64,000 bases of DNA from Hypanus sabinus (GCF_030144855.1 NC_082709.1:48608001-48672000), one strand, 5' to 3'; positions 1 to 64,000 are shown, counted from the first letter of the stretch. Notes: generated from the sequence alone by a model not told the origin. Program-made: numbers and translations.

Positions 1-308
1 GGGGGACTCTGCTCCTACCTATCCCTCACTGCTGACGGGTTGTGCCCTGCTACCTACCCAGGTGTCCTGTGACCTGCCCAGGCCCCTGTGTTCCTGCCTG
101 GGAGGTCCAGGCCCTGCCCAGGAGTTATGCGGCCTGCCTTGCCTGAACTCTAAGACTCTCCTGGAACCTCAGAATCACCTTGAACATCACATCCCTCACG
201 CACACCACAGTCACCACATCTTGTCTATCATTTAGTTGTTCCTGTCCTGCCCCTAGTACTTCAGTGCCTGCATCCTGCACTTGGGTCCAGCCTCCTGTCC
301 CCATGACA
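1..308. mobile_element. C-rich repeat, possibly the end of an LTR, cut by the window edge
   Basis: Internally repetitive CCTG-rich tract ending ...ccccatgaCA, where AT-rich R4-like sequence abruptly begins. Confidence 0.35.
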
Positions 309-644
309 ATCTGTCATTTAAGTTCTTATTTTTAGTGTTAATCTAATATATCATGTTTTCTGAAATCTGCCATTTCAGTTCTTATTTTTCTTTATAAATT
401 TTCCAGATTTGTTTTAGAGAAAGATACTATGCCAAAAGAATATGTTAATATGGGTTTAACAAAGGTGTTTATTGCCTTTGTTATAATTTTAATGTTGAGC
501 TCCATTTGGCTGATTTTCTTAAGCCTTGAAGTAAATTTTGTCAAAAGTATTTCCTGTATCACACCGAGATCTATTTTCTTTCCTTGTTGATATCCCAGAT
601 ACTTGTCTGTTTCATATTCATCTATTGGTTGTATTGTTTCCTGC

Positions 645-1306
645 TCATCATCGTCATGTGCCATACTCTGCCAGAGCCTTGGTGACCACTTTCTTCCACT
701 GTGATCTGTCGGCAGTCAAACCTCTTGCATCTCTGGCAGTGAGGCTAGTCCACTTCTTGATGTTGTCGATCCAGGTTGTCCTCTGTCTGTCTCAGGAGCA
801 GCTTCCTTCTACTCTGCCTTCAAGCACAGTGCATTCTAGTGTGTCATCAGTTCTGGAGATGTTTCCAAAATAGTGAAGTTTCCTTTGGTTTCCAGAAGTA
901 TTGGTTTTGTGCCAATCCTTTCTAGGATGAAATTGTTGGATCTCCTTTCAATGTCGATACCCTGAGGATCCGTCTGTATGTCCACATCTCAAATACTGTC
1001 AACTTTTTTTCATCAGCTGCCTTTAGGGTCCATGTTTCACAGCCAGATAGGGATACTGTCCAGACGAGACTCTTGAGGAGGAGTATCTATCTTTCCAGAT
1101 GTTCCAGAGCTTGGTAGTGCTTGTGCATGCCATTGCTAGCCTTCGTCTTATTTCCTTGCTGCATACGTTTGTGTCATTTAGTTCTGCACCAAGGTATATA
1201 AAGAAGGACCCTTGTTCGATCTTGTCATTTCCGATATAGATGTCAGCTTGAATTGCAGTTTTGTTTATCACCATAACTTCGGTCTTTTTGCTTTTTTAAT
1301 TTTTTT
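645..1306 (-). mobile_element. 5'-truncated RTE-clade LINE
   Basis: FIYLGAELNDTNVCSKEIRRRLAMA...CETWTL is typical of the RTE C-terminal region. (GAT)n tail at ~645-657; 11-bp TSD with one mismatch (ttgtttcctgc 634-644 / ttgtatcctgc 1307-1317). Confidence 0.8.
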
Positions 1307-1728
1307 TTGTATCCTGCTGCTCTGTTTTATATTCTACTAGCTCTATTGCACCTTCCTTTATGTTTAATGTTCTGCATTTACCCTGTCCAAAGTTCATGTT
1401 TGTATCTTTCAAAACTAGTTCTACTATTTGAATTAATTCCTTTAGCTTTACTGATGAAGCAGTATATAATTTCAAATCACCCATGTATAGAAGGTGTGTT
1501 AAGGTACAGCTCGTTTAATTGTTTATGATTTGATACCCAATTTTTGTACCATTTAGTAAATTAGAGTGGAGGAGTTTAAAGCTAGACAGAACCATAGTGG
1601 ATTCAGAATTGACTTGAAAAACACCTCAGTTTAACTTGATAAATGGTAGTTGTTCTTTTTTGGTTGTAAATAGGATGACTTTAGTACATCAATACTTTAT
1701 CAGATGATGAAGGAGTTCCACAAGTTTT

Positions 1729-1743
1729 GGGGGGGGGGGGTGG

Positions 1744-1819
<76 letters not shown>
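1729..1819. repeat. G12 run followed by a (TG)37 microsatellite
   Basis: Directly visible; TG units span 1745-1818. Confidence 0.97.
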
Positions 1820-1822
<3 letters not shown>

Positions 1823-4505
1823 CAAAATATAGTATTAACCATGAGTGTGGGACAGAGTCAAATGCCTTTTGGTAGTGAAAGATTTCTGCTGGGCTTGATT
1901 TAGAATTATGTAATCTGTTATCAGTTGTTCCTTGCATCCTTTTATACCCTTCCGGCATCCTTTCTGCTCTTCTGTAAGTATATTGTGGTTAACAAGTTAC
2001 TGTTGATTAGTTATGAGGCACATGATGTTACAATTTTGGATATTGTTTGTAAAAAAGCAATAGAATGATATTTTGATGTATCATTTGTAACTTCCTCTTT
2101 AGGTAAAAGATATGTTCTACTTTCTGTTAAAAATTCAGGCAGTTTTCAGGATTTTTAGGAAAATTGTTGATGTATTAATAGGTACAGATGAAGGCAAGTA
2201 AAGTTTTTATACCAATAATTATGAATATTATCAGTGCCAATACCTTTCCAGTTGTGGATATTTTTATAACTTCTTTCAGCATATCCTTTCTAACTTCAGG
2301 AATTTGCATTTCATCAATCATGATTGTGTGTTCTTTTTCCTCCCTAATTCAGCTTCTTGATTGCTTGTCATCCTGTGCGACCAGATGTTAGACCAAAATT
2401 TCATATTCTCTTTGTTAGTTGGTAATTCTGTGCTGGGGTTATTGACATTTTGGTGTGTCAAATTTAGTTTCAAAGTTCTGTATAAGCCTTTTTCATCATC
2501 TCTGAACTGATAATTCTGTTTTCTTTGTCTGGTATATTTCATGTATTTATTTTTATGATAATAATAATTATTATTATTAAAACACATATTTTTCTCTGCT
2601 AAAGTTGGTAAAACCTGTGATACGGTCATAGCACAGTTATTTCTCAATTGTTATGAACTATCTAACTATTGGAGTGGTATTTAATATGGTGGCTTTCTGA
2701 AGATTTACATTAATATTGCTTTGTAGGTCTAACTTTTTAATGCTATTATGTAATGACTGAGATGATAACAGTTATAGATAATATATTGGGACAATATATA
2801 ATCTGTTCATGGTCCTTAGACTTTCAAGCCCCTCTTTTAACACAGATCATTTCTGGTGTTTGCATTTATTGATTTCTGATTATCTTGTGTGTTTGGACTG
2901 GCTATATCCATTAAATAAATTGCTCTTGCTTGCTTATTCTATACTATTATATCTGTATGGTGACTATGGGCAATCTTACCTGTTATATAAATTGTAGGAC
3001 TCTGACTTTAAAATTGGATTGTATTTATAGTAAGGTATGGCGTCTTTCTGAGTTTGCATTTTAAAGAAAGATTCTTGGAATGATATTTGAGACCTGATTG
3101 TGTCTGTAAGTAATCAGATCGAGTTAAACTGCTGCAGGATCCTGTAATTTGTTGGATTGCTTCTGGTTTCTCTTGTCAATTTTTTGCTTTTATTGTCTTG
3201 AATTTATTGGTCTTTTATAATGTATTCTGATAAATTTTTGTGTTAACCACATGGTCTTGTATTGTCACAAGGGACACCTCTGTTTCTGGGAAGAGGTCTG
3301 CAACTCTGAGCCAGGTGCTACATGCCTCCTTCCCAACAAGTAGTCTGCCCGGATTGTGGGAATGTCTTCCATGGAGGGTCATGCTGTTCCATTGAAGCTT
3401 ATCCATAGAAGTTTTATCTGACAGTTGAGTAAATTTTTTATGATGGTTTTTTCCTGTTCCTCCTTCTGTCCTAGGTAATATTAATCATAATATGTTTGAG
3501 TGTACATTTTTTAAACATTGTAATAGTACCATCTTTCCAAATTCCTCTGGTAGCTTGTTCCATGTACCCACCATGGTCTGTGTGGAAAATGATCTCCTCA
3601 GATACCCGCTTTCCCCTCTCATCCAAAATCTATGCCCTCTCAGCTTAGACTCCTCCACATGGGGAAAAGTACTGTCACCCTTCACATAACCTATGATTAT
3701 CATGATTTTTAGAAACTTCTGTAACGTCATCCTCACTCTGAAGAAATCTTTGTTTAAATATGTTACATCTCAGATTATTATTTCATGCCGTTCTATGAGA
3801 TGATATACACACTAGAGTTATTTAGCTGCAAGTTTACTGGGTCATTGATTTGCCAATTCCAGTGAGAAGAAATTTCTCAATACCACAACTTTAAATAATT
3901 ACCCCATTAACTTGCAGCTACGACAACTGTCCAAAGCCCCTTATGGTGGAAAGATCTCGACATCAACCTGGTTGTGCGCTTTACGTTATTATTTGTTTCA
4001 ATAAGAACATGCTGCACTCGACTCCAAAGAACACAGAAATGTGACTTCAATCTGGAAAAATTCTTCTGCCCTTACATTAGCATCCCTCAACAAGCCTTCA
4101 GGAATGTAATGGTCGTTTGCTCTTTGCCAAAGTGAAAAGCCTTGTTCTAATATCTGTTGTGCCTACTTTCAGAATTAAAACCCTTCACAGCACACTGCCT
4201 TGATTTAATTTCAGGTTAACTGAAAACCACAAAAATATGCAGTTTCATGAGATTCAATTTCAACTCAGATTGTGTTTCTATTTCAAACTATGATATACTT
4301 TCCATACATTTTTCATACTGTTATAAAATTAAGTGGTAAGAAGTTATTGTTACTCCAGCAGAACATGCCCCTGTCCTCTACTGGACCATTTGACGTATCC
4401 TGTTTTACCAAATGTGGTCCTCAGATTATGATTGCTGTTCTATTGTGATTTCCAGTGGAATCAGGATAAATGAATTAAATGAGCTGATAGTGTCATCAAA
4501 GGGAT

Positions 4506-4511
4506 TTTATT
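4506..4511 (-). terminator. Poly(A) signal, copy 1
   Basis: AATAAA about 50 nt after the stop codon; conserved in all copies. Confidence 0.85.
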
Positions 4512-4561
4512 GCATCCATAAATATTTCAACAGGTTAAAATCAGATTTTTAAGAGCCACTT

Positions 4562-6264
4562 TTAGAAGTCCCTCATGCGCCTGAAGGACCCGATCATTGA
4601 GTTGTAGCCACCCCAGTCACTGTATCTCCTGTATTCTCCGGGTCTCAGGAAGTACTGTCGGCCTCTGTAGTTGGGTTGTTCATAGAAAATCCAGTAACCA
4701 TCCATCACCTGACAGGAGTGGATGTCACGGTAACGGAAACGATCGTAGACAGAGGGACAGTCGTCCATGAATTCCATCATCTGCCCTGCAAAGTCAGGCC
4801 TCTCATAAATCCTCATCCTGTAGTTTCCTCCTCGGTACTAGAATAGAAAAAAAGCACTGTTTTAGTAATAATCTCTTGATGATCATTCACTCATTAAGCA
4901 TTACATCGGAACACCAATTCAGTCTTCAATGGGAAATAAAGTTAGATGCAATGTAAACATTTCATTAATTATCTGTCTCCAATTGGCACTGCTGCTGGTT
5001 CAAACATAAGTTAAAGGAAAACAAAGCAGAAAATGAGAAATTCTGCTTTTAGAGTGTAGAACATAGAACAGTAGAGTACAAGAATAGGGCTTTTGGCCCA
5101 AAATGTTCTGCTGAACCAATTAAATTAATAAATTTAAATATAGTTGACTATTCAAATTAAATCCCTTCTGCTTAAGTAACATCCATATCCTTCAACTTCC
5201 CTTACATGCATGTGCCTAAGAATCTCTTAAAAACCCCTGATGAACCTGCCTCTAACATTACCCTGGCAGCGTATCCAAACACCCATCCCTCTCTGTGTAT
5301 AAAACTTGCCCTTCACATCTCCTTTGAACATACACCCATTCACATTAAATGCATGTCCTCTGGTATCTCATATTTTAACCATGAGAAAAAGATACCGTCT
5401 ATCTATTCTATTTATGTCTTAAAAACCTCTGTGATATCCACTCAACCTCTGCCACTCCAGAGAAAACAACACAAGGTTGTCCAACATCTCGTTCTAGCAT
5501 ATGCCCTCGAATCGAGAAGCATCCTTCTACACCCTCTCCAACGTCTCGACATACTTCCTGGAATGGCGTGACCAAAATTGTAAGCAATAAGCCAGATGAC
5601 AAAAAAAGACAAGAAGCTGTTGGTGAAGGTCCCAGCATTCTTATCTCTTGCCTCTCTCAGTAACCTTGGTTATATCTGTCCGGCTCTGGGGACTTAGGTG
5701 CATTAATGCTCATTAAGAGACCCAACACTACCTCCTTCTTTACAAAGATGTCATGCAGAACCTGCGCAAATCTTTAAGTAAGTAGGGGCTCAGCTGTGCT
5801 TTCTTCGTAATTGCACAACACTGCATTTAAATAAAAGAGCTTATTTAATACCTATTAGACAATTGCTGGCATCTTCAGAGACAAACTGCAAAGGATCAAA
5901 TACCCTGAAAAAAAATAGAAACGTACGTATGTGAAGCTGCGACAGGACCTGATTGTGTCATTGAATCCCATCCAGCGCTGGTAGTCAGGATACTCTCCCC
6001 TGCTCAGGACATACTGGTATCCCATGTAGTTGGGTCTCTCATACAGCACCCACCAGTCACTCTCAACACGGATGGAGTTACAGCGGCTGAAGTAAGGGGA
6101 GAGGTCAGCACAGTCGGAGCTGCACTCATAGTGCCGACCCTGGAAGTTCCTGTCCTCGTAGAAGATGATCTGTGGGAAGAAACATATCTGTGTTAATAGT
6201 TGCTCAGGTGTTCATGGAGAATTCTCATTTAATTCATTTACTGAGTAGTCCTTGCCTTTCCCAT
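4562..6264 (-). CDS. cryg: Gamma-crystallin copy 1 (175 aa, intact); exons 6264-6256, 6169-5927, 4837-4562
   Basis: Spliced translation MGK|[81 protein letters not shown]|[23 protein letters not shown]...GSFRRMRDF*. Four Greek-key motifs and the classic 3-exon gamma-crystallin layout with phase-0 introns (GC-AG 86 nt, GT-AG 1089 nt). Orthologue not assignable from sequence alone. Confidence 0.96.
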
Positions 6265-6321
6265 TTTGAACACAGTGAGTCTGGTAACCAGCTGAACGTT
6301 TCACTGCCGAACACAAGCTGG

Positions 6322-6329
6322 TATTTATA
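6322..6329 (-). promoter_or_regulatory. TATA box, copy 1
   Basis: TATAAATA about 58 nt upstream of the ATG; identical in all seven copies. Confidence 0.85.
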
Positions 6330-7029
6330 TGCAGGGTCGAAAGGCCTCACTAGGCAGTTTCTTGTTGTTCTGGTGACATCAGCAAAACACAGCAAAATCC
6401 TTTTTTTCATTTATTGTAGAAAAACAACAGAAAGACATTTGTTGCATAGATCCTTTCAGTTGTGCTTTCTTATCATTTTAATTGTCATTTGAACCAAACA
6501 GTTCAGGAAAATTCACAGCTACGTATCACCCTGGTCCATTTATCTGGGTCAATGTTGCATTTTGGCTCTTTCCCAAATGCCTAAATTGAGGACATACCAT
6601 ATTAAACTGAGAAATACTTTTTGAAAATCCACCTATACTGCTTTTTCTCCACAGTACTAATCAGCTACTTCTATTATTTCATCAACTAGTTCAGCCAGAT
6701 GAGACAAACATGATTTCTCTTCAATAATATCTGCTGCCTCTCCCTTCATAACCCCCTTGATCCTCCAAGTGAGAGTTAATATTGCCTTTCACAGTGGTTC
6801 CTTGTAGTTTCCCACCTCCGGTATTCATTATGTTTGCCCACTTCTCTTGCTGAACACATTTAACATTCAAAGCCTTCCACTCTCCTGTCAGTGAAGAACT
6901 GTACACTACACTCAGCATTTCAATTACCTCCACACTCTGGATTTCCTCACCATCCTTGTGATACTCTATTCTCTTTAATTCATTTTCTGATGGAAGAAAG
7001 GCCAATAATCAATAATTCACTCTGATTGC

Positions 7030-9975
7030 AGCAATTGACCCCTTTTTATAAAAACGGTTTTAGATGAGTGTGCCTCCACAAAATCGTTCAGTGTCTTCCC
7101 CAACCAGGAGCTCCAGATGAACCATGAGATTTGCAATCTGCTGAGGTCCAGATCAGAGGTATTCAAGTCTGGTGACCAAGGAAGTTACAGGAGGTCCAGG
7201 TACAATTTCTGGAAAGCCATTTCATGAGCAAAGTAGCAAATCTAGACTAAACTTGTATCAATGAAGCTGGAGCAGGGCTTGAATGCTAACCCTTCTTACA
7301 AAGTGAAATCAAGTGACACAGGTGACAACAGGACATCACTTCCAGATGATCTCAGTGTCTTCTATGCTCATTTTGACCATCAAAACATGGAGTAATCATC
7401 ACAAACTCCCACAACTGCTGATGACCTTGTGATTTCAGTCTCTGAGGCCAACATGAGAGCATCTATCAGGAGACTGAATCCATGGAAATCAGCAGCCCCA
7501 GATGGGGTACTTGGCTAAGACCAGTGTTGATCAACTGGCTGGACTGTTCACTGAAATCTTTAACCTCTCTCTTCAGCAATCTGAGGTATACACTTGCTTC
7601 AAGCAGGCTTCAATTATTCCTGTGTTTAAGAACCTACCTCGATGACTATTGTCCTGTAGCACTTACATTCACTGTGATGAAGTGGTTTGAGAAGTTGATG
7701 ATAAAAATAACAACTCTTGCCTGAGAATGACTTGGATGCTCTTTACTGACCACAGCTCAGCATTCAATACCATCATCCCCTCAAAACAAATCAGTAAACT
7801 GGAGTACCTTAACCTCAGTACCTCTCTGTGTAATTGGATCCTCGGTTTCCACACTTACAGACCCCAGTCAGTTTGAATTGGCAACAAAGTCTCGACCCTA
7901 ATCTCCATCAGCTAGAAGCACCACAGGACTGTGTGCCTCGCCCCCTGCTCTACTCACTTTACACCAATGATTATATGGCTAAGCATAGTTCCAATGCCAT
8001 ATTGAAGTTTACTGATGACACCACTTTGATAAACCAAATCATAGGTGGAGGTAAATCAGAATATAGGAAGGAGATGGAAAATCTGGCTGAGTGCAGACCA
8101 AAGCGCTGATTACTGACTTCAGGATGAGAAATCTGGAGGGCCATGAGCCAATCCTCATCGGGGGATCAGAGGTGGAGAGGTCAGCAACTTTAATGTGCAA
8201 TGTTAGCACCCAGGAGAGGACCTGTCCTGTGCCCAGCAGAGCTTATTGAAGGCAAATCACATTTGACTCATCCGGCTGAATTTGCTGATGAAAGAATAGA
8301 GTTGGCTGATTAGTGTTGTACAATTATGGAAAACGCACAGCAGAGTCTCTACTTAACTGGAGGTTTGCAAAGATACAGCATGGCATCTAAATCTTTGACA
8401 AACTTATATAGACATGCTGTGGAGTGTATAATGACTGGCTGCTTCATGGCCAGGTATTGAAAATCCAAAGCCGTTGAACAGAAAATACTACAAAAGTGAC
8501 AAGGTGTCACACATGAGGCTGCTTAACAAGCTACAAGCCCAAAGTATTACAGGAGAGATTCTGGCATGGATAAAGCTTTGTCTGCTTGGCAGGATGCAAA
8601 GAGCGGGAATAAACTGGTTGGCTGCCAGTGACTCGTGGTGTTTCATAAGGGGTTGTGTTCGGACTGATTCTTTTTATGTTATTGGTCAATGATGTGGATG
8701 ATGGATTTGATGGCTTTGTACAGATGATATAAAGATACGCAAAGGGACAGGTAGTTTTAAGGAAGTAGAGAGGCTACAAAATAACCAGACAGGCTAGAAG
8801 GATGAGCAAGGCAATGGCAGATGGAATGCTGTGTTGGCAAGTGTATGGTCATGCACATTGGTAGAAGAAATAAAAGGGTAGACTATTTTCCAAAAGGAGA
8901 GAAAACTAAGGCACAAAGTGACTGTGGAGTCCTGTGTAGGATTCCCTAAAGGTTAATTAGGAGTCTGTGCACAGGAAACCAAATGCAATGTTAGCATTCA
9001 TTTCAAGAGGACTAGAATAGAAAAGCAAGGATATAATGCTGAGATTTTGTAATGCCCAGTATTGTGAGCAGGTTTGGGCCCCTTATCTTAGAAAGGATGT
9101 GTTGACATTGGAGACAGTTCACAGGAGGCTCATAACATTGATTCCAGGATTGAATGGCTTTCCATATGAAGAACATCTGGTGGCCCTGGGCTTGGATTCA
9201 ATAGAATTCCAAAGAATGGCAGGTGACCTCATTGAAATCTATAGAATGGTGAAAGGCCTTGCTGGAATGGATGTGGAGAGGATGCTTCCTATGGTGGAAG
9301 AGTCCAAGACCAGGGGACACAGCCTCAGAATAGAAGGTATCCTTTTAGAATAGAGATGAGTAGAAATTTCTTCAGCCAGAGAGTGGAGAATCTGTGTAAT
9401 TCTTTGCAACAGGCATCTGTGGAGGCCAAGTCTTTATGTATATTTAAGGCAGTGGTAGATAGATTCTTGACTGGTCAGGGCATGAAAGGAAACAGGGAGA
9501 AGACAGGAAACTGGCGCCAAGGGAAAAATTGGATCAGCCATGATGAAATGGCAGAGCAGGCTTGATGGGCTAAATGGACTATTTCTGCTCCTATATCTAA
9601 TGGTCTTATGGTCTTACGAAAGGTAGTAGGTACAGTACAGACCATCATGAGTAAACCTTCCCCACCATTCAGCATATCGACATGGAGTGTTCTCACAGGA
9701 AAGTAGCGTCCATCATCACAAACTGCCACCACCCAGGTCATGCTCTCTTCTCACTGCTGCTCACAGGAAGAATGGACACGAGCCTCAGGACTCACTCCAC
9801 TAGATTCAGGAACAGTTATTCCCCCTCCACCATCAGACTCTTGAATCAGAAGGAATAACTTCACACAATCTCATTTACCCCATCTCTGAATTGTTCCCAC
9901 AACCTATTGACTCAATTTCAAGGACTCTTCATCTCATATTCTCAATATTTATCACTTATCTATTTATTATTATTA
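7030..9975 (+). mobile_element. Degenerate Rex1/Babar-like LINE, interrupted by a CR1
   Basis: FPNQE.., [43 protein letters not shown] motifs; 3' UTR ends in (TTA)n near 9970. Confidence 0.8.
8497..9615 (+). mobile_element. 5'-truncated CR1 LINE nested in Rex1
   Basis: DKVSHMRLLNKL and YCEQVWAPYLRKDVLTLETVHRR..; tandem (TATGGTCT)-like tail; Rex1 sequence resumes after the tail. Confidence 0.85.
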
Positions 9976-10131
9976 CTTTTTTTTTCTCAACTGAAGCTGG
10001 TAAAATCTGACGTATGGACATAGTCAAGCACATTCATTTCTCAGTTGCTAGGAACCTTCAGACTATTCTGGTGGTGTTTAGTATTGTTGTTTTCTGAAGA
10101 TTTACATAAATCAATCTTAAGATTAAGGTTG

Positions 10132-10334
10132 TGATACACTATCAATAACTCCAAAAGACTGAAAGTAAAGTAAATACTGAAAGGCTTTTGTTAGCAATAA
10201 AATGGAGCACGTCCATGCTGGATGACTGTGGGAGGAGCAGTGACACAATCGCCTTTATACAGGGGTCTGTGGGAGGAGCTACAGGAGCAGTCAGCAGAGG
10301 GACATGTCCAGACAGATATACATGGTTTACCACA
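10132..10334 (-). mobile_element. Solo LTR related to the LTRs of the 22572-23680 element
   Basis: TG...CA ends; perfect 5-bp TSD GGTTG (10127-10131 / 10335-10339); reverse-complement similarity to the 216-bp LTRs. Confidence 0.88.
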
Positions 10335-10339
10335 GGTTG

Positions 10340-10920
10340 TTGTAGTGGGGGGCAGTAATGGGGACAAGCTCCCACTACTTATTATATGCTTTCAATGGCG
10401 TGCGCCCCAAAAAGCCTCTGACAACCAAGTCCAGTTCCAGGCCTTCACATGTGGCTTAGCTACTAAGCCTGGTGGAACCATTTCTTCTGGCAGGAGAAGG
10501 GGAAAAGGTGGGTTACTGGTGACTTAAAACCAGTCGCTTCCGGCAGATGGGGCTCATTAGCCGTGGTTGGCAGCTCATCTAGGAGAAGGAAAACTGATCT
10601 CAAACTTCCACAGTCTCGCTGACATACCCACTCATGGGGAGGGCTTCGGGAGTAAACCCCAAATGGGAAAAATCCAGAGCTGGAGTCCCTAAGGCAGACC
10701 TACACTGAGTTCAATGTTGACTGGCAACCCAGTGACACTACTGGTACTAAACTGTATCGGTCTCTGCCATGCCTTAGGTTTCCTCATATGCGTGGGGGGT
10801 GGGGGGGGGGAGCTTGCTACATGGGCAACAGCTTGCTCTCCATATCGTACTGCCCAGGCTTGCATTTCTAGACAGGTGGGATGCAATACCCATGATCTGC
10901 TCTGACCGACGGAGGCCTCG
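10340..10920 (+). mobile_element. Non-coding interspersed element, probably RTE-derived and non-autonomous
   Basis: GC-richer insert within AT-rich R4 sequence; 5' hairpin gtagtggg...cccactac; ctaggagaaggaaaact motif resembles RTE 5' regions; no ORF. Confidence 0.4.
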
Positions 10921-10924
10921 GGCT

Positions 10925-11930
10925 CAGTTTGTATTTAATCTCAGTGGTGTAATTCTTTTCAGAACTGCATGTGCTCACAAACAGTGCTGACTCCTGCTGA
11001 CATTGATGAAAATATATCCTTTGAAGTTTTATCTGATTGTTGTATAAATTTTTTATGTCTGTTATTCCTCTTCCTTGATCTGTCCTCAGTAGTGCTAATC
11101 TAAGTGTGGTCCAGTGTACGGTACATAGTATTTTCTAAAATTCGTCATTTCAGTTCTTATTTTTCCTTGCAAATGTTACAGATCAATTTTAGATCAAATT
11201 ATTATGCCAAAAGAATACACTAATATGGGAATAGTGGAAGTGTTTATCGCCTTAGTTATATTTTTACTATTGAGCTCTATTTGGCAGATTTTATTAAGCA
11301 ACAAATTAAATTTTGTCAAAAAGTTTCCCTCTATTACACTATGATCTATTTTCTTTGCTTATTGATATCCTAAATACTTATGTTTCACATTTACCATCTG
11401 TTATATTGCAACCTGCTGCTCTGTTTTATAATCTACCAACTCTATTTCACCTTCCTTTATGTTTAATGTTCTGTCATTATATATTCCAAACCTTGCTTAC
11501 ATCTTTTGAAAATAGTTCTACTATTTGAATTAATTGCTTTAGCTTTTCTGATAATGGAGCCTATGATTTCAAATCATCCATGAATAACTGTGTTACAGTG
11601 CAAGTCGTTTGGTTGCTTCTGATTTGATACCCTATTTTCATTGAATTCAGTAAATTACAAAAGGGGTTTAAAGCTGGACAAAACCAGAGCTGGCTTAGAG
11701 AGATGTCCTGGAAAATGCTTCCTTTTATTGTGATAACAATGATTCCTTTTGGTTGTTGATAGATAGGATGCTTCTAGTACACCAATGCTTCATCAGATGT
11801 AGGCATTTCAAATGTAAGTGTTTACTTTACAGTATACATATATTAAGAACTTCTATTATACATGACTGTGGGACAGAATCAAATGCTTTTTCATGGTTAA
11901 TATAATAACATGAAAGATGTCAGCTTCTAC
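10925..11930 (-). mobile_element. R4/Dong-like RT fragment
   Basis: Paralogous to 309-1900 (MDDLK and KAFDSVPQS remnants). Confidence 0.7.
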
Positions 11931-12142
11931 AACATTCTGGGATAGACAATTCCAGAGAATCGCCATCTTCTCCAAGACAGGCATTTCAGTCATATTACAT
12001 TCTTTAGGTTCTGAGTTGACTGAAGATTCAATAATTCATGTTTATTTCTTTTCTGTTAACTTTTAGTAGAAGATTCTACAGCTTCAGATCACTCCACATC
12101 AACTTCCATCCTTCACATTATGGACCCTCACAGAATCATAGG

Positions 12143-14500
12143 TATTGACTGGGACTCCCACACTGTGAAAGGGCTAGATGGCTTGGAGTTTGTCAAATGT
12201 GTTCAGAAAGGTTTTCTAAATCAATATATAAAGGTACCTACGAGAGAGGAAGAAATACTTGATGTCCTATTAGGGAACTAGACAGGTCAGGAGACAGAAG
12301 TATGTGTAGGTGAACAGTTTGGGTCCAGTGTCCATAATGTCATTAGTTTCAAGTTAATTATGGATAAGGATAGGTCTGTTCCTCGAGTTGAGGTCCTAAA
12401 TAGGAGAAGGGTCAATTTTGCGGAAATGAGAAAGAATTTAGGAAGAGTGGATTGGGATAAGTTGTTTTCTGGCAGGGATGTGCTCAGTAAGTGGGAAGCC
12501 TTCAAAGGCAAAATTTTGAGAGTGCAGAGTTTGCATGTTCCTGCCAGGATTAAAGGCAAAGTTAACAAGCATAGGGAACATTGGTTTTCAAGGGATATTG
12601 GCGATCTGGTTAAGAGAAAGAAAGAGGTGTTTAGCCGGTATAGGCAACAAGGAACAAATGAGGTACTTGAAGAGTATAGAAAATGTAAGAAAATACTAAA
12701 GCAGGAAATCAGGAAGGCAAAAAGAAGACATGAGGTTGCTTTGGCAGGTAATATGAAGGTAAACCCAAAGGGTTTCCACAAGTATATTAAGAGTAAAAGG
12801 ATAGTAAGGGACAAAATTGGTCTCCTAGAAGAGTGGTCATCTATGTGTGGAGCCTCAGGAGATGGGGGAGATCTTAAACAGTTTTTTTGCATCAGTATGT
12901 ACTCAGGAAACTAGCATAGCATATATGGAAGGAAGGGAAACAAGCAGTAGTATCATGGAACATATAGAGATTAAAGAGGAGGAGGTGCTTGCTGCCTTAC
13001 AGAGTATCAATGTAGATAAATCCTCCATGCCTGACATGATATTTCCTTGGACCGTGAGAGAAACTAGTGTAAAGTTGCAGGGGGCCTGGCAGAAATATTT
13101 AAAATGTCCTTAGCCACGGGTACAGTGCCTCAGGATTGGAGGGTAGCTCATGTTGTTCCGTTGTTTAAAAAATGTAAACCAGGTAATTACAGGCCAGTGA
13201 GCCTGACATCAATAGTAGGTAAATTATTGGAAGGTGTTCTGAGGGATTGGATATACAAGTATTTGGACAGCCAAGGGCTGATTAAGGATAGCCAGCATGG
13301 CTTTGTGCGTGGTAGATCGTGTTTAATGAATTTTGTAGAGTTTTTCAAGGAGGTTACCAAGAAAGTAGATGAAGGAGTTCAGAAGGTTGAGACACTAGGT
13401 GTCCATGGAGTGGTTGAAACTGGATTTGAAATTGGCTGTGTGGGAGAAGACAGAGAGTGGTAGTGAATGATTGCTTCTTAGACTTGAGGCCTGTGACTAG
13501 CTGTGAGCCTCAGGGATCTGTGCTGGGACCATTGTTGTTTGTTGTCTATATCAATGATCTAGATGATAATGTGGTAAATTGGATCAGCAAGTTTGCTGAT
13601 GACACTAAGATTAGAGGCTTAGTGGACAGTGAGGAAGGCTTTCAAAGTTTGCAGAGGGATTTGGACCAATTGTAAAAATGGGCCAGAAAATGGCAGATGG
13701 AAGTTAATGCAGACAAGTGTGAGGTGTTGCATTTTGGAAGGACAAATCAAGATAGGACATACACAGTAAATGGTAGGGCACTGAGGATTGCAGAGGAACA
13801 AAGGGATCTGGGAGTTCAGATACATAATTCCCTGAAAGTGGTGTCACAGGTAAACAGTGTTGTAAAGGAGGCTTTTAGCATCCTGGCATTCATAAATCAA
13901 ATTATTGAGTATAGTAGTTGGGATGTTATGGTGAGGTTGTATAAGGTTGCTGAGGCCAAATTTGGAGTATTGTGTGCAGTTCTGGTCACATAACTATAGG
14001 AAGGATATCAGTAAGTTTGAAAGAGTGCAGAGAAGATTTACTAGGATGTTGCCAGGCCTTCAGGAGTTGAGTTACAGGGGAAGATTGAACAGGTTAGGAC
14101 TTTATTCCTTGGAGCATAAAAGAATGGGGGGATTTGCTGGAGGTTTAGAAAATTATGAGGGGTATAGACAGAGTAAATGAGAGTAGGTTCTTTCCATTTA
14201 GATTAGGAGAGATAAATACGAGAGGACATGGCTTTAGAGTGAAAGTGGAAAGGTTTAAGAGGAACTGGGGGAGCTTGTTCATTCAGAGAGTGGTGGGAGT
14301 GTGGAACGAGCTGCCATCTGACATGGTAAATGTGGGCTCACTCTTAAGTTTTAAGAATAAATTGGTTAGATACATGGATAGGAGAGGTCTGGAGGGTTAT
14401 GGACTGGGTGCAGGTCAATGGGACTGGCGGAATAAAATTTCGGCACAGACTAGAAGGGCCAAATGGCCTGTTTTCTGTGCTGTAGTGTTCTATGGTTCTA
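12143..14500 (+). mobile_element. CR1 LINE ORF2, 5'-truncated and frameshifted
   Basis: PQDWRVAHVVPLFKK..NYRPVSLTS, QHGFVRGRSCL, PQGSVLGP, KFADDTK, LEYCVQFWS motifs; (TTCTATGG)-like tail. Paralogous empty site near 58460-58495. Confidence 0.92.
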
Positions 14501-14593
14501 TATATTCAAATTCTCCAGCAGATTTCTGTCCATGTCTTCTTGTTGTTTATACTGGTCTCAACTTAGCCAGAATTTATCATGATTTGTAAAAGT

Positions 14594-15711
14594 AAAAATT
14601 AACTCTTGTAAAAAGCTTTGTAAATCTTCTTGTCAAGATGGTGCCAGAGAACAATGATTCCTCAAGCAACACCTTCCAAGCAGCCTATCTCTTCAATTAT
14701 TTCACCTTCCAGACATCATCTGCTTGTTCTTTTTTGTCTTATTTGTTCCATAGAAACTGCTGGAGCCTATGACATACAGTTTGGAATTCAATCGAGCAAT
14801 CTAGCTCTTCGGTGCATCTGGAGAGAATTGAGAGCATGAGCTGCCTTGTCGAGAAAACGAGAGATGGAGTCCTGAAGAGGACCGAAAGCATAAGCGGCCT
14901 CGTGGAAAAGAACAAAGTGTGATCACAAACAGCTCCATTTCGAAGCATCGAGGAAAATTAAGACATGGAGGCAAATGCAAAAGAGGTCAGTGGTTGCTCT
15001 CAATGGAGGCCACAGGGCAACAGTAGTTGGACCTAGCATTGCAATTGTTCTTCATGGGAGGAATGAGTTCATTCGGCTGCTTCCTCAATTACCTAAGGGA
15101 GGATGTTTTTGATATTCTGAGATTTATGCCATTATTGGGCTGTACTTTATGTTGGTCACCTTCAGTTTTCAGTGATTTCTTTCTTGTTGCCGATTGTAGG
15201 GTGGACAATATGTTATTATTTCTGAGAGGAAGCAGTTGGGGATTTGGGGACTAATGTTCATATTTGTGTTCTTCTGTGTGGATGATTTATTAGATTTTTT
15301 ATGTGTGAGAAAGGGGGTTGAGGGTTTTAATGATATTGTCTCCAACTTTTTTGTGAGGGAGTGGGTTGGCGATTTGAAGTTATTATCACTGCTTTTTTTT
15401 CTGTGAGGGAGGGAGTTAGGGGTTTGATGTCATTGTCACTGTTTTATTGCAAATGAGGGACATTGGGCGTTTGGGGTTTTTAATGGTCCAACTGCCATTT
15501 TCCATGTGGGCGATCTGTTAGTATTTTGTGTAAGGGAGGGTTGGGAAGTTTTGTTTCTTTTTCTTTTTCATGCTGGGTGGGGGAGTTCACCTCTTTTTCT
15601 TCAACAAGACCTCTGATTTTTCTGTATTTCATGGCTATCTGGAGAAGGCGAATACCAGAGTTGGGTTGTGCATGCATACTTGAACTATGCAATGACCCTT
15701 TGAATCTTTGA
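14594..15711 (+). mobile_element. Unclassified ~1.1-kb non-autonomous retroelement (paralogs ~39000-40172, ~47595-48670, ~58552-59590; 3' remnant ~32105-32205)
   Basis: CAAGATGG(C/T)GCC near the 5' end, GT-rich body, tandem (AACCTTTG)-like tail, flanked by AAAGT. Absent at the paralogous site 25108-25112. Confidence 0.6.
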
Positions 15712-16091
15712 AAAGTGCTGCATTCTGTGCTGTTTGACTCCATGTCTCTATTTGTGTTGTTCATACTTTGCTGAAGACATTCCACAAAACCATCAGAATC
15801 ATGAAAATCATAAAGATACATATTTTTACTCATTAAATTCACTGGAAATAAATTCAGAAATGGAGAATAATGCCTCTCAATAGACATAATAATACAAGAG
15901 GCAAAGAACAACTTCCTGTTCAGTTTATATTTTTCAGCCTCCTATAAATCATCATAATGTTGTCTGTTAACTGGAACCAACCACGGTAAAACAATTTAAT
16001 GTGGTCCCTAGATTATGATTTCTGTTCTATTGTGTTTCCAGTGGAATCAGAGTAAATGAATCAGGTAAGCTGATAGTGTCATCAAAGGTAT

Positions 16092-16097
16092 TTTATT
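16092..16097 (-). terminator. Poly(A) signal, copy 2
   Basis: AATAAA at the paralogous position. Confidence 0.8.
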
Positions 16098-16151
16098 ACC
16101 TCCATAAATATTTCAACAAGATAAAATTAGATATTCAAGGAAGAGCTACTT

Positions 16152-17835
16152 TTAGAAGTCCCTCATGCGCCTGAAGGATCCGATCATTGAGTTGTAGCCA
16201 CCCTAGTCACTGTATCTCCTGTATTCCCCGGGTCTCAGGAAGTACTGTCGGCCTCTGTAGTTGGGATGTTCATAGAAGATCCAGTAACCATCCATCACCT
16301 GACAGGAGTGGATGTCACAGTAACGGAAACGATCGTAGAGAGAGGGACAGTCGTCCATGAATTCCATCATCTGTCCTCCAAAGTCGGGCCTCTCGTAAAT
16401 CCTCATCCTGTAGTTTCCACCTCAGTACTGGAATAGGAAGTACAAAGATATAGTAGTGACGTTTTGTAGAGTATTCACTCATTATAGACTACATCTGAAC
16501 AGCCAATTCACTAACTTCAATGGGAAATAAAGTCAGGTGCAATTTGATCATTTTATTCACTATCTGCCTCAATGATGCCTCCAACCAGCATGTAGCTGGT
16601 TCAAACATAAGTTAAAGAAAAACACAGGAAAAATTCATTTAGAATATAGAACGTTGGACATAAGAGCACAGGAATAGGACCTTTGGCCCACAGTGTTCTG
16701 TCCAACCAATTACATTAGTAAATTTGAATTGAGTGAGCTGTTTGATTTAAATGGCCAACTAAACGGATTGCTTCAGCTTAAACAATGTCCATATCCTACC
16801 ACTTCCCTCACATTCGTGTGCCTACCTAAATATCTTTTAGAATTCCCTAATGTATCTGCTTCTAACATCACCCCGAGCAGTGCATTCCCAGCCCCCACAA
16901 CTCTCTGTGGGTAAAAAAAACTTGCTCCACAATCTCATTTGAATTTATACTCTTTCGCCTTCTATGCACGTCCTGTGATAGGAGATATTTTAACATGGGA
17001 AAAAGTTACTGTCTGTCTACTCTATCTATGCACCTCATAAACCTCTGTCAGATCTCCCTTCAACCTCTGCCGCTCCAGGGAAAACAAATCAAGTTTGCCC
17101 GACCTCTCATTATAGCACAAACCCTCTAAGCCAGGCAACGTCCTGATAAGCCTCTTCCACACTCTCTCCAAAGTTTTGACATCATTCCTGTAATCGTGTG
17201 ACCAAAATTGAATGCAAAACTCTAGATGATTAGAAAAGACATGATGTTGTTGGTCAAGGTTCCAGCAATCTCATCTCTTGCCTCTCTCAATAACCTGGTG
17301 TATATCCCATCAGACCCTGGGGACTTATTCACTTTAATGCTCTTTATGCGACACACAACTGCTTCCTTCATCTTTAAATACGCATATTAATACACTCGGA
17401 CATATTTAATACCTATTAGGCACTTGCTAGGCAAATTCTCCACTTTCAGAGCCAATCTGCAGAAGATCAAATACCCTGAAAAAAAATAGAAACATACGTA
17501 TGGGAAGCTGCGACAGGACTTGACACAGTCATTGAATCCCATCCAGCGCTGGTAGTCAGGATACTCTCCCCTTCTCAGGACATACTGGTATCCCATGTAG
17601 TTGGGTCTCTCGTACAGCACCCACCAATCACTCTCAACACGGATGGAGTTACAGCGGCTGAAGTAAGGGGAGAGGTCAGCACAGTCGGAGCTGCACTCAT
17701 AGTGCCAACCCTGGAAGTTCCTGTCCTCGTAGAAGATGATCTGTGGGAAGAAACATATCTGTGTTAACAGTTGCTCAGGTATTCATGGAGAATTCTCCTT
17801 TAGTTCATGAACTGAGCAGTCCTTGCCTTTCCCAT
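16152..17835 (-). pseudogene. cryg: Gamma-crystallin copy 2, probable pseudogene; exons 17835-17827, 17740-17498, 16427-16152
   Basis: Exon sizes and splice sites match the paralogs. Codon 2 of exon 3 is TGA (16424-16422; CGA in the others) and the Trp of SDWGG is TAG (16205-16203). Also R14W (CGG>TGG) in exon 2 and R>C in exon 3. Confidence 0.9.
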
Positions 17836-17889
17836 TTGAACACAGTGAGTCTGGTAACCAGCTGAGTGTTTCACTGCTGAACACGTTGG

Positions 17890-17897
17890 TATTTATA
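17890..17897 (-). promoter_or_regulatory. TATA box, copy 2
   Basis: TATAAATA at the paralogous position. Confidence 0.8.
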
Positions 17898-18747
17898 TGC
17901 AGGTAGAAAGGTCTCACCAGGCAGTTTCTTGTTGTTCTGGTGACACAACATTAAACATCAGCAAAACACAACAAAATCTTTTTTTTTGTTGTTGTTGTAG
18001 AAACACAACAGAAAGACACTTGTTGCACCATGGATTCTTTCAGTTGTGCTTTCTTATCATTTTAATTGTTGTTTAAACCAAACAGTTCAGGAACATTCAC
18101 AGCTACATATCACCCAGGTCCATTCACCTTGGTCAAAGTAGCATTTTGGTTCCCTTTCCCCACCAAGCCTTTCCCTGCCTTCCCCAACCAGTAGCCCTGG
18201 ATGAACCAGGTGATCCACCATCTGCTGAGGGCCAGATCAGAGGCGTTAGGGATCTACAGGTCCCTGTACGATCTTCGGAATGCCATCTCATGAACAAAGT
18301 GGCAATTCTGGAGTAAACATTAATCACTGAAGGCTCTCAATCTGACAGGTCTTGAACACTGTCATTTCCAACAAAGTGAAATCAAGCCACAGAGGTGACA
18401 ACACTTCACTTCCAGGTGAGCTCATTGTCTTCTGTGTTCGCTTTGACAGCCCAAAACTTAGAGGAACCATCACAAACTCCCACAGCTCCCGATGATCCTG
18501 TGATATTAGTTTCTGAGGCCGAAATGAGAGCATCCGCCAGGAGGGTGAACCCATGGAAATCATTAGCCCCCGATGGAATTCCTGGCTGAGTATCTGAGAC
18601 ATGTGTGGATCAACTGGCTGGGGAATTCACTGAGATCTTTAACCTCTCGTTTCAGCAGTTCAAGCTACCAACCTGCATTAAGCAGGCTTCAGTTATACTG
18701 ATGCCGAAGAAGAACATGCTAACCTACCTCAGTGACTATCACCCAGT

Positions 18748-19460
18748 CACACTTAATCAGATTTACAGGAAGATATTGTTTCCTGCTTGGCATGGCTGCG
18801 TGCCACACCTCCACATTGGCCTTAGGTCAGCTGCAGGGTCCTCAGCCGTGGACCACCACCTGTTGATGTTTCAATTCCTTAACCCTGGTAATCCCCTGGT
18901 GGCAGAGCAGTGACAGGGATGTCTCTTTGCCACCCTCTGCAGCTTCCAATGGGGTTAGTCAGTTCCCCCCATTTCTGTTCTTCCTCTTCAGCCACAGCCA
19001 AAAGTTGCCCTCTTCTGCCTCTTCCGTCAACTCTCTGGTGGCCTTCCTGAGCCTTGCTCCAGTCACTGCCGTATCACAGGTTAACCTTCTCATCGATGCA
19101 CTGACAAAGCCCAGCATCCTAGTTCCACAGGGTCAATGATGGTTCACCAGCCAGCTTCCTTACACAGAGCTGCCAGATCTGAGTACTTCAGCCTCTTATG
19201 TGCTTAGCAGCCTCCACTCCTTCCTCCCATGAGATGGTTAACTCAGTGAGGAAGACTGGCTTGGCGGCCATGGATCACAGTCGAATGTCTGGGCAAAGGG
19301 ATGTGGTGGTGATTTCCATGGGGAATCAAAGCAGTCTGTTGAGATCTACCCTCGTGTTCCACTCTGTGCCTGTGGAGAGGAGTCCTGAAGAATATCATGG
19401 GCAGATGCATTCAGCGTTGTTAACAGCTTTAACAAATAGGATGAGTTTTCGTCCCTCTGT
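18748..19460 (-). mobile_element. HERO-like (restriction-like endonuclease) non-LTR retrotransposon 3' fragment
   Basis: Minus-strand remnants PDI..ELTISWEEGVEAA..LKYSDLA..PVELGC..AEEGNFWLWLKRK; the same block sits at the same Rex1 position at ~62962-63605. Confidence 0.7.
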
Positions 19461-19617
19461 GTCAACCACAATAATGAAGTGTTTAGAGAGATTGATAATT
19501 AAGCTCAGCAAGGACCTGGACACACTGCAATTTGCCACTTGCCACAATAGGTCTACAGCAGACACAATCTTAATGGCTCTTCACACAGCCTTAGACGTCC
19601 TGCACAATACAAATACC

Positions 19618-20640
19618 TATAAGACCTAAGACATAAGAGCAGAATTAGGCCATTCAGCCCATTGAGTCTGCACTGCCATTCCATTTTTGCTGATCCCATC
19701 TCCCACTCAACCCCTTACACCTGCCTTCTTGCCATATCCTTGGATGCCCTGATCGATCAGGAAACGATCAACCTCTGCTTTAAAAAAGACATCCTCTCCA
19801 CATTCACCCTATCTAGTCCTTTCAACATTTGGTAGGTTTCAATGAAATCTGCATGCATTCTTCTAAATTCCAGTGAGTACATGCCCAAAGTTGCCAAGAG
19901 TTCCTCATATGTTAACCCCTTCATTCCCACAATAATTTTTGTGAACTTTGCATTTGCCTTCTTTAGGACAGAATGAACCTGTAAATTAACCTAGTGGGAG
20001 GCTTGCACAAGGAATCCAAAGTCCCTCTGTACCTCTGTTGTTTGAACCTTCTCCTCATTTACATAACAGTCTGCACTATTGTTCCTTTTACTAAAATGCA
20101 TTATCATATATTCCCCGACACCGTATTCCATCCACCACATTTTTGCCCATTCTTCCAATTTGTCTAAGTCCTGCTGCATTGGCAATGCTTCCTCAGCACT
20201 ATCTATCCCTCCATCTACCTTCGTATCATCCACAAACTTTACCACAAAGCCATCAATTCTATTAACTAAATCATTGACAAACAATGTGAAAAGCAGCAAT
20301 CCCAATACCAATCCCTGAGGAACACCAGTAGTCACTGGCAGCCAACCAGAAAAGGCCCCTTTTATTCCCATTTGCTTTCTACTGCCTGTCAGCCATTCCA
20401 CTATCATGTATGTCACTTTATCAAATGCCTTCTTCGCTGCTACTTGCAGGCCTATATATGAATCACTTAATGTTTTTTTTAACCCTTACAATTTCTTAAC
20501 TCCACCCACAAAGATTTAATATTCTCTAACCTTATGTCACCTCTTTCCAATTCCATCTCTTGCCAACAGAGCCACACCACCGCCTATAGCATTCCTGCCT
20601 GTCTTTTCAATGTAAAGTATATCCTTTGATGTTTAGCTCA
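19618..20640 (-). mobile_element. CR1 LINE fragments
   Basis: GVPQGLVLG..LFTLFVNDL..KFVDDTK..QQDLDKLEEWAKMW (ORF 19991-20416); tail at ~19618-19640. Confidence 0.85.
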
Positions 20641-21987
20641 TTGCACTGCTGCTGCTAAGTAAACAAATTTCATGACACATCGGTGATAACAAGCCTGATT
20701 CTGATTCTGATTTAACTCCTGCCCGAGAAGTGATATATATCTGCTCCATTTTGCCAACTGGCACAAGAGGTCTACAGCAGGTTCCATTTCAATGGCTCTT
20801 CACTCAATTCTGGAACATCTGGACACAAAGATGCATACATCAGAGTGCTTTTTATTGACTACAGCTCAGCATTCAATGCCATCAGCCACTCAAAACTGAG
20901 CAGTAAGCTTCAATACTTTGGTCTCAATACCTCTTTGTGTAATTGGATCCTCAATTTCCTCACTTGCAGATCCCAGTCAGTGTGGATTGGCAACAAACTC
21001 TCTTCCCTAATCTCCATCAGCTAGATGCACCACAGGACTGTGTGCCCATCCCCCTGCTCTACTCGCTTTACCCTGATATTATGTGGCTAAGCATAGCTCC
21101 AATGCCATATTGAAATTTGCTGATGATGCCACTTTGATAGTCCGAATCAAAGGTGGTGATGAATCAGCATATAGGCAGGGGATTGAAAATCTGGCTGAGT
21201 GGTTCCACAACAACAACCTCTCACTCAGTGTCAGCAAGAGCAAGAAGCTGATTACTGACTTCAGGGGGAGGAAACCAGAGGTCCATGAGCCAGTCCTTAT
21301 TGGGGTTTCAGAAGTGGAGAGGCTCAGCAACTTTAAATTCCTTTGTGTTATCATTTTAGAAGACCTGCAGGTAGCAGAGATTATTGAAGGCAAATCATGT
21401 TTGGCCCATCAGGCTGAATAGAGGCGGCTGATCAATGTCATGCAATAATGAAGAAAGCAGAGCATTGTCTCTACTTACTTCAGAGGTTTGAGAAGATTCA
21501 GCATGACATCTAAAACTTTGCCAAACTTCTTTCGATGTGTTGTGGAGAGCATATTGACTGGCTGCATCATTGCCAGGTATTGAAAAACAAAATACCTTTG
21601 AATGGAAAATACTCCAAAAAGTAAAGAACACAGTCCAGTCCATTACAGGTAAAGTCCGCTCCCCCCCCCCCCCCCCACCATTCAGCACATCTACATGGAG
21701 CACTGTTGCAGCAAAGCAACATCCGTCATCAGGAACCCCCAACATCGAGGACATACTCTCTTCTCACTGTTGCCATCAGGAAAAAGGTGTAAAAGCCTCA
21801 AGGCTTATACCACCAGGTTACCCCTCAAGCATCAGGCCCTTGAACCAGAGGGTATAACTTCACTTACCTTTACTAGCTCCACCACCAAACTGTTCCTGCC
21901 ACCTATGGACTCAAATTCAAGGACTTTTCATCTCATATTCTCTATATTTATTGCTTATTAATTATTATGTTTTATCTCAGTTCAACA

Positions 21988-22303
21988 CAAGGTAGAAGAT
22001 GAGTTATTAACTTCAAGCTTTCTGTATAATCACTCAAAGAGTTGAACTGCATGTGCACGTAATGAGAGCGGTATAACTCATCTCCTTCTAACTGAGGCCA
22101 CAAAGTTATCATTCACTCCTGCTCTGGACCACTTCTAGAGGTCCAAGATGATGACTTCTACAAAGAAGGGACCTGTATGCTCCATGACCGCTGGACTAAG
22201 TGTGTAAATGTAGGAGGGGACTATGTTGAAAAATAAATGTGCTAGGTTTTCTAAAATTGACTCCGTCTACCTTAGGTCATGAACTTATCAATCACCCCTC
22301 GTA
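21988..22303 (+). mobile_element. Internally deleted mariner DNA transposon remnant
   Basis: Transposase C-terminus FYKEG...DRWTKCVNVGGDYVEK* (22156-22236); right TIR ...cttatcaatcacccctcg followed by TA (22302-22303); partial left TIR. Confidence 0.8.
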
Positions 22304-22304
22304 C

Positions 22305-23900
22305 ATGATTACATCCTTCTTTACATCCTTTTGTACCCTTACAGCATCCTTTCTGTTCTTCTGTTGTGATTATCTATGTGAGTGGTCATTAGTTGCAAGA
22401 CACTAGATGTTACAATTTTATATATAGTTTATAAACAAGTGAGAGTACAATATTTTGATGGGTCATTTTTGCTTTCTCCTTTAGGGAAGAGACATGTTTT
22501 GCCTTCTGTCAAAAATTCTGACACTTTTTCAAGATTTTTAACAAAACTGTTGATTTGTGTTAATTGGTATTTGTGGTGAACTATGTGTGCCTGTCTGGAC
22601 ACGCCCCCTTCTGACTGCTCCTGTGGCTCCTCCCACAGGCCCCTGTATAAAGACGATCGAGGCCTAATGCTCGGCCTCAGTCTCCAGGATGCAGTATGAT
22701 GGTCATTCACTGCTGGTTCCTTCTTCCAGTCAATAAAAGCCGATATCTCGCCTTTATGTCTCAGAGTGAGTTATTGATGGTGCATCAATTTTATTGACTG
22801 GAAGTTTTAAAACATGGAAACCGTTTTACATCCGGAAGAGTTGGATTTGGACCCTCAAGACCCTGAAGCAGCTCTTGCTTTTGAACTCTGGCTTGCATGC
22901 TTCCAATCATACTTGGAGGAGGTTCGTGCGACTGACCCTGCCATTATGCACAGAATTCTCCTCTTGAGGGTCACCCCAAAAGTTATTCCATTATCCAGGA
23001 CCTGCCGACCTACGATAGGGCACTGGACGCCCTCAAAAGACAGTACCTGTGGCCGGTGAACACCGTCTATGCAAGACATCGTTTAGCTACCTGGCGACAG
23101 CGGCCTGGGGAATCGAGTGCCGAGTTTCTCCGAGCACTACAGACACTCTCCGGTAAATATGAACCCTGTACCTGAGGTGACACCGTGCTCACCAGGCCCT
23201 ACACAGACTCCTCACAACACTTATATACCAGGCGTTTCATACGCATATATACCAGGCGCCTCGCACATGCGTGAGGGATCACTGGCACCTAGTGGGCTGG
23301 AACCAGCACAACCTCCGTCTCCTGTGCAATCACCAATGTCACCGGCATCTGTGCAATCACAGCCGGTGCTACGTAGATTGCAGCGACAGATTCGACCACC
23401 TGATAGACTTGACCTGTAAGAAACTTCGCCACATGGGGACTCTTTTAAACAAAGGGGGGGTGAATGTGGTGAACTTCGTGTGCCTGTCTGGACACGCCCC
23501 CTTCTGACTGCTCCTGTGGCTCCTCCCACAGGCCCCTGTATAAAGACGATTGAGGCCTGATGTTCGGCCTCAGTCTCCAGGACATAGTATGATGGTCACT
23601 CACTCCTGGTTCCTTCTTCCAGTCAATAAAAGCCGATATCTCGCCTTTACGTTTCAGAGTGAGTTATTGATGGTGCATCAATATTATTGAAGGCTTGTAA
23701 ATCTTTATACCAATTATTATGAGTAATATCATAGTCACTACTTCAACAATTGCGAGTATTTTATAAAATATCTTTTAACATGGGCTTTGTAACTTCAGGT
23801 GTTTTCATATCTTCAATTGTGTGAGTGTGGCTTGGAGGCAACTTCCAGGTGGAGGTGTTTCCATGCTGTTGCTGCCCTTGTCCTTTTTGCTGGTGGGGTA
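22305..23900 (-). mobile_element. R4/Dong-like fragment hosting the LTR element
   Basis: EFLTEGKTCLFPKGESKNDPSKY RT N-terminal motif; continues across the insertion. Confidence 0.65.
22572..23680 (+). mobile_element. Internally deleted Gypsy-type LTR retrotransposon (two 216-bp LTRs, 677-bp interior)
   Basis: LTRs 22572-22787 and 23465-23680 with TG..CA ends, TATAAA and AATAAA, 12 mismatches; polypurine tract aaaggggggg before the 3' LTR; 5-bp TSD gtatt/atatt; frameshifted gag start joined to the pol tail (..LRRLQRQIRPPDRLDL*). Confidence 0.92.
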
Positions 23901-24779
23901 TTAGGGTCATGGAGATATACAGCACAGTAACAGAGCCTTCAGACCAACTCGGCCACGTTGACCAATTTTCTCACCTGTGCAGGTCCCACTTGCCTACATT
24001 GGTGCATATTTACAATCCATGTAAATATGCCAATCCAATGTCTCTTAAACATTGAGATTGTACCAACCTTTACAAATTCCTCTGGTATTCCCACCAAACT
24101 CTGTGTCAATAATGTGCTCCTCTGGTCCCCGCTTTCCCCTCTCATCCAGAATTTATGCCCTCTAATTTTAGTCTCCTCTGCTACTTGCAGGATACTGTGA
24201 CCCTCCACTTTATCCAAACCTTTATTATGTCATACATCAGTTCCCTTCATCTTGGGGAATTTTTATTTTTAAAGAAGTTACATCTGAAATTATTATTTCA
24301 GGTAGTTCTATCAGATGACACATACACTACAGTTATTTAGCTACAACCTTACTGGATCACTGATTTGTCAATTACAGTGAGAGGAAATTTCACAATACCT
24401 CAGCTTTAAATAAATTTCCCATTACCTTCTAGCTATCACAATTTGTCAAAGACCCTTGGTGGTGGAAAGATCTCAACATCAGCCCAGTCATGTGGTTTGT
24501 CTCAATGAGCCCATCCTTCATTCTACTCCAAAGAACACAGAAATGTGACTTAAATCTGGAAAGGCTCTTCTGTACTTACATTAGCATCCTTCAACAAGCC
24601 ATTAGGAAGATTCAAATTTAGCTCAGATTGTGTTTCCTATATTAAACTACTATACACTTTTGGTATGTCTTTCATAGTCTTGTAGTATTAAGTATTAAGA
24701 ATTTATTTCTTTACCACCAGAACCTGCTCCTATCCTCTTCTGGGCCATTTCCCCATATCCTGATTTCCCAAAACGGAAG

Positions 24780-24918
24780 ACAAATAGAAGATATTTTTGC
24801 ATCCTTGGCCAGTGGGAAGATGTTTTGAAAGGTTGACTTGTCACAAGTCTATCTGCAAATGGAGATTGAGGATTCAAGCAGGAAGTTCCTCACAATCAAC
24901 ACTCACAATGGTCTTTTA
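24780..24918 (+). mobile_element. Gypsy reverse transcriptase fragment
   Basis: IEDIFASLASGKMF*KVDLSQVYLQMEIEDSSRKFLTINTHNGL. Confidence 0.75.
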
Positions 24919-25470
24919 TTTTCAACGCACCTTGGAAGATTCTACAGCTTCAAATCATTCCGCATCAATTTCAGCTCAACTTCCATCCTTCACAAAGTGG
25001 TCCCAAACAGAATCAGAGGCCTGTTGAAACTATCCAGCAGATTTCTGTCCATGTTTTCTTGTTGTTTACACAGGTAACAACTTTGGTAAAATTCATCATG
25101 TTTTGTGAAAGTGCTGCATTCTGTGCTGTTTGACTCCATGTCTCTATTTATATTGTTTATACTTTTCTGAAGTCATTTCACTAAACCATCAGATAGATAT
25201 TTGTGTTCATTAAATTCGCCAGAAATAAATTCAGAAATGGAGCTCAAAGCCTCACACAGAACAGAATAACGCAAGAGGCAAAGAACTACTTTCAATTCAG
25301 TTTATATTTTTCAGCCTCCTATGAAGCATCATAATGTTATCCGTTAACTGGAACCTACTGTAATAAAATAATCTAATGTGGTCCTTAAATTATTATTACT
25401 GTTCTACTGTGAATTTCCAGTGGAATCAGGGTAAATGAATCAAATGACCTGATAGTCTCATCAAAGGTAT

Positions 25471-25476
25471 TTTATT
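25471..25476 (-). terminator. Poly(A) signal, copy 3
   Basis: AATAAA at the paralogous position. Confidence 0.85.
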
Positions 25477-25526
25477 ACCTCCATAAATATTTCAACAAGA
25501 TAAATCAGATTTTTCAATAACGACTT

Positions 25527-27139
25527 TTAGAAGTCCCTCATGCGCCTGAAGGACCCAACAGTTGAGCTGTAGCCGCCCCAGTCACTGTATCTCCTGTATT
25601 CCCCGGGTCTCAGGAAGTACTGTTGGCCTCTGTAGTTGGGATGTTCATAGAAGATCCAGTAACCATCCATCACCTGACAGGAGTGGATGTCACGGCAACG
25701 GAAATGATCGTAGACAGAGGGACTGTCGTCCATGAATTCCATCATTTGCCCTGCAAAGTCAGGCCTCTCGTAAATCCTCATCCTGTAGTTTCCACCTCGG
25801 TACTGGAGTAGGAGAAACACACTTTTAATAATGTTGTTTTGTAGAGCCTTCAATGATTGTATACTACACCTGAACACCAATTCATAAACTGGACATTGAC
25901 TTCAATGGAAAATGAAGTCAGATGCAAATTGATCATTTCACTATCTGCCCCAATAACTGGGTTTGCTGCTGGTTCTAACATACGTCAAAGGAAAGCAAAG
26001 GGGAAAATATGAGAAATTCTGCATATAAACAGTAGAGCACATGACACGTCCTTTGGCCCATAATATTGTGCCCAACCAATTAAATTTGGAAATTTAAATT
26101 TAGCTGGCTATTTAAATTTAACCTAAACAGATCCTTCCTACTTAAACACTGTCCATATCCTTCGACTTCCCTCAAATTCATGTGACTAAACATCTCTTAT
26201 AAGTTACTAATGTATCTGCATGCAACATCATCCCAGGCTGCACATTTCAGGCATTCTGTGTAAAAAATAGTTTGCTCCTCACATCTCCTTTGAACTTCTA
26301 CTATCTCACCCTAAATGCACGTCCTCTGGTATTAGATAATTTCACCATCTGTCTACTCTAACTATGACTTTCATAAACTTATAAACTCCTCTCAAACTCT
26401 GCCACTCCAGAGAAAACTGCAATACACCAGATGGTGAGAAAAGACATGAAGATTTTGGTCAAAGTCTCAGCAATCTCTCACAATAAGCTGGTATATATTA
26501 ATGCTCATTAAGAGATCCAATATTACCTCTTCCTTCACATTGAAATGCCCTAACATATTAATAAACCTGGGCATATTTAATATCCATTATGCATTTCTAC
26601 ACAAAATCTCCATCTTCAGAGATGAACTGCAAAGGATCAAATTCCCTAAAAAAATTTGAACTTACATACTACTTCCTCCTTCATCTCAAAATGCCCAAGC
26701 ATTTGAATAAACTCGTCCATTAGGCACTTGATAGGCCAATTCCCCATTTTCAGAGCCAAACAGAAAAAAGTCAAATGCCCTGAAAAAACATTGAAACTTA
26801 CATATGGGTAACTGCGACAGGACCTGATTGTGTCATTCAATCCCATCCAGCGTTGGTAGTCAGGATAATCTCCCCTGCTCAGGACATACTGGTATCCCAT
26901 GTAGTTGGGTCTCTCGTACAACACCCACCAGTCACTCTCAACACGGATGGAGTTACAGCGGCTGAAGTAAGGGGAGAGGTCGCCACAGTCGGAGCTGCAC
27001 TCATAGTGCCGACCCTGGAAGTTCCTGTCCTCGTAGAAGATGATCTGTGGGAAGAAACATATCTGTGTTAATAGTTGCTCAGGTGTTCATGGAGAATTCT
27101 CATTTAGTTCATTTACTGAGTAGTCCTTGCCTTTCCCAT
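25527..27139 (-). CDS. cryg: Gamma-crystallin copy 3 (175 aa, intact); exons 27139-27131, 27044-26802, 25802-25527
   Basis: Open frame across three exons; GC-AG 86-nt and GT-AG 999-nt introns; ends GSFRRMRDF*. Confidence 0.95.
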
Positions 27140-27196
27140 TTTGAACACAGTGAGTCTGGTAACCAACTGAGTGTTTCACTGCCGAACACAAGTTGG

Positions 27197-27204
27197 TATT
27201 TATA
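27197..27204 (-). promoter_or_regulatory. TATA box, copy 3
   Basis: TATAAATA at the paralogous position. Confidence 0.85.
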
Positions 27205-27245
27205 TGTAGGGTCGAAAGGCCTCACTAGGCAGTTTCCTGTTATTC

Positions 27246-27284
27246 TGCTGACACAACATTAAACATCAGCAAAATGCAGCAAAA
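27246..27284 (-). promoter_or_regulatory. Cluster of putative Maf half-sites in the proximal promoter (copy 3 shown)
   Basis: Minus strand reads TTTTGCTGCATTTTGCTGATGTTTAATGTTGTGTCAGCA. The TTTGCTGA half-site is kept in all seven promoters. Large Maf proteins are established crystallin activators; binding here is inferred. Confidence 0.6.
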
Positions 27285-27899
27285 TCCTTTTTTCCATTTA
27301 TTGTAGAAAAACAACAGAAAGACATTTGTTGCATTGTGGATTCTTTCTGTTGTGCTTTCTTATCATTTAAATTGTTGTTTAAACCAAACAGTTCAGGAAC
27401 ATTCACAGCTACATATCACCCAAGTCCTTTCAATTTTGTCAAAGTAGTATTTTGGTTCTCTTTCCCAAACTGCCTAAGTTAAAGCCATACTTTATTAAAC
27501 TGACGAACATCTTTTGAAAATCCATCTATATAGCTTCTGCTACACAGTACTGATCAGCCACTTCTATTTTTCCTTCAGCCAATTCAGCTAGATGTCTCAA
27601 GCATGATTTGTCATCAGTAATATCTGCTGCCTCTCCCATCATAACCCACTTGATCCTCCAAGTGAGAGTTAATGTTGCCTTTTGCAGTGGTTCCCTGCAG
27701 TTTTCTCACCTCCAACATTCATTATGTTTGCTCCACTTCTCTTGTTGAACAGTCCAAGCCTTCCACTCTCCTGTCATTGAAGAACTGTACACATACACTC
27801 AGCATTTCAATTACCTCCACATTCTGGATTTCCTCGCCATCCTTGTGATATCCCATTCCTTTCAATTCATTTTTCTGATGTCAAAAAGATCAATCAATC

Positions 27900-29360
27900 A
27901 ATAATTGCCTCTGATGAGCTGGTTGTTTATAAATGCAATCACATAGGAGTGTCACCACAAAATCATTCAGCGATTTCCCCAAATGGAAACACCTGATGAG
28001 TCACTAGGTCAGAAATCTGCTGAGGGCCAGATCAGAGACATTCATGTCTGGCAACCAAGAAAGTTAACAGAGTTCCAAGTACAATCTCCGGAAAGCCATC
28101 TCACGACTGAAGTGGCATTTCTGGGCTAAACTCAGACCAGTGAAGGGTGCTCAACAGCTGTGGCAGTGCTTGAATACTGTCACTTACTACAAAGTGAAAT
28201 CAAGCAGCAGGGCTTCACTTCCAGATTAGCCCAATGACGTATTCTCACTTTGACCATCAAAATAAGGAAGAGCCATCCCGAAGTCCCCCAATTCGTGATG
28301 ACCCTGTGTGTTTAGCCTTTGAAGCCAACATGAGAGGCTGAACCCATGGAAATTATCTGGCCCAGATGTGACACCTGGCCAAGTACTAAATACCTGAGCT
28401 GATCAACTGGCTGGGTGTTCCATGAGATATTCAACCTCTTGCTTCAGCAGTCTGAGGTATCTATGTGCTTCAAGCAGGCTTCAATTATACTAGTGTTTAA
28501 GAAGAACATGGTAACCTGCCTCAATGACCATCATAAAGTAGCACTAACATCCACAGTGATGAAGTGTTTTGAGTTGTTGATTATGAAGCATATCAACACC
28601 AGTCTGGGAAGCGACTTGGATCTGCTCCAATTGGTCTTTCAGAACAAAAGATCCATGATTGATTCTGATCCATTGGGTTTTCACTCAATTCTGGAACATC
28701 TGGACAGCAAAGATGCATTCATCAGGATGCTCCTTATTGACTACAGCTCAGCATTCAATACTATCATCCCCTCAAAACTAATCAATAAGCTCCTAGACCT
28801 TGGCCTCAATATCTCCTTGTGTAATTGCATACTTGGTTTCCTCATTTGCAGATCCCATTCATTTTGAATTGGCAACAAATTCTCTTCCGCAATCTCCGTC
28901 ATCAGAGGTGCACCACAAGGCTGTGTGTGCAGACCCGCTGCAATACTCGATTGCAAAGATTCAACTTAACATCTGAGACTCTGACAAATTCCTGTAGATT
29001 GAATGGAAACACCAATATCCTTGAGTGTGAGATCCGACAAAAAGTAGTGGATACAGGCCAGTCCATCATGGTACAGACCTCTTCACCGATGAGCACATCT
29101 ACACAGAGCTCTGTCGCAGGACAGTAGCATCATCATCAGAGACCACACCACCCAAGTCATGCTCTCTTCTCACTGCTGCTCTCACAAAGAAGGAACAGGA
29201 GCCTCAGAACTGACACCCCCAAGTTTAGGAACAGGTATTAATCCTCAAGCATCGGGCTCTGTAACCACCAAACTGTTCCCACAACCTATGGACTCACTTT
29301 CAAGGACTCTTCATCTCACCTTCTCGATATTTAATGATTATTTATTAAACATTACTTTGT
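27900..29360 (+). mobile_element. Rex1/Babar-like LINE remnant
   Basis: ORF 28415-28867: ..[35 protein letters not shown]. Confidence 0.85.
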
Positions 29361-31700
29361 TTTCTCAGCTCAAGCTGGTAAAACCTGAGGTACAGGAATC
29401 ACCAAGCACTATCATTTCTCAATTGCTGCGAACTTCCGGATTATTCTAGTGGTGTTTAGTATTAACATCATAGATATTGCCGTCTCGCTGAAATCGTTTA
29501 ATACAACTCCGTGGTGACCTTGCGATGATACCAATTGTAGATAATATCAGTGGGAAAATGTACAAACTGTTGATGATCCATAAGCATTCAATTTCCTCTT
29601 TTAATTCAGCAAGTTTCTGTTTTTTTTCACTTATTGATTTCTGTATGTTATGTGTATTTGTAATACCCATATCTGCTAAGTAAGCTCTTCTAGCTTGTTT
29701 ATCTTGCACTATTATATCTGGACTGTTATTATGGATTGTCCTTCTGGTAATAACAAATTGGTCAAAATATAATTTTTCAACCTCTGACTCCGAAACTGGA
29801 ATAGATTTGATTTATAGTAAGGTATGGTGTCTTTTATATTTTGGTGAATAATGTTTGCTACTTGATTTTGCTTGTGTAAGTTATCAGATTGAGTTAAATT
29901 GCTGCAGGATCCTGTAACATGTTCGATTGTTAGGTTTCTCTTGGCATTTTCTGCTTTTACTGTCTTGAATTTGTTGGTCTTTTATCATGTAGTTTTGTTA
30001 ATTTTTTTGAGTTAACTACCTGGTCCTGTATTGTCACAAGGAATCCTTCCAGTTCTGCAAAGAGGTCTCCAACACAGAGCCAGGCATTTGGTGCTTCCTT
30101 GTTGGCATCTGGTCTGCTCAGACCATGGGATGTCTTCCATGGAGCATCAGGCTCTTCCTTTGCATAACTTTCTCTTCTATAGTGATCATTTCTTAATTTA
30201 TCTGGGTTGTGCATTCATTTGAGTTTACCTGTGTGTTCTTCTTATCAGAATTACATATGCTCAAATGGAATGCTGAATCCTGTTCTCATTGATGAACTAT
30301 ATCCTAAGAAGTTTTATTCCATCTGTTGTGTAAATTTTTTACATCTGATATTCTTCTTCCTCCTTCAGTCCTAGGCAGTGTTAGTCTAAGTGCGCTCAAA
30401 TGCACATAGAGTTTTCTAAAATTTCTTAATCTTCTTTGTAAACTATCTAGATTTGATTTACACCAAGATATTATGCCAAACAATACATTAATATGGCTGC
30501 AGCGAAAGTGTTCATTGTCTTTGATATATTTTACTATTGACCTCTAAAGGATTTTCTTAAGTCTGAAGAAAATTTTATCAAATGTTTCATTTTATTTCAC
30601 TATGATCTGTTCTCTTTGCTTGTTGATAGTCCAAATACTTACATATTTCATATTTATCCATTGGTGGTATTGTATCCTGCAGCTCTTCTCTGTATTCTAT
30701 TAGCTCTATTGAATGTTTATGTTTAATGTGCTGCATTAATCTAGTCCAAAGCTCATGTTTCTATCTTTTGAAAATAGTTCTACTATTTGAATTAATTGTT
30801 TTAAATTTACTGATGAAGGAGTGTATAATTTCAAATTGTCCATGTATAGAAGCTGTATCAAGGTGCAATTCGTTTGGTTGTTTCTGATTCTATACCATAT
30901 TTTCACCCAATTCAGTAAATTAGAGCTGGACAAAAGTATAGTTGACTTACAGAGTGACCCTGGAAAATGCCTCACTTTATTTTGATAACAGTGGTTGTAT
31001 TTTTTTCAGCTACTAATAGATAAGGTGATTGTAGTACCCAAATACTTCATAAGATGCTGAAGGATTTTCACAAACATTGGTTGTAGTTTACATATATTAA
31101 GAATTTCTATTAACCATGAGAGTAGGACAGAATCAAAAGCTTTTTGGTAGTCCAGCTAACAACATAAAAGATTTCTGAATTTCCTCCAGGCTTGATTTAC
31201 AATTACGGAATCTATTACCAATTGTTCTTTACGTCCATTCGTACCCTGACAGCATCCTTTCTGCTCTTCTGTAAGGCTATAGTGGTTATCTAAGTTAGTG
31301 GCAATCAGTTGAGATGCTTATGAATTTGTAAACAGTTTGCAAACAAACAATAGGACAATATTTTGATGGGTGATTTATGATTTCCCCTTTATGTAAGAGG
31401 TAAGTTTTAACTTCAGATTTAAGTAAACCATTGATGTGTGTTAATAGGTATGGATGAAGGTAAGCAAATTTTTATACCAATAATTATGAATATTATCACT
31501 GGCAGTATTTTTCCAGTTGTAGGTATTTTTATAACTGCATTTAACATATCCATTTTAACTTCAGGTGTTTGCGTATCTTCAATCATCTGAGTTTGGCTTG
31601 GAGGCAACTTCCAGGTGGCGGAGTTTCCAGTTTCCATGCTGTTGCTGCCCTTGTCCTTTTCACTGGTGGTTTTTGAGAGTTTGGAAGGTTCTTTCCAAGG
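29361..31700 (-). mobile_element. R4/Dong-like LINE remnant
   Basis: NAWLCVGDLFAELEGFLVTIQDQV and LLYMDNLKLY..MSFGLD. Confidence 0.75.
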
Positions 31701-32589
31701 AGTATTAGGGTCATGGAGTTATACACCACAGTGACAGGCCCTTCAGCCCAACTCAGCCATGTTGACCAATTTGTTCACCTTTGCTAATCCTATTTGCCTG
31801 CATTGATGCAGATTTGCAATCCATGTACCTGTCTAAATGTCACTTAAACATTGAAATTGTCACAGTATTAACAAATTCCTCTGATAGATTGTTCCATATA
31901 TCCACAATGCTCTGTGTGAAAAATGAGCTCTTCAGGTCTTCTTTTCCCTCTCTCGTCCTAAACTACGCCCTCTAATATTATACTCCTCTACAACGTGCAA
32001 CCCTCCGCCTTATCCAGGCATCTCAAGATTTTACAGATCTGTGTCATACATCAGTTTCATTCACTCTGGGGAAATCTTTATGTTTACCGTGGTTACTTAC
32101 TTCACGTAAAACTCCCATGGTTTTTGTGTATTTCACGATTATCTGGAGAAGACAAACATCAGAGTTGGACTGCATACTTTAAAAACAAGATGAATCTTTG
32201 AAGCTTAGAAAACTGCTGTCTTCTGTGCTGTCTAACTCCATGTCTCAATTTATGTTGTTTATACTTTTGTGACGACATTTAACAAAACCATCAGAATCAT
32301 GGAAATCATAAAGATAGATAGCTGTACCCACTAAATTCACAGGAAGCAAATTTAGAAATGGAGTTAATGCCACACAATGGACATAATAAAACAAGAGGAG
32401 AAGAAAAACTTCTCTTTCCATTTATGTTTTTTAGCCTCCAATGAATCATCACAATGTTATCTGTTAACTGGAACCGACTCAGGCAAAATGATTTAATGTG
32501 GACCTCAGATTATAATTACTGTTTTACAGTGATTTCCAGTGGAATCAGGGTAAATGAATTAAATGAGCTGATCGTGTCATCAAAGGTAT

Positions 32590-32595
32590 TTTATT
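32590..32595 (-). terminator. Poly(A) signal, copy 4
   Basis: AATAAA at the paralogous position. Confidence 0.85.
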
Positions 32596-32645
32596 GCCTC
32601 CATAAGTATTTCAACAAGATAAAATCAGATTTTCAAGAGTGACTT

Positions 32646-34356
32646 TCAGAAGTCCCTCATGCGCCTGAAGGACCCAACCATTGAGTTGTAGCCGCCCCAG
32701 TCACTGTATTTCCTGTATTCCCCGGGTCTCAGGAAGTACTGTCGGCCTCTGTAGTTGGGTTGTTCATAGAAGATCCAGTAACCATCCATCACATGACAGG
32801 AGTGGATGTCACGGTAACGGAAACGATCGTAGACAGAGGGACAGTCCTCCATGAATTCCATCATCTGCCCCTCAAAGTCAGGCCTTTCATAAATCTTCAT
32901 TTTGTAGGTCCCCCCTCGGTACTGGAATAGATTTAAAAAAGCAGTTTTACTCATGATGTTTGACAGATCATTCACTCATTGTACACGACATCTGAACATC
33001 AATTCATAAACTGAACACTGACTTCAACGGGAGTTAAAGTCAGATGCAAATTGATCATTTCACTTACTACCTGTCTTAAAGATGCCTCCAACTGGCATTG
33101 CTGCTGGTTCTAACATAAGGTAAAGGAAAACTCAGGGAAAAATATGAGAAATTCTGCATTTAGAACATGAAGAGAGAACAGTAGACCATAGGAACAAGCC
33201 ATTTGGCCTACAAAGTTGTGCAAAACCAACTAAATTAGTAAATCTAAATTTAGATGGCTATTTAAGTTAAACAGCCAACTCAGTTAATCCCTTCTGCTTA
33301 AACAATGTCCATACCCTTTCACTTCCCTCACATTCATGTGTGTAACTAAACATCTCTCAAAACCCTCTAATGCGTTGGTCTCTGACGCCAGCCCGGGCAG
33401 TGCTTTCCAGGTACCCATCACTCTGTGTGAGAACTTGCTACTCACATCTCCTTTGAACTTACACCACTCACCTTATATGCATGCTCTCTGGTATGAGATA
33501 TTTTAACTCTGGGAAAAAGATCCTGTTTGTTTACTCTATCTATACCCCTCATAATCTTACAAAACTCTGTCAGGCCTCCCCTTAGCCTCCACCACTCCAT
33601 AGAAAGTAACTCAAGCTTGCCCAACCTCTTGTTATAGTACATGCCATCTAAACTGGGCAGCGTCCTGAAAAGCCTCCTCTGCACCCTCTCCAAACTCTTG
33701 ATATCATTCCTGTAACAGTGTGACCAAAACTGCATGCAATAATCCAGATGGTTAGAAAAGACGTAAAGATTTTGGTCAATATTCCAGTTATCCAATGTCT
33801 TGCCTCTCTCAATAACCTGAGGTACATTTCATGAGGCCCTGAAGACATATCCACCTGAATGGTCTTTAAGAGACTCAACACTGTCTCCTCATTTACATTG
33901 AAATACCAGACCCTATTAATGTACTTGGACATATTTGATACCCATTAGGTACTTGTTGGGCAAATGCTCCATTTTCAGGACCAAACAGCAAAATATCTGA
34001 ACAAAAATTGAAACTTACATATGGGTAACTGTGACAGGACTTGACACAGTCATTGAATCCCATCCAGCGCTGGTAGTCAGGATACTCTCCCCTTCTCAGG
34101 ACGTACTGGTATCCCATGTAGTTGGGTTTCTCGTACACCACCCACCAGTCACTCTCAACACGGATGGAGTTACAGCGGCTGAAGTAAGAGGAGAGGTCGG
34201 CACAGTCGGAGCTGCACTCATAGTGCCGACCCTGGAAGTTCCTGTCCTCGTAGAAGATGATCTGTGGGAAGAAGCATATCTGTGTTAATAGTTGCTCAGG
34301 TGTTCATGGAGAATTCTCATTTAGTTCATTTACTGAGTAGTCCTTGCCTTTCCCAT
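32646..34356 (-). CDS. cryg: Gamma-crystallin copy 4 (175 aa, intact, most divergent exon 3); exons 34356-34348, 34261-34019, 32921-32646
   Basis: Open frame; exon 3 [30 protein letters not shown]...; TGA stop; introns 86 nt (GC-AG) and 1097 nt. Confidence 0.95.
33160..33910 (-). mobile_element. CR1 remnant within intron 2 (copy 4 shown; present in intron 2 of all seven copies)
   Basis: [34 protein letters not shown] (ORF 33442-33795) fused to an upstream ORF2 piece ([15 protein letters not shown]). Confidence 0.85.
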
Positions 34357-34413
34357 TTTCAACACAGTGAGTCTGGTAGCCAGCTGAGTGTTTCACTGCT
34401 GAACACAAGCTGG

Positions 34414-34421
34414 TATTTATA
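34414..34421 (-). promoter_or_regulatory. TATA box, copy 4
   Basis: TATAAATA at the paralogous position. Confidence 0.85.
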
Positions 34422-35099
34422 TGCAGGTAGAAAGGCCTCACTAGACAGTTTCCTGTTGTTCTGATGACACAACATTAAACATCAGCAAAATGTGACAAAA
34501 TCCTTTATTCATTTGTTGTAGAAAAACAACAGAAAGACATTAGTTGCATCGTGGATTCTTTCAGTTGTGCTTTCTTATCATTTTAATTGTTTCAATCATA
34601 TAGTTCGGGAACAATCACAGCTACATTTCGCCGAGGTCCTTTCACCTAGGTCAAAGTAGAATGTTGAATCACTTTCACAAACTGCCTAAATTGAGGAGAT
34701 ATCTTATTAAACTGACAAACATGTTTGAAAACTCCATTTGTATAGTTTCTGCTACACAACACTGATCAGCCACCTCTGTTCTTTCATCAGTGAATTCAGC
34801 CAGATGAGTTAAACGTGTTTCACCTTCAATAATCTCTGCTGCCTGTCCCTTCATAACCCCCTTTATCCTTGTTTCACAGTGGTTCCTTGTAGTTTTCCCA
34901 CCTCTGACGTTCATTATGTTTGCTCCACTTCTCTTGTTGAACACGTTGAACAGTCCAAGCCTTCCACTCTCCTGTCACTGAAGAACTGTACACATACACT
35001 CAGCATTTCAACTACCTCCTCATTCTGGATTTCCTCACCATCCTTGTGATATCCCATTTTTGTTCACTTTTCTGATGTGAAAAAGGTCAATAAACCTAT

Positions 35100-36300
35100 A
35101 ATTGCCTCAGATAAGCAGATAATTTATAAAAAACAGTCTCAGACGAGTGTGCCTCTACAAAATCATTCAGAGATTTCCGCAAATAGAAGCGCTGGATAAT
35201 CCACAGGATTGACAATCTGCTGAGGGCCAAATCAGAGACATTCATGTCTGGCAACCAAGAAAGTTACAGGTGTTCCAAGTACAATTTCTGGAAAGATGTC
35301 TCACAAGCAAAATGGCAATTCTGGGCTAAACTCAAACCAATGAAAGATGCTTAACAGCTGTGCTGTGCTTGAATACAAATTGAAATCAGCAACAGGGCTT
35401 CACTTCCTGATGAGTTCAAAGTCTTCTATGCTCATTTCATCCATCAATGTATGGAAGAACAATCATGAACTCCCTCAAGTCCTGACAACCCTGTGATTTC
35501 AGTGTCAGAGGCAAATGTGGGAGCATCCTTCAGGACGGTGAGGCCAAGGAAATTACCTGGCCCAGAAGGGGCTCCTGGCCAAGTACTGAAAACCTGTGCT
35601 AATGAACTGGCTAGAGTGTTCCACCAATTATACCAGTGCCTAAGAAGAACTTGATAACTTGCCTCAATGATTATCATCCAGTAGCACTTACATCCACTGT
35701 GATGAAGTGTTTTGAGTGCTCATCATGAAACATTTCAATTTCTGCCAGTTAGTTTGGATTGGCAACAAATTCTCCTGCGCAATCACCCTTATGACAGGTG
35801 CACCTCGAGCCTGTGTACCTAGCCCCCTGCAATACTTGATGCAAAGATTCAGCTTGACATCTGAGACTCTTACAAATTTCTATAGATCGACTGGTTGCAT
35901 CATGGCCTGGTATGGAAACACCAATATCCTTGAACATAAAATCCTGCAAAAAGTAGTGGATATGAGCCAGTCCAACACAGGTAAAGCCTTCCCCACCAAT
36001 GAGCACATCTACACAGAGCTGTCACAGAAAAGCAGCATCCATGATCAGAGACCTTCCACCACCCATGTCATGCTCTCTTCTTACTGATGTTCTCTGGAAG
36101 AAGGTACAGGAGCCTCAAGATTCACACCACCATGTTTAGGAACAGTTATTAATCCTGAAGCATCAGGTTCTTGAATCACATGGGATAACATCACTTGTCA
36201 CATCTCTGAAATGCTCCACAATCTATGGACTCACTCTCAAGGACACTTCATCTCACGTTCTTGAAGTTTATTGCTTATTTATTAAATACTACTTTTTTTT
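35100..36300 (+). mobile_element. Rex1/Babar-like LINE remnant
   Basis: GAPRACVPSPL..TLTNFYR..GCIMAWYGN. Confidence 0.78.
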
Positions 36301-38600
36301 TTTAGCTCAAGCTGGATACAGGAATAGCTATGCACACTCATTTCTTAATAGCTATGAACTTCCGCACTATTCTAGTGGTGCTTAGTATTGTGGCTTTCTG
36401 GAACTTTCATAGATATTGTCATCTATCCCTAATTGTTTGATGCAATTCTGTAGTGACTTTGGGATGTACCAATTGTAGATATTACAAATGGGATAACGTA
36501 TAACCTGTTCAAGGTCCATAGCTGTTCAATTTCCTCTTTTCAGCATATTTCTGGTGTTTTATTGATTTCTGTAGGTTATGTGTGTTTGGAATATCTACAT
36601 CTGGTAAGCAAGTTCTTCTAGCTTGTTTATCCTGTATTATTATGTCTGGACAGTTACTCTAGATTGTCCTAGTGGTAATCACAAATTGATCAGCATATCG
36701 TTTGACAAACTCTGACGCTAAAACTGGATAAAACCAGATTTATAGCAAGGTATGCTGCCTTTTATGAGTTTGTACTCCAACGCAAGATTTCGGTGAATTA
36801 TATTTGCCTCTTGATTGTGTCTGTGTAATTAATCAGATAGAGTTAAACTGCTGCAGGATCCTATAATTTGTTAGATTGTTTCTGATTTCTCTTGGCATTT
36901 TCTGCATTTATTGTCTTGAATTTGTTGGTTTTTTATGTATTTTTGTTAATTTTTTGTGTTAACCTCACCTAGTCCTGCATTTCCACAAGGAATCCTTCTG
37001 TTTCTGTGAAGAAGTCTCCAACTCAGAGTCAGGCATTAAACGCTTCCTTGTTGACATCTAGTTTGCTCATATTATGGAGAGGTCTTCCATGGAGCGTCAT
37101 GCTGTTTCATTGGTTAAATTTCTCTTCTATGATGATAATTCCTTCATTTATCTGGGTTATGCATTTATTTAAGTTAATTTGTGTGTACTTTTAAGAATTA
37201 CATATGCTCGCATGAAATGCTGGATCCTGTTTACATTGATGAAACTATATCCTTAGAAGTTTTAACTGACTATTGTGTAAACTTTTTACGTCTGTTATTC
37301 CTTTCTCTCCTTAGTGTGTTCAAGTGTCGATAATGCTTTCTAAAATTTCTCATTTCAATTCTTATTCAATACATTAATATGGCTGTAGCGAAAGTGTTTA
37401 TTACCCTTGTTATATTTTACTACTGATCTCTGTTTGAAGGATTTTCTTAAGCCTTGAAACAAATTCTGCTGAATATTTTGTAATGTTCTGTTTTCTTTGC
37501 TAGTTGCTATCCCAAATGCTTACATATTTCATGTTTCTCCATCGGTTGCATTGCATCCTGCTGCTCTGTTTTATATTCTATTAGCTCTATTGCACCTTTC
37601 TTTATGTTTAACATTCTGCACTTATTAGTCCAAAGTACATGTTTATATCATTCGAAAATAGTTCTACCTTTTGAATTAATTGCTTTAGCTTTACTAATGA
37701 AGGGGTATATAATTTCAAACTGTCCATGTATAGGAGTGTCAAGGTGCAATTCATTTGGTTGTTTCTAATTAGAAACCTTATTTTCATCAGATTCAGCAAA
37801 TTAGAGAGTGGGTTTAACGCTGGGCAAAAACCTAGTGGGCTTACAGAGTCAAGCTGGAAAATGCCTCGCATTATTTTGATAAGAGTGGCAATTGTTTTCT
37901 GGTTGTTAAAAGATAGTACACCATTACTTGATCAGATGTTGAAAGAAGTTCACAAGTATTGGGTGTAGTTTATATATTTTAAGAACTTCTATTAAACGTG
38001 AGTGTGAGACAGAATCAAATGTTTTTGGTAGTCTCAATAACAACATGGAAGTTTTCTGCATTCCCTCCAAGCTTGACTTGGAAACACAGAATGTATTAAC
38101 ACTTTGCATCCTTTCATGCCCTTACAGCATCCTCTCTGCTCTCTTTGAGTACATAGTGGTTATCTAAGTGAGTGGAAATTAGTTGTGAGATGCATGATGA
38201 GACAATTTGTATATACTTTGTCAACAAGTAATAGGACAATATTTTGATGGATCATTTGTGATTTGTCCTTTAGGTAAGAGATCAGAAGTAACTTCTGTCA
38301 AAAATTCGGACACCTTTTCAGGATATCAAGAAAATTGTGAACATATGTTAATAGGTACAAATAAAGGCAAGTACATTTTTTATACCAATGTTTATGAGTA
38401 TTATCACTACTGGTATTTTTCCAGTTGTGGTTGTATTTATAACCACTTTAAGCATATCCAATGTAACTTCAGGTATTTTCATATCTTCAATTGAGTGAGT
38501 GTGGCTTGGAGGCAACTTCCAGATGAAAGTGTTTCCATGCCGTTGCTGCCCTTGTCCTTTTTGCTGGTGGTGGTTGAGAGTTCGGAAGGTTCTCTCCAAG
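36301..38600 (-). mobile_element. R4/Dong-like LINE remnant
   Basis: LLYMDSLKLY..MYFGL and KTFDSVSHSRLIEVL; paralogous to 29361-31700. Confidence 0.75.
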
Positions 38601-40515
38601 CAGCAATAGGGTCATGGAGTTATACAGCACAGTGACAGGCCCTTCAGCCCAACTCAGGCATGTTGACCAATTTGTAAACCAGTGCAGGTACCATTTGCCA
38701 GCAATGGTGCATATCTGCAATCCACACACCTGTCTAAATGCCTTTTAAACTTTGAAATTGTACCAACCTTTACAAATTCCTCTGGTAACCTGTTTCATAC
38801 ATGCTCTGTGTAAAGAATGTGCTCCTCAGGCCCCCTCCTTCCCCTCATATCATAAATCAACTCAAATTGCATCCTTCACAATGCAGACGCACACAGAATC
38901 AGAGATAGGTTGAAAGTATCCAGCAGGTTTCTGTCCAGGTCACCCTGTTGTTTACACCAATCTCAACTCTGGGAGAATTCATCATGTTTTGTAAACGTAA
39001 AAATAAAATTGGTCAAATGTTTTAAATATTCAGGTCAAGGAAGCATCAGTGAACAACAATTCCTCAGGAGACATCTTAAAAATACCCAGTCTTTTCAATT
39101 ATTTCACTTTCTTGACATCTTCTGTGTGTTCTTTTTATCTTCATTGCATTACAGAAATTGCCTGTGACATGCAGTTTGGAATTCAATCGAATGATCTGGC
39201 TCTCAGCTGTGTCCGGAGAGGACCGAGAGCGTGAGCTGCCTCATCAAGAGATCTGGAGAAAGAATCACAAAGAGGACCAAAAGCACAAGCAGCCTCATAG
39301 AAAAGACCAAAGATGGGGCACGTGTGTTCACAAGCAACTTTATTTTGAACCATCCAGGAAGATTGAAGCATCAAGGCAAATGCGGAGGTCAGGGTTTGCA
39401 CCCCACAGGGTCGACAGAGGTCAGTAGCTAGATCAGTGGCACTCGAACCCAGCGTTGCAGTCGTTCTTCACAGAAAGACTGAGCTCGTGTGGCCACTCTC
39501 CTCAAATGCTTGAGAGAGGATGTTTTAATATTCTGAGATTTATGCGATTGTTGGACCGTATGTTATATTGGTCTCCTTCAGTTTTCAGTTTTCTTTCCTT
39601 TTGCCTACTGGCAAACAGTCAATATTTTACTTCTTCTGAGAGGAAGCAGTTGGCATTTGAGTTGGGTACTGATATTCTTGTTGGAGATTTTCTGTGTGGG
39701 CAATCTGTTAGTTTTTTGTGAGTGAGAGAGTTTGAGGGTTTTCATGTTATCGTCACTGATTTTTTGCAAGGGTTGGAGATGGGGTTTTGATGTTATTGTC
39801 ACTGTTTTTCTGTGAGGGAGGGTGTCAAAGGTTTGATGTCATTGTCACTGTTTTTTTTTTGCAAGGGCTGGGATTGGGGGTTTGCAGTTTTTGATGCTCC
39901 AACTGCAATTTTTCATGTGGCCGATCTGTTAGTTCTTTGTGCAAGAGAGAGGCTGCGGGGTTTTGGGTTTGCACTATTGTTTTTTGTCTTTCTCATGTTG
40001 TATGGAGAGAGTTGATATCTTTTCCTTCAACATGACCTTCTTTGGTATTTCATGGCTATCTGGAGAAGATGAATATCAGAGTTGTATTGTGCAACCATAC
40101 TTCAACAAGTACTTCATACTTCAACTTCAACTTCATACTTTCATACTTCAAAGGTTGAACCTTTGAAGCTTTGAAAGGCGCTGCTTCCTGTGTTGGTCCA
40201 GTCCGAGTCATTTAACTAAACCATTAGAATCATGAAATTCAGAAAGATAGATGTTTGAACTCATTTAATTCACTGGAAATAAGTTCAGAAATGGAGCACA
40301 ATGTCACACAACGGACACAAAGGCAAAGAACAACTTTCTATTCAGTTTAGATTTTTCAGCCTCCGATGAATCATCATAATGTTATCTGTTAACTGGAACC
40401 AACTCAGGCAAAATAATTATGATTATGACCTCAGATTATGATTTCTGTTATACTGGGACTTTCAGTGGAATCAGGGTAAGTGAAGCAAATGAGCTGATCA
40501 TGTCATTAAAGATAT

Positions 40516-40521
40516 TTTATT
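40516..40521 (-). terminator. Poly(A) signal, copy 5
   Basis: AATAAA at the paralogous position. Confidence 0.85.
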
Positions 40522-40572
40522 GCCTCCATAAATATTTCAACCAAGGCAAAATCAGATTTTCAACAGCAACTT

Positions 40573-42155
40573 TTAGAAGTCCCTCATGCGCCTGAAGGAC
40601 CCGATCATTGAGTTGTAGCCGCCCCAGTCACTGTATCTCCTGTATTCCCCGGGTCTCAGGAAGTACTGTCGGCCTCTGTAGTTGGGTTGTTCATAGAAGA
40701 TCCAGTAACCATCCATCACCTGACAGGAGTGGATATCACGGTAACGGAAATGATCATAGACAGAGGGACAGTCATCCATGAATTCCATCATCTGCCCTCC
40801 AAAGTCAGGCCTCTCATAAATCCTCGTCCTGTAGTTTCCACCTCGGTACTGGAATAGGAAACACAGAATTTTAGCAGTGATCTTTTGTAGATCATTCACT
40901 CATTATACACTACATTTGAGCACTATTTTACAGTCTGGACATTGAGTTAAATGGGAAGTAAAGTCAGATGTAATTTGATCATTTCATTAATTATCTGCCT
41001 CAATTGCTGCTGGTTCAAAGGAAGTTAAAGAAGAAGACTATAAAAATAAATGCGACAAATTCTGCATTTAGAGCATAAAACATAGAGCAGCAGACTCTTT
41101 GGCCCTCACTAAATTAGAAAATTTAAAGTTCGTTGGCTATTTAAATTAAACAGACAACTAAACTAATTCCTTCTGCTTAAACAGCATCCATATCCTTCCA
41201 TCTCCCTCACATTCATGAGCTTATCCAAACAGCTATTAAAAGTCCCAAATGTATCTTCCTCTATCATCATTCCGAGCAGTGTATTCCAGGCACCCGCTTC
41301 TCTCTGTATAAAAAACTTGCCCCTCACATCTCCTTTGAACTCACACCCTCTCACGTTATATGTATGTCCTCTGGTATGAGATATTTCAAATCTGGGAAAA
41401 AAAGATGCTGTCTGTCTACTCTAACGATGCCTCTCATAAATATCTATCAGATATCCCTCTGAAACTCCACCAACACAAGTTTTTCTGATCTCTCGTTATA
41501 GCGCAATCTCTCTAATCCAGGCAGCATTCTGATAAGCCTCTTCTGCGATAAGCCTTTCCAATGTCTCACCATCATTCATACAACAGTGAGAACAAAACTG
41601 TATGCAATACTCCAGATGTGTAGAAAAGATGTAGAGACTTATCCATCTTATTGCTCTTTAAGAGACTCAACACTACTTCCTATTTCACATCGAAATACCT
41701 GAGCATGTTAATACGCACAGGCATATTTGAAACCCATTAGGCACTTTCTGGGAAATTCTCCATCTGTAGAGACAAACTGCAAAAGATCAAATGCCCTGAA
41801 AAACATTTGGAACTTACATATGGGTAACTGCGACAGGACCTGATTGTGTCATTGAATCCCATCCAGCGCTGGTAGTCAGGATACTCTCCCCTGCTCAGGA
41901 CATACTGGTATCCCATGTAGTTGGGTCTCTCGTACAACACCCACCAGTCACTCTCAACACGGATGGAGTTACAGCGGCTGAAGTAAGGGGAGAGGTCGGC
42001 ACAGTCAGAGCTGCACTCATAGTGCCGACCCTGGAAGTTCCTCTCCTCGTAGAAGATGATCTGTGGGAAGAAACATATCTGTGTTAATAGTTGCTCAGGT
42101 GTTCATGGAGAATTTTCATTTAGTTCATTTACTGAGTAGCCCTTGCCTTTCCCAT
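40573..42155 (-). CDS. cryg: Gamma-crystallin copy 5 (175 aa, intact); exons 42155-42147, 42060-41818, 40848-40573
   Basis: Open frame; introns 86 nt (GC-AG) and 969 nt. Confidence 0.95.
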
Positions 42156-42212
42156 TTTGAACACAGTGAGTCTGGTAACCAACTGAGTGTTTCACTGCTG
42201 AACACAAGCTGG

Positions 42213-42220
42213 TATTTATA
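42213..42220 (-). promoter_or_regulatory. TATA box, copy 5
   Basis: TATAAATA at the paralogous position. Confidence 0.85.
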
Positions 42221-43065
42221 TGCAGGGTCGAAAAGCCTCACTAGGCAGTTTCTTGTTATTCTGCTGACACATTAAACATCAGCAAATGGCAGCAAAATCC
42301 CTTTTTTCACTTAACAAAAAGCAACCAAAAAGACACTTGTTGCATTGTGGATTCTTTCAGTTGTGCTTTCTTATCATTACAATTGTTGTTTCAACCAAAC
42401 AGTTCAGGAACATTCACAGCTACATTTCACCCAGGTCCATTCACAAATGTCAAAGTAGTATTTTGGTTCTCTTTCGCAAACTGCCTACTCAAGGGCATAC
42501 CTTATTCAAATGAGAAACATCTTTTGGGAATCCATCTATACAAGTTCTTCTACACAACACTGCTCAGCTGCCTCCATTCTTCCATCAGTAACTTCAGCCA
42601 GATGAGTCAAACATGATTTGTCTTCAATAATTACTTCTGCCTCTCCCTTCATAACCCATTTGATTCTCCAAGTGAGAGTTAATATTGCCTTTTGCAGTGG
42701 TTCCCTGTAGTTTTCCCACCTCCAGCATTCATTATGTTTGCTCCACTTCTCTTGTTGAACAGCCAAGGCCTTCCACTCTCCTGTCATTGAAGAATTGTAC
42801 ACATACACTCAGGATTTCAATTACCTCCTCTTTCTGGATTTCCTCACCATCCTTGTGATATTCCATTCCTTTTAGTTCATTTTTCTGATGTGAAAAAGGT
42901 CAATACTGTAAATCAATAACTGCCTCTGATGGGCCAGTGGTCTCAGACAAGTGTGTCTCTACAAAATCATTCAGAGATTTCCCCATATAGAAGCATTGGA
43001 TGATTTATATCTGCCGTCTGCTGAGAACCAGATCATAGACATTCACGTCTGGCAAGCAAGAAAGT

Positions 43066-45564
43066 TGCATAGAAACAACATAGGTAGGAAAAGGGAGGAG
43101 GTCCTGAAAACAGACTACAGGGAGTTAGGAAGGAAGTTGAGAAGCAGCACCTCCAAGGTAATAATCTCCGGATTATTGCCTGTGCCATGTGACAGTGAGT
43201 ATAGGAATAGAGCGAGGTGGAAGATAAATGCATGGCTGAGAGTTTGAAACGGAGGGCAAGGTTTCAGATTTCTGGATCATTGGGACCTCTTTTGGGGCAG
43301 GTGTGACCTGTACAATAAGGAGGGTTGCACTTGAATCTGAGGGGGACCAATATCCTGGCAGGGATGTTTGCTAAGGCTACTGGGGAGAGTTTAAACCCAG
43401 AATTGCTGGGGTTGGGAACCAAACTGAAGAGACAAAGGAAGGGATGGTTGGCTCACAAATAAAGAAAGCTTGTAGGCAGTGTGAGAGGGAAGATAGGCAG
43501 GTGATAGAGAAGGGGTGTTCTCAGACTGATGGTTTGAGATGTTAATGCAAGGAGTATTATAAACAAAGTGGATGAGCTTAGAGCATGGAACAGTACTTGG
43601 AGCTATAATGTTGTGGCCATTACAGAGACTTGGATGGCTCAGGGACAGGAATGGTTAATTCAAGTGCCGGGTTTTAGATGTTTCAGAAAGGACAAGAAGG
43701 AAGGCAGAAGAGGTGGGCATGACACTGTTGATCAGAGATAGTGTCACTGCTGCAGAAAAGGTGGGCGTCATGGAGGGATTGTCTATGGAGTCTCTGTGGG
43801 TGGAAGTTAGAAATAGGAATGGGTCAATATTTTTTGAAGATGTGACTAAACACATTGATGAAGGTGCAGCAGTAGATGTAGTGTATATGGATTTCAGCAA
43901 GGCATTTGATAAGGTACTCCATGCAAGGCTTATTGAGAAAGTAAGGAGGCATGGGATCCAAGGGGACATTGCTTGGGATCCAGAAATGGCTTGCCCACAG
44001 CAGGCAAAGAATGGTTATAGATGGGTCATATTCTGCATGGAAGTTGGTGACCAGTGGTGTGCCTCAGGGATCTGTTTTGGGATCATTTCTCATCATGAGT
44101 TTTCACTATGGAAAAGGACCTTGGTGATTGTAGGAATGACTTACAGCAGACTGAAAAGCTTAAGCATAAAGAAATTAAGAAAGAGGATGTGCTGGAGCTT
44201 TTGGAAATCTTCAAGTTGGATAGGTCACCAGGACTGGATGAGATGCACCCCAGGCTACTGTGGAAGCTGAGGGAGGAGATTGTTGAGCCTCTGACAATGC
44301 TCTTTGCATCATCAATGGGGACAGGAGAGGTTCCGGAGGATTGGTGGGTTGCAGATGTTGTTCTCTTATTCGAGAAAGGGAGTAGAGATAGCCCAGGAAA
44401 TTATAGACCAGTGAGTCTTAATTCAGTGGTTGGTAAGCTGATGGAGAAATTCCTGAAAGGCAGGAGTTATGAACATTTGGAGAGGCATAATATGATTTGG
44501 AATAGTCAGCATGCTTTTGTCAAAGGCAGGTTGTGCCTTACGAGCCTGATTGAATTTTTTGAAGATGTGACTAAACACATTGATGAAGGTACAGCAGTAG
44601 ATGTAGTGTATATGGATTTCAGCAAGGCATTTGATAAGGCACCCCATGCAAGGCTTATTGAGAAGGTAGGGAGGCATGGGATTCAAGGGGACATTACTTT
44701 GTGGATCCAGAACTGGCTTGCCTACAGAGGGCAAAGGGTGGTTGTAGATGGGTCATATTCTGCATGGAGGTTGGCGACCAGTGGTGTGCCTCAGGGATCT
44801 GATCTGGGACCCCTTCTCATTGTGAGTTTTATAAATGACCTGGATGAGGAAGTGGAGGGATGGGTTAGTAAATTTGCTGATGACCCAAAGGTTGGGGGTG
44901 TTGTGGATTGTGCGGAGGGCTGTCAGAGGTCACAGCAGGTCATTGATAGGATGCAAAACTGGGCTGAGAAGTGGCAAATGGAGTTCAACCCAGACAAGAG
45001 TGAGGTGGCTCATTTTGGTAGGTCAAATATGATGGCAGAATATGGTATTAATGGTGAGACTCTTGGTAGGATCAGAGGGAACTTGGGGTCCGTGTGCATA
45101 GGACACTCAAAGCTGCTGTGCAGTTTGGCTGTGTAGTTAAGAAGGCATACAGTGTATTGGCCTTCATCAACCATGGGATTGAGTTCAAGAGCTGAGAGGT
45201 AATGTCATAGATGTATAAGATCCGAGTCAGACCCCACTTGCAGTATTGTGCTCATTTCTGGTCACCTCACTACAGGAAGGATGTGGAAACTATAGAAAGG
45301 ATGCAGAGAAAATTTACAAGGATGTTACCTAGATTGGGGAGAATAGGTTGAGTGAACTCAGCCTTTTCTCCTTGGAGAGATGAAGGATTGGAGGTGATCT
45401 GATAGAGATGTATAAGATGATGAGAGGCATTAGAGAGGCATGAGAAAAACAGAGGACTATGTGTAACCCTAAGAAATTTCTAAAGTAAGTACATGTTCGG
45501 TACAGTATTGTGGGCTGAAAGGCCTATATTGTGCTGTAGGTTTTCTATGTTATTATGTTCTATG
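43066..45564 (+). mobile_element. Rearranged CR1 LINE (ORF1 esterase fragment, endonuclease start, RT, 3' tail) inserted in Rex1
   Basis: IGRKREEVLKTDYRELGRKL..KVIISGLLPVP (SGNH-type ORF1); NARSI..VAITETW; 342-aa RT ORF 44108-45136; (TTCTATG)-like tail. Confidence 0.9.
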
Positions 45565-47190
45565 CAAGAACTATCACAAACTGCCACAACTCCCAATAAC
45601 CCTGTGTTTTCAGTCACTGAGGCCAACTTGACAGCATCCATCAGGAGGGTTAACCCATAGAGATCTTCTGGCCCAGATGGGGAACCTGGCCAGGTACTAA
45701 AAACCTGTGCTGATCAACTGGCTGGGTGTTCACTGAAATATTTAACCACTCTCTTCAGCAGTCTGCAATGCCCATCTACTTCAAGCAGGATTCAATTATG
45801 CAGTTGTCTAAGAAGGACATGGTAACCTGCCTCAATGACCATCATCCAGTAGCACCTACATCGAGAATGATGAAGTGTTTTGAGTGATTGATTATGAAAC
45901 ATTCTTGTTACTGCCTGAGATGTGATTTGGATCTGTTGTAATTTGTCTTTCGAATTAACAGTTCCACAGCACATTCCAGTCCATTGGCTTTCTACTTACT
46001 GTTGGAACATCTGGACAGCAAAGATACATATATCAGAATGCTCTGCATTGACTACAGCTCATCATTCAATACTATCCTTCCCTCAAAATAATTCAATAAA
46101 TTTCAAGACCTTGGCCTCAAAACCTCCTTGAGTCATTGGATACTCAGGTTGCCCTCAGTCAGTTGGTTTGGTGTTCTATGTGCTCTATTGCACCTTTCTT
46201 TATCTTTAATGTTCTGCACTTATCTAGTCCAAAGTACATTTTCACATTTTTCAAAGATTGTTCTACTATCTGAATTAATTGCTTTAGCTTTAATGATGAA
46301 GGAGTGTATGATTTCAAATTGCCCATGTATAGAACGTGTGTCATGGTGCAATTAATTTGGTTGTTTCAGATTTGATGTCCTATTTTCATCCATTTCACTA
46401 AATTAGAGAGTGGGTTTAAAGCTAGGCAAAACCATAGTTGGCTTATAGAGTTGCCCTGGAAAATACCTCATTTTATTTTGATAATGGTGGTTCTTTTTCA
46501 GTTGTTAATAGATAGGGTGATTATAATACATCAATGCTTCATCAGATGTTTAAAAAATTTCACAAGTATTGGGTGTAGTTTACATATTTTAAGAACTTCT
46601 ATTAACTATCAGTGTGGGACAGAATCAAATGCTCTTTGTTATCACAACATCTGTGTTTCTCTTGTTTTGATTTAGAATTACAGAATATACCATCAGTTGT
46701 TCTTTACATCCTTTTGAATCATTACAGTATCCTCCCTGCTCTTCAGTAAGTAGTTATCTAAGTGAGTGGTAATTACTTGTGGGATGCATATGATTTTGTA
46801 CATCATTTGTAACCAAGCAATAGAACAATATTTTGATGGCTCGTTTGTGTTTTCTTCTTTAGCTAAGACACATGTTGTAACTTCTGTCAAAATTTCAGGC
46901 ATTTTTTTCAGGATTATTAAGAAAATTCTTGACATCTTTTAATAGGCATAAATAAAGGCAAGTACATTTTTTATTCCAATAATTATGAATATCATCACTG
47001 TTGGTACTTTTCCAGTTGTGATTAATTTTTATAGCTTCTTTTAACATACCCAATGTAACTTTAAGTGTTCCTATGTCTTCAATTGAATGAGTGTGGCTTG
47101 GAGGCAACTTCAAGCTGGAGGTGCTTCCATGCTGTTGCTGCCCTTGACATTTTCGCTGGTTAGCATGAGGGTTTGAAATGTTCTCTCCAA
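45565..47190. mobile_element. Rex1 (+) remnant joined at ~46160 to an R4/Dong (-) remnant
   Basis: Rex1 RT motifs, then THVLYMGNLKSY..MYFGLDKCRTL; the same junction occurs at ~52470. Confidence 0.72.
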
Positions 47191-49052
47191 GGAGAATTAG
47201 GGTCATGAAGGTATATAGCACAGTAACAGGTCCTTCAGCCAAACTCAACCATGTTGTCCAATTTGCTCACCAGTGCAGGTTTCACTTCCATGCATTGGTG
47301 CATATTTGCAATCCATGTACCTGTCTAAATATCTGTGAAGCTTTGAAATTGTACCAACCTTTACAAATTCCTCTGGGAGCTTGTTCCATATACCCACTAC
47401 ACTCTGTGTGAAAAGCTAGCTCCTCATGTCCCTCTGTTTCCTTTCATCCTGAGTCACCTCAAATTCCATCCTTCACAATGCTGAACCACACAGAATCATT
47501 GATATGTTCAAACCCTCCAGCAGATTTCTGTCCATGTCATCTTGTTGGTTACTCTAGTTTCAAATTTGGTAAAATTCATCATGTTTTGTAAAAGTAAAAA
47601 TTAAAATTTGTAGAATTTTTTGTAAATCTCCTGGTCAAGATGGTACCAGCAAATAATTCCTCAGGTGACATCTTCCAAATTACCAACTTCTTCAATTATT
47701 TCACCTTCTCAACTTCTTCTGCTTGCTCTTTTTGTCTTTTTTTTTGTGTTACAGAAATTGCCTGTGACATGCAGTTTGGAATTTAGTCGAATCATCTGGT
47801 GCTCTGCTGCATCTGGAGAGGACTGAAAGCATGAGCTGCCTGGTCAAGAAGACCAGAGCCAGGATCCAAAAGAGGACCAAGAGCACATGAAGCTCCAAGT
47901 AATCGACCAAGGATAAGGCATATTTATCAGTGACTCCATTTTGAACCATGAGGAAGTTTGAGGCATCAAGGTGAACGCAGAGGAGGTTACTGAATGCTCT
48001 CCATAGAGGCCACAGAGCAAATGTTGGTCATTAGCTGGGTCAGGGAGCATTCGGACCCAGCATTGCTGTCACTATTCACAGAAGGACTGATTCTGTGCAG
48101 CTGCTCTCTTCAAATGCTGAAGGCAAGTTTTTCTCAATATTCTGAAATTTATATGATTATTGGATTGTATGTTATATTGGTCTCCTTCAGCTTTCAGTGT
48201 TTTCTTTCTTGTTTCTGATTGGCAGACAGTCAATATTTTAATTTTTCTGAGAGGAAGCTGTTGGAATTTGGGGTCTTGTTGGTGTTTTTCTGTGTGGGTG
48301 ATCTATCTTTCTCTGTATCAGAGTGGTTGAGGGATTTGATGTTATGGTCACGGATTTTTTTGCAAGGGAGAGGGTTGGGGATTTGATTTGATTTTATTGT
48401 CACTGCTTTTTTTCTGTGAGGAAAGGTGTTAGTGGTTTGATGCTATTGTCACAGTTTTTATGTGCAAGGTGGGCTTTCTGTTAGTTTCTGTGCAAGGGAG
48501 GGGGTGGGGGTTTGTTACTTATTGTTTTTTCCTCAGTGGGGGAAGTTAATGTATTTTCCTTCTACAAGACCCCTGATTTTTCTCAATTTTCTATCTGTCT
48601 GGGGAAGACAAATATCAAAGTTGGTATTGTGCATGTATACTTTGAAAACAAAATGAACTTTTGAACATTTGAAAAGCATTGCTTTCTGTGCTCTTTCAAT
48701 CCATGTCTCTAATTCTGGTGTTTCATTTCTTGTGAAGTCATCTCACAAAACCATCAGAATAATAAAACTCATAAAAATAGATATTTAAACTCATTAAATA
48801 CACCAGAAATAAATTCAGAAATGGAGCTCAACGCCTCACAATGAACTCAATAACACAAGAGGCAGAGAACAACTTTCCACTAATTTTGTATTTTTAGCCT
48901 CCTATGAATTATCATAACGTTATATGTTAACTGGAACCAACTGTGGTAAAACAACTTAATGTGGTCCTCAGATCATGATTACAGTCCCTGATTCTGTCCA
49001 GTGGGATCAGAGTAAATGGAATCAGATGAGCTGATAGTGTCATTAAACGTAT

Positions 49053-49058
49053 TTTATT
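49053..49058 (-). terminator. Poly(A) signal, copy 6
   Basis: AATAAA at the paralogous position. Confidence 0.85.
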
Positions 49059-49108
49059 GCCTCCATAAATATTTCAACAAGATAAAATTAGATTTTCAAG
49101 AGCAACCT

Positions 49109-50806
49109 TTAGAAGTCCCTCATGCACCTGAAGGACCCGATCATTGAGTTGTAGCCGCCCCAGTCACTGTATCTCCTGTATTCCCCGGGTCTCAGGAAGT
49201 ACTGTCGGCCTCTGTAGTTGGGATGTTCATAGAAGATCCAGTAACCGTCCATCACCTGACAGGAGTGGATGTCACGGTAACAGAAGCGATCATAGACAGA
49301 GGGACAATCGTCCATGAATTCCATCATCTGTCCTCCAAAGTCAGGCCTCTCGTAAATCCTCATCCTGTAGTTTCCACCTCGGTACTGGAGTAGGAAACAC
49401 AGAGTTTTAGTCATGATGTTTTACAGAGTATTCACCTGCTATACACGATATCTCAAAACTCATTCACAAACTGGTGACTAACTTCAATGGGAAATAAAGT
49501 CAGATGGAATTTGATCATTCCATTAATTATCTGTCTCAGATATCCCTTTGACCAGCTTTGCTGCTGGTTCCAATAGAAGTTAAAGAAAAAGACTGTAAAA
49601 ATAAATAGGAGGAATTCTGCATTTAGAAGAAAGAACATAAAGCATAGGAAAAGGTCCTTGGGCCCACACTGTTGTGCTCAAACAATTAAATTAGTAAATT
49701 CAAATTTAGTTGGCTATTTGAGTTAAATGGTCAAATAAACTAATCCCTTCTGCCTAAACAATGTCCATCTCCTTCTATCTCTCTTACAATCATGTTCCTA
49801 TTTAGCCATCTATTAAAAGTCCCTGATGTACCTGCCTCTAATAACATCCTACTGCCACCCACCTCTCTCTATGTAAAAAATTCTATCTCACTCTCCTTTG
49901 AACACACACCCTCTCAACTAAAATGTATATTCTTTGGTATGAGATATTTAAACCCTGGGGAAAAGATACTGTCTGTCTTCTACATCTATGCCTCCCATAA
50001 TCTTATAAACCTCTATCAGATCTCACCTCGACCTCCGCTGCTCCAGAGAAAAATAATTCAAGTTGTTCTGCCTCTCAGTACAGCACATGCCCTCTAAACC
50101 AGGCAGCATCCTGAAAAGCCTCCTTTGCACCATCTCCAAACATTCAACATCATTCCTATAATGGTGTGAGCAAAATTACATGTAATATTCCAGAGAGCTA
50201 GAAAAGACATAAAGATCTTGATCAAGGTTCCAACTATCTCATCTCTTGCCTCTCTCAATAACCAGGGATATTGTCCATCAGGCCTTGGAACATATCCACC
50301 TTAATGCTCCTTAAGAAACTCACCACTACCTCCTCCTTCACCTCAAAATACCCTTGCAATTTAAGACATTCAGGCATTTTTGTAACAATTAGGCACTAGC
50401 AAGACAAATTCTCCATTTTCAGAGCCAAGCTAAAAAAAAATCAAACTCCTTGAAAATGTGAAACTTACATATGGGTAACTGCGACAGGACCTGATTGTGT
50501 CATTCAATCCCATCCAGCGCTGGTAGTCAGGATACTCTCCCCTGCTCAGGACATACTGGTATCCCATGTAGTTGGGTTTCTCGTACAACACCCACCAGTC
50601 ATTCTCAACACGGATGGAGTTACAGCGGCTGAAATAAGGGGAGAGGTCGGCACAGTCGGTGCTGCACTCATAGTGCCGACCCTGGAAGTTCCTGTCCTCG
50701 TAGAAGATGATCTGTGGGAAGAAACATATCTGTGTTAATAGTTGCTCAGGTGTTCATGGAGAATTCTCATTTAATTCATTTACTGAGTTGTCCTTGCCTT
50801 TCCCAT
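49109..50806 (-). CDS. cryg: Gamma-crystallin copy 6 (175 aa, intact); exons 50806-50798, 50711-50469, 49384-49109
   Basis: Open frame; introns 86 nt (GC-AG) and 1084 nt; two Arg>Cys changes in exon 3 (RFCY, SFRCM). Confidence 0.94.
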
Positions 50807-50863
50807 TTTGAACACAGTGAGTCTGGTAACCAACTGAATGTTTCACTGCTGAACACAAGCTGG

Positions 50864-50871
50864 TATTTATA
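50864..50871 (-). promoter_or_regulatory. TATA box, copy 6
   Basis: TATAAATA at the paralogous position. Confidence 0.85.
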
Positions 50872-51539
50872 TGCAGGGTCGAAAGGCTTCACTAGGCAGT
50901 TTCCTGTTGTTCTGATGACACAACATTAAACCTCAGCAAAATGCAGCAAAACCCCTTATTCTCATTCATTGGAGAAAAGCAGAAAGACTTTTGTTGTATT
51001 ATGTTGTGCTTGCTTTTCATTTTAATTGTTGTTTAAAAGAAGTAGTTCAGGAACATCCACAGCTGCATATCACCCATGTCCATTCACCTTGGTCAAAATG
51101 GCATTTTGGTTCCCTTTCCCAAAATGCCTAAGTTGAGGACATACCTTACTAAACTGAGAAACATCTTTTGGGAATCCATCTCTACAACTTCTTCCACACA
51201 GCACTCCTCTTCAGCCAAAGGAGTCAATCATGATTTGCTTTCAATAATCTCTGTTTTCTCTCCCTTCATAACCCATTTGATCATCCAAGGGAGAGTTAAT
51301 ATTGCCTTTTGCTCTGGCTCCCTTGCAGTTTCCCTACCTTCAGAATTCATTATACTTGCTCCACTTATCTTGTTGAACAAGTTGCAAAGTCAAAGTTTTC
51401 CACCCTCCTGTCATTGAAGAACTGCACAGATACGATCAGCATTTCAATTACCTCCACATTCTGAATCTCCTCACCATTGTTGTGATATTTCTTTGCTTTT
51501 AATTCCTTTTTCTGATTTGAGAAAAGCCAATCAATCAAT

Positions 51540-54500
51540 AATTGCTTCTGATAGGCTTGTAGTTTATCATTGCAGTCATCGATGAGTATGTCCCCACAAA
51601 ACAATTGAGAATCTTCCCCAACCAGGAGCCCTGGATGAACCATGAGATCCACAGTCTGCTGAGGAACAGATCAGAAGCATTCAACTCTGGTGACCAAGAA
51701 AGTTACAAGAGGTCCAGTTGCAATCTCTGGAAAACCATTTCACGAGTGAACTGGCAATTTGATGTTCAACCTGAATCAATGAAGGATGCTCAACAAAGAT
51801 GGCAGAGATTGAATACTATCACAAAGTGAAATCGGGGAACAGAGCTTCACTTCCAGATGAGCTCAATGTCTTCAATACTCACTTTTACCATCAAAATATG
51901 AAAGAACCATCATGAATTCACTCCGCTCCTAATGATCCTATGATTTCAGTCTTTGAGGTCAACATGAGAGAACCCTCAGGAGGACAAACCCACAGAAACC
52001 ATGTGTCTCAGCTGGGGCACCTGGTCAGATGAAATGGCTGGATGTTCACTGAGATATTTAACCACTCTCTTCAGCAGTCTGCGATGCCCGTTTACTTCAA
52101 GCAGGATTCAATTATGCAGTTGTCTAAGAAGAGCATGGTAACCTGCCTCAATGACCATCATCCAGTAGCACCTACATCGAGAATGGTAAAGTGTTTTGAG
52201 TGATTGATTATGAAACATTCTTGTTACTGCCTGAGAAGTGATTTGGATCTGCTGTAATTTGTCTATCAGAATAACAGTTCCACAGCAGATTCCAGTCCAT
52301 TGGCTTTTTACTCAACCCTGGAACATCTGGCCAGCAAAGATACATACAACAGGATGCTCTTCATTGACAACAGCTCATCATTCAAAACTATCACCCCTCA
52401 AAACTAATCAATAAGTTTCAAGACCTTGGCCTCAAAACCTCATTGAGTCATTGGATACTCAGGTTGCCCTCAGTCAGTTGGTTTGGTGTTCTATGTGCTC
52501 TATTGCACCTTTCTTTATCTTTAATGTCCTGCACTTATCTAGTCCAAAGTACATTTTTACATCTTTCCAAAATTGTTCTACTATTTTAATTAATTGTTTT
52601 AGCTTTACTGATGAAGGAGTGCATAATTTCAAATTGCCCATGTATAGAACGTGTGTCAAGGTGCAATTAACTTGGTTGTTTCAGACTTTATGTCTTATTT
52701 TCATACATTTCAGTAAAGTAGAGAGTGGGTTTAAAGCTAGGCAAAACCATCGTAGGCTTACAGATTTGCCCTGGAAAATACCTCACTTATTTTGATAATG
52801 GTGGTTCTTTTTTTGTTGTTAGTAGATAGGGTATGTGTGTTGCCCTTAAGGCATTTGTTTAGCTTTATTACATTTTTGCTTTAGTAATTTGTTTGTAATT
52901 ATTTTCTAGTTAAAGTTGAGGTTGTTGAAAGTAAATTTGTTGTCTGTGATGTATCGTGGCACGCGATGACGTCATACCTGGTTTTGCCGCGTCTTGTGGG
53001 AAAATACTGGTTTGTAGAAATGGGAAGGCGGGGGCTTGTGTGTGCAGGATCAGCGCAAGAAAAGTTTTCATTCTACGCACTAAGAAGCATCATAGAAGCA
53101 ATGCCATAAGTTTATAAGATAATCGATATGTTGAAATAAAAATGTTACCGCTGATTCTGTTAAAAGTAATGACGGTTGATAAAGTTTATGTTCTTTGTTA
53201 TTGAAAGCGTGCTGGATAGTTTGTGAAGTCTATTTAAAGCCAGTTGATGGCATAGGTAGATTCTGACTGTATGTTGTACTTTAATGTAATATAGTTTGTT
53301 GTAGTTTTACTTTTACATGTATTTATGATGTAAATGCGATGCCAAGAAGGAAACAAACACTGTATATATTTTGTATTGTTTTATCAACAGTTTTTACCAC
53401 ACGTTAATGTGGAAGAGTGAACAGTAAACAGTTAATCTTACTGCGATCGTGCCCTCATTGACTATGGTTTAAATTCAGTGTTTAGTTCAGAGTTCTTACA
53501 CCTGTACGAGAACACTACAGGGTGATTATAGTATATCAATGCTTCAACAGGTGTTGAAGAAATTTCACAAGTATTTGATGTAGTTTACATATTTTAAGAA
53601 CTTCTATTAACTATCAGTGTGGGACAGAATGAAATGCTCTTTGGTATAGCAAAATCAAAAATGCCCATGTTTCTCTTGCTTTGATTTAGAATCCTTTCAA
53701 ATCCTTACAGCATCCTTTCTGCTCTTCAGTAAGTATACAGTGATTACCAAAGTGAGTGGTGATTAGTTGTGGGATGCATACAATTTTGTAAATCATTTGT
53801 AGCCAAGCAATAGGACAATATTTTGATGTTTTTTTTGTGTTTTCTCCTTTAGGTAAGACATAAGTTGTAACTTCTGTCAAACTTTCAGGCATTTTTTCAA
53901 GATTGTTAAGAAACTTGTTGACATGTATTAATAGGAATGAATAAAGGCAAGTAATTTTTTATACTAATAATTATGAATATTATCACTGTCGGTACTTTTC
54001 CAGTTGTGGCTAATTTTTATAACTTCTTTTAGCAGATCCAATGTAACTTTAAGTGTTCCCATGTCTTCATTTGAGTGAGTGTGGCTTGGAGGCAACTTCC
54101 AAATATGAAAGAACCATCATGAAATCCCTCAACTTTTGTTGACCCTGTGATTTCAGTCTTTGACGTCAACATGAGAGAATCCCTTAGGAGAACAAACCCA
54201 CAGAAACCATCAGGCCCAGATGGGGCTTCTGGCCAGATGAACTGGCTGGAGTGTTCACTGAGATATTTAACCATTCGCTTCTGCAGTCTGAGGTATCCAT
54301 CTGCTTCAAGCAGGCTTTAATTGTACTGGTGTCTAAGAAGAACGTGGTAATCTGCCTCAACGACCATCATCCAGAAACACTTACATCTGCAGCAGTGAAG
54401 TGCTTTGAGAATTTAATTATGAAACATTTCAATTGCTGCCAGAGAAGTGACTTGGACCCACTCCAATTTGCCTATTGGCACAACAGGTCCACAACAGATT

Positions 54501-57150
54501 GCAATTTTTGGTACTTCACTCAATCCTGCAACATCTGGACAGCTAAGATGCATACAGCACAGTGCTCTTTATTGAGTGCAGCTCAGCATTCAATCCCATC
54601 ATCTCCTCAAAATTAATCAATAAGCTTCATGGCCTTGCCCTCAATATCTCCTTGTGCAATTGGATCTTCGATTTCTTCACTTGTAGACCCCAGTCAGCTT
54701 GAATTGGCAACAATTTCTCCTCCACAATTTCCAGCATCACCATTGCACCACAAAGCTGTGTGCCTAGCCTCCTGCAATACTCCATTGTGAAGATATGGCT
54801 TGACATCTAAAACGTTGACAAGTTCCTCTAGATATGTGGTGGAGAATATCTTGACTTGCTGAAAGTGGCTTGGTATGGAAACACTGATATCCTTGAATGT
54901 AAAAATACTATAAAAAGTAATGGATGCAGCCCAGTCCATCACAGGTAAAGCTCTTCCCACCAGTGAGCATATATACATGGAGCTTTGTCATAGGAAAGGA
55001 GCATCCATCCTCCAGGACCCCCACCAGCCAAGCCGTGCTCCCTTGTTACTGCTGCTCTCAGGAAGAAGATACAGGTACCTCAGGACTCACACCAGCAGGT
55101 TCAGGAACTGTTATTAACTTTCAAGCACCAGTGGGGATAACGTCACTCAACTCCACTTGGTATATCACTGACCAGCTTCCACAACCTATGGACTCTTCAT
55201 CACATGCTCCCGAAGTATATTGCTTATTTATTAAATATTTTTTCTCAGCTCAAGCTGGTAAAAGCTGAGGCTTGGGCATAGCCAAGCACACTCATTTCTC
55301 AATTGCTAGGAACTTTGGGACTATTTGAGTGGTTTTTTGTATTATGGCTTTCTGAAGCTTTCGTAGATATTATCATCTATCCCTGACTGTTTAATGCAAT
55401 TCTGTAGAGGCTTTGGGAAGATACCAACCGAAGATATTATGAATGGGACATATGCTCATGATCCACAGTCATTCAATTTCCTCTTTCCATTCAGCATATT
55501 TCTGGTGTTTTACATTTATTGATTTCTGCATGTTATATGTGTTTGGAATAGCTATACCCGCCTAGTTAGTTGTTCTAGTTTGTTTATCCTGTATTATTAC
55601 ATCCACACTATTATCCTGGATTGTCCTATCAGTAACAACGTATCGGTCAGAATAAAATCTATTGACTTGTGACGCTAAAACTGGATAAGGCTTGATTTAT
55701 AGTAAGGTAAGTAAGGTATGGTGTCCTTTATGAGTTTGTATTTTAAAGCAAGATTTTGGTGAATTGTGTTTGCCACTTGGTTATGCCTGTGCGAGTAATC
55801 CGATTCAGTTAAAATGCTACAGGATCCTGTAATATGTTGGATTGTTTCTGGTTTCTCTTTGCATTTTCTGCATTTATTGTCTTGATTTTTTTGGTCTTTT
55901 ATTATATATTTTTGATAATTATTTGTGTAATCAGATTGCTCCTTCGATTTCTGGGAAGAGGTTTCCAACACAGAGTCAAGTATTTTATGCTTTCTCGTTG
56001 ACAACTGGTCTGCTCAGATCATGGGGACGTCTTCCATGGAGGGCCATGCTCTTCCATTGGTTAACTTTTTCTTCTGTAGTGATATTTTCTTCATTTATCT
56101 GGGTTCGACATTCATTTAAGTTTAGTTGTGTGTATTTCTTCTCAAAATTGCATATGCTAACATGCATTGCTGAATCTTGTTTTAATTGTTGAAACTATAT
56201 CCTTAAAAGTTTTATCTGACTTTATTGATAAAGGAGTATATCATTTCAAATCGTTCATGTATAAAATGTGTGTCATGGTGTAGTTCGTATGGTTATTTTT
56301 TATTTGGTACCCTATTTTCATCTGATTCAGTAAATTTGACAGCAGATTTAAAGCTAGACAAAACTATAGTGGGCTTACAGAGTCACCCTGGAAAATGCCT
56401 CACTTTATTTTGATAATGGTGGTTGTATTTTTTTTTGTGTTGTTAACAGATGGGGTGATGCCAATGCTTCATCAGATGTTATAGGAATTTAACAAGTATT
56501 GGGTGTAGTTTATATATATTAAGAACTCCTATCAACCTTATGTCTGGGACAGAATCAAATGCTTTTTGGTAGTCAATATAACAACATGAAAGATTTCTGC
56601 TTTTCCTCCAGATTTGATTTAGAATTACAGAACCTATTATCAGTTGTTCTTTGCTTCCTTTCATACCCTTATAGCATCCTTTCTGCCCTTCTTTAAGTAT
56701 ATAGCAGTTATCTACAGTAAGTGAGTGGAAATTAGATGTGGAATACATACAATTTGTGTATAGAATTTGTAAACAAGCAATATTTTGATGGGCCATTTGT
56801 GATTTCTCCTTTAGGTAAGAGATAAGTTTTGACTTCTGTCAAAAATGTGAGCCCTTTTTCAGGACTTTTAAGAAAATTGCTGACATGTATTAATAGGTAT
56901 GGATGAAGGCGAGTTTATTTTTAATCTCAATAATTATGAATATTATCACTGCCAGTATTTTTCAAGTAGTGAAAAATATTTTTAAAACATCTTTTAACAT
57001 ATCCATTTTAACTTCAGGTGTTTGCGTATCTTCAATTGTCTGAGTGTGGCTTGGAGGCAACTTCCAGATGGAGGTGTTTCCATGCTGTTGCTGCCCTTGT
57101 CCGTTTTGCTGATGGAATCTGAGAGTTTGGAAGGTTCTTTCCAAAGAATA
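51540..57150. mobile_element. Rex1(+)/R4(-)/Rex1(+)/R4(-) composite remnant
   Basis: Rex1 ~51540-52470 and ~54100-55245; R4-like ~52470-54099 and ~55246-57150, including the CCHC knuckle KCRKCKEKPETIQHITGSC followed by HRHNQVA, and YIDYQKAFDSVP. Confidence 0.78.
52834..53519. mobile_element. 686-bp solo-LTR-like insertion
   Basis: Ends TGTGTGTT...AACACTACA (near-inverted, TG..CA); flanks gggta/gggtg; empty site gatagggtgattata at ~46511. Confidence 0.75.
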
Positions 57151-59956
57151 TTAGGGTCATGGAGTTATACTCCACAGTGACAGGCCCCTCAGCCCAACTC
57201 AGCCATGTTGAGCAATTTGCTCATCTGTGCAGGTCTTGCTTGCCTGCATTGATGCATATTTGCAATCCATGTACCTGTTTAAATGTCATCTAAACATTGA
57301 AATTTTCCCAACTATTACAAATTCCTCTGGTAGTCTGGTCCATATACCCACCTTGCTCTGTGTGAAAAATGTGCTCCTCAGTACCCCTCTTTCCCCTCAC
57401 ATTCCAAATCTATGTCCTTTAATCTTAGACTCCTTGAACCTCCAACTTGTACGTACTTCTCATGACTTTAAAAACCTGCCTAACACTATCCATCAGTTTC
57501 CTTCCTTCTGGGGAAATCTTAATTCTTAAGGAGTTTACATCTGAGATTATTATTTCAGGCAGTTCTGGGAGATGACACATACACTACAGTTATTTTGCTA
57601 CGACCTTACTGGGTTGTTGATTTGCCTATTTCAGTGAGAAGAAATTTTTCAGCACCTCAACTTTAAGTAAATGCCCTATTATCTTATTGCTATGACAACT
57701 AGTCCGAGGCCCCTAACCTTGGAAACATCTCGATATCAACCCTATCATGTGGTTTAGGATGTTATTTGTTTCAGTAAGGTCATCCTTCACTCTACTCTAA
57801 AGAATATAGAAATGTGTCTTAAATCTGGTAAGATTCTTCTGTCCTTACATTAGCATCCCACAACAAGCGATTAGGAAATCTTCCTAAAGTAAAGGTAGTT
57901 GCTGCTCTTTGCCAAAGCAAAAGCCTTGCTCTAGTATCTAATGCATCCACTTTCAGAATTAAATCCCTTCACAGCAATATGCTTTGATTTAATTCTAAGA
58001 TTACTGAAAACCACCTAAAATATGTGGATTTGATGAGCTTCAATTTCAACTCAAATTGTGCTTCTGTGTTAAACTATGATACACTTTCTGTATCTCTTTC
58101 ATACTGTTCAGTATTAAGTGGTAAGAAGTTATTGATACACTAACAAAGTCTACTCCTGTCCTCTTCTGAGCCAATTCTGCATCTCCTGATATTTCAAAAG
58201 AGTTTCCACTTCTCCTTTTAATATCCCAATGATCTGCCTCTACAACAATCTGGGATAGACAATTCCAGAGGATCATCATCTTCTCCAAGACTTACGTTTC
58301 AGTCTTATTACATTCTTTAGGAACAGTGTTGACTGAGGTTTCAATAATTCAAGCTCATTTCCTTCTTTTTGTTAACTTACTTCAGAAGATTCTGCAGCTT
58401 CAAATCATTCCATATCAAATTCGATTCAAATTCCATCTTTCACAATGCGGACCCACACAGAATCGTAGGTATGTTCACTCTATCCAGCAGATTTCTGTCC
58501 ATGTCTTGTTGTTGATTATACTAGTCTCACTTCGGTCATATTTTGTAAAAGTATAAAGAAAAATTTGCGAAATGTTTTGTAAATATTCTGGTCAAGATGG
58601 CGCCAATGAACAATTCCTCAGGCAACATCATCAAATAGCCAATGGTGTCAATTATTTCACTTTCTCATCATCTTCTGCTTGTTGTTCTTGTCTTGACTGT
58701 GTTACGGAACTGCTGGAGTCCGTGACTGTGGAGGTTGGAATTGGATCAAATGAGCAAGCTCTGTCCTGTGTCCGGAGAGGGCCGAGAGCAGGAACTGCCA
58801 CATCGAGGTCAGAGACAAGGTCCCAAAGAGGACTGAGAGCACAAGCAGCCTTGTGCAAAAGACCAAAGCATGGTCAAGAAAAACTCTAGTTTGAGGTATT
58901 GAGGAAGATTGAGGAGGAGATCAGCGGTCACTCTCAAGAGAGGCCATGAGGCGACGCCAGTCAGTAGCCAGCTTGGCAGTGTTCAGAACCAGCGCTGCAG
59001 GTGCTCTTCACAGAAGGTCTGAGTTTGTATGGCCACTCTCCTCAGGGAAGATGTTTTCAATAGTCTGAGATTTATGCGATTGTTGGACTGTACTTTATGT
59101 TGGTAGCCTTCAGTTTTCAATGATTTCTTTCTTGCTGCCAATTGGCAGGCAACTGTTATGTTACTTTTTGTGCGAGGAGGAGTTGGGCGTTTGTGGACTG
59201 AGTTTTTTGTTGGTGGTTTTCTGAGTGACCAATCTGTTACTGCTCTGTATCTGAGAGAGGGAGTTGGGGGTTTTGATTATATTGTCGCTGATATATTTGA
59301 GAGAGAGGGAATGGGATTTGATGTTACTTTCGTTGATTCTTTTGTGTGGAAGGAGCTTGGGGATTAATGCTATTGTTGCTATTTTTTGCAAGGGCTGGGA
59401 ATGGGGGTAGTTTTCCGTGTGTGGGAGGGTCTTTTTGGGTTTGTGAGTCTTGTTTCTTTTTCTTTTTCATGCTAGGTGGGGATGTCTTTCTTTTCAACTA
59501 TTCATTTGTTTTTCTGTATTTCATGGCTGTCTGGAGAAGTCAAATATCAAATATAAATATAAATATAAATTGAGCCTTTGAACCTATGAAAATGTCTGAT
59601 TTCTGTGCTATTTAACTCCATTTATATTGTTCACGCTTTTATGAAGTCCTTTCACAAAACCATCAGAATCACGGAACTCATAAAGATAGATATTTCTACT
59701 CATTAAATACACTGGAAATAAATTCAAAAATGGAGCTCAAGGCAATGAACGCAATAACACAAGAGGCAATGAACAACTTTCTATTAAGTTTGTATTTTTC
59801 AGCCTCCTATGAATCATCATAATGTTATCTGTTAACTGGAACCAACTGTGGTAAAACAATTTAATGTGGTCCTCAGATTATGATTACTGTCCCAGATTCT
59901 GTCCAGTGGAATGAGGGTAAATAAATTAAATGAGCTGATCATGTCATCAAAGATAT

Positions 59957-59962
59957 TTTATT
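59957..59962 (-). terminator. Poly(A) signal, copy 7
   Basis: AATAAA at the paralogous position. Confidence 0.85.
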
Positions 59963-60012
59963 AGCTCCATAAATATTTCAACCAGATAAAATCAGAATTT
60001 CAAGAACAATAT

Positions 60013-61687
60013 TTAGAAGTCCCTCATGCGCCTGAAGGACCCGATCATTGAGTTGTAGCCGCCCCAGTCGCTGTATCTCCTGTATTCCCCGGGTCTCAGG
60101 AAGTACTGTTGGCCTATGTAATTTGGATGTTCATAGAAGATCCAGTAACCATCCATCACCTGACAGGAGTGGATGTCACGGTAACGGAAACGATCATAGA
60201 CAGAGGGACAGTTATCTATGAATTCCATCATCTGCCCTCCAAAATCAGGTCTCTCGTAAATCCTCATCCTGTAGTTTCCACCTCGGTACTGGAGTAGGAA
60301 ACACAGAGTTTCAGAAATGATGTTTAGTAAATTGTTCCCTTATTATTCACTACTTCTCAACACTAATTCATAGACTGGACATTGACTTCAATGGAAGTTA
60401 AGGTCAGATGCAATTTGATCATTTCACTTATTGTCTGAATCAGTGATGCCTCCAACCAGCATTGCTGCTGGTTCAAATGGGAGTTAAAAGAAAACACAGC
60501 AAATAATGTGAAAAGCTGCATTTTGAACATAGAATATCGGATATCAGAGAGAGAAACAGGCCCTTGGCCCACAATGTTCGGCCCAACCAATTAAATTAGT
60601 ACATTTAAATTTAGTTGGCTCTTTAAATTAAATGGCAAACTAAACTAATCCCTCCTGTCTGATCAATGTCCATGTCCTTCCACCTCCCTTACTTTCATGT
60701 GCCTATCTGAGAGTCTCTCAAAAGCCCCTGATGAACCTGCCACTAGCAGCACACCAGTCAATGCCTTCCAGACACCCAACCCTCTCTGTGTAAAAGACTT
60801 GCCTCCCAAATCTCCTTTGAACTCACACCCTCTCACCTTAAATGCAGGTCCTGTGATAGGAGATATTTTACCCGTGCCTTTCATAAACTTATAAACCTCT
60901 ATCGGATCTCCCTTCAACCTCCAGGGAAAACAACTCAAGTTTGCTAGACCTCCCAATACAACATATGCCCTCTAAACCAGGCAGCATCCTGATAAGCTTC
61001 TGCTGCACCTTCTAAGTCTAAAGTCTAAACATTCATGTAATGGGGTGATCAAAATTATATGCAATGCACTGGACGGCAAGAAAAGGCATGAAGATGTTGG
61101 ACAGTGCGCCAGGAATCTCATCTCTTGTCTCTCACAATAAGCTGGGGTATATTCCATCTGAACTTGGGGCTTATCTACCCTAACGCTCAATGAGACCCAA
61201 CACGACCTCCTGCTTAACCTCGAAACACCTGAGCATATTTATACACTTAGACATATTTAACACTAATTAGGCACTTGCTAGGCAAATTTTCCATTTTCAG
61301 AGCCAATCTGCAAAAGATCAAATCGCCTGAGAAAAATATTGCAACTTACGTATGGGTAACTGCGACAGGACCTGATTGTGTCATTGAATCCCATCCAGCG
61401 CTGGTAGTCAGGATACTCTCCCCTGCTCAGGACATACTGGTATCCCATGTAGTTGGGTCTCTCGTACAACACCCACCAGTCACTCTCAACACGGATGGAG
61501 TTACAGCGGCTGAAGTAAGGGGAGAGGTCGCCACAGTCGGAGCTGCACTCATAGTGCCGACCCTGGAAGTTCCTGTCCTCGTAGAAGATGATCTGTGGGA
61601 AGAAACATATCTGTGTTAATAGTTGCTCAGGTGTTCATGGAGAATTCTCATTTAGTTCATTTACTGAGTAGCCCTTGCCTTTCCCAT
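60013..61687 (-). CDS. cryg: Gamma-crystallin copy 7 (175 aa, intact); exons 61687-61679, 61592-61350, 60288-60013
   Basis: Open frame; introns 86 nt (GC-AG) and 1061 nt; motif 4 reads PNYIGQQY instead of PNYRGRQY. Confidence 0.94.
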
Positions 61688-61744
61688 TTTGAACACAGTG
61701 AGTCTGGTAACCAGCTGAGTGTTTCACTGCCGAACACAAGTTGG

Positions 61745-61752
61745 TATTTATA
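61745..61752 (-). promoter_or_regulatory. TATA box, copy 7
   Basis: TATAAATA at the paralogous position. Confidence 0.85.
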
Positions 61753-62429
61753 TGCAGGGTCGAAAGGCCTCACTAGGCAGTTTCTTGTTATTCTGCTGAC
61801 ACAACATTAAACATCAGCAAAATGGAACAAAATCCTTTTTTTCATTTATTGTAGAAAAACAACAAAGACATTCTGGATTCTTACAGTTGTGCTTTCTTAT
61901 CATTTTAATTGTTGTATAAACCAAACAGTTCAGGAACATTCACAGCTACATATCACCCAGGTCCATTCACCTAGGTCAAAGTAGCAGTTTGGTTCTCTTT
62001 CTCAAGCTGCCTAAATTTTGAAGGCATATCTTATTAAAATGACAAATAACTTTTGAAAATCCATCTATACAGCTTCTCTAGCACAACACTGGTCAGCTAC
62101 CCCTTCAGCCAGATGAGTCAAAAATGATTTCTCTTCAATAATATCTGCTGCCTCTCCCTCCATAACCCCCTTGATCCTCCAAGTGAGAGTTAATGTTGCC
62201 TTTTGCAGTGGTTCCCTGTAGTTTTCCCACCTCTGACGTTCATTATGTTTGCTCCACTTCTCTTGTTGAACACGTTGAACAGTCCAAGCCTTCCACTCTC
62301 CTGTCACTGAAGAACTATACACATACACTCAGCATTTCAATTACCTGCTCATTCTGGATTTCCTCTCCATCCTTGTGATATCCCATACCTTTAAATTCTT
62401 TCTTTTTATGTGAGAAAGGCCAATAATAA

Positions 62430-63690
62430 GCTTCAGATAAGTTGTTGATTTATAAAAATCATTGTCGACAAGCATTCATTCAGTCTTCTTCAACCAGGAG
62501 CCCTGGATGAACCATGAGATCGACAATCTGCTGAGGGCCAGATCAGAGGCATTCAAATCTGGTGACCAAGAAAGTTACCAGAGATCCAGGCCCAGTCTCC
62601 GGAAAGCCATCTCATGAATGAAGTGGCAATTCCAGACTAAACTTGAATCAATAAAGAATGCTCATCAGCCGTGGCAGAGTTTGAACACGATCACTTCTTA
62701 TAAAGTGAAATCATGCGACAGAGGTGACAACAAGATTTCATTACCAGATGATCTCAGAGTCTTCTATGCTCACTTTGACCATCAAAACATGGAGGAACCA
62801 TCATGGGTATCTGGCTGAATAGCTAAGATCAATTGGCTGGAGTATTAACTGAGATCTTTAACCTCTCACTTCTGCAGTCTGAGGTACCAACCTGCTTCAA
62901 GCATGCTTCAGTTATACTAGTATCAAAGAAGAACCTGCTTCAATTACTATAGTCCAGTCGCACTTAATCAGATTTGCAGGAAGATGTTGTTTCCTTCTTG
63001 TCGTGACTGCCTGCCGCACAGGCAACTGTGCCTTTAGCTCAGCTGCTGGGTTATCAGCAGGAGACCACTGCTCATTGAGGTTTCACTCCCTTAGCCCTGG
63101 AACATCTCCTGGTGAAAGAACAGTGGCAGAAATGTCTGCCTTCTACCCCCTGGGCTTAGTTGGTTCCACAACTTCTGTCCTTCCCCCTCGGCCACAGCCA
63201 AAAGCTGCCCTTTTCTGCCTCTTCAGCCAACTCGCTGGTGGCTCTCCTGAGTCTCACTCCAGTCACTGCCATGTCACAGAGTAACCTTGTCACTGATGTG
63301 CTGACATCTTACCACCACAGGATAAATGATGGTCCTCCAGCCAGCTTCCTTAATTCATCTTCTTCCACCCATGGGCAGCCTCCACTCCTTCCTCCCATGG
63401 GGTGGTTAACTCAGTGAGGAGGACGGACTTGGCAGCCCTAGACCACAGTACAACGTCTGGGCAGAGAGAGGTTTTGCTGTCTGCTGAGATCTGCCATCAT
63501 GTTGCACTCCTTGCCTGTGCAGAGGAGTCCTGAAGGAGCTCCTGAGTGGATGCATTCAGTACTCCTACCAGCCTCAACAAATAGGATGAATTGTCATCCC
63601 ACTGGGTCGTCCATAATAATGTAGAGTTGATGATTAAGCTCAGCAAGAACCTGAACCCACTGCAGTTGGTGTATCACCTCAATAAGTCTA
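62430..63690. mobile_element. Rex1 (+) remnant with a nested HERO-like (-) fragment (~62962-63605)
   Basis: NQEPWMNHEI.. Rex1 start; the nested block is paralogous to 18748-19460. Confidence 0.72.
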
Positions 63691-63860
63691 CACCCAGCAG
63701 CCTTCTCCTTTCCACCCTCCCCCCACCTTCTTTGTAGGGCCCCTGCCCCCTCCCTCTTCAGTCCTGACGAAGGGTCTCGGCCTGAAACATTGACTGATCG
63801 TTTCCACGGATGCTGTCCGGCCTGCTGAGTTCCTCCAGTGTGCTATATGTGCTGTTATCA
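63690..63860 (+). mobile_element. Penelope-like element terminal fragment
   Basis: Pyrimidine-rich tract followed by cagtcctgacgaagggtctcggcctgaaac...gatgctg..cctgctgagttcctccag; contains a hammerhead-like core. Confidence 0.7.
63758..63797 (+). ncRNA. Degenerate minimal type-I hammerhead ribozyme motif
   Basis: Stem I TCAGTC/GACTGA, CUGACGA core (63764-63770), short stem II, GAAA (63784-63787). The cleavage triplet appears mutated (C-AUU in place of C-GUC). Confidence 0.6.
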
Positions 63861-63914
63861 CAACACAGCTATACAGCTCTGAAGCCTGGGTCTTGTACCA
63901 CAAGCAAATTAGGT

Positions 63915-64000
63915 TCCACAAGCACCTTCATCAGTGCTGCCTCCCCATCATCATGGCTATGAATTGGTAGGACCGTGTCTCCAATAATGAGGTCCTGGAG
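63915..64000 (+). mobile_element. RTE-like RT C-terminal fragment at the window edge
   Basis: HLHQCCLPIIMAMNW*DRVSNNEVLE resembles the RTE motif FH.RCLR.IL.I.WQD.VSN.EVL. Confidence 0.45.

What the first reader, a model, noticed from the sequence alone, without database searches (positions are those of the whole stretch)
6170..6255. Non-canonical GC-AG 86-nt first intron fixed in all seven paralogs
Seen: after ATG GGA AAG every copy continues GCAAGG (donor G at 6255, 17826, 27130, 34347, 42146, 50797, 61678), and intron 1 is exactly 86 nt and nearly invariant, unlike intron 2. The nearest GT (+15, CA|GTAAAT) would shift the frame, and retention in copy 1 gives MGKARTTQ*. Known: GC donors are rare (about 1% of U2 introns) and usually need a strong exonic AG context, which is present here. 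Inference: the weak donor is either inherited or homogenised, or it acts as a splicing throttle on very highly expressed lens genes. GT-only gene predictors will miss exon 1.
Basis: partly seen in the sequence, partly recalled or inferred. Interest (0 to 1): 0.7.

Follow-up and report, generated by a model that had tools for sequence, protein, structure and literature searches.

The report
Old GC-AG intron in ray lens genes
All seven tandem gamma-crystallin lens genes in this ray genome window begin with a tiny exon followed by an 86-base intron that starts with GC instead of the usual GT. This is a real but known kind of rare intron, inherited from an old shark-and-ray gene lineage, kept uniform by copying between neighbouring genes, and often missed by automatic gene annotation.

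Summary
Seven minus-strand gamma-crystallin genes each read ATGGGAAAG|GCAAGG, then an 86-nt intron, then cacag|ATC. Only this junction restores the conserved [14 protein letters not shown] start. One copy (ATG at 17835) is a pseudogene.

Intron 1 is 96-98% identical among copies. Intron 2 is 74% identical and varies in length.

The GC donor is not special to this array. I read AAG|GCAAG in 18 genes from seven elasmobranch genomes: this window, Mobula, Hypanus, Amblyraja, Narcine, Heptranchias and Chiloscyllium. GT-type paralogues sit beside GC genes in Amblyraja and Narcine. All sampled genes of Carcharodon, Heterodontus, Callorhinchus and Polyodon were GT.

Promoter and intron-1 similarity split the GC and GT types into old lineages. 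Exon 2 instead groups by species, which points to gene conversion. In the window, silent sites of exon 2 differ by 2% among paralogues, against 9-11% for an orthologue pair with Mobula and 26% in intron 2. The invariance therefore reflects homogenisation of a roughly 440-bp 5' block.

The "inherited or homogenised" reading is supported. The "splicing throttle" reading has no support and could not be tested. Public gene models of the GC genes do lack the MGK exon. This is a new member of a known kind.

The parts
6170..6255 (-). Intron 1 of copy 1, 86 nt, GC-AG (AAG|GCAAGG ... cacag|ATC). This is the reported feature.
17741..17826 (-). Intron 1 of copy 2 (the pseudogene), 86 nt, GC-AG. It is 91-93% identical to the other copies.
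27045..27130 (-). Intron 1 of copy 3, 86 nt, GC-AG
34262..34347 (-). Intron 1 of copy 4, 86 nt, GC-AG
42061..42146 (-). Intron 1 of copy 5, 86 nt, GC-AG
50712..50797 (-). Intron 1 of copy 6, 86 nt, GC-AG
61593..61678 (-). Intron 1 of copy 7, 86 nt, GC-AG
4562..6264 (-). Gamma-crystallin gene copy 1, ATG to stop: exon 1 CDS 6264-6256 (MGK), exon 2 6169-5927, intron 2 5926-4838 (GTACGT donor), exon 3 4837-4562
16152..17835 (-). Gamma-crystallin pseudogene. It has in-frame stops at 16424-16422 (TGA) and 16205-16203 (TAG), and an R-to-W change at 17707.
25527..27139 (-). Gamma-crystallin gene copy 3, ATG to stop
32646..34356 (-). Gamma-crystallin gene copy 4, ATG to stop
40573..42155 (-). Gamma-crystallin gene copy 5, ATG to stop
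49109..50806 (-). Gamma-crystallin gene copy 6, ATG to stop
60013..61687 (-). Gamma-crystallin gene copy 7, ATG to stop
6324..6329 (-). TATAAA box of copy 1, 65 nt upstream of the ATG. The position is the same in six copies and is -62 in the pseudogene. It implies a first exon of roughly 45 nt.
5927..6364 (-). Homogenised 5' block of copy 1, about -100 to the end of exon 2. It is 93-99% identical among the intact paralogues, and identity drops sharply at the exon 2/intron 2 boundary.

Best explanation
Intron 1 of each gene is a genuine U2-type GC-AG intron that is most likely spliced constitutively. The C at position +2 breaks one base pair with U1 snRNA. Every other core position matches the consensus (AAG|GCAAG), which is the usual compensation in GC donors.

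The GC state was not fixed in this array. It belongs to an old '5' module' (promoter, 5' UTR, MGK exon, intron 1) that already existed before sharks and rays diverged. A second, GT-type module has persisted alongside it.

The near-invariance and exact length of intron 1 among the seven copies come from gene conversion. Conversion homogenises a contiguous block of about 440 bp, from about -100 to the end of exon 2, and intron 1 is simply carried along inside it.

Shown here: the junction geometry and reading frame, the spread of the GC donor across species, the mosaic phylogenetic signal, and the silent-site pattern. Inferred: actual use of the junction in lens mRNA, and that the C is tolerated rather than needed.
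For: Junction and frame:
- Seven identical ATGGGAAAG|GCAAGG donors, each followed by an 86-nt intron.
- Among start codons downstream of the TATA box, only this donor with the cacag acceptor gives MGK + [11 protein letters not shown]. No in-frame ATG reads unspliced into exon 2 in any copy.
- Exons 2 and 3 are each one Crystall domain (E 2e-31 and 3e-35).
- The best relatives are elasmobranch gamma-crystallins, many of which begin [11 protein letters not shown].

Age of the GC donor:
- GC donors AAG|GCAAG[G/A/T] were read in Mobula (3 genes), Hypanus (1), Amblyraja (1), Narcine (2), Heptranchias (3) and Chiloscyllium (1).
- GT donors were read in Carcharodon (2), Amblyraja (1), Narcine (1), Heterodontus (1), Callorhinchus (3) and Polyodon (2).
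- On the promoter/5' UTR tree the donor state needs only 2 changes. A single GC clade is not rejected (p-AU 0.23). The GT genes of Carcharodon, Amblyraja and Narcine form a supported clade.
- Intron-1 interiors keep residual similarity within a type across orders (z 2.5-5.5 and 4.4 for GC pairs, 9.2 for a GT pair). Between types there is almost none: z is about 0, apart from one pair at 3.0.

Homogenisation:
- Exon 2 groups by species and rejects a single GC clade (p-AU 5e-5).
- In the window, four-fold sites of exon 2 differ by 2.1% among paralogues and intron 1 by 2.4%. The orthologue pair W6264/Mobula L003:2622 differs by 9% at four-fold sites and 11% in intron 2. Paralogues differ by 26% in intron 2.
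- The intron-2 tree pairs W6264 with the Mobula gene at 100/100 support and rejects a clade of all window copies (p-AU 0.0005).

No hidden function found in the intron: no RNA structure (z +0.8) and no Rfam family.
Against: - No transcript evidence could be obtained, so use of the junction rests on frame and homology.
- The direct test for concerted evolution of the 5' block across the window/Mobula split is weak. The window copies form one side of a branch with only 66/86 support, and the orthologue clade is not rejected there (p-AU 0.19).
- Identity drops very sharply at the exon boundaries, which also fits selection on the exons.
- C at +2 was kept in every sampled GC-type gene, across branches on which the intron interior has been randomised. 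That leaves room for selection on the C.
- Sampling was small and biased: 28 genes, chosen from the top protein hits, out of arrays of 16-41 genes per species.
Confidence: 0.8

Rival explanations
1. The GC donor is kept by selection as a regulatory device. A weak donor would make removal of intron 1 rate-limiting or dependent on lens-fibre factors, acting as a throttle or through regulated intron retention on very highly expressed crystallin genes.
For: - C at +2 is retained in all 18 GC-type genes from seven genomes, although most of the intron interior between distant species is at chance similarity.
- GC-AG introns are reported to be enriched in first introns, short, conserved, and linked with lower expression and alternative splicing (PMC7242645; PMC2490688).
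Against: - GT-type paralogues with an otherwise identical donor (AAG|GTAAGG) coexist in Amblyraja and Narcine.
- The GC type is the amplified type here (seven copies), which is odd for a brake.
- Two pseudogenes (window 17835 and Mobula L003:22949) still carry the GC.
- The C sits in a CpA context, not CpG, so it mutates slowly (general knowledge about methylated vertebrate genomes).
- A rough estimate of my own, not a tool result, puts neutral retention of the C at odds of roughly 0.02-0.2.
- There is no conserved intronic element beyond the splice signals.
- No expression data were available.
Confidence: 0.12
2. The invariance of intron 1 reflects purifying selection on an element inside the intron, such as a downstream promoter element, an enhancer or a splicing enhancer, rather than gene conversion.
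For: - Identity peaks at 98-99% across intron 1 and falls exactly at the exon 2/intron 2 border.
- Intron 1 differs by about 4% between the window and Mobula, against 11% in intron 2.
- A GAATTCTTCA-like stretch recurs in the intron 1 of batoid GC genes.
Against: - Four-fold synonymous sites of the adjoining exon 2 are just as uniform (2.1%) and are more alike among paralogues than between orthologues. That pattern is what conversion predicts and selection on an intronic element does not.
- The intron interior is at chance similarity between the window and Hypanus or the sharks.
- About 40% of an 86-nt intron is splice signal anyway (my estimate).
Confidence: 0.1
3. The MGK exon is not used. 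Transcripts would start from distant upstream exons or inside the intron, as several public gene models propose, so there is no GC-AG intron.
For: Public models for GC-type genes begin with far-upstream exons or with ATGs inside the intron, for example P0003, P0006, P0008, P0010 and P0013.
Against: - A TATAAA box at -65, a good start-codon context, and the ATGGGAAAG exon are conserved in every GC and GT gene, from chimaera and paddlefish to rays.
- In the window no ATG inside the intron is in frame.
- The odd N-termini of the models differ between species. They read straight through the polypyrimidine tract (...FPQ), which is typical of a predictor working around a junction it cannot accept.
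Confidence: 0.04

Closest known systems
Evolutionarily conserved GC-AG first introns of vertebrate protein-coding genes, e.g. ABI3BP intron 1 (PMC7242645)
   Same: It is a U2-type GC donor in the first intron. The intron is short and the remaining donor positions match the consensus. The donor is conserved across very distant species.
   Different: Here the donor sits in a tandemly amplified, gene-converting lens crystallin family. GC-type and GT-type paralogues coexist, and the first exon codes for only three residues.
Mammalian (rat, mouse) gamma-crystallin gene cluster.
   Same: The gene plan is the same: a 9-nt coding exon 1 (MGK), a first intron of about 100 nt, one two-motif domain per exon, a tandem array, and homogenisation of the 5' part.
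   Different: Donor type in mammals was not checked here. By instruction, no human sequence was consulted.
Chondrichthyan gamma-crystallin expansions described for the catshark: 41 genes, with species-specific clades in skate, great white shark and elephant shark (PMC11979771)
   Same: It is the same gene family and the same kind of dense cluster, with pseudogenes among the copies.
   Different: That paper reads species-specific clades as recent duplication. Intron 2 here shows duplications older than the window/Mobula split, so part of that pattern may be gene conversion. Splice-donor type was not among the passages I retrieved from that paper.
C. elegans let-2 intron 10 GC donor, as cited in PMC2490688
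   Same: It has a conserved C at +2 of a donor whose other positions are strong.
   Different: In let-2 the GC is needed for developmentally regulated alternative exon use. No alternative exon exists here, and no regulation has been shown.

Membership tests
U2-type GC-AG intron | GC at intron +1/+2 and AG at the 3' end, at the only junction that restores the conserved reading frame | tested here: met
U2-type GC-AG intron | Other donor positions close to the U1-complementary consensus (AG|GCAAG) | tested here: met
   AAG|GCAAG in all 7 window copies and in all 11 GC genes of the other species
U2-type GC-AG intron | Not U12-type, i.e. no RTATCCTT donor | tested here: met
   The donor is GCAAGG. 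A pyrimidine tract (tttcttccc) precedes the AG.
U2-type GC-AG intron | The junction is used in mature mRNA | not testable with these tools
   No vertebrate transcript collection was on hand. By instruction, the joined exon model was not searched.
Vertebrate gamma-crystallin gene | Two beta/gamma-crystallin (Greek key) domains, one per large exon | tested here: met
   Pfam PF00030 with E 2e-31 (exon 2) and 3e-35 (exon 3)
Vertebrate gamma-crystallin gene | Three exons, a 9-nt coding exon 1 (MGK), and phase-0 introns | tested here: met
   The same plan is seen in Callorhinchus and Polyodon.
Vertebrate gamma-crystallin gene | Closest relatives are named gamma-crystallins | tested here: met
   85-94% identity to elasmobranch 'gamma-crystallin S-1-like' proteins
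Regulatory (alternative-splicing or throttle) GC donor | C at +2 conserved beyond neutral expectation in orthologues | tested here: inconclusive
   18 of 18 GC-type genes keep the C, but the copies are not independent and the sample is small.
Regulatory (alternative-splicing or throttle) GC donor | Alternative isoforms, intron retention or lower output tied to the GC | not testable with these tools
   No RNA-seq was available.
Mirtron or structured intronic RNA | A stable hairpin or a match to a known RNA family within the intron | tested here: not met
   MFE -7 kcal/mol with z +0.8. No Rfam match in the intron. The one weak hit in the scanned stretch (E 0.25) lies in exon 2 on the opposite strand and is far below the family's threshold.

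The most novel reading that the evidence does not exclude
The C at +2 is under purifying selection in an amplified elasmobranch gamma-crystallin lineage that predates the shark/ray split (some hundreds of millions of years, by general knowledge). A deliberately sub-optimal first-intron donor would tune or gate splicing of these extremely abundant lens mRNAs, for example through detained-intron control during fibre-cell differentiation. The GT-type paralogues would be the untuned counterpart.
Probability: 0.12. Interest if true: 0.6.

Novelty: new member of a known kind. Interest (0 to 1): 0.33.

Why it matters
Practical value: public gene models for many elasmobranch gamma-crystallins carry wrong N-termini. 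They use ATGs inside the intron or far-upstream exons in place of MGK. All five GC-type genes whose models I checked have this error. Allowing AAG|GCAAG donors would correct a whole gene family in several genomes.

Evolutionary value: the family is a clean natural experiment. GC-type and GT-type paralogues have near-identical coding exons, lie side by side in Amblyraja and Narcine, and are presumably expressed in the same tissue. This could show whether a GC donor costs anything in a very highly expressed gene.

The mosaic signal also matters. The 5' module is old, the exons are homogenised, and intron 2 keeps the orthology. 'Species-specific clades' of crystallin genes may therefore partly reflect gene conversion rather than recent duplication.

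Tried and rejected
Hypotheses tested and rejected:
- Mirtron or structured RNA in the conserved intron: no structure (z +0.8) and no Rfam family.
- U12-type intron: the donor does not fit.
- Other donors and acceptors. The +15 GT shifts the frame with the normal acceptor. It is in frame only with an AG 20 nt inside exon 2, which would remove the conserved IIFYEDR strand. The 53-nt and 68-nt alternatives use the same GC donor, are very short and have no pyrimidine tract. ATGs upstream of the TATA box were discounted.
- GC-biased gene conversion as the cause: intron 1 is AT-rich, so I gave this little weight and did not test it formally.

Tests that were uninformative or weak:
- The exon 2 tree as a guide to orthology groups genes by species because of conversion.
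- The AU test for concerted evolution of the 5' block against the orthologue pair was not significant (p 0.19).

Searches and look-ups that gave nothing:
- A literature search for gamma-crystallin plus GC-AG found nothing relevant.
- The look-up for Polypterus P0057 found no record.
- One look-up timed out and was repeated.
- All 12 contig look-ups were then spent, so Carcharodon GC-type genes, Rhincodon, Pristis and non-human mammals could not be checked.

Steps left out on purpose:
- The costly representative-protein search was not run because the family was already clear.
- The joined (spliced) protein was never built for a search or printed. Exons were searched separately by reference.
- The word search used a continuous window ORF that starts at exon 2 (window:26649-27044:-, region 1-81).
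- No human contig was fetched or compared.

Full report
**What is there**

The window holds exactly seven exon-2 and seven exon-3 copies of a gamma-crystallin gene, all on the minus strand (tblastn).

Each gene has this layout:
- a TATAAA box 65 nt upstream of the ATG (62 nt in the pseudogene)
- a coding exon 1 of nine bases, ATGGGAAAG (MGK)
- an 86-nt intron that begins GCAAGG and ends ttcttcccacag
- a 243-nt exon 2
- a canonical GT donor (GTAAGT, GTATGT or GTACGT)
- an intron 2 of 969-1097 nt
- a 276-nt exon 3 including the stop codon
- a polyadenylation signal about 51 nt after the stop

Exons 2 and 3 each match the Pfam beta/gamma-crystallin domain, with E 2e-31 and 3e-35. The 15-mer that spans the start codon and the donor occurs seven times, against 0.16 expected by chance.

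One copy (ATG at 17835) is a pseudogene. It has two in-frame stops in exon 3, at 16424-16422 and 16205-16203, and an R-to-W change in exon 2. It still keeps the GC donor and the 86-nt length.

**Is the GC-AG junction the real one?**

I enumerated every GT or GC donor and every AG acceptor around the intron.
- Among start codons downstream of the TATA box, only AAG|GCAAGG joined to cacag|ATC gives the N-terminus [14 protein letters not shown].
- Many relatives begin with exactly this sequence ([11 protein letters not shown]).
- No ATG inside the intron is in frame in any copy.
- Retaining the intron stops translation after eight codons.
- The +15 GT is out of frame with the normal acceptor. It is in frame only with an AG 20 nt inside exon 2, which would delete the first conserved beta-strand.

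The donor pairs with U1 at -2, -1, +1, +3, +4 and +5, and is mismatched at +2. This is the usual compensated GC donor (background: PMC2490688). It does not look like a U12-type donor. No transcripts were available, so in vivo use of the junction remains an inference.

**Whose genome is it?**

The best protein matches are elasmobranch 'gamma-crystallin S-1-like' models, led by Mobula birostris at 94%. The Mobula locus L003 carries three genes whose promoter and intron 1 are almost identical to the window's.

Intron 2 pairs window copy 1 with Mobula gene L003:2622 at 88.8% identity. All paralogous pairs are about 74% identical. The window therefore comes from a ray related to Mobula birostris but distinct from it.

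**How old is the GC donor?**

I fetched genomic loci for eleven related proteins and read the exon 1/intron 1 boundary directly (sequences read).

| Donor type | Genes |
|---|---|
| GC, AAG\|GCAAG[G/A/T] | window 7, Mobula 3, Hypanus 1, Amblyraja 1, Narcine 2, Heptranchias 3, Chiloscyllium 1 |
| GT | Carcharodon 2, Amblyraja 1, Narcine 1, Heterodontus 1 (the weak GTTGGG), Callorhinchus 3, Polyodon 2 |

All 18 GC donors keep AAG|GCAAG. Three of the ten GT donors depart from the core consensus.

Evidence that the two types are old lineages:
- On a tree of the promoter and 5' UTR (110 columns, with the donor itself left out), the donor state needs two changes, and one change is not excluded.
- On that tree the GT genes of Carcharodon, Amblyraja and Narcine form a supported clade. 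A single GC clade is not rejected (p-AU 0.23).
- Intron-1 interiors keep residual similarity within a type across orders. Window or Mobula against the Amblyraja or Narcine GC genes gives z 2.5-5.5. Hypanus against a Heptranchias GC gene gives z 4.4. The Amblyraja and Narcine GT genes give z 9.2.
- Between types the similarity is about zero, apart from one pair at z 3.0.

The simplest reading is two old 5' modules, GC-type and GT-type. Both were present before sharks and rays split. GT is probably ancestral, because the sampled chimaera and paddlefish genes are all GT. The sample is small and was picked from the top protein hits.

**Why is intron 1 nearly invariant here?**

Mean pairwise identity among the seven copies:

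| Region | Identity |
|---|---|
| Intron 1 | 95.9% (97.6% without the pseudogene) |
| Exon 2 | 95.5% |
| Exon 3 | 93.6% |
| 200 nt upstream of the ATG | 87.5% |
| Intron 2 | 74.4% |

A sliding profile shows one continuous block, from about -100 to the end of exon 2, at 93-99% identity. Identity drops abruptly into intron 2.

Silent sites give the same picture:

| Comparison | Difference |
|---|---|
| Four-fold sites of exon 2, among paralogues | 2.1% |
| Intron 1, among intact paralogues | 2.4% |
| Four-fold sites of exon 2, orthologue pair with Mobula | 9% (2 of 22) |
| Intron 2, orthologue pair with Mobula | 11% |
| Intron 2, among paralogues | 26% |

The intron-2 tree joins the orthologue pair at 100/100 support and rejects a clade of all window copies (p-AU 0.0005). 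The duplications are therefore older than the species split, yet the 5' block is more alike within the genome than between orthologues. That is the signature of gene conversion.

Across species the same process shows in exon 2. It groups by species, and the GC and GT genes of Narcine and of Amblyraja are 96% identical there. Exon 2 rejects a single GC clade (p-AU 5e-5).

There are caveats. The 5'-block tree separates window from Mobula copies with only 66/86 support, and it does not reject the orthologue pair (p 0.19). The sharp exon borders would also fit selection.

The intron has no RNA structure (z +0.8) and no Rfam match. Its interior is at chance similarity to Hypanus and to the sharks. 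I therefore see no sign of a deeply conserved intronic element.

**The throttle idea**

Nothing here supports it, and it could not be tested.

Points against it:
- GT-type paralogues with the otherwise identical donor AAG|GTAAGG exist beside GC genes in Amblyraja and Narcine.
- The GC type is the amplified one here.
- Two pseudogenes (window 17835 and Mobula L003:22949) keep the GC.

Points that leave it open:
- The C has been retained in every sampled GC-type gene, across long branches.
- The literature links GC-AG first introns with regulation (PMC7242645).

My rough estimate of neutral retention of a non-CpG C that can only change to T puts the odds between about 0.02 and 0.2. This is an inference, not a computed result. 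I give selection for a regulatory role about 12%.

**Annotation**

The public models fetched for five GC-type genes all lack MGK (P0003, P0006, P0008, P0010, P0013). They start at an ATG inside the intron and read through the pyrimidine tract (...[11 protein letters not shown]), or they borrow a far-upstream exon.

Of four GT genes, two have the correct start. By my count of the N-termini listed, about 21 of 34 elasmobranch models in the top 120 hits lack an MGK-like start. My choice of loci was biased towards odd N-termini.

**Comparison with what is known**

GC-AG introns make up about 0.8% of introns in protein-coding genes. They are enriched in first introns, are shorter than GT-AG introns, and are often conserved over long spans of evolution (PMC7242645). 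GC donors show compensating consensus at the other positions, and GT-to-GC switches are documented (PMC2490688).

Large gamma-crystallin clusters in cartilaginous fishes have been described (PMC11979771). I found no paper that mentions this donor.

The finding is a new member of a known kind. It is useful for annotation and as a natural experiment, but it is not surprising to a specialist.

**Limits kept**

Exons were searched separately, by reference. No human contig was fetched or compared.

Noticed in passing
window 16152-17835 (-): Copy 2 of the array is a pseudogene. It has a CGA-to-TGA stop at 16424-16422, a TGG-to-TAG stop at 16205-16203, and an R-to-W change at 17707. Its intron 1 is the most diverged (91-93% identity), but it keeps the GC donor and the 86-nt length.
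   Followed up: yes
L003:22949 onward (Mobula birostris): The third Mobula gene reads out of frame partway through exon 3, so it is probably a pseudogene. It also still carries the GC donor.
   Followed up: partly
window, about 500-700 nt upstream of each ATG (e.g. 6764-6964 for copy 1): This is a second block of raised paralogue identity (0.88-0.94), separated from the promoter by less conserved DNA. It could be an upstream enhancer or a shared repeat.
   Followed up: no
window 6330-6400 (-) and the same region in all loci: Several promoter motifs are conserved across elasmobranch genes: the TATAAATA box, a GGCCTTTC motif about 15 nt upstream of it in GC-type genes, an AACAA[A/G]G (Sox-like) site, and in copy 1 a TGCTGA..GTCA Maf-like element. 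GT-type genes instead share AACAAAGG[C/T]ATTCTCT.
   Followed up: partly
window 44108-45136 (+): A 342-aa ORF with a reverse-transcriptase domain (Pfam RVT_1, E 7e-27) lies between copies 5 and 6. It is a retroelement remnant in the spacer.
   Followed up: partly
L002, L004, L005, L006, L010 (public gene models P0006, P0010, P0013, P0011, P0008): Public protein models for elasmobranch gamma-crystallins start at ATGs inside the intron or at distant upstream exons. Their N-termini end ...FPQ where they have read through the acceptor tract. This looks like systematic mis-annotation of the MGK exon.
   Followed up: yes
L010 and L004 (Narcine, Amblyraja): GC-type and GT-type genes of one species are about 96% identical in exon 2, but their promoters and intron 1 are unrelated. 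Conversion tracts therefore stop at the intron 1/exon 2 border between the two types. 'Species-specific clades' of crystallin genes in published trees may partly reflect this.
   Followed up: partly
L005:15500-15590 (Heptranchias): The third Heptranchias GC-type gene has lost the TATA box region (acatatgaag in place of catataaata). It may be weakly expressed or dying.
   Followed up: no
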